From Octopus sinensis (Eukaryota): a stretch of DNA of 64,000 bases. The notes beneath the pieces were generated by a model. That model did not search any database and was not told where the DNA came from. It saw only the letters and a program-made list of their open reading frames with translations. The stretch is from NCBI RefSeq assembly GCF_006345805.1, contig NC_043016.1, forward strand, positions 28,520,001-28,584,000, read 5' to 3'. Both the position numbers and the translations under genes were made by a program. Below, piece after piece: positions 1 through 64,000 of this stretch; position 1 is the first letter of the stretch, and each line of letters begins with the position of its first letter.

Positions 1-15
1 TTTTACATTAACTTC

Positions 16-18
<3 letters not shown>

Positions 19-67
<49 letters not shown>
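19..67 (+). repeat. (TC)n microsatellite
   Basis: Uninterrupted TC dinucleotide run. Many further (AT)n, (GT)n and (TC)n runs occur across the window and are not all listed. Confidence 0.98.
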
Positions 68-72
<5 letters not shown>

Positions 73-756
73 ATTTAGTTTGACGATTAACCATTTTTTC
101 CCCATGTTATTACATTTAGTTGTTGCATTAAGTGTTTGTAGTAAAGCCTTGGATACTGTAATAAATTACTTGTTTTTGCAGAATGTTGTTACTGTCCTTC
201 TTTTATTCTTATGTGTGTGTGTGTATATGTGTATGTATATATGTGTGTGTGTATGTATATATATGTATGTGTATATATATATATATATATATGTGTGTGT
301 ATATATATTTCAAAATATGTGTGTGCGTATATATATACATACATGTATATGTATATATAGTTGAGGTAAGAAAAAAAGTTTTTCTTTGAGACCTAAAGGT
401 GTCAGGTAATGCTGAATAAGTGCTACAGACAGACCATAGTTAAGTTCTAGATTTGGTAATTTTGCGAATAAGAGATTCAACGATGGTTCTATGTCAGCGT
501 GTGTATATAAGAATTTTTTGCATAATAAGATAAAAAACCAAGGCTTTGTAGATATTAGATATATATATATATATATAATTATAAATATAATTAAGGGTTT
601 AGCAACAAGTTGCTTCACCACATACCGAAAATTTAGAAATAGCAGCCAAAGACAGCTAATTCTTTTCACTACAGATATGACTCCACATATAACAATATTT
701 GTAACTCACATAGGCAAAAATTAGAAAAAATAACAAAATCAAACAGTCTTCAATTA

Positions 757-814
757 ATTATGGACGCGTTTCTGGATTAGAATTATAAAAATTCATTTCT
801 GTCATCAACATAAT
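757..814 (-). ncRNA. Type I hammerhead ribozyme-like motif (C3U variant, imperfect stem II)
   Basis: Minus strand reads ATTATG-TTGATGA-(29 nt containing GAATT/AATTC)-GAAAC-GC-GTC-CATAAT: 6-bp stem I, palindromic ACGCGT stem III, GUC cleavage triplet. Confidence 0.6.
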
Positions 815-1052
815 ATTTCGAGAATTATAAATTTGAAAATGCTAGAAAACCTACCCTTTGCATCTTCGACTGAGCGCCATAGAAACATAACAGAAGGTAG
901 TCAGCACATCCAAATTCATATACACGAGTGGATTCATATTTTCCCTCCAAGATTACCATGTGCGTCACAAGATAGCGCAGAAAGAAAACCGCAGTTTGCT
1001 ATCAGGGAGTGAAATTAATAAATTAATAATTCTTTACCCTATATCTGTAATG

Positions 1053-1128
<76 letters not shown>

Positions 1129-1139
1129 GAAGTACCTCA

Positions 1140-1560
1140 AAGGTCAATTACAAAAAGTGATAGCTGGCATGACAGGCTTGACTATTGAGGTCAACTAGAA
1201 AAGCTCAAACTCTATTCTCTCCAGTGCCGCCATGAGTGCTACATTATCTGCATGATGCAGAAAATATTCCATCATCATTGTCCAAATGATGTTGGCATCA
1301 CCTTTAAGATACACCCAAGACTTGGGCCCTGTGCTATCCACCCACAACATAAATCATACTTGCATCACACAACAAAAATATGGCACAATTATTTCACCTC
1401 AATTGGCCCTGCTCTCTTTAACATTACACCAAAACATTAAAACAGAAACGGACTCCATAAAGTTCAAGAAATCTTTGGAGAAATTCCTTCCAGAAATCCC
1501 AGATAAACTTCCTACACCCGGATATGTCCCTGTAAACAATAACTCTCTACTCGAGTGAGC
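1140..1560 (+). mobile_element. LINE 3' remnant (CR1/L2-like)
   Basis: Broken frames ending ...KFKKSLEKFLPEIPDKLPTPGYVPVNNNSLLE, typical of LINE ORF2 C-termini after the RT domain. Confidence 0.65.
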
Positions 1561-1665
1561 TCTGTTGTCCAATTCCTTATTTGAATGACTTTGCCTGGTG
1601 GTGCTATTAAGTTAGACATGGCCTGGGCCAATACAGGCTGAAACCTATCAGAGTATATGTATATG

Positions 1666-1696
<31 letters not shown>

Positions 1697-1850
1697 CATC
1701 ATCATCATCATCATCATCATCATTTAGCGTCCGTTCTCCATGCTAGCATGGGTTGGACGGTTCGACTGGGGTCTGTGAAGCTGGAAGGCTTCATCAGGCC
1801 CAGTCAGATCTGGCAGTGTTTCTACGGCTGGATGCTCTTCCTAACGCCAA
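1697..1850 (-). mobile_element. RTE LINE 3' tail fragment
   Basis: (CAT)n followed by ttagcgtccgttctccatgctagcatgggttggacgg, the same terminus as the RT-bearing RTE copies at 19425-20310 and 27345-30225. Confidence 0.85.
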
Positions 1851-1929
1851 CATGTGTGTATACATATATATTTATTTACATGTGTATATGTGCATATATA
1901 TATATATACATTTACACGTATGTATGTGC

Positions 1930-1960
<31 letters not shown>

Positions 1961-2512
1961 AATATATTTACACATATATGTATATGCATATGTACACGCA
2001 TACATGTACATGCCTTCATACATATATAGGTATAGGATGTCAAAGAAATGTGAGCAAAATGAGAACTTTTTTTTGAACAACGAAAGAAACAAATAGAGAA
2101 ACAAGACAGGCAACATAAAGAATATTCCCGTCATCAGTTTTCCCCTATTTTATCTACGACGCGTTTCGAAGGTAGGAGCAAGATGCGACTTCTTTAAAAC
2201 AGTCCTTCCTGCAAAGAGAAACAAAATTTGGAGAAACAAGCTTTGACATATATGTGTAAATATATATTGGAAGGTTTGGAGATGATGTACAGGTATTATA
2301 TATTAGAAGAAATGAGGTAATCAGAAGATCGGATGGTTTATATTTACAAATATTTATTTATATATTACATTTATATATATACATATCATATCACTTAGAT
2401 CATTAGCGCTTCTCCCATTCTAGTGGGGTTTTCAAATCAAACTAAGTTGATTTGTAAATATGTGTAAATATATATTGTGGGTGTGTGTAAATATATATAC
2501 ATATGAATAAAA

Positions 2513-2609
<97 letters not shown>

Positions 2610-2732
2610 CATATATATATATATACACATACATATATATATATATATATAAATCATCTGTTCAAAGATTTTATTCACCTAGTTACAGTGGAATACATCG
2701 GTCAGTAGTGACACCTGCTGGTTCTGGCTACG

Positions 2733-2772
2733 CTGCATTGATAAAGGGCAACACACTGAAACATGTCTGCAG
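2733..2772 (+). ncRNA. Minimal type I hammerhead motif, U3-A8 variant (copy 1, one stem II mismatch)
   Basis: CTGCA-TTGATAA-AGGG-CAACA-CACT-GAAAC-AT-GTC-TGCAG. Confidence 0.6.
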
Positions 2773-3091
2773 ATGTCTGACTAGCAAGGTGAAGCGGCTG
2801 ACCTCCCCTGTTCGAAGGTTGTAATGGATGCAGGTTTGTGTGTCAAATAGCTAGCTAGAGGCGGTGGCCTCTTGGAGCTAATCAGCGACAGCTTTAGTCT
2901 TATTTATAGACTGCCATATTAGTATGGCGATAACTATTAATACCCAGTAACGCTGCCGTAATCTCCTTTAGAGAGACTTAGTAATTTTAATATTTCTATT
3001 ATTGAAAACAAGTGGATGTATTCCACTGTAACTAGGTAAATAAAATCTTCGAACAGATGCTCAGTAGCAACACCTGCTGGTTCTGGCTACG

Positions 3092-3132
3092 CTGCATTGA
3101 TAAAGGGCAACAACCCTGAAACATGTCTGCAG
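3092..3132 (+). ncRNA. Minimal type I hammerhead motif, U3-A8 variant (copy 2)
   Basis: CTGCA-TTGATAA-AGGG-CAACAA-CCCT-GAAAC-AT-GTC-TGCAG: 5-bp stem I, 4-bp stem II, palindromic ACATGT stem III, GUC site. Confidence 0.72.
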
Positions 3133-3331
3133 GTGTCTGACTAGCAAGGTGAAGCAGCTGACCTCCCCTGTTCGAAGGTTGTAATGGACGCAGGTTCGTG
3201 TGTCAAATAGCTAGCTAGAGGCGGTGGCCTCTTGGAGCTAATCAGCGACAGCTTTAGTCTTATATTTATAGACTGCCATATTAGTATGGCGATAACTATT
3301 AATATATATATATATATATATTTACACATAT

Positions 3332-3500
3332 ATCATTATCATCATCATTTAACGTCCACTTTCCATGCTTGCATGGGTTGGACGATTTGACTGTGGACTG
3401 GCAAACCAGATGGCTGCACCAGGCTCCAATCTGATCTGGCAGAGTTTCTACAGCTGGATGCCCTTCCTAACGCCAACCACTCCGAGAGTGTAGTGGGTGC
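3332..3500 (-). mobile_element. RTE LINE 3' tail fragment
   Basis: catcatcatttaacgtccactttccatgcttgcatgggttggacg ... gatgcccttcctaacgccaaccactccgagagtgtagtgggtgc. Confidence 0.85.
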
Positions 3501-4089
3501 TATGTCAAAACATGTTTCTCCAGTGTTAGCCACCTCACCTTATCATGGCTTAACAGCCCTTACTGTTTTTACTGTCCTGTTTTTGTTACCAACTTTAACC
3601 CTCTGCAAATACCAAATTTTATTTAATTTGCTTTGCAGGAGTAACTGTTTTTGACAAAAGCACATCTTGTCGTAAATGCTCAAAATGTGGAGTAGATAAA
3701 ACAGCCGACAACTGATGGAGGGTTGTTCTTTATGTTGCTTGTCTTGTTTTCCATTTGTTCCTTTCATTGTTTGCAAAAGAGTTCATATTCCATGTTTTTG
3801 TATATCATGTTGTTTACGTTCAATGATGTCCTGCACCCATATATGCATGTGTATATATATATATATATGTAAGTATCTACGTATATGTATTTATACATGC
3901 ATATATATATATATGTGTGTGTGTGTACATATATATGCATATATATATATATACATGCATATATATCTATATCTATATATATATATATATATATTCAACA
4001 ATTGAGGGTAAAATTAATTAATTAATTAATCAATTTCACCAAGTATTCAGTATGCAAAGGGACCATTTAAGGCAAATTCAAATTATTAC

Positions 4090-4278
4090 ATTATATAAAA
4101 GGGCTTAGTAAATAAATTACTTTGCCGCATACTGAACTCGTTAGAAATAGCAGCTAAAAAAACTATTTCTATCACTTAAAGAAAAGAGGTTTTCTTTAAG
4201 TGTTAGAAATAGTTTTTTTAGCTGCTATTTCTAACGAGTTCAGTATGTGGCAAAGTAATTTATTTTACTAAGCCCTTT

Positions 4279-4286
<8 letters not shown>
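4090..4286. repeat. Near-perfect fold-back palindrome, about 96-bp arms, 4-nt loop
   Basis: Left arm 4090-4185 is the reverse complement of 4190-4286 with two substitutions and one indel; loop GAGG. Confidence 0.92.
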
Positions 4287-4310
<24 letters not shown>

Positions 4311-4354
4311 CTATATCTATCTATCTATATATATATATATTCATATATGTATCT

Positions 4355-4570
4355 GTTATTTTTATCTTTCACTTGTTTCAGTCATTAAACTGCAGCTATG
4401 CTGGGGCTCTGTCTTGAAGAATTTTTAGTTGAATGAATTGACCCCATTACTTAATTTTTTGCTAAGCCTGGTACTTATTCTGTTGGTTTCTTTTGCTGAA
4501 CCATGAAGTTACGGGAGATGTAAACATACCAACACTGGATATCAAGCAGTGGTGAGGCAAAAACATAAAA
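4355..4570 (-). mobile_element. tRNA-derived SINE family A, 3' portion
   Basis: cacttgtttcagtcattaaactgcagctatgctggggc... matches the tail of the full copies at 8992 and 57353. Confidence 0.75.
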
Positions 4571-4622
4571 ATACACATACATTGGCCTTCATAAATATAT
4601 ATATATATGTGTGTGTGTGTGT

Positions 4623-4957
4623 GAAAGCACATGGCTCAGTGGTTAGAGCGTCAAGCTTATGATCGCAAGGTTGTGAGTTCAAATCCCGGAACAGGCTGTG
4701 TGTTGTGTTCTTGAGCAAGACACTTTATTTCACGTTACTCCAGTTCACTCAGCGGTAGAAATGAGTTGCAACGTCACAGGTGCCAAGCTGTATCGGCCTT
4801 TGCCTTTCCCTTGGATAACACTGGTGGCATGGAGAGGGGAGGCCGGTATGCATGGGTGACTGCTGGTCCTTCATAAACAACCTTGCCCTGACTTGTGCCT
4901 GGGAGGGTAACTTTCTAGGTACAATCCCATGGTCAGTCATGACTGAAGGGGGTATCA
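4623..4957 (+). mobile_element. tRNA-derived SINE family B
   Basis: Pol III A box (tggctcagtggttag) and B box (gtgagttcaaatccc) followed by gtgttcttgagcaagacacttt central domain; no tRNA acceptor stem. Confidence 0.85.
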
Positions 4958-5159
4958 GCATATATATATATTATATATATATATATATATATACATAATG
5001 GGCTTCTTCCAGTTTTTGTTTACCAAATCTACTCATAAGGCTTTTGTTGGCCTGAGGCTACAGTAGAAAACACTTGCCCCTATGTAGCTACATAGACAGA
5101 TACATAGATGCAGGTAGGTAGGTTGGTATAATAAGCCAAAATATATACAAGCAGTTACA

Positions 5160-5770
5160 AGGTATCAAATCATTTTATAACATATTGAAGAGAGAACAAA
5201 AATATAGCAGTAAACCAGGAAAGATCTGGAAGGTGAAAATTCGGCATAGACAGGTACACACATACCAGGATGAGATAGAAGAGAATTGAAGAAGGTCTTA
5301 GTGACTATAATAGGTAAGTAAAATCCATACAATTTCTGGTGAAAACTTTGCAAATGATGGATAGGAAAGTGCAGGTAGTACTTTACAGCTGTTTCTAGGA
5401 AGGTTGCATATTAGTAGCAGATCTGTGTGATTTTGCCTACCACAGAATGTTATAAGAAATCCATCCTATCATCATCAGAAGAAGATATAAATCAGCAGGG
5501 AAAATAGAATGTGTCTAGATAATGAGGTAGATAGATCAATGGTCCAATTAGAATAGGGAGAAATATTGACGAAATGTACCAGATGGGTTTTTTTAAGGAT
5601 ACAGAGTCAGAAATAGATATCTAAAAGAATGAGTTAATAGAAGGATATAAAAATGAAGGGTGAGACTGGAGAGAGAAAGTAAGGCTGGGGAAGATATTAA
5701 AGAGATGGTAATGAGGAGTGGCACAGATATAAAGTCATGAAAAGGTCGGGGAGAATGGGAAAGAAAATGA
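5160..5770 (-). mobile_element. Decayed purine-rich retroelement remnant (probably Penelope-like)
   Basis: Strand-skewed decayed sequence similar in style to 36850-37480 and 59390-60300; contains a hammerhead-like motif at 5381-5481. Confidence 0.4.
5381..5481 (-). ncRNA. Decayed type I hammerhead-like motif
   Basis: Minus strand: CTT-CTGATGA-(TGA)-TAGGATGG...CCTTCCTA-GAAAC-AGCT-GTA-AAG. Confidence 0.45.
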
Positions 5771-5779
5771 AGAGAAGAT

Positions 5780-6100
5780 ACATGGTGGTATCGAAAAGTT
5801 CCTGCATGCACATTGACAACTAGCAGTGATCTTCATGAGGCAGTGTGCCGAGTGACATTGCTGTGTTTATGTTGTAAATTGTGAAATTTGTGCATTTGAG
5901 ATCACATGTATGCTGTAGTCTGTAATTTTGTCATGGATGAAAACAGCCAATGGGAAATTTTGTGTGAAACTTGGGAAGTTTGAGCATGCTTTGGCAAGCT
6001 TATGGCAATCAAGCAATGGGTCATAGACAATGTTTCAAGTTCTGGTGGTGATTCAGCTATAAGAACAAGGTCATCAGCATAGATGATTTCTGTTATTGCC
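5780..6100 (+). mobile_element. Mariner transposon 5' remnant
   Basis: tatcgaaaagttcctg TIR-like start and aaattttgtgtgaaacttgggaag (KFCVKLGK), the mariner transposase N-terminal motif. Confidence 0.65.
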
Positions 6101-6130
6101 TAGATGACTATGTATGTATATATATATATA

Positions 6131-6630
6131 TCATCATCATCATCATCATCATCATCGTCATTTAATGTCTGATTTCCATGCTGGCATGGGTTGGACAGTT
6201 TGACTGAGGACTGGCAAGCTAGAAGGCTGCACCAGGCTCCAATCTGATCTGGCAATGTTTCTACAACTGGATGTCCTTCCTAATGCCAACCACTCCAAGA
6301 GTGTAGTGGGTGCTTTTACATGCCACCGGCATGAGGGCAATCAGCCGGTTTCTGGCAACAACCACGCTCAAAAGGTGTTTTTTATGTGCTACCTACAAAG
6401 GAGCCAGACTGGTGGTATTGGCAACAACCATGCTTGAATGTTGTTTTTCATGTGCCAGTAAGGCAACGCTGGCAATGATCACACTCGAATGGCACTTTTT
6501 ATGTACCACTGACACAGGAGCCAATTCACGGCTCTGGCAGCAATCATGCTTGGATGTGCTTTTAATGTTCCACTGGCAGGAGTGCCAATCAGGCGGTAGT
6601 GTCATCGGCCACATCGGCGATTTTGATTTT
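6131..6630 (-). mobile_element. RTE LINE 3' UTR
   Basis: (CAT)n tail, ccatgctggcatgg stem and diverged internal tandem units. Confidence 0.85.
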
Positions 6631-6967
6631 GTTAAATAACCACCTAAAGGATATTAAATATCTGAAGAATTTATTGGTTTTTATTACCTATATCAATAAC
6701 AATGTTATGAACTAATGCTCTTAACAAATAGGTAAATAAATAAAATAAACATACAGTTTATCAATATAAAAATATAAATAAGAAATGGAAACCAAAACAA
6801 TAAATCAAACAGTTAATAATTTAATAATTTAATCATTAAATGATAAATTCAATTCAGTTTAATTATTTTATACAAACAATAACACATCTCATATAAATAC
6901 AGCTGTTTCCACTCCACTAATAAAACTTGGTTTTATTCATGAATTATTGTTTTGATTTCCATTTCTT

Positions 6968-7015
<48 letters not shown>

Positions 7016-8991
7016 TTATTTAATCTCATCAGACATTGCCTTTTATACTTTACTGATTTGCCTTTTTTAACCATTTGTATTTCATCCTTCTTTCTCTTCT
7101 ACCCTAATTATAATGTTTCTATTAATTCAAGACAAAGTGTTTTATTACTTCAAATCCCACTCCAAAACTTTGTTTGAATATTTTTTCTTTTTTTTTTTTT
7201 TAGGTAGGAGAGCAGAAATCCTGACTGACATTTGAAGTGTGATTTCAGTATTACATCACTGGGATACATAATTACATATTCACACACACACACACATGCA
7301 ACAGGATTTAAATTTGTGTTAATATTAGTTTCATGCTGTGAAAAGATGATGGTCAGACAAGCTTGCATGCTGTGCCATGTTGTTCCAGGCAATGATTCAG
7401 ATGCAAATATACAAGATGGTTGCACTTTGAGAAAAAAATGAGAAAGGAAAATAGGCAGGTAAAAGAAATATGTAGAATGGGAAAAAAGAAAATTACAAGC
7501 TACATCCTTCAAATCAGAATTAATATCATTGGTGTAAATTAATTCAATGGAAAGAACGAGATGGTTGTGTTTTCAAGTTCAATAAAAGAAACTTGTCCAG
7601 ATGCTTACATTTAATAAAAATTTCAGATCTAGACTTTAGTTAGTCAGTAGAGTTCTTGAATTTAAAAAGGATATGAGGTCTTGGTTAAACAAAGCCTGCA
7701 TCTCTTATCCATGAATGCATGGCAGTGATCATTCCATGATGCTTCACTTGGGATGTGTGGTGTGTAGTGTATAGTTGGCCTTTAGGTCTCAGATATGGCT
7801 AGCTAACTTCATGGACATTTTCTTATCTATGTTTTGGAAAGAAAACTGGTCATTCTTGTATTTTTCTTCAAATCACTTTCACATATACCAATATACTTTT
7901 TCTTTTGAATTTCATTATCTTGGAGCACTGAAGCAACTTCAGCTTCATAAACCAATGAGCTAATCATGCATACCTAGTTGACTGGATAAGTCTCTAGGTC
8001 TCAACAGTTACAACTTGGAGTGTGCACCTGGTGTAACCTGTGAGTGTTAATACTTTGCATATTGTGGCAGCATCTGTGTAAAACTTTCACTGAACGTTTG
8101 TTAAAACTTTTCCTGTATCTATGGTTATCTATAAAATAAATCTCTATTAGGGCCAAGAATTTTCTACCTACGTTTGTCTTAACATTCAAAGAAAGGTCTA
8201 TTTTTAGCCTTTGTATTTTTAATTATAAGTTATGTTACATCACTGGGATATATATATTATTTTTATGATTTGATTAAGGCATGAAGAGCTGCAACCGTTA
8301 CTGTTTACAGGTCAACCTTGACTGGTGCAGAAAAATACAAAATAAAAAACCCCATGGTTCATTAGTTGGAGCAGCAGGAAACAACTCAATATTATATCAA
8401 ATTATCTTGAGAACAGAGGGGTAGGTTGAATGCTTGCAGAAGTGTTAACTTCTCTGAAGAAAAACATCAAGTGGTAGTAGTGTTTGGCATGCCACCAGAA
8501 ATTGAAATACATTTAAGTATTCCTTTCTTTTTGCATGAATTGATGTTATTTTTATAATTATGCAATGTAATTCAAGGAAGATTAGTTTGCTATTTCTTGC
8601 AAGTCAGGTGATCATAGAGAAGCTCCCTTGTTGCCTCATCCAAAAGTGTTGTTCTGAATGCATACATTCAAGACAAAATTTTTTGTATGCTGTGTGTACT
8701 TCCTTTGCACCAGTAGTTCAGTGATTCTAGCAATTGTTATCTACATTGAAAAATACCAGTTTACAAATCATTTCTATCAGATATTAATCACATATAAACA
8801 CATGGTGATTGTGTGTATATATACAGAGAGAGAGAGAGAGGGTGATAAATAAGTCACAAAAAAAGTGAGGTTATATGGTAAAGAGACAAATATCCAAATA
8901 ATTCTTCAAGTTAGAGAAGCAAAACACATACCAAGAATAGAATAGAAATACAAAACAAAACAACAATGATTGAAAAATTTGTACAATTATA

Positions 8992-9378
8992 GGCGTAGGA
9001 GTGGTTGTGTGGTAAGTAGCTTGTATACCAACCACATGGGTCCGGGTTCAGTTCCACTGCGTGGCACCTTGGGCAAGTGTCTTCTACTATAGCCTCGGGT
9101 CGACCAAAGCCTTGTGAATGGATTTGGTAGAGGAAACTGAAAGAAGCCTGTCGTATATATGTATGTATGTATGTGTTTGTATATGTTTGTGTGTCTGTGT
9201 TTGGCACCCCCAACATCGCTTGACAACTGATGCTGGTGTGTTTATGTCACTGTAACTTAGCAGTTTGGCAAAAGAATAAGTACTAGGCTTACAAAGAATA
9301 AGTCCTGGGGGTCGATTTGCTTGACTAAAGGTGATGCTCCAGCATGGCCACAGTCAAATGACTGAAACAATTAAAAGA
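8992..9378 (+). mobile_element. tRNA-derived SINE family A, full length
   Basis: ggcgtaggagtggttgtgtggtaag head, gggttcagttcc B box, gcaccttgggcaagtg CORE-like block, tail ...cagtcaaatgactgaaacaa. Confidence 0.9.
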
Positions 9379-10355
9379 GTAATTAAAAATGCACCAGTGA
9401 AAGAAACCTTATCTAAATTTTCACACATATATAATGTACATCCGTGATTTTTTCAAATGTGATTCTTAAATGGAGATGTAAACATGGGGCACTGGTAAAA
9501 CTGCTCCTTGGTCATTAATAAAGCTTGTTCTTTTTGATTGAACAATGAATAGCCATGAGAGTAGTGCTGAGTGTCAGGAAGTTGTTTTACCATGACATGC
9601 TCTGTGGGTCAAGTAAGAAGGAGACTCGCTTTTTGATGTCTCCAAGCAGAACTCTAATAGTCTGTAGTGTCCAGTATTGGGGGTTTACTCATTCTTGATA
9701 TTTATTGAAAGTGACCTTTACCCTAGTCTGTTCAGTGACAATAACCTGGCAATCATTTACAATATATACATGCACATCATGAACAGAGTTTGAAAGTATC
9801 CGTTAGATAACCTAACAACAGCTAACTTTCTAAATATTACTTGAGATTTTAAGACAGATAAGCAACGCCCCTACAGAAAGTCAAATTAGGTGACATTATA
9901 CAAACAGTCACTTTCTTTTCTGCCAGCTATAATTATCAACTTGGTTGATGGTATAATGAGGAGAATCTCCAGTCTATATTCAGACAAAGCAATTCTCAAC
10001 AAAATATTCTTTTATAATGAGTTTCAAACCAGGAAAAGCTAACTCAGTGAAAAGCTTGTTTACATCAAGAACTCTATATTAGAAGAATGCTAAGGAAAGG
10101 AAAGTAAGCTGGTTTCTCCACCCCTGCATACACACATACATATATACAACATTGATGCTTCCATGAATTTATCTAGGTATTTTGTATCCCTTGTAAGGTT
10201 TCACTACCCACAAACAAAATACCTTAAGCTCATTAATGCATACAATGTTTAGGTTAGCTATTCATGCCTAAACAACGTTGCTTCCATTGTTAGACTAGTT
10301 AGAAACATGAATTTTCACAGCTCTCTCCCCAAGAGTTATCTTGTAATTTTTGACA

Positions 10356-10424
10356 TCAGTCACATTGTCTGCCCAAATGATCTTGCATTTCTGCAGGTAC
10401 CACATCAAGTTCAATGCTAACAAC
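10356..10424 (-). CDS. Candidate terminal coding exon of an unidentified host gene
   Basis: ctttcag acceptor then VVSIELDVVPAEMQDHLGRQCD*; in phase with the exon at 10509-10564 across an 84-nt GT-AG intron. Confidence 0.55.
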   Translation of the reverse strand, partial: VVSIELDVVPAEMQDHLGRQCD

Positions 10425-10508
10425 CTGAAAGCTGTTACAATCAATATCTGCTCTTTAGTTCTAGGAACAAGGAAAACAGCCCATTCTTGTGGTATGTGAA
10501 ACCCTTAC

Positions 10509-10564
10509 TTTAACTTGATCTACTCCATTTGCCAATGGATCATGTAACTGTACACTTTGCCAGT
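10509..10564 (-). CDS. Candidate internal coding exon
   Basis: tttttcag acceptor, gtaagg donor, frame xWQSVQLHDPLANGVDQVK. Confidence 0.55.
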
Positions 10565-11017
10565 CTGAAAAATATCAGATACTGAAACAACTCGTAATAT
10601 CCTTCAATAAAGAATCTGCGATGTTGTCTAACTACTGTCACAAACACCATTTTTCCTGGAGAAATTTCAGCTGGTTGTATGTTCTGAACCAAGCAAAATT
10701 GATGATTAATTTTCACCATCAAACTATGTAGAGTAATTTCCCTTACCAATGAATATACACCTTAGCCCGGTAGTCTCCCTTACAATTTACTGATAAAATT
10801 TGTAAACATCTTTATCTACCTTAATCTAATAGAACCGACCATAACTAATGAGCACTAACTTTACCCATCTCTATTCATGCATTGATGCTGAAAGATCAAA
10901 AACATACTTTGTATCAATGTCAAACGAATATATTATCTGTGCAGAATATATTTCATGCTCTTTCATTGTACACACACACACACACACACATGCATGCACA
11001 TACACACATACATTTAT

Positions 11018-11057
<40 letters not shown>

Positions 11058-11269
11058 GTATATTTGACTATCTATTATCTAACTAAGTATATAGAGACAC
11101 ACATACAAACATATATACACATATATATATAAAGTTAGAGTTTCTGGTGAATTTTAACATCACAATTACCTTGTATTTCTCATCTTCATCATTATACAAC
11201 CATGTTTCATGCTAGCATGGGCTGAACAGTTGAATAATGATGATGATGATGATAATCCTTTCTATTAAA

Positions 11270-11475
11270 GGCACAAGGTAGAAATTTTGTGGGAGGGGAC
11301 TAGTTGATTACATCTATCTCAGTACATGACTGGTACTTCATTGACCCCTACAAGGATGAAAAGCAAAGTCGACCTTTTCAGAATTTGAACTCAGAATGTA
11401 GTGATGGACAAAAGCATTTTGCATACTACAAAGCATTTTGTCCAGCATGTTAATGATTCTGCCAGCTCGCTGCCT

Positions 11476-11478
<3 letters not shown>
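11270..11478 (-). mobile_element. tRNA-derived SINE family C
   Basis: Reverse complement contains gagttcaaattc B box and gctttttcatccttgtaggggtcaat central block, as in copies at 34040 and 41170. Confidence 0.75.
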
Positions 11479-11529
<51 letters not shown>

Positions 11530-11530
<1 letters not shown>

Positions 11531-11752
11531 CAAAAAAATATTCAGACAAATACATAACAAAAACACCAAGACTTACAAATATATATAACATACAGAAAAT
11601 TGCACTACTGGGAACTGCACACATCCTACGCAAAACACTTTCAATACAGTAACCATAAGAGCATCACAACAAACCACAGCACATACCCAAGGCACACAGA
11701 GCTACGCCCAGTAGTGAAGTGAAAGCAGGCTATAAAAATAAAACTACTAAAA
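11530..11752 (+). mobile_element. Dong/R4-clade LINE, short 3' fragment between (AAT)n runs
   Basis: Close match to 22478-22690; flanked by (AAT)n on both sides. Confidence 0.85.
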
Positions 11753-11779
11753 AAAAAAATAATAATAATAATAATAATG

Positions 11780-12725
11780 TGTATATTAAACATGGGGACT
11801 TGCTGAGATGTCTAACCTAAAGTGAGGAAACCTTGCTAGTTGCAGTTATAGATGAAGGCATATTGAAAGTGAAAGCAAGAAAAACAACAAGAAAGCAAAA
11901 TGTACAGGAAGGGCATGAAGGAGCATTACTCAACAAGGGATTACATAATTCTGTGTAACCATAACTGAAGTTGCTGGAGAATATAGATTGGACTGTTTAA
12001 AGAGAGGGACACTTAAAAAGAGACTGAGAGTGTCATACTTGCAGTTCAAGACCAAGCTTTGGTTACATATTGGAGGGTCAACCTTAGAAGGAAGCAAGTG
12101 TTTCCATTGTGCTGATTTTGACAAAATCACTGCTCATATTGTAAAGGAATACTCTAGACTTACCCAAAACCAATATAAGTTGTAGCAATGTGATGAGGAA
12201 GGATAAGGGCAGCATTGGAAACTATGTGAAAAGTCAGGGTTATTCAGAGGCAAGGCATGGTACAAACACAAACCACAGAGAGCAGTTGAGTAAGAAACTT
12301 GCAAAATCCTGTGGGATTTCCCACTCCGAACAGACGAGGTGCTTGAGCACAAGCCAGACTTAGTGTACTCTATAACTGATGTTGCATACCCATTTGACCC
12401 ACAAATAATTAAGAAGGAAGGTGAAATAATGTATACAATACTCTTGAATATGAGAGAGCCTGACTGTGGAAGATGAAAAAGGTGAAGATAATGTCAAATT
12501 ATTGTTGGGGCCTTGGGAAGAGTATTAAAAGATATCAAGAAGAATATAAAATAAATAGGAAAATAGTACCAGGTAGAGCTCTTGCAAAACGTTTGCCTCC
12601 TCCGCACAGCCAGAATCATCAGGAAAGTATTAGATATTCGAAAAGAATAAATAGCATAGTACTAGCAAGCCCACTCCTCATGCAAGATCCCAGGAGTTCC
12701 AAGAAAAGCTTGAGTTAAAAGAATA
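11780..12725 (+). mobile_element. Older Dong/R4-clade LINE remnant
   Basis: Decayed zinc-knuckle and restriction-like endonuclease segments (ILWDFPLRTD...HKPDLV...DVAYPFD); followed by (TAC)n(TAA)n(GAA)n(CAA)n. Confidence 0.65.
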
Positions 12726-12856
12726 CTACTACTACTACTACTACTAATAATAATAATAATAATAATAAAAAGAAGAAGAAGAAGAAGAACAACAACAACA
12801 AGTGGATCACAGATACATTCTAGAAGATTTTAAAAAATTATCCTGCATTGAAATAG

Positions 12857-12920
12857 TTGTTCAGTTGTATAACATTTTGTTTCTATAAAATTGTTCAGTT
12901 GTATAACATTTTGTTTCTAT
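12857..12920 (+). repeat. 30-bp direct duplication (34-bp period)
   Basis: ttgttcagttgtataacattttgtttctat at 12857-12886 and 12891-12920. Confidence 0.95.
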
Positions 12921-13017
12921 GAAAACTGGATAAGAAGAAAAGCTTCAATTCTTGAGACACTATAGAGCTTCCTGGTGACTCAATGGGTTATAGGTAGTCT
13001 AGTCTAGTCTAGTCTAG

Positions 13018-13018
<1 letters not shown>
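12920..13018 (+). repeat. Left inverted arm (75 nt unique plus (TAGTC)4 TAGT)
   Basis: Exact reverse complement of 16039-16137. Confidence 0.97.
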
Positions 13019-13052
<34 letters not shown>

Positions 13053-13059
13053 TATATAC

Positions 13060-16000
13060 ACTAGACTAGACTAGACTAGACTAGACTAGACTAGACTAGA
13101 CTAGACTAGACTAGACTGACTGGACTGGACTGGACTGGGACTGGACTGGGACTGGACTGGACTGGACTGGACTGGACTGGACTGGCTGGACTGGACTGGA
13201 CTGGACTGGACTGGACTGGACTGGACTGGACTGGACTGGACTGGACTGGACTGGACTGGACTGGACTGGACTGGACTGGACTGGACTGGACTGGACTGGA
13301 CTGGACTGGACTGGACTGGACTGGACTGGACTGGACTGGACTGGACTGGACTGGACTGGACTGGACTGGACTGGACTGGACTGGACTGGACTGGACTGGA
13401 CTGGACTGGACTGGACTGGACTGGACTGACTGGACTGGACTGGACTGGACTGGACTGGACTGGACTGGACTGGACTGGACTGGACTGGACTGGACTGGAC
13501 TGGACTGGACTGGACTGGACTGGACTGGACTGGACTGGACTGGACTGGACTGGACTGGACTGGACTGGACTGGACTGGACTGGACTGGACTGGACTGGAC
13601 TGGACTGGACTGGACTGGACTGGACTGGACTGGACTGGACTGGACTGACTGGACTGGACTGGACTGGACTGGACTGGCTGGACTGGACTGGACTGGACTG
13701 GACTGGACTGGACTGGACTGGACTGGACTGGACTGGACTGACTGGACTGGACTGGACTGGACTGGACTGGACTGGACTGGACTGGACTGGACTGGACTGG
13801 GACTGGACTGGACTGGACTGGACTGGACTGGACTGGACTGGACTGGACTGGACTGGACTGGACTGGACTGGACTGGACTGGACTGGACTGGACTGGACTG
13901 GACTGGACTGGACTGGACTGGACTGGACTGGACTGGACTGGACTGGACTGGACTGGACTAGACTGGACTAGGACTAGACTAGACTAGACTAGACTAGACT
14001 AGACTAGACTAGACTAGACTAGACTAGACTAGACTAGACTAGACTAGACTAGACTAGACTAGACTAGACTAGACTAGACTAGACTAGACTAGACTAGACT
14101 AGACTAGACTAGACTAGACTAGACTAGACTAGACTAGACTAGACTAGACTAGACTAGACTAGACTAGACTAGACTAGACTAGACTAGACTAGACTAGACT
14201 AGACTAGACTAGACTAGACTAGACTAGACTAGACTAGACTAGACTAGACTAGACTAGACTAGACTAGACTAGACTAGACTAGACTAGACTAGACTAGACT
14301 AGACTAGACTAGACTAGACTAGACTAGACTAGACTAGACTAGACTAGACTAGACTAGACTAGACTAGACTAGACTAGACTAGACTAGACTAGACTAGACT
14401 AGACTAGACTAGACTAGACTAGACTAGACTAGACTAGACTAGACTAGACTAGACTAGACTAGACTAGACTAGACTAGACTAGACTAGACTAGACTAGACT
14501 AGACTAGACTAGACTAGACTAGACTAGACTAGACTAGACTAGACTAGACTAGACTAGACTAGACTAGACTAGACTAGACTAGACTAGACTAGACTAGACT
14601 AGACTAGACTAGACTAGACTAGACTAGACTAGACTAGACTAGACTAGACTAGACTAGACTAGACTAACTAGACTAGACTAGACTAGACTAGACTAGACTA
14701 GACTAGACTAGACTAGACTAGACTAGACTAGACTAGACTAGACTAGACTAGACTAGACTAGACTAGACTAGACTAGACTAGACTAGACTAGACTAGACTA
14801 GACTAGACTAGACTAGACTAGACTAGACTAGACTAGACAGACTAGACTAGACTAGACTAGACTAGACTAGACTAGACTAGACTAGACTAGACTAGACTAG
14901 ACTAGACTAGACTAGACTAGACTAGACTAGACTAGACTAGACTAGACTAGACTAGACTAGACTAGACTAGACTAGACTAGACTAGACTAGACTAGACTAG
15001 ACTAGACTAGACTAGACTAGACTAGACTAGACTAGACTAGACTAGACTAGACTAGACTAGACTAGACTAGACTAGACTAGACTAGACTAGACTAGACTAG
15101 ACTAGACTAGACTAGACTAGACTAGACTAGACTAGACTAGACTAGACTAGACTAGACTAGACTAGACTAGACTAGACTAGACTAGACTAGACTAGACTAG
15201 ACTAGACTAGACTAGACTAGACTAGACTAGACTAGACTAGACTAGACTAGACTAGACTAGACTAGACTAGACTAGACTAGACTAGACTAGACTAGACTAG
15301 ACTAGACTAGACTAGACTAGACTAGACTAGACTAGACTAGACTAGACTAGACTAGACTAGACTAGACTAGACTAGACTAGACTAGACTAGACTAGACTAG
15401 ACTAGACTAGACTAGACTAGACTAGACTAGACTAGACTAGACTAGACTAGACTAGACTAGACTAGACTAGACTAGACTAGACTAGACTAGACTAGACTAG
15501 ACTAGACTAGACTAGACTAGACTAGACTAGACTAGACTAGACTAGACTAGACTAGACTAGACTAGACTAGACTAGACTAGACTAGACTAGACTAGACTAG
15601 ACTAGACTAGACTAGACTAGACTAGACTAGACTAGACTAGACTAGACTAGACTAGACTAGACTAGACTAGACTAGACTAGACTAGACTAGACTAGACTAG
15701 ACTAGACTAGACTAGACTAGACTAGACTAGACTAGACTAGACTAGACTAGACTAGACTAGACTAGACTAGACTAGACTAGACTAGACTAGACTAGACTAG
15801 ACTAGACTAGACTAGACTAGACTAGACTAGACTAGACTAGACTAGACTAGACTAGACTAGACTAGACTAGACTAGACTAGACTAGACTAGACTAGACTAG
15901 ACTAGACTAGACTAGACTAGACTAGACTAACTAGACTAGACTAGACTAGACTAGACTAGACTAGACTAGACTAGACTGACTAGACTAGACTAGACTAGAC

Positions 16001-16062
16001 TAGACTAGACTAGACTAGACTAGACTAGACTAGACTAGACTAGACTAGACTAGACTAGACTA
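13060..16062 (+). repeat. Pentanucleotide satellite, about 600 units: (GACTA)n-(GACTG)n-(GACTA)n
   Basis: GACTA 13060-13114, GACTG about 13115-13955, GACTA about 13956-16062; rare single-base indels and ACTAA variants. Confidence 0.99.
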
Positions 16063-16137
16063 CCTATAACCCATTGAGTCACCAGGAAGCTCTATAGTGT
16101 CTCAAGAATTGAAGCTTTTCTTCTTATCCAGTTTTCA
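16039..16137 (-). repeat. Right inverted arm
   Basis: Unique part 16063-16137 is the exact reverse complement of 12920-12994. Confidence 0.97.
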
Positions 16138-16339
16138 CTTAGCTTGGTCATGTAATTCAGATGAGTAAGGAACACACAACCAATGTCTCTCCTACATAAC
16201 CAACTTTATTATAAGACATGAAATGAGTGAAACTTAAGATACAAAGATGAACAGCATAAATGTAAAAGAAAACATATTTGACATAAAGCATTATACATAA
16301 GTGTTGTAGAGTGAAGTGAATTGAATAAATTCTTGCTTG

Positions 16340-16780
16340 CTTCTTGCTTCGTGCTTTTGCTTGATGGGGCTGGAGTCACCTCAGGTTAGTGGCCTCATAG
16401 ATGTCATCATATGTAGAGGTGGCCAGGTCCACCAGTGCTTTTCATTGCTGGTGGTCCCATGCCAGTTCCTCTGCATCCTCCAAGATGATGTTGAGCCTCT
16501 GGAGATCTTCCTTAACCACGTCCAGCCATCTGGTGTGGAGCCTATTTCAAGGCCTCTTCCAGCTTGTAGCTACTGTGTCAAATGAGAGTAAAGCCCTGGT
16601 AGGATGATCTAGTGGGAAACAGAGGACATGTCTACACTAGTTCGTGTGATGGATAGCTATGAGGTGGGAGGGTGCAGATTGATGCATAAACACATGCAAT
16701 TCTTTGTTGAAAGCATGATGGTACCATCTGGTGCTTTTCAAGATAGAGCAGTGGTACCAGAGGGCTTCTATAGGGAGTAA
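16340..16780 (-). mobile_element. LINE 3' remnant (RTE-like)
   Basis: Minus frame WLDVVKEDLQRLNIILEDAEELAWDHQQWKALV, typical of RTE-group ORF C-termini. Confidence 0.65.
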
Positions 16781-16899
16781 GTAATGCATTTTAAAAAATA
16801 AAGTTATACACGTGTATTTGTACTTTCAAAGTAAAATGTGTTTTTTTTTTATCAGAAATAAGGCTACTTGATCAAAACTCAGGATGAACAGTGTAGAAT

Positions 16900-17900
16900 A
16901 ATAATAATAATAATGAAATTATTATATACAGTGCTCAGGTGCACCACAACTTGTCAGAAAGTGCATATAAAGTACATGCAGTAATGTAAAAATGTCTGGA
17001 AAGCGAACAATGTATGAGTCAGATACATGCTTGTGTGTGTAAGGAGGGGAGAAAATCGGGTGTAGTGTTAGTGAATCTCAGAAAGCATGGAAGTTTTCAA
17101 GGATGCAGTGCTCTGACAACTAACAACTGATGCCGGCAGTTTGTTCCATGCTTCAGCAATTCTTAGCATGAAAAAATGTTTCCTGAAGTCATGGAGCTGT
17201 GCTGTTTTCTGACTTTGTAATATGTCCACGGGTGTTAGATGGGTGGAGTTTTGAAAAGGTGCTCAGAGTTATTGTTTGTACGATGGTTGATAATTTTATG
17301 GGTGTCTGCCAAGTCAGCTGCCAGACGTCGAGTTTCAATGTGTCCATGCCCAGGGAAGTTCAGGATATGGCAAATGCCTGATGGAGGGTATTCTTTTGGT
17401 TGCACATCGCTGAACAGCTTCCAGACGATTGATATCCTGGGCAAGATAGGGGTTCCAGACCGGTGATGCAAATTCCAAGTGAGGTCTTACCATAGCTATA
17501 TAAAGCCGCCGATAGATAGCCAGAGAGCGGCTCACAAAGGATTTGGTGAGTGATGCCAAGACACCCTCAGCCTTCTTGACAATTTTAGCGATGTGTTTTG
17601 TCCAATGCAAATCACTGTCAACAATAACACCCAGGTCATGTTCACATGTAGACTTTTTGAGACTAGTGTTGTGGAGGAGTAGGTGGACGCTGGGTTTCTC
17701 CTCCCAAATGCATGGTGGTACATTTGTCCACAGCCAGCTTGAGTTGCCAGTCCATGATCCACTGCTGCATTGTGTCCAGGTCTGCTTGCAATAGAGATCT
17801 ATAGTGTACAGGATTTGACCTCTTTATTTCGAGGTACAGCTTGATGTCATCTGCATATTTCAGCACTGTGGCATTCTTTAAGTTGGCATCTATGTCATTA
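16900..17900 (-). mobile_element. CR1/L2-like LINE, RT C-terminal half and 3' end
   Basis: KYADDIKLY RT motif, WQLKLAVDKC, LYIAMVRPHLEFASPVWNPYL...LEAVQRCATK; (ATT)n tail; frameshifted. Confidence 0.9.
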
Positions 17901-18089
17901 ACATATGCAACATATAAAAAACAAGGAATTCATAGATACTTGCTACCCAATCGCTTCAAAATGCACCTGCAAATATATACTGTGCTGTTCAATTACAACA
18001 AAGTCACCAATGTAGAAAATAAGGATGTTCAGAGATAATTTAATTATAATAGATTGCTTTTTGTTTTCTACATACCACCAGTATGAAGA

Positions 18090-18478
18090 TCTGCTTCTGG
18101 GTCTCACAGAGAGACAAGCTGGTGAAGCATGATCTTTGAATGTTGGGTCTCATGGAGGCAATGACAAGTGACCGAGACCTTTGCAATATGCTGTGCTTGA
18201 GAAGATTTGTTAAGCCAAGAGAAAGTGTGGTCATGGCTGTTCCCAGTGTCATGTAAATGGCACCTGTAAAATCATAGTCATGGCCATTACTGGTGCCAGT
18301 GGCATATAAAATGTACCCATTACACACTTGGACAGGTAGGTGTTAGGAAGGGCATCCAATCATAGAAATCATGCCAAATCAGACTGAAACCTGATGCAAC
18401 TCTCCATCTTACCAGTTCCAGTTAAACCATCTAACCCATGACAGCATGGAAAACACACGTTAAATGATGATGTTGATG
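18090..18478 (+). mobile_element. RTE LINE 3' end, decayed
   Basis: gtgaagcatgatctttgaatgttgggtctc ... gcatggaaaacacacgttaaatgatgatg. Confidence 0.8.
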
Positions 18479-18748
18479 AATTAGACAACAATGCATACAG
18501 AAAACCTGAACAAGTTTTCAGTTACATTATTAATAAAAACAAGGTTTATACAAAATATGTTATACATTACAAATATTTTCACATTTGTAAAGTCAACCAA
18601 GTAATACAAATGATGCAGATAAGAGTGTTATACAATGCATATTTATGCAGTCAGTTGCGTGTCATATATGGTACAAGTTGATAGTATCAGTAAGGGTTTA
18701 TTAAGAAGAAAAAATAAGTACAAGGAACTGGCAGAAAATGAGGCACTG

Positions 18749-19295
18749 TTAACTCTTTACAATTCAGATTATTCTGTCAAATGTAATGCTTATTTATTCA
18801 CATTGTTTTGAATTAGACATGCATTATCTTGTAGCTTTGAGATTTCAATGATGTGACTGTTTAAAATGATATTGTATGGTAGGTGTGAGAGGCTGAATCT
18901 GGTCCATTTAAACATATAACAGGTAGAATATTTTGGGAGGATATGGTCAGTTTAAATGGTAAAGCACTGGTTCTCAACCAGAATCCATATGATCCCTTGG
19001 GATTCATGCAAGTGAAATAATAAATTGAGTCCAGAGTTGTATTTTAAGGGTGAATGAAAGAATTTTGCTGTAGATGTATTTATTGCAATAAACAACCAAA
19101 TCTCTTTCTCTGATGTTTTACATAATTCAGCCTACAAAAGTTAATGTGTGATGAACAAAATAGGAATTTTGAAAGAAGTTTCTATAAAACTAGTTTTTAA
19201 ACATTGAATGGCTATGGGGATCCACCAGAATAAAATTGTAATCAAAGGGTTCCATGTGTGAAAAATGGTTGAGAAACACTGTGCTAAAGGGCTAA
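18749..19295. mobile_element. piggyBac-type MITE interrupted by a hAT MITE
   Basis: ttaa-ctcttta start and tgctaaaggg-ctaa end (degenerate CCCTTT TIR and TTAA site); right end split by the 18965-19281 insertion. Confidence 0.55.
18965..19281. mobile_element. hAT-type MITE
   Basis: TIRs cactggttctcaacc / ggttgagaaacactg; 8-bp TSD tggtaaag / tgctaaag. Confidence 0.85.
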
Positions 19296-19424
19296 AGGAT
19301 TACTTATTCAACTTTAAAATGTCTCATACTTTAGACTAACTGAAAAGGGAGTAGATAAACTACCTATTTTGCTTTGTGGTAGCAGCTACTGACATATATC
19401 CCTGTCCTGTCAAAGAAGACAAAA

Positions 19425-20307
19425 TCATCATCATTATCATCATCGTTTAGCGTCCGTTTTCCATGCTAGCATGGGTTGGACGGTTCTACTGAGGTCTGTG
19501 AAGCCAGAAGGCTTCATCAGGCCCAGTCAAATCTGGCAGTGTTTCTACGGCTGGATGCCCTTCCTAACGCCAACCACTCCGTGAGTGTAGTGGGTGCTTT
19601 TTACGTGCCACCTGCACAGGTGCCAGACAGAGCTGGCAAACGGCCACGAACGGATGGTGCTTTTTATGTGCCAGGCGAGGCTGGCAACGGACACGAAACG
19701 GGGCGGTGCTGGCAACGGTCGCGAAACGGAAGGTTCTCTTACATGCCACCGGCACTGGTAACACATCTGCAATTTCCATTGATCGATTTCGATTCTGATC
19801 CTCACTTGCCTCAACAGGTCTTCACAAGTAGAGTTATGTGTTCCAAGAAGGGAAGGTATGCATACGTAGGCTGGCTCCATCCCATGTAGAAGGCCACGGG
19901 TTATGGACTCACTTGTCCTGCCGGGTCTTCTCGCGCACAGCACACTTCCAGAGGTTTCGGTCTCTAGTCATTTCCTCAGTGAGACCTAAAGTTCGAAGGT
20001 CGTGCTTCACCACCTCGTCCCAGGTTTTCCTGGGTCTGCCTCTTCCACAGGTTCCCTCAACCGCTAGGTGTGGCACTTTTTCACACAACTATCTTCATCC
20101 ATTCTCGCCACATGACCATACCAGCGCAAACGTCTCTCTTGCACACCACAACTGATGCTTCTTAGGTCCAGCTTTTCTCTCAAGGTACTTACACTCTGCC
20201 GAGTATGAGTACTGACATTACACATCCATTGGAGCATACTGGCTTCATTTCTTGCGAGCTTACGCATATCCTCAGCAGTCACAGCCCATGTTTCACTGCC
20301 ATGTAGC

Positions 20308-20310
<3 letters not shown>
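19425..20310 (-). mobile_element. RTE LINE, 5'-truncated (RT C-terminus plus 3' UTR)
   Basis: MLHGSETWAVT...LQWMCNV...RLRWYGHVARM; (GAT)n tail. Confidence 0.93.
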
Positions 20311-20334
<24 letters not shown>

Positions 20335-20343
<9 letters not shown>

Positions 20344-20875
20344 CCCTGATGCAGTACAGGCAGTGGGTCTCATGGCTTCTGATCTTAACTGATTGGAAGT
20401 GTTATCATGTACTTTGTTTTTTGTCTTGGTATAAAAGATGGGCTACAGCAAATATTTTACTCAATACCACAGATTTGCTTGTCAGTTGCTTGACCTTAAC
20501 CAGTTAAGCATGTCCCTTAGTGGCTGTTGATATGTGCATCTCTGATCATGAGCAGAAGTAGTGGGGGAGCATCATAGCCATGTGTTGAGAGGGATTCTTT
20601 GGCATTTAAAAAATTCACCTCTGGAAACATGGGTGTTTCGTTCAACATCCTTAATCAATCCTTATTCAGGGACCTTTTGAGTGGGATGGGCTACTCGACC
20701 AGAAGAAAGTTCTAACTGGGCCCCACCTGCAAGGTCATGTGCTGTTTATCTTGATATGAGATCACCATGTCATGCACATATGGTTGCAGACAGGTAGTCA
20801 TGATGGGTATACTGGGCGTCGTATATTTTACCCCAGTGTCACTTTGATGGCATGCACTGCTCTCTCACTCACTAA
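20335..20875. repeat. Interspersed repeat of about 540 bp between two (AAT)n runs
   Basis: More GC-rich than its flanks and bounded by (AAT)n on both sides; family not identified. Confidence 0.5.
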
Positions 20876-21129
20876 TAATAATAATAATAATAATAAGTGC
20901 AAAAAATCGTGTTAACTGGAACGACTCATGTACTGAGAAGAGCATTATCGCTGTGAAAACAACATCCATTCATGAATTTATTTATTTATTAATTTTTTAA
21001 ATACATATTTTACCTGTGAATTTCCATGTGTAATCTGGGAATGCATACAGTGAGTTTCTCTGCCCTAGGTGTATGGAAAACATTTGGCGAGAAACAGAAG
21101 AAAATTTGAAGAAAGAAGGAAAAAAAAAA

Positions 21130-22700
21130 AATAATAATAATAATGATGATGATGATAATGATAATAATAATAATGATAATAATAATAAGAAGAATAGCAA
21201 CATCACACTAGATAAAACCAATGAAATAAGAGAATTAGACCAAAAACATACATACAAATATTTAGGAATCAATGAACTAGATACGATACAACACACACAA
21301 ATGAAAGAGAAAATAAAAAAAGAATACTATAGACGAGTTAGATCAATACTGAAAACAGAGCTCAATGCTAAAAGCAAGATAATAGGTATTAACACTTTAG
21401 CCATCCCAGTTATAAGTTACAGCTACAATATCCTTAACTGGACACTAAATGAACTGACCAAAATAGACAGGAAAACAAGAAAAATAATGACAGGATCTAG
21501 GATGCACTACCCAAAATCTGACATAGAAAGGCTATATATACAACGTATAGAAGCTGGTAGAGGCCTCATACGGCTGGAAAACTATCATAAAATAACCACC
21601 ATAGGACTGCAAAAATACCTACTTCAGAAATAAGGAAAACTAATACAAATAGCCACAAAACACGAGCAAAAGAAAAAACTGTTTTCAGTATTTACGGAAG
21701 CCGACAAATACAAACAAAAAAAAATCATACTACTAACAAATATGAAGAAGAAGAAGAAGAAATAACAAAAGCTATAAAACAAATGAAATCCAAGCTAAAA
21801 CTAGAACAGCAATGGTCCATGATTAAATGATGGCAAGAAAAGCTCCATCATGGCAAATACTGGGCTAAACTAAATGCAAAAGAAAAACAGAGAAAAATTC
21901 CAGCAATGGTTGAGAAGCTCAGGACTCAAAGCAGAGACTGAGGGATTCTTAATTGCAGCACCAGACCAAAGCCTCCCCACCAGAAATTACCAAAAACATA
22001 TAATGAAAAGAAATATAACAAGTAACTGCAGAATATGTGGAGATGGACAGGAAACAATGAATCATATTATCTCTGGCTGCCCAGTCCTGGCCAAGAAAGA
22101 ATATATTCACAAACACGACAGAGCTGGGACCTACATACACTAGAAGCTATGCCAACACTATGGAATAACAACAGAAAAAAGATGGTATAGGCACATGCCA
22201 GAAAAGGTCACAGAAAACGAGAAAGCAGCCATACTCTGGGATATTCCAATACACACAGATAGATAAATTAGGGCCAATAGGCCAGATATAGTTGTCAGAG
22301 ATCATGAAGAAAAAAATGCTTTCTGATTGCTGTATCAATACCAGCAGATGACAACGTTTCTCTAAAAGAAACAGAGAAACTTTCAAAATACAAAGACCTG
22401 GAAATAGAGGTAACTCGAATGTGGAATCTAAAAACAGAAACAATTCCTATCATAGTGGGCACATTAGGTATGATAAAAAATATTCAGACAAATACATAAC
22501 AAAAACACCAGGACTTACAAATATATACAACATACAGAAAATTGGACTACTAGGCACTGCACACATCCTACGCAAAACACTTTCAATACAGTAACCATCA
22601 GAGCATCACAGCAAACCACAGCACATACCCAAGGCACACAGAGCTGTGCTCGGTAGTGAAGTGAAAGCATGATATAAAAATAAAACTACTGAATGATAAT
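21130..22700 (+). mobile_element. Dong/R4-clade non-LTR retrotransposon, 5'-truncated
   Basis: YKYLG RT end, RLYIQRIEAGRGL, zinc knuckle CRICGDGQETMNHIISGC, restriction-like endonuclease PDIVV...EKLSKYKDL; embedded in (AAT/GAT)n; several stops and frameshifts. Confidence 0.93.
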
Positions 22701-23362
22701 AATAGTAATAATAATAATGATGATGATGAAAAATGGTTGATGGGTGATATATATTTCCATTCTGGAAATGTATATCCATAACTGGCTGAAGAGATCTGAA
22801 TTAACCAGGTGAAAAACTGTAACAGACCAAATCTGACACTGAAATTACCTAGTAGAGTGCAATATACACTAATCATTCACATAATCAATCAGATAATTAC
22901 ATTCCTGATGACTACATTGCAATATCACTGTCACCTGCTTTTACAAGAGCAAAGGAGATGCTCTAGAGAAAAGCAACTACACAGGTGTAGAACTGATGGA
23001 CCATGTTATGGAGAAGTACAACAGTGTGAAGTACAACTGATTATAAAGGGAACAGTTTAGATTTGTGCTAGAACAGGGTCATACTGATACCTCCTTTCTA
23101 GAGAGATAACTACAGGCAAAAGATTCTAGCTATGAGCGAGACACTATAATTAACTCTTATTGACCTGAAGTAAGCATTTGACAAGACGCCACATTCTGTA
23201 GTCTGGTAGTCGTTAATGAAATCGTATTTCTCTCTCCCTGTCTCTCTCTATATATATATGTATATATATATATAATTCTCATTGTATCAACTAGACTATA
23301 TTGTAATATTAATGGTGTTATATATTTATATAGAGTGGTGTATTTTGCCTAAATGTTTATAC

Positions 23363-23469
23363 ATTGAATTATTTGGAAGGACATCAACTCCAAAGCTTTC
23401 ACTCATCCTTATATTAATTTCCATCTCATCTGTTATTGCTACAAATCCTTCACTAATTTTTTCAAATGG
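23363..23469 (-). CDS. Candidate coding exon
   Basis: atgccag acceptor, gtataa donor, open frame PFEKISEGFVAITDEMEINIRMSESFGVDVLPNNS. Confidence 0.3.
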
Positions 23470-23513
23470 CTGGCATATATATTTATATATAGCAATATGT
23501 ATATTATTCTCAG

Positions 23514-23616
23514 AGCAGAACACTATCAAAAGCCTGATGAAGTGCAAAATTCCTCTTCAGTCACTACCTCAAGACAAATACAGAAATTTATCAAGCTTTC
23601 AATATATCTGCTTTAA
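23514..23616 (+). CDS. Alternative candidate exon on the opposite strand
   Basis: ttattctcag acceptor, gtatgt donor, frame xQNTIKSLMKCKIPLQSLPQDKYRNLSSFQYICF; competes with the minus-strand model. Confidence 0.25.
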
Positions 23617-23829
23617 GTATGTTACATAGATTGTTATTTTAAACTAATGCTGCTTCTGTTGTTCAAAGCAGATTTATTTATTTATATTCTTTATCAGAGT
23701 TTAGCCCCGGAACAGTCTTAACTCAGTTGACTCATGATCAAACATGTTTCAGCCATGACCAACCCATTCGTTTCTCAAGCATTGTCTGCCTTGAAGTACA
23801 TTATCCAATGTGTTTGTTGTGTTTACTAC

Positions 23830-24232
23830 TCTTTACTCTTTTACTTGTTTCAGTCATTTTGACTGCGGCCATGCTGGAGCACCGCCTTTAGTCGAGCAAA
23901 TCGACCCCGGGACTTATTCTTTGTAAGCCCAGTACTTATTCTATCAGTCTCTTTTGCCGAACCGCTAAGTGACGGGGACGTAAACAAACTCGCATTGGTT
24001 GTCAAGCAATGCTAGAGGGACAAACACAGACACACAAACATATACACACACATACATATATACATATATACTACAGGCTTCTTTCAGTTTCCGTCTACCA
24101 AATCCACTGACAAGGCTTTGGTCGGCCCGAGGCTATAGCAGAAGACACTTGCCCAAGATGCCACGCAGTGGGACTGAACCCGGAACCATGTGGTTGGTTA
24201 GCAAGCTACTTACCACACAGCCACTCCTGTGC
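23830..24232 (-). mobile_element. tRNA-derived SINE family A, full length
   Basis: Reverse complement of the 57353-57744 type, with (AAAGAGT)n-like tail. Confidence 0.92.
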
Positions 24233-24441
24233 CACTAGTATATAATTTGAAAGCAATTTGGCTACTATTTCCAGTTGGTCAAGTAATCACATAGAGGCTC
24301 TTCTTTTCTTCCTTATACTATTGTTTAATTTGAAATGGAACATTTCAAAATTCAAATTAATTTCTTTTGATAAGACACACAATCATTTATTACAGTACAA
24401 TTAATTAATTCAAACTGCAACTTTACCTCCTTGTATATTAC

Positions 24442-24515
24442 TGCTGCTTATTCTGTTGATCCTGGTACCATTTGAAACTATTAAATTCTACATCTTCAGT
24501 ATTCTCTGTGACTGC
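24442..24515 (-). CDS. Candidate coding exon
   Basis: tttcatgttgcag acceptor, gtaata donor, the only open frame is AVTENTEDVEFNSFKWYQDQQNKQ. Confidence 0.35.
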
Positions 24516-25194
24516 CTGCAACATGAAATCATTTTTTTAAAAAATCAGAATACCAAACTCTCAAGATTTGGCACCAAATGTGCTGTAATATGATACAAGA
24601 ACTTCTTTGCCACTTAACATTGCAATGAGCAGTTTCAATTTACAGTTGAAGAGAAGAAAAAATAAAAATAAAAGAAAACATTGATATAAACAAAAATGTG
24701 CAATTTGTACAAAATGAGAAAAAAAAAAGCTTGCCAAAATAAATTTTAAATGTTAATTGTTTTAATATATTTCACAGATCATCATCTGTGAAATTACTTC
24801 TCTACAACAATAACTGTTGTATGAAGGAATCACTATATATATTATTATATAAACATAAGAACTTAATGTATTGTCAATCAGAAGCACTTTCAACATGAGG
24901 ACATAGGTTTTATAAAACCTTTACATATTATAGAAGATCTATTAAAGATTTAAATTAGTGACTAGATATATGTTTTTTTTAAAAATCAAAATATAAGGGG
25001 ATACTTACAAATAGCGTGATAGATAAATTAATTAGAATTATTTGACTATACACACATTTACATAACATAAATTATACATTAAATAAATATTGAATTAGAT
25101 AATATTCTTGGAATTAGAAGCCATGCACTTCTAATCTATAACAAATGGACAGTTATAATTGCATTAAATTCAAAATCTAAAAATTCTAATTAAT

Positions 25195-25405
25195 ATATAT
25201 GTGACCTCGTGAGTACCACTGGCGATTTTTTTTCCTCTGTCTTCCCTTCTCGGGATCTTTCCTTCTCCTATGTTTCCGACGAAGAGCTCCGCTCGAAATG
25301 TTAAACCCTCCTTCTTCCCTTCTTTCCTGAGCGTCCAATAATACTTTATTTGTTCCACGTCCTTGCGTTGTTATGTTTTTTGTTTTCTTGTTTGGATTAA
25401 CTTTA
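25195..25405 (+). mobile_element. Penelope-like terminal fragment with degenerate hammerhead motif (25272-25306)
   Basis: GTTT-CCGACGA-A-GAGC-TCC-GCTC-GAAA-TG-TT-AAAC; related copy at 49500-49660 on the minus strand. Confidence 0.6.
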
Positions 25406-25441
25406 TATATATATATATATATATACATACACACACATGTA

Positions 25442-25492
<51 letters not shown>

Positions 25493-25496
25493 GTAT

Positions 25497-25528
<32 letters not shown>

Positions 25529-25593
25529 TTATATACATATATATACACATGTATATATATATATCCTTATATATATACTTATATATATATATA

Positions 25594-25639
<46 letters not shown>

Positions 25640-25640
<1 letters not shown>

Positions 25641-25910
25641 CCGATTACCGGCAGGAACTTCTGTAAAGTTCAGTATATATATTGTATATAAGAAAAAGGG
25701 ACAGGCAGTATTCGTTATCTATTCCTTCTGTTTTGCATGTGTGAATTACAGGGTCTGTCATGCCCGGAGTCCAACTTTGATAGAAATAAGCATTCTTGAC
25801 TGCTATTTCTATTTTTTCGGTATGCGGTCAAGCAACCTGTTTTGCCTGTCCCTTTTTCTTATATACAATATATATACTGAACTTTACAGAAGTTCCTGCC
25901 GGTAATCGGC
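25640..25910. mobile_element. MITE with perfect 68-bp TIRs, TA-flanked
   Basis: 25640-25707 is the exact reverse complement of 25843-25910; 135-bp spacer; TA on both sides. Confidence 0.88.
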
Positions 25911-26100
25911 TATATTTACATACCGAATTCTACCAGTAAATAATTGGGGTTTTTTTAAAAGCCTTTATAGAAATTATTTACTCTTATTATTATATATATA
26001 TATATATGCATATACATAAATATATATATACACACATATGTGTATATATATACATATATGTATATATATATATGTATATATACATATATATATACACATG

Positions 26101-26133
<33 letters not shown>

Positions 26134-26519
26134 TAATAATAAATATTAGGGAATAAATCCAAACTTACAGGGAAAAATTAACAGCCATGAAACGATCGTA
26201 GTGATATATCAAATATAGTTTTTTAATAATTTTGTTATATATTTAAATAATATAAATTAAATAATCTTATGTATTGGCTTAAGTTTTTCATTGTATGATT
26301 TGCCTAATAGTGGTTTTGTCTCTAATTTAATATAATATATATATATATATATATATACACATGTATATAAATATATATATAGATATATATACATACATAT
26401 ATACACACATGTATGTATATATATATATATACATATATATGGAAAGCGGAAACTAAACGATGATGATGATGATGATGATGATATATACATGTATGTATAT
26501 ATACATGTATTTATATATA

Positions 26520-27340
26520 TATCGTCTTCGAAGCCTTTGACGAAATAGAAGGGGATATAGCTTCATATGGTGTAGAAGACAACTGGAGGTTCCTATGGGA
26601 CAACCTGCTAAGGACCACCGACCAGATCTGTGGATGGTGCAAAGTCCCCTCTCAACCCAAAATAATGAGGTGGTGATACAATGTGGTTGACAGGGCTATT
26701 AGACAAAAGAAACAGGCTTGGAAGGACTGGAAGAATGGTGGTAGCAGGGAAGTGTATCAGACTGCCAGAAGGGAAGCTAGGAGGCAGGTTTATTTAGCCA
26801 GATGGGAAGCAGATGGGAAAAAATTGGTCAATGTTCTGTACCGTGAGGACCAAAAACTTGAGGTATTTCGTGTTGCAAGACAGTGTGAGAGAGAATTGTG
26901 ATGTTGTAGGAGAGAAATGTGTTCGCATGGATGATGTTTCTCTTGCACTAAACAAGGCTGCAAAGAGAGAGGTTTGGAGACGCCACTATGAAAGGTTGCT
27001 CAATAAAGAAAATGAATGGGAGAAAGAGAGTCTGCTGAATGTCGACTCAACAGAGGAACCAGCTATCCGAGTTGACAGTACCTTGGTAGATAAAGCAATT
27101 AAAAGTATGAAGACAGGGAAAGCCCTCAGCCCATCAGGAATTACTGCAGAGATGCTTAAAATATCTGGTAGTGTTGGCTATAGCATAGTCACCCGTATAG
27201 TTAACCAGGTGATACATGAAGGAGTCATACATAATGACTTATGTAGCAGCATAATAGTCAACTGCTACAAAAGTAAAGGTGATGCTTTCAATACAAATAA
27301 TTACAGAGGTATCAAGCTGTTGGATCAGGTAATGAAGGTT
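26520..27340 (+). mobile_element. RTE LINE internal fragment (endonuclease-RT linker to start of RT)
   Basis: ...IKSMKTGKALSPSGITAEMLKISG...NNYRGIKLLDQVMKV; homologous to the reverse complement of 29240-30060. Confidence 0.93.
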
Positions 27341-27344
27341 ATGT

Positions 27345-30225
27345 CTAACATCTGCTTTCCATGCTAGCATGGGTTGGATGATTTGACTCAAGACTGGCAA
27401 ACCAGATGGCTGCATCAGGCTCTAATCTTGATCTGGCAGAGTTTCTACAGCTGGAGATGCCCTTCCTAACACCAACCACTCCGAGAGTGTAGTGAGTGCT
27501 TTTATGTGCCCCTGACACGAGGGAAGTACTGGCAATGGTTACATTCAAATGGAGTTTTTTACATGCCACCTGCACAGGAGCCAGTCCAGCAGCACTGGCA
27601 ATGACTTTACTTGAATGTCTTTTCACATGCCACCAGCGCAGGTGCCAGTAAGGCGACGCAGGCAACGATCATGCTCGAATAGTGCTTTTTATGTGCCACT
27701 GGCACAGAAGCTAGTTTGCTGCTCTGACAACGATCACGCTCTGATGTGTTCTTAGCACTCCACTAGCATGGATGCCAGTCATCGAATTTGATTTCACTTG
27801 CCTCAACAGGTCTTTGCAAGCAGAGTTTCATGTCCAATGAAGGAAAGGTACTCATTATATAAGTGGGCTGGTTACATCCCTGGCATAGGCCACGAGGTTA
27901 TGGTCTCACTTGGTTTGCTGGGTTTTCTCAAGCACAGCATATTTCCAAGTCTCGGTCACTAGTCATTGCCTTGGTGAGGCCTAATGTTCGAAGGTCATGC
28001 TTCACCACTTTATCCCAGGTCTTCCTCTTCCACAGGTTCCCTCAAACTGCTAGAGTATGGTACTTTTTCACACAGTTCATCCATTCTCACCACATGCCCT
28101 TACCAGCGCAATCATCTCTCTTGCACATCACATCTGATGCTGCTTAGGTCCAACTTCTCTCTCAAGGTACTTACACACTGTCATGTATGCACACGGACAT
28201 TACACATCCATTGGAGCATACTGGCTTCATTCCTTGTGAGCTTACGCATGTCCTTGGCAGTCATGGCCCATGTTTCACTGCCACATAGCATGGCTGTTCA
28301 TACACATGCATCATACAGTCTGCCTTTTATTCTGAGCGAGAGGCCTTTTGTCACCAGCAGAGGTAAGAGCTCTCTGAACTTAGCCCAGGCTATTCTTATT
28401 CTAGCAGCTACACTTTCAGCACACCCTCCCCCGCTACTGACTTGGTCACCTAGGTAATGGAAGCTATCAACTACTTCTAGTTTTTCTCCTTGGAATGTGG
28501 CGGAAGTTGTTCTCTGCACATTTTCAGTGTTAATTGCTCCTGAGCATCTGCCACATACAAAAACTATCTTCCCAGTTTGCCTTCCTTTGATATTGCTGTA
28601 CCTCTTATGTGTCCATAGCTTTCACTGGGTACATCTTATGGAGTTTCTACCAACGCCTTTTCTACAGATCAAGCTGGGCCATCTACCTGAAGGGATTTGT
28701 GGTTTGCCTGCCTTCCTACCTATTAGGACTTTGGTTTTAGCTAGGTTGACTCTTAGGACCTTCTATTCTAATCCTTGTTTCCACACCTGAAACTTCTCCT
28801 CTAGTTCTGATAGTGACTCAGCAATTAGAGCAAGGTCGTCAGCATAGAGAAGCTCCCAGGGGCATCCTGTCTTGAATTCCTTTTTTATTGCCTGGAGGAC
28901 TATGATAAATAAGAGGGGGCTGTGGACTGAACCTTGGTGGAACCCTACTTCTACCCAGAATTCTTCATTGTACTTGTTGCCAACCCTCACCTTACTGACG
29001 GTGTCCCTGTACATGGCTTGCACATCTCTCACTAACCATTCATCTATCCCTAGTTTCCTCATTGACCACCAGATGTCAACGAAAGCTAGGTACAGAGGTT
29101 TATCTTTGGCTAGGTATTTCTCCTGCAACTGTCTTACCAGAAATATAGCATCAGTGGTGCTTTTTCCTGGCACGAACCCAAACTGCATCTCATCTAAACT
29201 GACTCCCTCCTTAATTACTTGGGCTATGACCCTCTCCGTAACCTTCATTACCTAATCCAACAACTTGATACCTCTGTAATTATTTGTATCTAAAGTGTCA
29301 CCTTTAACTTTTTAGCAGTTGACTATAGTGCTGCTACACCAGTCATTGGGTATGACACCTTCGTGTATCACCTGGTTAACTATATGGGTGACTAGGCTAT
29401 AGCTGACACTGCCAGATATTTTAAGCATCTCTGCAGTAATTCCTGATGGACTGGAGGCTTTCCTTGTCTTCATAATCTTAATTGCTTTATCTACCAAGGT
29501 ATTGTCAACTCGGATAGCTGGTTCCTCTGTTGGTTTGACATTCGACAGACTCTCTATCTCCTATTCATTTTCTTTATTGAGCAACCTTTTATAGCAACCT
29601 TTTATAGTGGCGTCTCCAGACCTCTCTCTTTGCAGCCTTGTTTAGTGCAAGAGAAACATGCGAACACATTTCTCTCCTACAGCATCACAATTCTCTCTCA
29701 CACACTGTCTTGCAACACGAAATACCTAAAGTCTTTGGTCCTCACAGTACAGAACATTAGCAAACTTCTTCTTATCTACTTCCCCTCTGGCTAAAATAAA
29801 CTTGTCTCCTAGCTTCCCTTCTGGCAGTCTGATACAATTCCCTGCCACCACTGTTCTTCCAAGCCTGTTTCTTTTCTCTAATAGTCCTGTCAACAACATT
29901 GTTCCACCACCACGTTATTTTGGGTTGAGAGGGGACTTTGCACCAACCACAGATCTGGTCGGTGGCCCTCAACAGGTTGTCCTGTAGAAACCTCCAGTTG
30001 TCTTCTACATCGTGTGAAGCTATATCCCCTTCTATTTCGTCAAAGGCTTTGAGTAATAAGTCTCTAAATCTCTGTCCATTCACAAGATCTTTAAGCTTCC
30101 AGACCCTTCTCCTCCATGCTAGTCATCCACTTAGCCCTGATCCTGAAGTCACTAACTACCAGTCTATGTTGTGGGGTACATTCTTCGCCTGGGAAGGTTT
30201 TGGCATTTATAAGCAGCCATCTTTC
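27345..30225 (-). pseudogene. RTE LINE, about 2.9 kb decayed copy (endonuclease end, full RT, 3' UTR)
   Basis: GEECTPQHRLVVSDF, MQFGFVPGKSTTDAIFLVRQLQEK, ELLYADDLAL, FHYLG, RIAWAKFRELLPLL; multiple frameshifts. Confidence 0.95.
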
Positions 30226-30550
30226 CCTGTCAAATTTAGTGAAATTCAGTTGCAAATTGTAAGAGTAAAAGTGGTTCATGCAGCACACACAACTTGCCTT
30301 TTATTATAGAAGATCAAACACATACCATTGCATAGATGTGGTGGGTTCAAATCCTAGGTGAATTGAAAGTAGTCTATTTATGTTCGGGGCATGAAATTTC
30401 GAGGAAAATATTATAAGCAAAAGTGTCCTAAGTCAAAGAGAGCACACATGTCAAATTTGCTGAAATTTGGTTGAAAATTGTAGTAGTAGAAGTGGTTCAC
30501 ACAACACATACACACAGATAGACAACTTGCCTTTTAGTATATAAGATAGA
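30225..30550 (+). mobile_element. Two diverged tandem units resembling Helitron/Helentron-type non-autonomous ends
   Basis: tgtcaaattt.gtgaaatt...gtggttca...acaacttgccttttattatagaagat occurs twice, ending near 30312 and 30546. Confidence 0.4.
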
Positions 30551-30751
30551 TAGATATATGGTATTTTCCCTCAGCCATATTGTTGGTATTCATATTTATC
30601 TTCAACATTATAAAGGCTCAATCACTGTTCATATCATGCTAGCAGTGTTGTACACTACCCTAATTAATCTCAGATAACACACCTAAATCCCTTAAAGACA
30701 CCACAAATGCTATGCCTTGGAAAATCACAGATGATTTTGTATCCACGATAT

Positions 30752-30915
30752 AGGCACAGTGTGGCTGTGCAGTAAGAAGTTTGCTTCCCAACATGGTTTT
30801 GGGTTCAGTTCCACTGGATGACACCTCAGATAAGTGTTTTCTACTATAGCCCAGTGTCAACCAAAGCCATGTGAGCAGATTTGGTAGATACAAACTGAAA
30901 GGAGCCTGTTGTATG
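30752..30915 (+). mobile_element. SINE family A, 5' part
   Basis: ggcacagtgtggctgtgcagtaag head and gggttcagttcc B box. Confidence 0.8.
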
Positions 30916-31789
30916 TATATATATAAGTGTGTATGTATGTAAACATACTTATATATGACAGGTTGTTTCAGCCATGTAACCACACACATGCTTTTCTTGG
31001 GCAACTTTTCTTCTTCTCTCTGGACCTTTCCTCTCTCTCCTCTTTCTGACGAAGAATTACACTAGAAACATTCCCTCCCCGTTCTTTTTTCCTGTCTTAA
31101 AATTGAGTGTCAATCTAATACATTCTCTGTGTATGTCCTTTTGACATTTGTTGTTTTGTTATTTTTGATTTGCCTATATATGTGTGAGAGTGAGTGTGTG
31201 TGTGTGTGTGTGTTAATGTTTGTATCTCCTTGTCTTGACAGCTGTGATTGTTGTTAATGAATATCATTCATTTTCAATATCCTGAGAAAACATGTATGGC
31301 CATGGGAAAATATCACTTTGCTTGAAAACAGGTGACACTGGGCGATAGGAAGGGCATTCAGCCATTGAAGATCTGCCTCAAAAAAATTTATCTGACTCAT
31401 ACAAGTATGGAAAAATTGATATTAAAGTGATAATGATTATGAATAGCAGCAGTATGAGGTAATGCTGCCACTATTCATATGCATCTTCTAGACTGCATAA
31501 AAAAGAAAAGACACTCAACTTGAGTATCAGTAGTCATTAAAGTCGTGGTCCAACACCCGGGAAACATGCTCTGTATCCTTGCTGTCTTTTCTACAGCTAT
31601 CACAGTGTCCACTGCTTCTTGGAGCTGGCTGGTCTTATATCAGTTCTACTCATATCTGACTTGCAACATCCTCCTAAGCGTATTCACCCATATGAGGTCC
31701 CCACACACTGAAGACTATTTCCAGTATTCCTCCCCAGAACGTCGATTCTCTGAAGTTTCTTCTTTCCCTGTCTGTGGTCTTCGGGCAGT

Positions 31790-31887
31790 TGTTGACTAGC
31801 AGTTCTTCAAAAAGAATATCAACAGCATTAGTCTCAAAAAACTTTCGAAAACCAGTGACACAGCTCTTCTACCAGACCAAACCTTAA

Positions 31888-31924
<37 letters not shown>

Positions 31925-32095
31925 TTCCAAGTCTCGGTCACTAGTCATTGCCTTGGTGAGGCCTAATGTTCGAAGGTCGTGCTTCACCACTTTATCCCAG
32001 GTCTTCCTGGGTCTACCTCTTCCACAGGTTCCCTCAAACTGCTAGGGTATGGTACTTTTTCACACAGTTCATCCATTCTCACCACATGCCCATAC
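31790..32095 (-). mobile_element. RTE LINE fragments
   Basis: Near-identical to 27945-28095 (MVKHDLRTLGLTKAMTSDRDL). Confidence 0.85.
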
Positions 32096-32694
32096 CTAGG
32101 TAATGGAAGCTATCAATTACTTCTATATATATATATATATATATATATACAGAGAGAGAGAGGAGGCTTATGGGTCTGAGTGACGAAATAAACTTCTGTA
32201 GGTTTCGGATTCAGACTTAGTGGGGTGAAACTGATGGTTGACCGTTTCTACTAAAATCTTAATTCTAAAGGGAAGGAATATTAGGCAAACGGATTTATCT
32301 AGTGCTCATTAAACCAAGCGTCGAAGAATAAAGCATGATGCAGTGGAAATACGGCTGTATTTTATTAACATTAAACATAGAAAAATGTGAAACTGGGTTT
32401 AATTTGCCTGGCGCTTTATTGTTTTCTCGTGACAGAGACCTAATAATTTAAAAAGGAATCGGGTAACATCCTACTTTCGCATCGTAGCGTAACATCATAC
32501 AATGGGAATAAATATTTCGTTGTTGAATATTTGTGTGTATGTGTGTAAGCATGTTTACTTTAATTTTTTACGTAGTGAAAATAGGATATAACTGATGATT
32601 CAATCAACCACAATGAATTTCTGGTGAATGATTTATTGACTTTGGAATAATTGAAAATAAGAAGACGGTAATTTTTTTTTTTTGGTATTTGTAG

Positions 32695-32765
32695 ATACAG
32701 CTAAGGAGACAGACGAAACCCAAGAATCGAAGTTCGAATGTCGTATGATTGGAAAAGGGCGATGA
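32695..32765 (+). CDS. Weak candidate terminal exon
   Basis: (T)13 ggtatttgtag acceptor then xTAKETDETQESKFECRMIGKGR*; AATAAA at about 32835. Confidence 0.2.
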
Positions 32766-33114
32766 AGATATGACCTCAAAACCATTTTCAAAGATAATAA
32801 ACACCAAACATTTAATAGTCTTAGATAGCGCTGAATAAACAAGTAGGTTCGACCTGCAATTAGTAACCTTGGACTCTGCTACTGTTTTTCGAAAAATTTT
32901 CTTAAGTCAATAACTGTTTTGGCTCTCTACCATTCCTGCTGCAACAATTTCTCTGCTAATAATACAAATAATAATAATAACTTCTAAGATTTGCAAACAA
33001 CGATAGAAAATTAAGGGTGGTGAGAGAGACATGGCCTATTACATTGAACTGTTATATTGTTAATAATAATAATAATTATTATTATTTAATCTCTCGTAAG
33101 TTGCAAATCGTCAA

Positions 33115-33170
33115 GACATCGGAAGTCGGTTTCGTTCCGGAAGTCGGTTTCGTGCAGGAAGTTACGTCAG
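33115..33170. promoter_or_regulatory. Promoter-like cluster: three GGAAGT ETS motifs at 18-bp spacing plus TTACGTCA
   Basis: GGAAGT at 33121, 33139 and 33157; CRE/ATF-like TTACGTCA at 33162-33169; local CpG enrichment over about 32150-35600. Confidence 0.65.
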
Positions 33171-33240
33171 ATGTCTCTTTCTTTTTCACCATCTCTTTTT
33201 CCGTGCCCTCCCCTACTCGTGCCTCCACCACCGTACTCAC

Positions 33241-33284
33241 ACACTGTGACCTGCTGCTGTTGCTGCCGCTGCTGCTGCTGACAT
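33241..33284 (-). CDS. Candidate first coding exon (MSAAAAAATAAGHS)
   Basis: ATG, poly-Ala codons and a consensus GT|GTGAGT donor at 33240 within the CpG-rich region. Confidence 0.4.
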
Positions 33285-34039
33285 CAGTATATCGCGAAAG
33301 AAAGAGGAAAAATGTTATTAAACCTTCGATATAAATCCTAAAGTGCATCGACACTAATTACCAAATACATCGATACCCAAATATTACATTGGAACGTCCT
33401 ACCAACCTGGTTAGTAGCTTGTATTAACAATATTCTACCGCACACTTACCAACACTGTCCTTTCAGTTATATATGTACATACATAAATTCATTTTCTTTT
33501 CAAATATACATATACATACATTATTTACTAATTTTTTTTCTCTCTCTTCAAACACGTAATGTACATAGCTATGAGGGAGTGTATAGTGTATACACACACA
33601 TGCAAATGTCTATGTACAAAATGTCTATAAAGATCTGAATACGTAAATATCTGTTTAGATTCTTTTCCTTTCCACATCCCAGATATCAACGATTAGATAC
33701 TCCTACCGTGAACATCCAGTCGATTTAGGATACGTAGGAGTAACAGACCAGTGTCCTTTTCTTTTAGACAGTAGAGTGTTTATTTGAGGGAAATTTGGTT
33801 GCTGTTTATCGCATGTCTAACGACTGCCTACATAGATGTATTTCGTATACAAATATGTATATGTATGTAAGTAGGAGTGAATAATATGTGTATTATGACA
33901 GGTATACACACGTGTGTGTACATGTATACAGACGAGTGTGTATACAGATATACAATAGTGCACTTAACCATTTCTGCTATGTAGACATGCAAAGGTGTGT
34001 CTGTTTATAAATAGAAATACCTATGTGTATTAAGTGTAT

Positions 34040-34195
34040 GAATAACTGTCCGCCGAGGCCGACTTTGTCTTTCATCCTCTCAGGGTCGATAAATAAAGTA
34101 CCAGTTTCGCTCTGGGGTCGATGTAATCGACTTAATCCCTTTGTCTGTCCTTGTTTGTCCCCTCTATGTTTAGCCCCTTGTGGGCAATAAAGATA
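34040..34195 (+). mobile_element. SINE family C, central domain and tail
   Basis: gactttgtctttcatcctctcagggtcgataaataaagtaccag...ggggtcgatgtaatcgact, tail ttgtcccctctatgtttagccccttgtgggcaataaaga. Confidence 0.85.
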
Positions 34196-34656
34196 TATAT
34201 ATTTCTGTGTATATACACATATTCGTATGTATTTTTGCTTCTATACATACATATATTCGTGTGTATTTATGTATACATTCACATCCTTGCATATATGTAT
34301 ATAGGAGTACATGTGTTCATGTAAACATATATGTAAGCATGTATACAGTTGTGTTTGTGTGTATATATGTATGTGTGCATGTTTACACATTCGTGTATTT
34401 ATAAGCATGTTTACACGTGTATATATGATGTTACTCGTATGTATGAATACATATTCTCCGTTTGTGTATGTATACATATATACCCATTATGTTGTATGCA
34501 CATATGTGTGTGTGTATGTATGTTTATGCATATTTGTATGCATATATATATATATACACACACTAACTTATAGTCTGTCTACAATGTGTGTCTTTATAAA
34601 AATGTACAGTGTTGTAGTATCGAAAGTGAATTGATCTCTCATCTTCTGTGGTCCAG

Positions 34657-34714
34657 CTGTGGCTATCGATGTTATGGCCGCATTCTTGGTCTACATTGAT
34701 TCAACAAGACAGCT
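34657..34714 (+). other. Candidate short exon (5' UTR or MAAFLVYIDSTRQL start)
   Basis: ctctcatcttctgtggtccag acceptor and gtgagt donor. Confidence 0.3.
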
Positions 34715-36246
34715 GTGAGTATTTGTGTTGGCATTTGAGCTTGCTGAAATTCTTTGGACTCGTCCAAGCCATTGAAAGTTTCGATGCCCCAACATCTCGG
34801 TAAATGCTAGGGAATTTGAAGTCAGTTTCATCACTACACACACACACATACCAAACACACACAGCCATGTGTATATGTGTATGCATATATAAACATTTAA
34901 TACATAAACACATACACACACGTGTGTGTGTGTGTGAGTTGTAGTTAGGCAAGTAACTTAATTTGAGATCGTTTATTAAAACCAAAAGCCCTCTTAAATT
35001 GTCATATCCACATTGGTTTCACTTCGTAATTGCATTATTTATTTACTGTCAATATCATCGGACATTATCGTCCTGACTACCGATACTATTCCAAACACTA
35101 TTACACTCACACATAATTAATTACATGCCAGTATACATTAAAGATATATGTATAGACGTATGTGTGTGCTTGTGCATCGATTTGTGTATCTTTTACTGAT
35201 TCTAGTAATTTAGACTGCGGTCATTCTGGGGCACTAGCTTCAGAAATTTAGTCAATTATATCGATCCGGTACGTATTTTTGTGTGATACAAATTTTATCT
35301 AAGCGTATTCGTAGAACTACTACATTATGGGACATAAAAGCGATATAAACTTAACGGAGCAGACCAACTATCATCGAAGACAATCCAGCTGTGACCGTTC
35401 CGGCTTTATCAGTGGGGGGTATTTATATTATGCAATTTATCTTTCCCGTTTTCGAGATGATTATATGTGTAGCTTTAGCTACCATTTTTTGCATGTGGTC
35501 CAACTTCTTAATCGTTGTTTCATTTTCTCTAATGACATATTTTATAAATAAATGTCTATTGATAATTCGTTGGAGACGTCGTAATAAGAGCTCACATATT
35601 TAAGAATGCACCGAACATGGAAGACTGTGTTCTGTGGTTCATAGATCTGTCCAAGACAATGGAATTGTTTTAATTCCAGCACACCACCTTGCATCAACAT
35701 AACTGACAAATCAGTACTGCTTTTCTTCTGTGTGTGTTCTCCTGGGTTTATCTTTCTCAATTTTATCATCAACGCAGAAAGAGGTTTTTTGATTTAGGTA
35801 CAAGATTTTTATATTAGAATTTAGCATCCGTTGGGAAACCACGTATGTAAGAGTGTATGTGTATATTTGTGTGTGTGTGTGTGTGTGTGTGTGTTTGTGT
35901 AGGCATCTACCCACATCTATCTACATTTAAATATATATGCATTTTATATATAACTATACATATGCATATGTGTGCATGTATGCAGGCATGTTCGTATGTA
36001 CATGTGTGCAAGTGTGTATAATTACCTTCCATGCTGGTATGGGTCAGATGGTTTGATATGCTCTGGCGAGCTCTAGAGTCAGCTTTAGCATTATATATAT
36101 ATATATTATCATCATTCGTGTTTAGCCCCTTGTGGGTAGTAAAGAAATATATATTATTATCATTCAGTGTCTGCTTTTCTCTGCTGGCATAGGTTACATG
36201 GTTAGACAGAGCTTAACAAGTCAGAATACGATGTGTTGCTCTACAG

Positions 36247-36514
36247 CAGTGGTTCTCAACCCGGGGTTCATATTACCCTTGTGGGGGGTCCACATAAGAT
36301 TTTGTTTTTAGAATATATCTGTAATAAATTAGTTTTATACTTCTACAATACACAAAATATCTTAACGGTTTTTTTCATTCAATTCCAAATGATATTTAAT
36401 TGTAAAAATATAATGGTACTTTTTTTTTTTAAGCATTGGATGTTTATTAGCATTCAGTAGAGTAAAATAGGAATCAAAGGAGTCCATAAGCCAAAAAATG
36501 GTTGAGAAACACTG
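36247..36514. mobile_element. hAT-type MITE
   Basis: TIRs cagtggttctcaacc / ggttgagaaacactg; 8-bp TSD ctctacag / ctctactg. Confidence 0.87.
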
Positions 36515-36642
36515 CTCTACTGTCTTAATTTTGGAATGGTGTACATTGTTGGATGCCATTCTTGTACATACCTATATATACACACACACACACATATATA
36601 CATACCTATATATATATATACATACACATACCTATATATACA

Positions 36643-36706
<64 letters not shown>

Positions 36707-37869
36707 ACATACACATAATTACTTATATCCATACATTTTTCTTTATCTGTTTCAGTCAACCACTTTATAGAGTGTACTTGGTGCATTTAATTCATGGCAC
36801 TAACATTATTAGTGAATTCACTGTGCATCATGCTAGAATAAAGAGACCCCCTTGATTGAGTGGAAGTTGAGGAGAAGATGGGTTTTGCATGAGGTATTGA
36901 GTGGTGAAATTATGATTGAACAGGCAGAAACATAAATTGTTGTATGGGAGATACACTGCTCACCTGCCCCATATTATATTTGTGTGGGTGGAAGTAAATG
37001 AAGTGGAACTGTAGATAATGTGAGGTGATGACAAAGTTTCAGAACATATCCTCAAAGTCCATAAAGGTAATTGGATGAGAGCATAAGGTGAGAAGATCAG
37101 TGTGGGTGGGAGGATATGTAAAGGTTGCAAGAGTGTGAGAGATGATTAGAAATAGGGGTAGGGATGAATGTAGTAAGTGGTTAATAGGAGAGGTGGGTGC
37201 CTGTTGATAAATATGAGTGTGCTGTTGTGATGAAAATGAAGGTTGATTGTATAATGGTTCAGGGTACAGGAGATTATGAGCAGCAGAATAATAGTAGTAG
37301 AGAGGAGAGTGATGAAGGGATGGGAGTAGGAATGGATAAGCAAATGCTGCAAGATTATGGGGGAGAATGAGAGACATATAGAGATAGGGATGGGATGGGG
37401 TTGTTTAAGGTATATAAGAATGTAGTGACTGGCAAACAGAGGTGTGAGAAGTTGGGAGTAGTGTTAAAGAATATAAGGTGATTGTCATTTAGATGTATAT
37501 ATGTGTGTGTTTGTGTAAATATGTATGTGTGTATATGTATATATATATATTTATAGGTTTATGCATGTACATATATATCTTGTTTCATTCATTTGATTGA
37601 AGCCAGGGCACTGCATTGAAGGGTTTTAGTCAAATAAATTGATTCCCCCATTCATATTTTCCTTTTTATTTTTGGTATTAACCCTATCAAGGTCTTTAGA
37701 TGAATCTCTAAGTTACAGGGACATACATGATCCAACACCAGTTGTCATATGGTGTGGAGGACAAATACACACACATGCATGCGATACTAGCATCTACATT
37801 TGCTTCAGAATCACAGGTAAGGTCTTTGACATAACCCACTTCAACACAAAATCGAAGACTTTCAAGGCC

Positions 37870-38580
37870 TTTCTTTGTGAGTTTCTTTATGCTGACAGGG
37901 TACAGTTCATGTTGCACACACCAAAAAAGACATGCAGGCTATAAAGGGCCTCTTCTCTTCAGCATGAATTTGGGTTTACCATCAGCCCTATGTCAAACAA
38001 AACATTTTCAACCTGGGTACAAGGTTGGATGTGGTCGACTCCTTTGTTTACATCAGCAGCAGTCTCTCTCTAGAGATGAAGCTCTTGATTCTGAAATAAA
38101 TCTGAGGATCAAAAACGTCAGCAAAGCATTTAGAAGGTTCAAAAACCATGCGTAGTCTGATAGCAGTATCATCATCAAAACCAAGTTCAGAGTTTATGAA
38201 TTGTGTGTCTTAACTGCTCTTTTATACTGTTCTGATACTTGGACTACATATTATCATTGCATCAAGGTTTTGGAAAAATTCCATCAAACTTGCCTTAAGA
38301 AGATCTTAAACATCAAATGACAGTGTCTAACATCAGACACTGTTCTTCATCAGCAAGCCAACATATCCATTATTGAAATGCTTCTCATACACAATCAGTT
38401 GCACTGAGCTGAGTACCTTACTAGGATGTAGGATGACAAGTTACCTAAGCTGTTGTTTTATAGGGTGTTGCAAGGTGATAAATGTCTGAGACATAAGCCT
38501 GAGAAATGTTTTAGGGATGCCATCAAAAACAACCTTAAGGCTCTTAGCGTGGATGTTGAAGGTGGAGATGACATGTGGTT
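37870..38580 (+). mobile_element. RTE/BovB-like LINE remnant
   Basis: LLYCSDTWTTY...LEKFHQTCLKKILNIK, RIKNVSKAFRR. Confidence 0.75.
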
Positions 38581-38919
38581 GGGCAGGTTGTAAGAGTTTG
38601 AGGCAGACGCAGTGAATAGAGAAGTGGGTAGACATAATGATGGAAGAGAGATAATTTGATGGCTCAGGAGGGTGATTAATGTACAATATAGGTGGAGGGG
38701 ACAGTATTAAGAATGAAAGATGGTTAACAGGGAAATGGTTTCATGTAGTGAGAAGTGGCATCAGGGAAAAACTGAAGTATTCGGTTCTGCTTACATTTAA
38801 TTGCAGTAGCAGAATAACGCACTTAGAGGGATATGACAAATGCTGGGAATGTCTTAAGGAGGAAATTGGGCAGGGAACCCAGTTGTGCATTTATATGTAT
38901 ATATACACATTATGCTCCT

Positions 38920-40335
38920 AAAACCTCAGTTTCACCAAGATGGGCAGGTTTTCTTGAATATTGCATATTGCCAGTCATATTGGTTATTTATCTCCTCCAT
39001 AAAGTTTAAGATCCTGAGACCAGCCTTCATCACTTTGTGCCATGTCCTTCTGGATCTTCCTCTTCCAGAAGTTCTATTTTCATTAAGTCATTGGCACTTC
39101 TTCATACAACTGTCCTCATTTGTGTTCATGACATGTCAGTACCAGCACAGTCTTTTTTCTCGCATGCTACATTTAATTCCTCTTATTCCCAGTTTTTCTC
39201 ACTGCACATTTGCACACTTACATTTCACAACAAAACATCCTTGTTTTATTTCTTTCCCTTCCTTTTAAGGCCTATGTCTCACTACCCTGCAGTATTGCAA
39301 TTCTAACACAGGCATCAATCATTCTGTCTACTTTTCACACTGTGGGAAAAGACCTTTGTTACCAGTAGTGGAAGCGGTTTCTTCTGGCTACTACTATAGT
39401 TTTGAAGCCACCACCTCTCCTGCTTATTACATTTCTTGGGTATCACACTTTTAGTAAGTCATCCAGGCATCTAAGGGAGTCTACTTCTGGTGGGCTCATT
39501 GTGTATATTGTTCCAGTGCATCTGTCATATATGAAGTTCCCTGACATTCCATTATATTTCCTCTGTGTCCATAGTTTACATTGGGTAGAACATATAGAGT
39601 TTATACATAGTGCTTTTCTACATATTGAGCAAGGACATTTCCTTGAAGATATCAGGGTTGTGTCTTTCCTACTTACTAAAAACTTAGTCTTTGTTAAGTT
39701 TACTTTACAACCTGTTGACTCAAGGGTTAGTTTCCATGCTTAGAATTTCCTCTCTAATTTTCCTGCAGATCCAACTTTGTGAACCAGATCATCATCATTA
39801 TCATTTAACGTCCGCTTTCCATGCTAGCATGGGTTGGACGGTTCAACTGGGGTCTGGGGAGCCCGAAGGCTGCACCAGGCCAGTCAGATCTGGCAGTGTT
39901 TCTACAGCTGGATGCCCTTCCTAACGCCAACCACTCCGAGAGTGTAGTGGGTGATTTTATGTGTCACCGACACAGGTGCCAGACGAGGCTGGCGAACGGC
40001 CACGCTCGGATGGTGTTTTTTATGTGCCACCGACACAGGTGCCAGACGAGGCTGGCAGACGGCCACGCTCGGATGGTGTTTTTTATGTGCCACCGACACA
40101 GGTGCCAGACGAGGCTGGCAGACGGCCACGCTCGGATGGTGTTTTTTATGTGCCACCGACACAGGTGCCAGACGAGGCTGGCAAACGGCCACGATCGGAT
40201 GGTGTTTGTTACGTGCCCACAGCACGGAGGCCAGTCGATGCGGTACTGGCTACGGCCACGTTCGGATGGTTTTCTTGTGTGCCACCGGCACTGGTACCAC
40301 AAAGATACAAATTCCATTGATGTTCATCTATTTTG
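38920..40335 (-). mobile_element. RTE LINE remnants (RT piece and a separate 3' UTR)
   Basis: 38920-39770 is homologous to 27930-28790; 39790-40335 is a (GAT)n-tailed 3' UTR. Confidence 0.85.
39958..40290. repeat. 60-bp tandem repeat inside the RTE 3' UTR (4 near-identical units plus diverged ones)
   Basis: Unit tgtgccaccgacacaggtgccagacgaggctggcagacggccacgctcggatggtgtttttta. Confidence 0.95.
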
Positions 40336-41169
40336 ATATCATCAACATATAAGGGTTATCAAATATAATCAGTTATAAATTCCACTGACATGGTCTGCAG
40401 GACAATAATGAATAGAAGAGGATTGAGGATTATGCTTTAATGGACTAATTTCATGCTAAATTAATCACTGAAATTGCTAGTGATTCTTACTTTACTGTGT
40501 CTTCATATATGGCTTGTACAGCTTTCACAAGCTATTTGTCTACATCCAGTTTCTTTAGTGACTGTTTGTATGTGTGTGTGTGTGAGTGTATATGCTCTGT
40601 AAAGTGCAACATGTAAACAAAGTTGAGGTTCATTAGTTGTCTGTTCCACTCTCCAATCCTACATCCTGTGGAGTTAGATGATAGGCTGGTGTATGGTATA
40701 CAAACCACCTAATAGTACTAATAAAAGTACAGAAAACAGATTTGAATAACCTGCCATAGTTTAGTGAATACCTATGAAATTATATGCTAGTGTGCAACAA
40801 CTGGTATGCATACAGTATATGTGTGGTGGGAGGAGTAACTAAAGAAAGTGGTTGCAGTTTGCTCTAAGCTGGCAGTGTTTGTTCATGTGTGTGTGTGTAT
40901 ATATATAAATAAGCATGCCTTGATGCTTCAGTGAACCTATATGCATGTGTGTATGAATACTTAGTTTTGGCATAGTGTGTGTGTGTATGTATGTAAGTGG
41001 TGTATGAGATATTAATATGTGCATGTGATAGGGTGAAGGGTAGCTGGTGTACTGTCTATCAGTACCCCCCTTGTTTGTCTGCCAGGAGAGCAGATTGTTT
41101 GAAGCCAACTCCAAATACTTGACAATAAGCTGACCACCAGATTCCTTGACCTTAAATTTATGAGAATTT

Positions 41170-41365
41170 ATGAATTTATGAGCTGTTATTCTTGCTATTG
41201 ATGGTATTTCGTCTGAGTTCAAATTCTGCCGAGGTCAGCTTTGCCTTTCATCCTTTCGGGGTTGATAAATTAAGTGCCAGTGAAACACCGGGGTTGATGT
41301 AATCAACTAGTCCCCCTCCCCTCAAATCTTGGGACTTGTGCCTTAGTAGAAAGAATTATTATTAT
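41170..41365 (+). mobile_element. SINE family C
   Basis: gagttcaaattctgccgagg B box, gcctttcatcctttcggggttgataaattaagt central block, (ATT)n tail. Confidence 0.85.
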
Positions 41366-41685
41366 TATATTGTTGTTGTTGTTGTTATTGTTATGTTGTT
41401 GTGACTGGGGCTGGCATTGTTGGGAAGGTTGTTGATATTGTTACTATGTCTACATAATTCTGTAATTGTTTCTTTCCCTCTTCTCTATTATATTTGAATG
41501 GGATTGATTGTGAGTGTGCAAATTATGTCTGTGTGTGTGTGTGTGTATGTATGTATATATAAATCAAAATAAGCAACAAGGATATCCTTGTTACTCTTTT
41601 TGATTTTAATCACCTTATTTTAAATTGTATGGATAATACCATACTAAATTCTGGTACCCCAACTTAAGTACCATATTCATCTGAA

Positions 41686-41742
<57 letters not shown>

Positions 41743-41771
41743 TTGTGTATGTATATATTTATATATATATA

Positions 41772-41920
41772 GGTATGGCTGTGTGGTAAGAAGCTTGCTT
41801 TCCAATCACATGGTTTGGGGTTCAGTCCCATTGCATAGTACCTTGAACAAGTATTTTCTACTATAGCCTGAGGCCAACCAAAATCCTTGTGAGTGGATTT
41901 GATAGGCGAAAACTGAAGAA
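41772..41920 (+). mobile_element. SINE family A, 5' part
   Basis: ggtatggctgtgtggtaagaagcttgc...ggttcagtcccattg. Confidence 0.8.
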
Positions 41921-43626
41921 AATGACACACCAATTCCGGAGACAATAAATATAGTTTTAGTGAAACAGAAACTCTTCAAAAACCATTACTCCAAGTTTCA
42001 TCAAACAAAAATTGAGCTTTTGGAACAATATGTTGGTATTAAATATTGCATTAAATATCTGTTGGAAGATACTCAAATAAATACTTACAGTTGATTGGGT
42101 AGAGGGTTGTCGCATGTCAAAAATCAATAGCATTTGTTAGAAAATGAAAATTTGAAATTAATATGAATGTTAATCCCTTTGTTACCATATTTCTGTTGAA
42201 ATACAATGCCTTTGTTTCAATTATTTCTGAAAATAATGAAAGATTTAGTAAAATATCTTCATAATTATTAAGCTGGTGTTTGGAATATAAATTAACATGG
42301 AATTTTGGTGGAAGGATTTAATTTAGGATCACTTTAAAACAGGATGTTTGAATCACTGAGTGGTCTTAGGTGGGGTTGGTATCAGAAGGGCTTCTCATAG
42401 ACTTGATGGAAAGATCTGGCGGCTAAATCATATGACTAGGATATTTCTGTTTAAATAAACTGCCTTTATTTTAAGAAATTTTGAAAATGAAGAATTTAGT
42501 AAAATATCTTTGTCTTTATTTAGTTGCTGTTTGGAACATAAACTGACATGGAATGTTGGTGGAAGGCTTTAATTTAGATTGCTTTGCAACTGGAAGTTTG
42601 TATCATAAAATCAAGGCTGTTCTGTCTTGATGAGGGGAAATAGTTACAATTTTTGTTGCTAAACCTAGGCAAATCTATTTTAGAGTTTAAGAAACTGTGA
42701 CTGTGTCAACAATAAAATTAAAGATAAAATATGCAAATAAATATATCATCTTCATCATTTAATGTCCTTATTTCATGTTCGCATGGGTTAGACGGTTTGA
42801 CAGTATCCATTGAATATTGTCCAAGAACTGCATTGTGCTCTGTTGTCTATTTAGGCATGATTTCTATGACTGGATGTCCTGTTTATCACCAACCACTTAG
42901 TAGCATGTAGTGAATGTTTTTTTTTTTTTTTGAACCCTCTGCTTTAGTGAAGTTGCCATGCAGCTCACAAGACAACAAAACATAGATTGGCTTTATGGAA
43001 GAAGGATGGATAAGCAGGTTCTTGTTGTAGAGGAGCTATATAGTTATATTTAGGAGAAGTAAATTTGTTATAGAGCAAGTGCGATGAGACAGGAAAAGGA
43101 ATGAAAGAGATCGTTTGTAAGAAAAGGAAAGGATGAAAAAATTGAAAGAGTAGTTAGAGAAGGTATGAAAGTTATAAAACTTTCATTGTACATGCAATGG
43201 TAATATCAGTACATTACTTACTTTTAGAAAAATATAGATAGATAGAGACACACGCACACACACACACACATATAGGTGGAAGAGATATGTAATGTATGCC
43301 AGATAGGAAGAGTGGTTCAAGACGTGGAGGAAGGAAATAAGACAGAGGGAGGTCAAGTGTGGTGGAGGAAGGTTAATATGATTGTTTTGTATTTTTGTAA
43401 ACAAAATGGCAACATAGGTGCAAAAGACTGGTCAAAATTAACAGGCAACACATGGTTTGAAATGGTGTAAAAACACATGAAAAAAGTGCATAGAAATGAA
43501 GAATTCAAAAAATTCAAGATATTAAAACACTTGAGCAAGAATAAAAAGAATTTTTATATTTCATTCTTTTGGCCTAATAATTGCCATTAAATGGGTAGCT
43601 GCTGTGGTCAACACAATTACGTTTAG

Positions 43627-43685
43627 GATCTCGTTCATTTTCATTAGCTTTGATGAGACTTTTCACATTGTGTTGGTTTACCAAG
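43627..43685 (+). other. Candidate short exon
   Basis: gtttag acceptor and AAG|gtaaag donor; two open frames. Confidence 0.2.
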
Positions 43686-44233
43686 GTAAAGTTCTTACAA
43701 CAAAAGTACCTAACCTTCAAGGTGCTTCTGTAGAATGTGCTATCCATTAGTCTTTACCTAACAGATTTATTGATTGTGGATTGTGACAACCCTTGTCCAA
43801 ACAATTTTAAATGTTTATTTGATTATTTACCATCTAATTCTTATGGTACCATTTAAAACCATTGTATTGTTTTAAAAGTTCACTTCAGTATGATGATTGG
43901 TTATGTGAAACACAGGGTAACAGTTTGTGATATTTTCAGCTTCAATAAAACTTTGTGTATGGAGGATGTGTGTGTGTGTGTCTACATTTTATATATGTAT
44001 ATATACAATATTGACCATAATATAAGGGTCAGTAAGAACAAGTGTATTGAAATAATTATTATAGAAGATTAACAACATATTGAAATATATCTAATATCTA
44101 TCTTTCGTGAAAATTTCAAGTGAATAGAATAAATATTTCTTAAGTTATAAGGAAATAAACAATCTTCCAAATTGCAGAAGCCAAAAGTTAAAGGTCAGAA
44201 AAAATGAACTATTAACCAAGGAATTTGTTGTTT

Positions 44234-44355
44234 ATGCAAATATATATGCGTGTAGTGTGTATGCAAATATATATGTGTATAGTGTGTATGCAAATATATA
44301 TGTGTGTAGTGTGTATGCAAATATATATGTGTGTAGTGTGTATGCAAATATATAT
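44234..44355. repeat. 27-bp minisatellite, about 4.5 units
   Basis: Unit atgcaaatatatatgtgtgtagtgtgt. Confidence 0.95.
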
Positions 44356-44499
44356 CTCTACATGTGGTGGTATCATACTTTTGGTATGATACCACTAAAA
44401 AGTTTCTGGACTAGTTATGATTAGTAAAAAATAGCAAATTTACCGAAGTTCTAACATCATCTTCGAAATAGTCCTCCTATACAGCAATTCATTGGCTTG

Positions 44500-45015
44500 A
44501 AAGAAATGAAGCTAGTATGCTTCGCTGGATGTGTAATGTCAGTGTGCATACACAACAGAGTGTAAGCACCCTGAGAGAAAAGTTGGACATAAGAAGTACC
44601 AGATGTGATGTGCAAGAGAAACGATTGCGTTGGTATGGTCATGTGATGTGTATGAATGAAGACAGCTGTGTGAAGAATTGTCACCCTAACAGTGGAGGGA
44701 ACATGTGGAAGACATGGGACAAGGTGGTGAAGCATGACCTTTGAATGTTAGGCCTCACCAAGACCTTTGGAGATATGCCGTGCTTGAGAATATCTGGCAA
44801 GCCAAGTGAGATCATAGCAGTGTCTCATAACTGGCCCGTTTAAAAGCACCCACTATACTCTCGGAGTGGTTGGCATTAGAAATGGCATCCAGCTGTAGAA
44901 ACTTTGCCAAATCAGATTGGAGCCTGGTGCAGCCTCTCTGCTTGCCAGTTCTCAGTCATACTAGCCAACCCATGTCAGCATGGAAAGTGGACATTAAATG
45001 ACAGTGATGACGATG
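44500..45015 (+). mobile_element. RTE LINE 3' end
   Basis: MLRWMCNVSV...RLRWYGHVM; tail gcatggaaagtggacattaaatgacagtgatgacgatgat. Confidence 0.9.
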
Positions 45016-45133
45016 ATATCTGTCTATATATATATATATATATATATATAATTGTTAAAGAGGAAAGCAAACATTAAGGCAAGGCAAACATCTCAAGTCA
45101 TATACATGATTATTATAATTAGAAAAAATTCAA

Positions 45134-45191
45134 TGTCTTACAGCTGTTTCTGGGATATCCCAGAGTAAGGGATATTCCATCATCAGAGACA
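45134..45191 (-). ncRNA. Canonical type I hammerhead ribozyme motif with palindromic stem III
   Basis: TGTCT-CTGATGA-TGGAATATCCC-TTACTCT-GGGATATCCCA-GAAAC-AGCT-GTA-AGACA: intact core, 5-bp stem I, 10 of 11 bp stem II, ACAGCTGT palindrome, GUA site. Confidence 0.85.
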
Positions 45192-45641
45192 GATAGGGAA
45201 AATGAGAAGGATATATATTAATGAAATGACAACATAGAGGAAGGGAGTAAAGGAATAAGAAGTTGAAGTGAGAGAAGACAAAAGAAGCATAAAAGTTCAT
45301 AGTTCAACTTTCCGATGTTGTAGAAACAAGTGCATAAGTCCTCAGGTGCAATCCTGCATAGATCCATGTGGATTAATATCTTGATATTGTAAACATCCAG
45401 AGAAAAAGGATGCAAACATATCAACGTTCACTGAATTTTTCCTAATAATTATGTATTGAGATGTTTGTTGTTCTCTTTAACAATTATATATCTGCTGCAT
45501 CGGAAGTCTACAATGGCTCCATAACTACCATCTCAGCTATAACCTTGGAGCCCTGGTAATCTGTTCCAGCACTTACCTAGCATACCTAATCATTTAGATC
45601 ACCTGTGAACTAAGCCCCCATACTTTCTGTATGTATGTATA

Positions 45642-45686
<45 letters not shown>

Positions 45687-45829
45687 CATTAAAAGTCAGT
45701 TTGAATCTTGTTTGCTTGTAATGTTACCCAGCCAAACTGGTGCATAATGGGAAAATACTATGAATTAAGTTGACCCTAAAATGTTAATATGAACGGAATA
45801 AAGCAAGTTTTGATGCTAGTGTTGCATAA

Positions 45830-46255
45830 TTGGCCTGTTTAAAAGAACCCTTCAATCATTGAGCAATATGCTGAACTTGAAAAGACCTGTTGAGTCAAGT
45901 GAAATCATAGTTGGAGCCAGTGCCACCTGACTGGCACCTGTGCTGGTGGCACATAAAAAGCACCATTTTAGTGTTGTCAGTGCCAGTGCCAGCTGTCTAG
46001 CTCTTGTGCCGGTGGCACATAAAAAGCACCATTCGAATGTGGTTGATGCCAGTGCTGCTGACTGGCTCCCATGCCGATGGTATGTAAAAAGTGCCCACTA
46101 CACTCTCGGAATGGTTGGCGTTAGGAAGGGCATCCAGCTGTAGAAACCTTGGCAGTTCAGACTGGAGCCTGGCGCTACCTCCTGACTTGCCAGTCCTAGT
46201 CAAACCGTCCAACCCATGCCAACATGGAAAGGAGATGTTAATGATGATGATGATA
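45830..46255 (+). mobile_element. RTE LINE 3' UTR
   Basis: cccactacactctcggaatggttggcgttaggaagggcatccagc ... ccatgccaacatggaaa..(GAT)n. Confidence 0.88.
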
Positions 46256-46519
46256 TATATTTATATATGCCCATAAATGTGTGTATGTATTCTGTCAAGG
46301 TTACCAATTTAACATGCAGTAAAATGTTTTCCTCAAGAATACCATGTCCCCTCTGGTCCAGGAACTGAACCCACAATCTTGTGATCATGAGTGCAACATC
46401 CTAATCACTGGGGCATGTGCCTTCACACACACACACACACACACAGACAAATATATATATATGTACATACATATAGAAATCCGAAATGAGAAAGTATTTA
46501 AACTTAATGAGGACTTTTA

Positions 46520-47265
46520 TAATTTAGCATCAGAGAAGGTGGTGTATAGAGAAAAATAAAAATTCTTTAACATTAGTAATAATAGAAATAATATAAGTTG
46601 TGGGATGGACTATCCTGACAATAATCAAAATAGTATGCATAATATGAAGAACACCACTAACCAAAAAGCAATAATAATAAGCAAAATTATAATTAATGAT
46701 CAATAAATAGCAACAATGTCAACATGAGTGAACCAACCATAAGTAACACAACTAGGTATCAGGATAGGAACTATGGTTTGTTAACCAATAAAATAGAAGA
46801 TACCCGAGTGAATTCCCCCATTAGCCTAGAAGTAGATGCGCATCCTAAAAAGAACAGTACTCAGAATGTTGTCTATGTGCAAAAGACTAATAGCTTAGAA
46901 GATGGACAGGAGAATATAGAAACAACATCTAGAGAAGGTGAAGCAGATACTAGTAATAGAAATAGTAGAACTATTAAATACAGTTGTGCAAGGAACAGGG
47001 TCTATCCACTTAACTCTAATTGTAGGCATAAAAATATTGTATACAGATGTAAGATTACCTCAGAGAATAGAAAATATTTCTATATAAAGCTAGCTCATGT
47101 TATATTAAGCAGAGAATTATCAATCATTTAAGTTCATTTAGAAATAGGAACAAAATAAATACTACCAACTTTAGTAAGCAAATTTGGGCACTAAAAGATA
47201 GTAACAAAGTATTTTCCATTGCTTGGGAAATAATTAGTAAGGTAAACCCTTATAGAATAGGCAAT
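46520..47265 (+). mobile_element. Penelope-like element remnant with GIY-YIG endonuclease region
   Basis: PLNSNCRHKNIVYRCKITSENRKYFYI and WEIISKVNPY segments; truncated by the adjacent Tc1/mariner piece. Confidence 0.8.
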
Positions 47266-47269
47266 AATA

Positions 47270-47697
47270 GATGTGACTTGTGTGGAAGAAATATACCAAA
47301 TTTTCACAAGTCATAGCTGTCAGACAATCTCTGTCATCCCATCATCCTTAACATCTGGCTACCTAACTCCCCAGACTGCAATCCCCTTGATTATTATGTG
47401 TGGGGTGCAGTTGAGTGAGATACCAACAAAACTTGTAACACCAAAGATGAACTGAAGGCAAGGATTATGGCAGCATTCACCAACTTAAACAAGGAGACCA
47501 TCCAGAAGAATTGCAGGAGATTCTGAAGTCATCTGGAGGCCACGGTTGAAGCCAGTGGCGATTTTATTGAATAAATTTACTCTTTAGTATTTCAAGATAT
47601 TTTTATGTAATTTTTGTAAATATATCTGTTAAAATGAGATATCAGTGTTATTTTCAGTTTTGTGTAATTTAGACGACAGTTTATTCACTGCACCCTG
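47270..47697 (+). mobile_element. Tc1/mariner-superfamily transposase 3' remnant with right end
   Basis: WLPNSPDCNPLDYYVWGAVE...RF.SHLEATVEASGDFIE*; ends ...tcactgcaccctg. Confidence 0.85.
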
Positions 47698-47879
47698 TGT
47701 GTGTGTGTGTGTGTACACACACACACACAATGAGCACGAAAAGTGTGCAAACAATAGGTTCCCTCAAAAGCTAAGGGGGATCATTTGAAGAAGTAGATAG
47801 CTTCTGTACCTAGGAGACCAAGTGAGCAGTGGTGGAGGAAATCCTTAAAGTGTGGTTGTTAGAATAAGAATAGGCTGGG

Positions 47880-49165
47880 CAAAGTTCAGGAAGCTTCTAA
47901 CTTTGTTGGCAACTAAGGGCCTCTCCCTCAGAGTGAAAGGTAACTGTATGATGCCTGTATACATGCAGCTGTGTTACATGGCAAAGCACTGGGTAAGGAT
48001 GGTATAACATTTGAAATTCTGCAGATCGGTGGAAAGCATCTCTGGGAAATCCTTGCTCTATATTTAAACACCTACATAAGAGAAAGGCGCATACCACTCT
48101 CAATAGAAAGAGTAGGACACCGTCCTGTTGCACAAGAAGAGTGATTGAGAAAACCTCAAGAACTATCATTCAGTATGCCTCCTGTCTCACATATACATAC
48201 AAGCTGTCTACAAAGATAAAAAAAAATTGTATGATTATTGCAACAGTTTGAACAGCTGCCAAGAGAACATGCAGGCTTTAGAAAGAATTTCAGCATGATG
48301 GATCACATATTCACTTTGATGAAATTGTTCATGTAAGCATAAGAGTACCAGTTGCCTCTGTGCATGCATTTGTTGAATATGAAAGTACCTTTGACTGTGT
48401 TGAGATCAATGCGTGCTGCTGTCCCTCAAGAAGCAAGGACGTTGTGGTGCAGTACATGAACCTCCCCAACTTGTGGTTAGAGGCAATGAAATCGAGGAGG
48501 TAGAAATTTCTGTGTATCTTGACCAAGCTATAACCATCACACATGAAATGAATAATGAGATTTCGCAGAGAATAAGATCAAGCCTCAACAAAATCACTTG
48601 CACAAACCTTTTCAACGGTATAGTTCTACCTGCAATGCTCAATGCAAGTGAAACATGAGCGATAATGAAGAGGGAGGAACAGCAATTAGCAATGGTGCAA
48701 AGAGCCATGGAAAGGTTAATGCTGGGAATCTCCTTGAGAGATTAGGGAAAGAACCAGAGCGAAGGATGTTATCACTGAATACCATCTGGACAAACTCAGA
48801 TGGGCTGGACATGTTGCACGGTGCACCAATAATCAGTGGAGCCATGCAATTATCAAGTGGTACCTGTGTAAGTGAAAATGACAACTCGGAAGGTTCTCCA
48901 CTCACATGAATTGATGATATAAAGAGAATAATGGGGACCACATGTTTCTCCTTCAAGGAATTTGCGATTTGTCTGTTTGCCTACTTATTAGGACCTTGAT
49001 CTTTGCCAAATTGATTCTAAGGCCTTGGTTCCACACCTGAAATTTCTTCTCTAGTCCTTGTTGTGATTCAGTTATAAGAACAAGGTCATCAGCATGGAGA
49101 TGCTCCCAAGGGCAGCCAGTCTTAAATTCTTTTGTTATGGCCTGGAGGACTATGATGATTAATGG
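47880..49165. mobile_element. Cluster of decayed RTE-clade LINE fragments
   Basis: 47880-48170 (+) family RT end; 48300-48945 (+) LFNGIVLPAMLNASET; 48950-49165 (-) EHLHADDLVL. Confidence 0.75.
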
Positions 49166-49220
49166 AGTACTGAGAACCAATCTTTAGTGAACTCATGTGT
49201 GTATATGTGTATATATATGT

Positions 49221-49267
<47 letters not shown>

Positions 49268-49499
49268 CATATATACTTACATACACATATGCAGTGGGAT
49301 TGAACCTGAAAACATGTGCTTGAGAGGCAAAAAGAAAAACATTTGATTTGGTGAAACAAAATTATTAATGATATATTTTGATAGTAGTTACTTGAAAGTT
49401 ATTAATTGTAAACCCAACAACTGAGCATCCATCTAAGTGTTTGCAGAGACACTGTGTTGTGTTTGTGTACTTATGTAAATATGTGTGTGTGTGTGTGTG

Positions 49500-49660
49500 G
49501 CGGGTGAATTCACAAAAAAACAAAACAAAAGACGAAGACAGGTGGTGTAGAAAACAAACAGATGTATTAGTATAACGCTCGGGAATTGAAAAAGTCTTTT
49601 ACATTTCGAGCCTATGCTCTTCCACAGAAAGGAACATAGAAAAAAACAAGGAGAGAGAAA
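49500..49660 (-). mobile_element. Penelope-like terminal fragment with degenerate hammerhead motif (49596-49631)
   Basis: Minus strand CTTT-CTGTGGA-A-GAGC-ATAG-GCTC-GAAA-TG-TA-AAAG. Confidence 0.55.
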
Positions 49661-49781
49661 AAAATGTGTGTAGTGGCTAGTGCATGCATGCAATGTTCTT
49701 CTCTCTCATACACCTATACACTTATATGTACTTACATGAATGTATATTACGGCTATGATTTTTTAAAATTCTTCATTGTAG

Positions 49782-49897
49782 GATTATTGAAAAATTCCAA
49801 ATCAGATCCAGTCATCATAAAAATGAGTTGGGCATCGGAGATTTATCTACATGCCCAAGCTCGTTTGGATAATAGATGGCTTACTATTAACCTACAG
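49782..49897 (+). CDS. Candidate coding exon of an unidentified host gene
   Basis: ttttttaaaattcttcattgtag acceptor, CAG|gtatgt donor, single open frame xLLKNSKSDPVIIKMSWASEIYLHAQARLDNRWLTINLQ. Confidence 0.6.
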
Positions 49898-50281
49898 GTA
49901 TGTATTCTATACTTTAATGCTTTAATCACAATGTTATATATGAATACACTTTCTTATTTGTTTGACTCGTAAGATAATTTAGGAATTTGTACAAAAGACA
50001 ATCCTGGAATTTATATTGTTATGACTGATTCTTGACTGATTTTGAAATGTTCAGTTACACATGACATGGTATAAAATGGTAAACTTGTGTGATCCAGTGA
50101 TCTTTCTGATATATGTGTGTGTATATATATTCCAAGAAAGTTAGAGGTTGTGAATCCAACCAACTAAGGGATATCTATCCAATATACTGCTGGTAGAATA
50201 CCCAATTATTAATACACAAGTGGTTTTTATTGCATTGGTATTACAATTACCGAGTGTACTAAATGGGTGAGGATAAAGATT

Positions 50282-50387
<106 letters not shown>

Positions 50388-50800
50388 CAAAACAAATTGG
50401 AACAGTGTGTGCAGTGTTTAAGAAATGGCCAACATCATAGAATAGAATGGCTGACTAGAGGGAGGGAATGCTCAGGTGTGCTTGCTGCATAAAAAGCTAA
50501 CAGTGTAGTGAACCAAGAAATTTTAATTAATTAAAAAACATGCTTAGAATTATCACAGTACTAATAAGATATGATCCACCCTCCTATCTATCTACATTCT
50601 ATTTTTAATATCTTTTAATTAAATTAAATTGTAAGGTTGTTTCCATTTGCTGCTTAAAATTAATCATTAAGTTAAAGACTGTTCCTCATCACTTGGAGTA
50701 TAATTTTGATTTAAATTCCATAGCTCATCATATTATGTTAGCACCAACTTTTCCCTATGTCTGTGTTCATAAAGTTCTTAAGCACAAGCTTTTTTGACAG

Positions 50801-50997
50801 TTACACTCGACTTAAACTGGCTCAATGTCAGGCCATACTTATTTGGCATCATAATTTTTTTCTTTATATACCTGATGTGTTTGACCTATGTATATACAAT
50901 TGGTTTCCTGTACACAAATCTATTGTGTTTGACGTTGTTACTCATTACTTGGAAGATACTAAGATTTGGCGGTTATCTAGAATGTCTACCAAAATAA
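50801..50997 (+). CDS. Candidate terminal exon, hydrophobic (two possible TM helices)
   Basis: tttttgacag acceptor then xTLDLNWLNVRPYLFGIIIFFFIYLMCLTYVYTIGFLYTNLLCLTLLLITWKILRFGGYLECLPK*; phase does not match the 49897 donor directly. Confidence 0.3.
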
Positions 50998-52322
50998 CAA
51001 TGGTTGTCAGAGTACAGCAAGAATGTGTTCTACTTGCTAGGAATCTTGCCAAAAATCTTCATTACTTGTTCTCCTCCTGTCTTTCTCTCTCTTTGAGTTC
51101 TTATTCTAGTCTAGGAATCTTATGATGAGATAATTTATCACTATTTTAACAATTATCTAACATAGTATTACAAAAAAAAGAACAACAAAATAACAAATGC
51201 CAGAGTCATCTCATATCGTTTATATTGATAGATAATATACACTTTTATTTAGACCGGTCAAATTATTTAAGTCTCTCCCTTCTCTGTTTGTACACTTAAA
51301 AGATTAACTCTAAATTCTGTACAATTGTTTCATTGTTTTCAGTTCTTTGTTACTTCATAAATTATAATAAATCAGTTATCCACTTATTTGCTTGTGGGCC
51401 TTGTATTCAAATCTCCTGCAGGAATTCTTTTTTATTATGCCTGATAAGCAGGACAGTTCTTTATTAGACCAGTTCACAAAAATGTGAGGAATTTGTTATA
51501 ACCTGAGGCAGTTACCTGTCTATCTTGTGTGATTGGATTGGTGTCCACTCCATGAGGAATGCCAGCCCTTAACTTTTTAACTTGAAACTAGAGATATTAA
51601 CTAGGTCTTAAGGGTGCTTTATTTAATATATTACCGAAACAACTTGTGCTTCTGCTCCAAGGTCTTCTGAACTTGGACTCTCCTGGACTGGATACTTTTG
51701 TACCAGGTTCAGAATAACATAGGCCTCTCTATTCCAAGCCCTTCTGGAGTGGGTTCTCTCTTTCTCACTTTCTGGGAGAAATTGTTTGTACTCAGAAAAA
51801 GAGAAGGATGGACTCGGTTTTAAAAATGCTTATATATCATAATGGTTGTCCACTGGCTCCACCAAGAGCTGAGGACAGGAAAGAAATATATATAAACAGA
51901 TTGATTTGGCCCTATGCAACTTGAAGTTTTGCAGGCTTGTATCAGGAACCTAGCTTGGCTCCATTTAGCCATCTGAGCATGACAAACTAGGTTCTTGTGA
52001 CGAGCCTATGAAACTTTGTTTCGTTGGGCTGAATCAAACTGCTTTAAGTAATAATATATGTAACTCCTACTAAATGTGTTGAGTGCCTCTTTCTTTTGTT
52101 TGTCCACTCACTCATATATTATATACATATATATATACATACGCATACACACACACTTTGAAATATCTCAATTCTTCAATCCGATCACATAGAAAAATTG
52201 AGATATTTCTTAACATGAAACCAATGGTAGCCTTAGTACATGAATCAAGAATATTTGCCCACCAATGCGATGCTGAGCACTCATTCTCACTGTTCAATAT
52301 TTATGTATGTGTGTATATATCT

Positions 52323-52387
<65 letters not shown>

Positions 52388-52511
52388 GCAGAAGCAACAG
52401 AGTCTGAGAGTTTCGTACATTGGCACTTACAGTTTGTTCACGGAGTTATAGATCTGCCAGGTTTTAATTTCAATTTTGTATTGTGTGTGTATGTGTGTAT
52501 ATATATATATT

Positions 52512-54420
52512 AGAAAGTAAAAGTAGGAAAAATTACATCATAAAAATAACAGTAGAAATACTTCCATAATATAAATAATATTGTATTAATAAATAAATAT
52601 ATAAAGTATAACTATGGTTATTTAAAATGTTTTGAGATATCTTATGATCATTTCATGAATGTATAACCTTTTGAAATCAAATCCAAAATTGATAATTATT
52701 ATTAGGTAGTATATCCACTCATCAGAGAAATGGATGAATTTCTATGTAGTTAATTGACTGATAGAGATGCTATTTAAAATCGTATGATAAAGGTGTTGTT
52801 TAAAAAGTTATTGGTATAGATGTGCATTGGTATAAACTTGGGCTAGAAATTTTGTAAAAATAATATAAATCCATGGTAAAATCCTTTGTAATAATCCTTA
52901 ATAGTTGTGTGTAGATTGAAGTCCCATAATTCCTTTTCTCTTCAGTTTGTAATCCGTAAGTGTAAAGAATAAAAATGGTGAATTGTTGCTTTTATAGTTA
53001 TATATACAAAACGGAAGATACCATTATTATATTTTATGCAAATGTAAAAATAGCCGTGTACTGACCCAATATAGAGTAAATCAATGTGTTATATTTAAAA
53101 TCAGTATGTTATGTATTAGAAGTGTATAGGTTCAATTTTCAAGAAGACAAATTTCAGGCACTCATCTAATGGATAATCTGTATTATGTGAACATGTGTAT
53201 AATCTAAACATAGTTCAATTTTAAGTTTCTATTCCTTACTTATAACAATCCTAGTGTTTAAAAGTTTTATAAAACCTATGTCTACATGTAGATAATGCTT
53301 CCAATTGGCAATTAATTAAATTATTTTGTTTATATAATATGTATAGTGATTCTTTTGTACATAGATGACAAATAGAAGATTTATGGGTATATGGTGTAGC
53401 TGAGTCAATAATTGACCAGAATAATTTATAGTTGAGGTTTTTTTGTTTGTGTTTATGTACAGATGTAGCCAATGAAGTAGGTTCAAATGAATGTATATGT
53501 GCTAAAAATCTTTGTTTAAAATTAATAGAGCTCCTGATATATACCTTACTGTGTGAGTTAGCAGATTTAGTAACAGTACACTTATATATAATGTTGAACC
53601 TTCTACATTGCCTTCTGAAGGACATGATTTAGAAAAAATTTACATATGCAATATTTGGTTGTATGTTTCTGTTCCATGGTATTATGATTATTTGTTATGT
53701 TGTGTGGTGTTAGATTTGAATTTGTTGTGGAATAATTTATAATAGAATTAGGTAAATTTACTGTTTGCATATTACTATTGTTATTAGATTGTCGTATTGG
53801 ATTATCTAAAGTCCTGTCATATCCAATGGTTTGTATATTTTGAGATATATAATTATTGGAATTTTGTTGAGATTTAGTTAATTGTATTGCTATGTATTCT
53901 CGTAATGTTATCTATTGAACTGGTATTATATTGAGTATCATTTGGTGTTCTGGGACTATTGTGTATTTCATTACTAGTATTATAGTTGTTAGTATTATTT
54001 CATAAACTATATTTACATTAAGTTTTTGTCTATTAGAGCTGGCGATAATTGAACCTATGTTCGGCAATGTAGAAAAAGATATTTTAATTGTTGATCTATT
54101 AAACATATGGTGATACTTATGATTATTAGGAAAACAATTTTTGACTACGTTTAGAAAACGTTTGCTAATCCATTAACATTTATTGAAAATGGGGGTGTGT
54201 GCCAAATAATTTCCCTATTTCCACTCCTACTAGGTAATTTATTATAGTTATAGACTATTTTTGGAATTTGTATGGTATTTCCCGAGTGTTTTTTGTTATT
54301 TTTATATTTGGTTCTATGTGTACTATAGCATTTTCTAGTTTTTTTTTGTCATGTCTTACAGAGGTTTGATCTTTTTGTATTGATTGAATATTATTGTTAG
54401 AGATAAGGTTAGTTGTATGT
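52512..54420 (-). mobile_element. Penelope-like element (RT end, GIY-YIG endonuclease, 3' UTR)
   Basis: FNRSTIKISFSTLPNIGSII; NIIYKCTV...VYI...FKQRFLAH...WSIIDSATPY...CHLCTKESLYIL...STCRHR. Confidence 0.9.
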
Positions 54421-55762
54421 AGTGATATATGACAGTTTAAATAAAGGACTCTGCAATGAGATAAACACTTGGGAAAATGCAATAATAGTTAATATGGCAG
54501 ATTATACTGGGATACCATGGCGTTATAACCCTGTGCTGGCAAACTGGGATCAAACATCAAAAATAGTTAACTACAATAAAGATTTTGAAAGCTGAGAGAT
54601 GACAATGGACACCAGTCAGGTACCAAAGTATATAAACTATTGTGATCTCCAAGATGTTTTCAATATTGACATTCTACAGAAAGATGTAATTTGATTGCAT
54701 TTAAAGTTGTATTAACAGGATAAATGAAGTCGCTCGGAGGTGGGGGCCGAAAGACTTCATTCATCTTTCCACTTTCATTCGTTTTTTTTTTTTGTCCCCC
54801 ATGTTTTGAGTTGTCCCCTCTATGTCTGCCCCTTGTGGATAATAAAGAAATCAGTACATGGCTATTTTTACATTTGCATAAAATATAATGTTAAGGATGG
54901 CATATGAAAATATCAGACACTCCAGAGCTTGCATCTTCCAAGGAGGAACTACTGGAGTTTGTGAATGTAATGAAAGAGAAGAAAAGAAATTTTGCGGCAG
55001 TGGCCAAGAGCCACAGCAACGAAATTGAATTATTGGAACTAAACAAATATAAGAACATGCGTTGCAGGGAGGGGTGCGGTGTAAAGGTGTCTCCTCCCCA
55101 AGAAGTTTTAAAAGCAACCAAGGAGAGAACTATCATAAACAGGACATACTCTGTAAAAACAAAGAAAATAGTAATTATGTTGACTGTGCAAGTCGCAAAA
55201 GCTTTAAAACCAATCTGACAAGGAATTTCTTACTTTGCCAGAGAAAGGAAGTTTGGAATGGTGAAGGTGTGGTTCCGTGAGATAGCTGCCTGGCTATACT
55301 TAGCAACACCCTTAAAGATGGAAAAAGCAGTACTTCTGCCCATATACCTTGGGAGGCATGCATCCAGGGTTAGGGTAGAAGATATACCCACTGAGATCGA
55401 TGTAGCCTGGCTAGTAGCTGCCGTACTGCTGGGTAACGAAGAAAAGATAGTGGTCCTCCAAGCCATAAGAACAGCACACAAGAACTGGCAAGGGCAGAGC
55501 TTGGTCATGATAATCCAGGTGGTCCCGAAAGACCTCGAAAGCATAAAAGAGACCATCACCATAGAAGATGTGACACTCAGGGTCAGAATGGATGGCAGGA
55601 CACCGTGATGCTACGGACTGTCCTCCACTGCTCTTAATGACCAAAGGAAAACCTGCAAGATTTCATTTTTATCCATTATTTTATTCATCTCTTACATTTG
55701 TTTTTTGTTCCCACCTTGTATTGTCCCCTCTATGTTGATTCTTTGTGGGTAATAAAGAAAAC
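54420..55762 (+). mobile_element. LINE-derived composite: 3' end with stem-loop, ORF1/gag-like remnant, second 3' tail
   Basis: ORFs 54904-55218 and 55258-55608 end in ...VRMDGRTP*CYG (zinc-knuckle-like onset); tail ttgtcccctctatgt..cttgtgg..aataaagaaa at 54811-54850 and 55721-55760; 9-bp stem aatgaagtc/gacttcatt at 54723-54761. Confidence 0.6.
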
Positions 55763-55782
55763 TTTATTCTTATGAATTACAT

Positions 55783-56203
55783 ACTGAAGAGAAAAGGAAT
55801 TATGGGACTTCTATCTACACACAGCTATTAAGGATTTTACCATGGATTTATATTATTTTTTTCAAAATTTTAAATTCAAGTTTATACCAATGCACACCTA
55901 TACCAATAGCTTTTTAAACAATACCTTTATCATACGATTTTAAATTGCATCTCTATCAGTCAATTGACTGCATAGAAATCCATCCATTTCTCTGATGAGT
56001 GGTTATACTACCTAATAATAATTATCAATTTTGGATTTCCTTTCAAAAGGCAATGCATTCATGAAACAATCGTAAGATATCTCAAACCATTTTAAACAAT
56101 CAGTTATACTTTATATATTTATTTACTAATACAATATTATTTATATTATGGACATATTTCTACTGTTATTTTTATGATGTAATTTTTCCTACTTTTACTT
56201 TCT
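55783..56203 (+). repeat. Inverted copy of the Penelope 3' UTR (52512-52946)
   Basis: Reverse-complement match over about 420 bp, roughly 90% identical by eye. Confidence 0.92.
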
Positions 56204-56261
56204 TTTATATAATCGCTCTAATTGAATCTCTAAATACCTTTAAAGTTTTTAGACATTTCTC

Positions 56262-56471
56262 ATAACCCTTTTGATACCAACCTGCCTGTAGTACAAATGT
56301 CTTGTTTTCAAAAGTTCTGAATTAAAATTTTCCATCAAACCTTAGTCACAGTTTATGTTCCTAACACTAACTTAATGATAATGAAGTTATTTTACTAAAT
56401 TCTTTGTTATATTTAAAATTAATTGAAAGAAACACAGAACATCTCAACAGAAATAGGTAACAAAAGGGTTA
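56262..56471. mobile_element. piggyBac-type MITE
   Basis: aacccttttgatacc / ggtaacaaaagggtt inverted ends; related pieces at 42170-42620. Confidence 0.6.
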
Positions 56472-56939
56472 CGAGCCCTTATCTGAAATCTAGTACACAT
56501 TATTCTTAAAGGATATATTTGATTAACTATATATATATATATCTCATAGGTTGCCATGTATGTATGTTCACTATATAAAGACACATGTACTTGTTCCTCA
56601 ATCATAATTTAATTCCCCATCACCTGGCATAAGGCCACTTCTCCCCACTCTCAAATATTCCCCTCACTTAGCTGGTGGGATAGTTATTTTCATTTTTTAA
56701 ATTTTATCTTCCTTGTTATTTTCTTGTCTTGTAAGTTACTTGGCAATTTCACTTGTGTTACTGGCATGAAAATATATTCAGTACACTCTATAAAGCATCA
56801 GAGAAGAGCATCCAGCTGCAGAAATCATGTTGAAGCTGACACTGGAGCAAGACACAGCTTTACGGCTCACTGGATCCTGTCAATCCATACAACTCATGCC
56901 AACATGGAAAATGGATGCTAACTGATAACAATGATGATT

Positions 56940-56971
<32 letters not shown>

Positions 56972-56974
<3 letters not shown>

Positions 56975-57330
56975 TCATCATCATCATCGTTTAGCGTCCG
57001 TTTTCCATGCTAGCATGGGTTGGACGGTTCTACTGGGGTCTGTGAAGCCAGAAGGGTTCATCAGCCCAGTCAAATCTGGCAGTGTTTCTACGGCTGGATG
57101 CCCTTCCTAACGCCAACCACTCCGTGAGTGTAGTGGGTGCTTTTTACGTGCCACCCGCACAGGTGCCAGACAGAGCTGGCAAATGGCCACGAACGGATGG
57201 TGCTTTTTACGTGCCACCGGCACAAGGCCAGTCGGGGCGGCGCTGGCAACGGTTGCGAAACGGAAGGTTCTCTTACATGCCACCGGCACTGGTAACACAT
57301 CTGCAATTTCCATTGATCGATTTCGATTCA
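56972..57330 (-). mobile_element. RTE LINE 3' UTR
   Basis: Near-identical to 19425-19800. Confidence 0.92.
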
Positions 57331-57352
57331 TATATATATATATATATATAAT

Positions 57353-57744
57353 AGGCACAGGAGTGGCTGTGTGGTAAGTAGCTTGCTAACCAACCACATG
57401 GTTCCAGGTTCAGTCCCACTGCGTGGCATCTTGGGCAAGTGTCTTCTGCTATAGCCTCGGGCCGACCAATGCCTTGTGAGTGGATTTGTTAGACAGAAAC
57501 TGAAAGAAGCCCGTCGTATATATGTATATATATATGTGTGTGCGTGTATGTTTGTGTGTCTGTGTCCCCCTAGCATTGCTTGACAACCGATGCTGGTGTG
57601 TTTACGTCCCCGTCACTTAGCAGTTCGGCAAAAGAGACCGATAGAATAAGTACTGGGCTTACAAAGAATAAGTGCCGGGGTCGATTTGCTTAACTAAAGG
57701 CGGTGTTCCAGCATGGCTGCAGTCAAATGACTGAAACAAGAAAA
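57353..57744 (+). mobile_element. SINE family A, full length
   Basis: ggcacaggagtggctgtgtggtaag head through cagtcaaatgactgaaacaag tail. Confidence 0.93.
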
Positions 57745-58604
57745 TGAGGGCATTTACTTTATTATTATTATCTTTCATATGGGCTTAATATATCTTTCCA
57801 AAACTGTTTAAAAACAGGGACATATTTTACTGTTCACTCCTAGTTTGCCCATCAGTAAAATCATATTTGGTATTGTCATCCTTCATTCACCCTCACCATT
57901 TATTCACTGCTTTCTCTGAAAGTATGCGTTGAATGGATTATCATAGTCACTAAATAGGGAGGAGGATCATACCTCATTCATATATTCCATTTTTAGCTTG
58001 GTTGCTATGGCTGGATGCCCTTATCTTAGACTGTGCTGGGTGCATTTTGTCAAGGTGCCAGTATTAGAGACATTGTCATGCACCTGATGCAACAAAAGAC
58101 CCCCCCCCCTCTTTGTTATCTCCATATTAAATAATCACATATCCTCATCATCACCACCACCATCATTACCACGACCACCATTATCATCACCACTATTACT
58201 TACACCACCATCATCATTATTATTACTTCAGTCTGTTTTCCATTCAGGCATAGTTTGGAATGGTTGTTAACATACTTCTGTGTAGACTAGAGGACAACCT
58301 TTCACTTTGAACTTTCATTTTTACTTTGGTTTCCATGGCTGGATGCCCTGACACCAACCATTTAATCCAGTGTACAACGTGCATTAGACTGTTACCATGT
58401 TGGGGCTGTGCTCGACACCTTGGCCAGTAACTTCTGTGTTTGTTCTCTGTTCATCTGTGCATTCAGTATATCTTTCTGTGCATTTGTTTACTACTGTATG
58501 TGTTTGACTTTTGAAAATATATGTATATATCTGTATGTGTATGTATGTCTACATGTGTTTGCCTTATATGTGTGTGTGTATGTATGTATTTACTCTCTCT
58601 CTCT

Positions 58605-58823
58605 TTTACTCTTTTACTCTTTTACTTGTTTCAGTCATTTGACTGCGGCCATGCTGGAGCACCGCCTTTAGTCGAGCAAATCGACCCCGGGACTTATTCT
58701 TTGTAAGCCCAGTGCTTATTCTATTGGTCTCTTTTGCCGAACCGCTAAGTGACGGGGACGTAAACACACCAGCATCGGTTGTCAAGCAATGCTAGGGGGA
58801 CAAACACAGACACACAAACACAC

Positions 58824-58858
<35 letters not shown>

Positions 58859-59022
58859 CGACAGGCTTCTTTCAGTTTCCGCCTACCACATCCACTCACA
58901 AGGCATTGGTCGGCCCGGGGCTATAACAGAAGACACTTGCCCAAGATGCCACGCAGTGGGACTGAACCCGAAACCATGTGGTTGTTTAGCAAGCTGCTTA
59001 CCACACAGCCACTCCTGCGCCT
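58605..59022 (-). mobile_element. SINE family A, full length
   Basis: Reverse complement of the 57353-57744 type. Confidence 0.93.
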
Positions 59023-61041
59023 ATATGTATATGTATGCATGTTTATATGTATATGTATGCATGTTTGTATCTCTATATGTATGCATGCATATATGTATGG
59101 ATATTTAACTTCATTATCTTTTAATGTCTGGCTTCCATACTGGCTTGGGTTGGAAGATTTGACAGGATCCAACAAACAGGACTACATCAAGCTTTAACAT
59201 CTGGTTTCTATGACTTGATGTCCTTCCTAATGCCAACCATTTTATACAGTGTACTGGGTGCTTGTTTTTTTTTTTCACAACACAGGCACTACTGAGATCA
59301 TCACTTAAGTCACAAGACAAAGGAGAAGCTCCCTTAAGTGAGTAGATCTGTAGTAAAGGAGGAGATGGCTTTGTGTCAGGTGTTGAGAGACTAAATTACG
59401 ATAGAGAAACATGTAGAGATGTGTTGTCATAGAGGAGATAGAGGATGGCTGTCCCACAATTTATAAGAGTGGGTGGGGAGTAGCTGGAAAGAAGACAGTG
59501 ATGATGGTGGTAAGGTGTCAGAATGTACTTTAAGATACAAAAAGTTAAGTAGAAGAGAGCATACAGATAATAATAAAAAAAAAAAATTGGAGAGTGGTGT
59601 GGATAAGTTCATTGAGTGTGAGTGAAGAGTGACAAATGGTTAGAGATGGGAGGAGAAGTGAATGTAATGAATGAAACTAGGTTAGAGGTGTGATCGATGG
59701 TAAATATCAGTTTGGGAAGGGGGAGGGTAAAAGAAGTAGCTCAGGAAGGAAGAGGAGGAAGAGGTTATAAGTAGCAATAGAGAAAGGATGGAGAGCAGCA
59801 GTATAATAAATTTGTAGATAAAGAGATTATGCATGAGGTGGGAGAATGGTGGGAGGGGGAGAAATGTACATCTACAAAGATGGATGTTAGAGGTATGTAG
59901 GGTTAGGTGTAGTGAGTGGAAGGGTTAAGATGTGGGATAAGTTGTTGATGGCAGATATGAGGGGTTGTTGAGAATGATATCTGATATGAAAGGGTGCTGA
60001 AGATGAAATAGGACTGTCATAAAATATTGCTCAATGTAGGAGGCAGGGATAACTTGAGGCATAGAAAAGGTCGATTGGTGGAAAGGATAATTTTGAGATT
60101 ATGGATGGACGTTAAAGGAAATGTTTTCAGGGAGCAGGGGGGAGGTAAGTTGTAGCTCGAAAATGAGTAAAATTCATGCACTTCTGCAGTCATGCTTACA
60201 AGAGCTGAATCATGCTATTGTTAGAGGAGTGGTGGACGAATGGACATTAGGGAGATGAGAAACAAGAAAGGCTTGACAGGGACAGATTGGGTGCAGGGAT
60301 AGTGCATTGTGGCTTATAAATATAAACATAATGCTTTTGGGACCAGAAGACTGGTCTTAAGACCTGCAAGTTGCCAACCATCTCAGTCCTTTATCATTTC
60401 TGTGAAGTACAACATCTTAAGATCAGTTTTCACTACTTCATCACATTTTTCCTGGGTTTCCCTCTCCTATAGTTTTATCTACATTTGATAATTGGCTCTT
60501 CTTTATACAACTATTCTCATCAGTCTGCATCACATGATCAAACCATTGTGGTTTTCTCTCTTTTACACTACTTCTGATTCCTCTTATGTCCAGTTTTTCT
60601 CCTAACATATTTGTACTTTGTCATGTACACATAATGACATTGCATATCCATGGGACATTCTAGTTTCATTCTTTTCTAGTTTTCACATGTCCTTTGCATT
60701 TAGGGCTCACATCTCACTACCACGTAGTACTGCTGTTTGTACACACGCATTAGGCAGTCTGCCTTTCACTCTGGGAAAGTGGACTTTTTATTGGCAACAG
60801 AGCTAAAAGCTCTTGGAACTTTCTCTATCCTATTCTTATTTTAGCAGCTATACTTCCAGAACACCTTCCTTCACTGCAAATTAGGTCACCTAGATAACAA
60901 AGTATCTACTACAGCTAAGGGTCCTCTTGGGTATTTGACAAAATCTATTCCTTTTATATTTTTAGTGCTTATTGCATTTGTGTGTCTACGACAGATTTTA
61001 CTTTTTCTGTTAATATTTCCAGTGATTCCACTGCACTTCTT

Positions 61042-61307
61042 AGAAAAATTAGCTGATCAACCTTGAGTGAAGAAGATAGAGACTACACATTTGATTTTTG
61101 TGTGTGTATGTGTCAAGCAAAGCTACACACAACGACACTAGATATATCACATCACCCTGCATATTTCTATGTTGTTGGTGTTGAAATAAGCAGGGTGATG
61201 TGATATATCTTGTTCGTTGTGTGTAGCTTTGCTTGACACATACACACATAAAAATCAAATGTGTAGTCTCTATCTTCTTCACTCAAGGTTGATCAGCTAA
61301 TTTTTCT
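61042..61307. repeat. Fold-back palindrome, about 125-bp arms, 15-nt loop
   Basis: 61042-61167 versus 61183-61307 differ at about four positions. Confidence 0.93.
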
Positions 61308-61563
61308 TTTCATTTTAAAATAACAGTTTTCTCTCTGCTCCAGTTGCGACATTAAACTATTGGATCTAGTGCTACTGTGGCTGTGATGAAATTTCTAAAT
61401 CAGGATTTCTTTTTCTTACTTTATGTACTATCTCCTCTGTACTTTGGAAAGAGATTGAGCTTATTCATCTGTCACTTATGTGTGTTTGAGTGTGAGAGAA
61501 AAAAACTTCTATGTAGTCAAATGATGAAAAACATCAATATTGTTCCATCAGCTACAAGCAATT

Positions 61564-61677
61564 TAGTTGCAATTAATTTTGTCTCTAAAGTAAAACTTTT
61601 ATACATATATATACACATACATATGTGTATATATATGTATAAAAGTTTTACTTTAGAGACAAAATTAATTGCAACTA
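61564..61677. repeat. Perfect palindrome, 56-bp arms, 2-nt loop
   Basis: 61564-61619 is the exact reverse complement of 61622-61677. Confidence 0.93.
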
Positions 61678-61938
61678 TGTATTGTGTTAACTGTCCTGTA
61701 CTCCATTTTTTGTTGTTTTTAAAATAATGCCCTGTTCCTTTGGTTTGTGTCTATGTTTTTCGTCTCTCTATGTGTTCGACGTCCCTTTGGTGTCCTGTAC
61801 ACATATATGCGTGTATATGTACATGTAGAGGTAGGTACGTACATATATGTTTATATATATGCATTTTTTATTCTTTTATTAATATATATATACAACACAC
61901 ACACACCACACACACATATATACTAGTTGGGCCCCATA

Positions 61939-62038
61939 NNNNNNNNNNNNNNNNNNNNNNNNNNNNNNNNNNNNNNNNNNNNNNNNNNNNNNNNNNNNNN
62001 NNNNNNNNNNNNNNNNNNNNNNNNNNNNNNNNNNNNNN
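61939..62038. other. Assembly gap (100 N)
   Basis: Run of N. Confidence 1.
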
Positions 62039-63513
62039 GCATTTTTTAAATTCATATCAGCAATAACAATACATATTTATTTCCTGTCATTCTTAATAAA
62101 TATGTTTGTTTCTTTTAGGAGTATTTTAGTTTTAAGAAACCAACATTATTTAGAGCTTCATGAGTGTTGCAGTTACCACCACTACAAACATTGTCATCAA
62201 AACCACACTACCGTCATTATCACAATTACCATCACCACCATCACTTCAGTTACCACTGTCACTACAACTATCATCACCATCACTACTCCCACTTCACCCC
62301 CAGTACTGTTATCAGTAACTCTGTTATCACTAACACCCCCTCATCACCACCACCGTAATCATCAAAATCTGTATTTCGCTTAAGAATTTAACTTTGACAT
62401 TTTGGAAGAAGTAAAACTGATAGATTTGCTATTTTATCTTTTAAATAGTTTTCTCCATAATTATTTCAAAAACTAATGTTTCATAGCTTACGTAGTGATA
62501 TTTTCATTTGCACTCGTACAGCATAAAATGTGAATTTGTCACTTTACGTTTTCATTTAAATTACATTTACCATTAATTCACCCAAAAGTGAATTGGCATA
62601 TTTACGAAATCCTGAAGAAATGGATCTTAAAAACAGTTGCATATTGCTGTGTCGAAAATGAGTGAAAGAATAAAGAAGACTGATTTTGGTTTTGTCTTCT
62701 AATAATGCTGCTAACCTATCTGTGATAAACGTGTGTGATATTGATCTTTCCTACTACAACCAACAAGGTTTCAAACAGTCTTGTATATCAACAGTTTGTG
62801 TGAGGAAATCTAAGCCATATGATGTATGTGTGTCAATGTCAACTTTCACAGCTATTAACTTGTTTCTATTCTTCAGCTTCCTTACCTTAGTAACTGGATT
62901 CTGTCAATTCCCAAATCATTTTACTCTCAGCTATAACCAACATAGTATATATTCTTTATTTAGGTCCTGAAGCCTGGCTTACATTTTAAAATCAGTATTG
63001 TTGTTGTTATCATCATCAGTAGCATTTGTTACATTGTTTTATGTTGGTTTCTACGATAAAACACATACTTTACACAATCACAGCCCAACAGAGCAACACA
63101 ACACTCTTCTCATTTTCAAGATGGTAGTGTGTGTGAATTGGAGATTTGACTGCTGTTTCTAGCAGGTTGAGAGGTAGAGAATCTGACAGACTGTGACCAC
63201 AAGAAAGAAGTGGCATTTTTGAAGGAATGATCATTATGCTAGAACACTTTTTGTTGATTTAATTTTTATTTAATACTATATTTCCTAAAATTTGCAAACT
63301 TTAGAACCCCCTAATTATATTTCTTTATCTACACCTGTAATTAATTACTTGAAGTAATTACAGTGGCATTTAAAACTTAGAAATCCAAAGAAATTTTTGA
63401 AAAACAATTTTTTTGTTCATCACCATATCGATCTGCCACTTTTTTCCACACTCTTGGAAACTTACTTGTCTACTGACTCCCCCTGTCTGACCCCCTGTAT
63501 TACTTTTCATATA

Positions 63514-63706
63514 CGAGGGGATGCCGAAAAGTTCCTGGCTTTAAGGGTGTCATGAAAGGTATAGTTGGAAGCCCAACCTTCTGAGTTCTTTTGCACTGCT
63601 CTAAGTGTGTGAATCTGAGAGGGGAGTATGTTGAATAAAATCATTATTAACTGATCTTCTTGAATTTTCTTTTACCCAAAGCCAGGAAATTTTCAGCTCT
63701 CTATCG
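63514..63706. mobile_element. Internally deleted mariner (MITE)
   Basis: TA-cgaggggatgccgaaaagttcctggcttt ... aaagccaggaaattttcagctctctatcg-TA; retains the KCV.LRGEYVE* transposase end. Confidence 0.8.
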
Positions 63707-64000
63707 TATTAATCTTTCTGTAACTTGAGAATACACTCTGACACATGTTCACCCCCAACTTTTCTCTCGTTACCAATTGGAACAGTCATGTATCTCCTCT
63801 ACAGCGAGACACCTGTACCTTGCTCTATCATATTTTAACTACTCATCACCTGACATAAAGCCACTTCCCTCAAGATTATACCCTTTCAGTTGTGTGGTCT
63901 TGTCTTGCGAGTTACTCATTAATGCCAGTAGTAATGTCACATAGAAAGCACCCAGTACACTCTGTAAAGTGGTTAGCATTAGGAAGGGTATACAACTGTA

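What the first reader, a model, noticed from the sequence alone, without database searches (positions are those of the whole stretch)
12920..16137. 3.2-kb asymmetric fold-back: identical inverted arms, (AT)n axis and one arm inflated by about 600 pentamers
Seen: U(75 nt)-(TAGTC)4-(AT)about 20-(GACTA/GACTG)about 600-U'(75 nt). U and U' are exact reverse complements and the pentamer flips orientation across the (AT)n run. Collapsing the array to four units gives a perfect palindrome of about 240 bp. There is no target-site duplication (flanks ...gtttcta and cttagc...). Known: mollusc satellites often sit inside MITE or Helentron-like elements, and fold-back elements have repeat-containing inverted termini. 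Inference: either a satellite born by runaway expansion of one arm of a cruciform-forming palindrome, or a template-switch inversion seeded at the self-complementary (AT)n; an assembly U-turn at (AT)n is also possible.
Basis: partly seen in the sequence, partly recalled or inferred. Interest (0 to 1): 0.82.

Follow-up and report, generated by a model that had tools for sequence, protein, structure and literature searches.

The report
Lopsided palindrome with expanded pentamer repeat
A short DNA palindrome centred on a (TA)n run has had the 5-base repeat in one arm grow to about 3 kb; the structure is real in the sequence, but it is an unusual example of known repeat behaviour and not a new kind of element.

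Summary
U (12920-12994) and U' (16063-16137) are exact reverse complements. Perfect pairing runs 99 nt and stops dead at both outer ends. A 41-nt (TA)n axis and about 600 pentamers lie between the arms. Collapsed, the locus is a 239-nt palindrome, 236/240 self-complementary.

New details:
- The array has three blocks: GACTA x10, GACTG about x170, GACTA about x419.
- All 14 imperfections are 1-nt indels, which look like long-read consensus errors.
- GACTA/TAGTC is itself a CTAG-based hairpin-former; GACTG is not.
- A 34/35-bp tandem duplication straddles the left junction.
- There is no target-site duplication of 2-12 bp.
- U' is not the end of the neighbouring RTE-like LINE.

The same 64 kb holds five other near-perfect short inverted repeats, and a SINE pair lying tail-to-tail across a (TA)15.

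Core reading (about 0.85): a real, young palindrome whose right-arm microsatellite expanded in place. How the palindrome arose is unresolved:
- local fold-back or template-switch copying at the (TA)n, about 0.35
- insertion of a MITE-like element, about 0.25
- two retroposon tails, about 0.2
- assembly artefact, about 0.07

The host genome could not be searched, so the decisive copy census of U is still to be done. Interest is moderate to low.

The parts
12857..12925 (+). 34/35-bp tandem duplication (12857-12890 and 12891-12925). The second copy runs 6 nt into U (TGAAAA against TAAAA in the first copy). It marks the left junction.
   Evidence: TRF period 34, 2.0 copies, 97%; self-BLAST 97.1% over 35; read directly.
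12920..12994 (+). U, the left unique arm (75 nt).
   Evidence: Exact reverse complement of 16063-16137. No other copy in the window.
12995..13018 (+). (TAGTC)4 + TAGT, the short left pentamer run, still inside the perfect 99-nt pairing.
13019..13059 (.). (TA)n axis, 41 nt, with one phase break (AA at 13045/13046) and a C at 13059 where symmetry predicts T.
   Evidence: The local hairpin 12900-13130 folds at -43.9 kcal/mol, z -9.2.
13060..13113 (+). Axis-proximal (GACTA) x about 10, the mirror image of the left run.
13114..13965 (+). (GACTG) x about 170, the motif-switch block (A to G destroys the CTAG palindrome). It carries 9 single-base indels.
   Evidence: (GACTG)20 and (CAGTC)20 show no fold.
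13966..16062 (+). (GACTA) x about 419, the main block, with 4-5 single-base indels.
   Evidence: (GACTA)20 folds at -24.2 kcal/mol, z -8.1.
16063..16137 (-). U', the right unique arm (75 nt).
16138..16332 (.). 195 nt of unassigned AT-rich sequence between U' and the nearest recognisable element. This is context: if U' were a retroposon end, its body would lie here.
   Evidence: No match elsewhere in the window. Homology of the related LINE copies stops at 16333.
16333..16741 (-). 5'-truncated RTE-like LINE fragment. ORF2 C-terminus at 16376-16630 with two in-frame stops, then an (AAGCA)-like tail ending near 16333. It is context, not part of the fold-back.
   Evidence: 71 homologues. Homologue P0008 carries RVT_1. 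Logan contigs align at 73-78% from 16741 down to 16333 only.

Best explanation
Core claim, about 0.85. The locus is a real, young hairpin-type palindrome, U-(TAGTC)n-(TA)n-(GACTA)n-U', about 240 bp when formed. The right-arm pentanucleotide microsatellite later grew in place by replication slippage or unequal sister exchange. Growth came in at least two bursts: one unit mutated from GACTA to GACTG and that variant expanded to about 170 units, while the GACTA tract next to U' grew to about 419 units. The left run stayed at 4.8 units, at or below the usual slippage threshold.

Origin of the palindrome, inferred, about 0.35-0.4. It arose on the spot. The self-complementary (TA)n folded back, either as a hairpin on a nascent strand at a stalled fork or as a cruciform-derived hairpin end opened off-centre. 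DNA synthesis then copied the adjacent (then short) pentamer run plus 75 nt of neighbouring sequence in reverse complement. Synthesis rejoined the left flank at 12919/12920. The 34/35-bp direct duplication at that junction may be a second switch in the same event.

Shown: the anatomy, the perfect arms, the missing target-site duplication, and the self-pairing of the GACTA motif. Inferred: the order of events and the local origin.
For: - The arms are 99/99 identical and end sharply. Dispersed repeat copies in the same window are at most about 94% alike.
- The inner junctions are mirror images in the same pentamer phase, differing by one substitution. The original duplication therefore ran through the (TA)n and the pentamers as one piece.
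- No target-site duplication of 2-12 bp.
- U occurs only in this pair in the window.
- A direct 34/35-bp duplication sits exactly on the new junction and includes 6 nt of U.
- Template-switch events are reported to create perfect inverted repeats, sometimes together with direct repeats, and to be enriched in AT-rich DNA (PMC7954356).
- AT/TA repeats form cruciforms that are cut by structure-selective nucleases (PMC12972899).
- The axis hairpin is very stable, -43.9 kcal/mol, z -9.2.
- Each block of the array is essentially pure, since all 14 flaws are 1-nt indels. That fits recent growth in place.
Against: - No outgroup or second individual could be examined, so the ancestral state (one arm or two) is unknown.
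- The copy number of U in the genome is unknown.
- Reported short-range template switches are usually tens of nucleotides (my recollection), and about 100 nt is long for one.
- The window contains other near-perfect palindromes, at least one a clear transposon-like element with TA|TA flanks. Perfect arms are therefore not special to local events here.
- The 34/35-bp duplication could be a contig-join or polishing artefact at a repeat boundary and not biology.
- The GACTG block does not self-pair, so hairpin formation by the repeat cannot explain all of the growth.
Confidence: 0.37

Rival explanations
1. MITE-like or fold-back-type non-autonomous DNA transposon. U and U' are its terminal inverted repeats, the interior is only microsatellites, and the whole palindrome was inserted here. 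One internal microsatellite then expanded.
For: - Perfect long terminal inverted repeats.
- The same 64 kb holds five other short near-perfect inverted repeats. One has 73/73-nt arms flanked by TA|TA at the edge of a (TA)n tract. Another is a 114-nt palindrome with a TA/CA-rich centre and no unique interior.
- A detailed Octopus vulgaris repeat annotation lists thousands of recently active TIR-element insertions, mostly Tc1-Mariner (PMC13282606). That the window is from an octopus-like genome is my inference only.
- Arms of unequal length built of tandem repeats are the hallmark of Drosophila FB elements (my knowledge).
Against: - No target-site duplication of 2-12 bp. The left flank ends in TA but the right flank starts with CT, with a TA only 2 nt further on.
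- The termini TG...CA match no superfamily motif that I know.
- There is no second copy of U in the window.
Confidence: 0.25
2. Two retroposon (LINE/SINE) 3' ends lying tail-to-tail. U-(TAGTC)n-(TA)n would be the 3' end plus compound microsatellite tail of a retroposon family. The right copy lies on the minus strand. The left copy is a second insertion, 5'-truncated to 75 nt and primed in the self-complementary (TA)n. The right tail then expanded.
For: - The window's abundant SINE-like repeat ends in (GAT)n followed by (TA)n in at least 7 of 12 copies.
- At 56890-57021 two such copies lie tail-to-tail across one (TA)15, the left one short.
- At about 26440-26480 a copy truncated to about 20 nt plus its tail sits inside TA repeats.
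- Every recognisable LINE end near the locus carries a 3-6-nt repeat tail.
- RTE elements leave many truncated 3' ends flanking microsatellites, reverse-transcription slippage lengthens them, and opposite-orientation double insertions are described (PMC2887409).
Against: - Arms are 99/99 identical here, against 80% over 49 nt in the SINE pair.
- U' is not the end of the adjacent RTE-like LINE, because family homology stops at 16333.
- The 195 nt next to U' has no relatives in the window.
- No Rfam LINE 3' element, tRNA-like part or significant fold was found in U.
- No (TA)n or other duplication flanks either putative 5' end.
- The pentamer occurs nowhere else in 64 kb.
Confidence: 0.2
3. Assembly artefact: a fold-back or chimeric long read, or a misjoin at the (TA)n, created the left arm. 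The array length may also be wrong.
For: - All 14 array flaws are 1-nt indels, typical of noisy long-read consensus.
- The 34/35-bp duplication with a 1-nt difference at the U boundary looks like an untrimmed overlap from a contig join or gap fill.
- The window contains a 100-N scaffold gap, so it comes from a scaffolded assembly.
Against: - A missed-adapter or fold-back read would give the reverse complement of the right flank to the left of U. Instead the inverted repeat stops after 75 unique nt and unrelated sequence follows.
- The second copy of the duplication carries 29 nt of true left flank joined to U, so that junction exists in whatever molecule supplied it.
- The two inner junctions differ by a substitution, which a simple strand copy would not produce.
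Confidence: 0.07

Closest known systems
Foldback (FB) elements of Drosophila (my knowledge, not tested here)
   Same: Long inverted termini with a unique outer part and tandem repeats inside; the two arms often differ in length because repeat numbers differ; little or no unique interior.
   Different: FB elements make 9-bp target-site duplications and have 10/20/31-bp repeat units. Here there is no duplication, the unit is 5 bp, the asymmetry is 4.8 against about 600 units, and no other copies are known.
Palindromic MITEs with long perfect inverted repeats, for example the element at 25635-25915 of this window
   Same: Near-perfect arms of 56-99 nt, TA-rich surroundings, small size once collapsed (239 nt).
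   Different: The comparator has TA|TA flanks and 135 nt of unique interior. The finding has no target-site duplication and an interior made only of microsatellites.
Short-range template-switch mutations and hairpin-end inverted duplications (PMC7954356; PMC12972899; PMC7999016)
   Same: One event creates a perfect inverted repeat next to a self-complementary AT-rich seed; no target-site duplication; may come with direct repeats at the junction.
   Different: The copied stretch is long (about 100 nt). The event itself is not shown, because there is no ancestral sequence to compare.
Microsatellites born from retroposon 3' tails (lepidopteran RTE, PMC2887409; L1/Alu tails, PMC3812793). Also human pentanucleotide expansions with motif switch inside Alu tails, such as RFC1, SCA37 and SCA31, which I cite from memory and did not test.
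   Same: A simple repeat directly abutting a short conserved 3' segment; kb-scale growth; a block of a derived motif (GACTG) embedded in the ancestral one (GACTA).
   Different: U could not be tied to any LINE or SINE, and the repeat is mirrored on the other side of a (TA)n.
Helentron/Helitron-borne satellites of bivalves
   Same: Tandem repeats carried inside a non-autonomous element in a mollusc genome.
   Different: The termini, insertion-site rule, 3' hairpin and monomer size (about 100-200 bp) all fail here.

Membership tests
MITE / non-autonomous TIR transposon | Terminal inverted repeats | tested here: met
   99/99 nt perfect, of which 75 nt are unique sequence.
MITE / non-autonomous TIR transposon | Target-site duplication directly flanking the inverted repeats | tested here: not met
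   No direct repeat of 2-12 bp, with the ends moved inward by 0-6 nt. Flanks are ...TTTCTA| and |CTTAGC...
MITE / non-autonomous TIR transposon | Many dispersed copies | tested here: inconclusive
   No other U in 64 kb. Exact U 22/24-mers gave 0 hits in JGI metagenome contigs and GTDB genomes, but those collections do not hold the host genome.
Foldback (FB)-type element | Inverted termini made of tandem repeats with unique outer ends and arms of unequal length | tested here: met
   U + (TAGTC)4.8 against U' + about 600 units.
Foldback (FB)-type element | 9-bp target-site duplication and a family of copies | tested here: not met
   No duplication. Copies could not be looked for in the source genome.
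Helitron/Helentron-borne satellite | 5'-TC...CTRR-3' ends with insertion between A and T (or T and T), and a 3' subterminal hairpin | tested here: not met
   Ends are TG...CA and flanks are A| and |C. U folds no better than shuffles, z -0.94.
Helitron/Helentron-borne satellite | Internal satellite monomers of about 100-200 bp | tested here: not met
   Period 5 only.
LINE/SINE 3' end with microsatellite tail | Unique 3' segment followed directly by a simple-repeat tail | tested here: met
   U then (TAGTC)n then (TA)n, read on either strand. The window's SINE-like repeat has the same layout.
LINE/SINE 3' end with microsatellite tail | Continuity of U with a recognisable LINE ORF2 end or SINE body | tested here: not met
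   Homology of the neighbouring RTE-like family ends at 16333, 195 nt from U'. No tRNA or Rfam match. No relatives of 16063-16900 in the window.
LINE/SINE 3' end with microsatellite tail | Other copies with variable 5' truncation and target-site duplications | not testable with these tools
   The host genome is not searchable. ORF-based look-ups around the locus returned nothing.
Template-switch / fold-back inverted duplication | Perfect inverted copy adjoining a self-complementary seed, with no target-site duplication | tested here: met
Template-switch / fold-back inverted duplication | Ancestral or orthologous sequence lacking one arm | not testable with these tools
   No sister-species or population sequence could be reached.
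Satellite DNA | Long arrays at many loci, or a sizeable share of the genome | tested here: inconclusive
   One 3.0-kb array. No other run of even two units in 64 kb. No literature hit for the motif as a repeat.

The most novel reading that the evidence does not exclude
The locus would be a caught-in-the-act example of a (TA)n tract seeding a fold-back duplication of single-copy DNA plus an adjacent microsatellite. The new palindrome then released a one-sided, kb-scale expansion with a motif switch, that is, the birth of a satellite-like array from a cruciform-forming site. Five other near-perfect palindromes lie in the same 64 kb, most touching TA-rich tracts. So this could be one instance of a frequent (TA)n-driven palindrome-making process in a TA-microsatellite-rich, octopus-like genome, with those palindromes not being transposon copies.
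Probability: 0.15. Interest if true: 0.6.

Novelty: new variant of a known kind. Interest (0 to 1): 0.35.

Why it matters
If the palindrome was made locally, the locus shows in one place how a self-complementary (TA)n can create an inverted duplication. It would also show how a CTAG-based pentamer can then grow 100-fold on one side only, with a motif switch like those seen in human pentanucleotide expansion loci. That would be useful as a natural example of satellite birth, and as a flag for a fragile, length-polymorphic site.

If it is a MITE or a pair of retroposon tails, it is routine repeat annotation, and the only notable point is the size of the expansion.

Either way the array length and the 34/35-bp junction duplication should be treated with caution in this assembly.

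Tried and rejected
1. U' as the 3' end of the adjacent RTE-like LINE with a (TAGTC)n tail: rejected. The fragment is a true LINE ORF2 C-terminus. Related Logan copies align only down to 16333, after an (AAGCA)-like tail.
2. Finding U elsewhere: no result. There were no exact hits in the metagenome or GTDB collections, and no other copy in the window even at word size 7 or by tblastx.
3. Fetching independent contigs of the locus through flanking ORFs: five exact look-ups and two protein searches returned nothing.
4. Literature search for the motif or the element: nothing relevant. The supplement of the Octopus vulgaris repeat paper holds no matching sequence.
5. Rfam: only sub-threshold matches of the AT-rich axis hairpin to AU-rich microRNA precursor models, all far below their gathering scores. 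I treat these as meaningless.
6. (TC)n(TA)n compound repeats as tails of another retroposon: rejected, because their upstream flanks are unrelated.
7. A general tendency of (TA)n tracts in the window to be flanked by inverted unique sequence: not seen in a gapless scan of 36 tracts. A k-mer scan then found five other palindromes.
8. Higher-order structure in the array: none found. The positions of the variants show no repeated pattern.
Full report
**1. Observation**

The structure is in the sequence as described. U (12920-12994) and U' (16063-16137) are exact reverse complements. Perfect pairing continues through four TAGTC units plus TAGT, giving 99 nt in all (12920-13018 against 16039-16137). 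It does not extend a single base outward. Two sub-patterns of U each occur exactly twice in the window, against 0 in 100 shuffles. Tandem Repeats Finder reports (TA)21 at 13018-13058 and a period-5 array at 13060-16062 with 601.8 copies and 98% matches. With the array collapsed to the 99-nt partner, the locus is a 239-nt palindrome that matches its own reverse complement at 236 of 240 aligned columns. The two asymmetries are a substitution at the pentamer/(TA)n junction and a one-base phase break in the (TA)n.

**2. New anatomy**

- The array has three blocks: GACTA x10 next to the axis, GACTG about x170 (13114-13965), and GACTA about x419 up to U'.
- All 14 irregular units (GACT, GACTGG, GACTGGCTG, GACTAACTA, GACA, GACTAG) are single-base deletions or insertions. 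No block contains a substitution. A real mutation spectrum would hardly look like this, whereas long-read consensus error would. The blocks are probably pure, and the exact length of the array is uncertain.
- GACTA/TAGTC is CTAG plus one spacer base, so each strand pairs with itself. (GACTA)20 folds at -24.2 kcal/mol and (TAGTC)20 at -19.2 kcal/mol, both with z about -8. (GACTG)20 and its complement do not fold at all. The 'flip' of the pentamer across the axis is therefore just a change of the spacer base, from CTAG-T to CTAG-A. Hairpin formation by the repeat cannot be the only driver of growth, because the non-pairing variant also reached about 170 units.
- The two inner junctions are mirror images in the same phase...TAGTC-TAGT-A-TATA on the left and ...TAGTC-TAGT-G-TATA on the right strand.
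- A 34/35-bp tandem duplication (12857-12890 and 12891-12925) lies on the left junction. Its second copy includes the first 6 nt of U, TGAAAA, where the first copy has TAAAA.
- No direct repeat of 2-12 bp flanks the element, even if its ends are moved inward by up to 6 nt.
- The pentamers occur nowhere else in the window.

**3. Surroundings**

The window is 36.5% G+C, rich in (TA)n, and packed with decayed retroelements. It looks like a cephalopod genome, perhaps an octopus. That is my recollection of the SINE-like repeat, and I did not verify it.

- **Right of U', minus strand.**
  - 195 nt have no relatives (16138-16332).
  - Next comes a 5'-truncated RTE-like LINE. Its ORF2 C-terminus lies at 16376-16630 and has two in-frame stops.
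  - The peptide has 71 homologues in the representative library. One of them, P0008, carries RVT_1.
  - Related copies on Logan contigs align at 73-78% DNA identity from 16741 down to 16333, and there they end in an (AAGCA)-like tail. U' is therefore not the 3' end of this LINE.
  - Further right lies a LINE fragment with RVT_1 at 17666-17929. It looks CR1-like, with an (ATT)n tail near 16900.
- **Left of U.** I read a LINE ORF2 end at about 12190-12718, followed by a compound trinucleotide tail at 12727-12801. The LINE assignment is my inference from motifs. Pfam found nothing there.

**4. Precedents inside the window**

Two ordinary processes already make inverted repeats in this window.

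- **Retroposon tails.**
  - The SINE-like repeat has 12 copies. It ends in (GAT)n, followed by (TA)n in at least 7 of them.
  - At 56890-57021 two copies lie tail-to-tail across a single (TA)15, the left one short and old. Their inverted arms match over 49 nt at 80%.
  - At about 26440-26480 a copy truncated to about 20 nt plus its tail sits inside TA repeats.
- **Palindromic elements.** A k-mer scan found five other short, near-perfect inverted repeats.
  - 25635-25707 against 25843-25915 has 73/73-nt arms, 135 nt of unique interior and TA|TA flanks at the end of a (TA)118 tract. This is a textbook MITE-like insertion.
  - 61042-61135 against 61214-61307 matches at 93/94.
  - 4110-4185 against 4190-4265 matches at 74/76.
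  - 61564-61619 against 61622-61677 matches at 56/56 and has a TA/CA-rich centre.
  - 2655-2699 against 3015-3059 matches at 43/45.
- **Comparison with dispersed copies.** Dispersed repeat copies in the window are at most about 94% alike. The U pair therefore groups with the palindromes and not with independent insertions.

**5. Explanations**

I am fairly confident (about 0.85) of the core reading: a real, young palindrome of about 240 bp, centred on (TA)n, whose right-arm microsatellite expanded in place. One A-to-G unit variant amplified as a block. How the palindrome arose is open.

- **(a) Local fold-back or template-switch copying at the (TA)n, about 0.35-0.4.**
  - It fits the perfect arms, the mirror-phase inner junctions, the missing target-site duplication, the absence of U elsewhere in the window, and a direct duplication exactly at the new junction.
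  - Template-switch events are reported to generate perfect inverted repeats, sometimes with direct repeats, in AT-rich DNA (PMC7954356).
  - AT/TA repeats form cruciforms that nucleases cut (PMC12972899).
  - It requires that the pentamer run was short (about 4-5 units) when the copy was made.
- **(b) MITE-like insertion, about 0.25.** It has the best precedent in the window, but it fails the target-site duplication test.
- **(c) Two retroposon tails, about 0.2.**
  - The same architecture exists at 56.9 kb. RTE-type elements are known to scatter truncated 3' ends with microsatellites, to lengthen them by slippage, and to occur in opposite orientations (PMC2887409).
  - However, the arms are identical, U could not be tied to any LINE or SINE, and neither putative 5' end has a flanking duplication.
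- **(d) Assembly artefact, about 0.07.**
  - A fold-back read would place the reverse complement of the right flank beside U, which is not what is seen.
  - The indel-only flaws and the junction duplication do warn that this stretch was hard to assemble.

**6. What could not be done**

- Exact U 22/24-mers gave no hits in JGI metagenome contigs or GTDB genomes.
- Five ORF look-ups and two protein searches around the locus returned nothing.
- The literature holds nothing on this motif.

The copy census of U, which would decide between (a), (b) and (c), therefore remains to be done.

**7. Verdict**

The locus is a variant of known kinds, namely fold-back or MITE-like palindromes and microsatellite expansion with a motif switch. 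Its notable features are the extreme one-sidedness (4.8 against about 600 units) and the perfectly preserved arms. Interest is about 0.35.

Noticed in passing
window 56890-57350: Two SINE-like repeat copies lie tail-to-tail across one (TA)15 (56942-56972): a diverged short copy (+) ...(GAT)2TTG, then (ATC)5 and a full copy (-). Their inverted arms match over 49 nt at 80%. The full copy also has (AT)10 at its 5' end (57330-57350), which suggests insertion into TA repeats.
   Followed up: partly
window 25635-25915: MITE-like element of 281 bp with perfect 73-nt terminal inverted repeats (GCCGATTACCGGCAGG...), 135 nt of unique interior and TA|TA flanks, sitting at the end of a (TA)118 tract.
   Followed up: partly
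window 61042-61307 and 61564-61677: Two further hairpin palindromes 250 bp apart. One is 267 nt, with 93/94 outer arms and a nested 28-nt inner pair. The other is 114 nt, with 56/56 arms, a 2-nt loop and a TA/CA-rich centre. No other copies of either occur in the window.
   Followed up: partly
window 4087-4289 and 2655-3059: A palindrome of about 200 nt (74/76 core arms, 4-nt loop) abuts a (TA)37 tract. A 45-nt inverted pair (43/45) starts right after an (AT)80 tract, and each of its arms is followed by the same direct repeat (..CAGTAG..ACACCTGCTGGTTCTGGCTACGCTGCATTGA).
   Followed up: no
window 52512-56203: Large inverted-repeat structure with arms of about 440 nt at roughly 94-97% (for example 52512-52613 against 56102-56203, 99/102). 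It encloses about 3 kb, including an ORF (53251-53625, minus strand) that looks GIY-YIG-like to me. Pfam found nothing. It may be a Penelope-like or long-TIR element.
   Followed up: partly
window 26531-27341 and 29239-30049: Inverted arms of about 800 nt at about 90%, flanking a reverse-transcriptase ORF (28763-29248, RVT_1). This is two retroelement copies in opposite orientation or one large palindromic duplication.
   Followed up: no
window 36645, 41686, 50284, 52328 (and 19-67): Compound (TC)n(TA)n microsatellites recur in the same orientation, but their upstream flanks are unrelated. They are not tails of one retroposon family.
   Followed up: yes
window 39955-40299: A 63-bp unit repeated 5.4 times (88% matches) inside a SINE-like repeat. 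It gives long repeat-derived reading frames on both strands.
   Followed up: no
window 61939-62038: A run of exactly 100 N, a scaffold gap of unknown size. The window therefore comes from a scaffolded assembly.
   Followed up: no
L001-L006 (Logan contigs from runs SRR11869384-394): Contigs from one series of public sequencing runs carry copies of the same RTE-like LINE family (73-78% DNA identity to 16333-16741) and other repeats of the window. The runs are probably from a related mollusc. The organism was not identified.
   Followed up: partly
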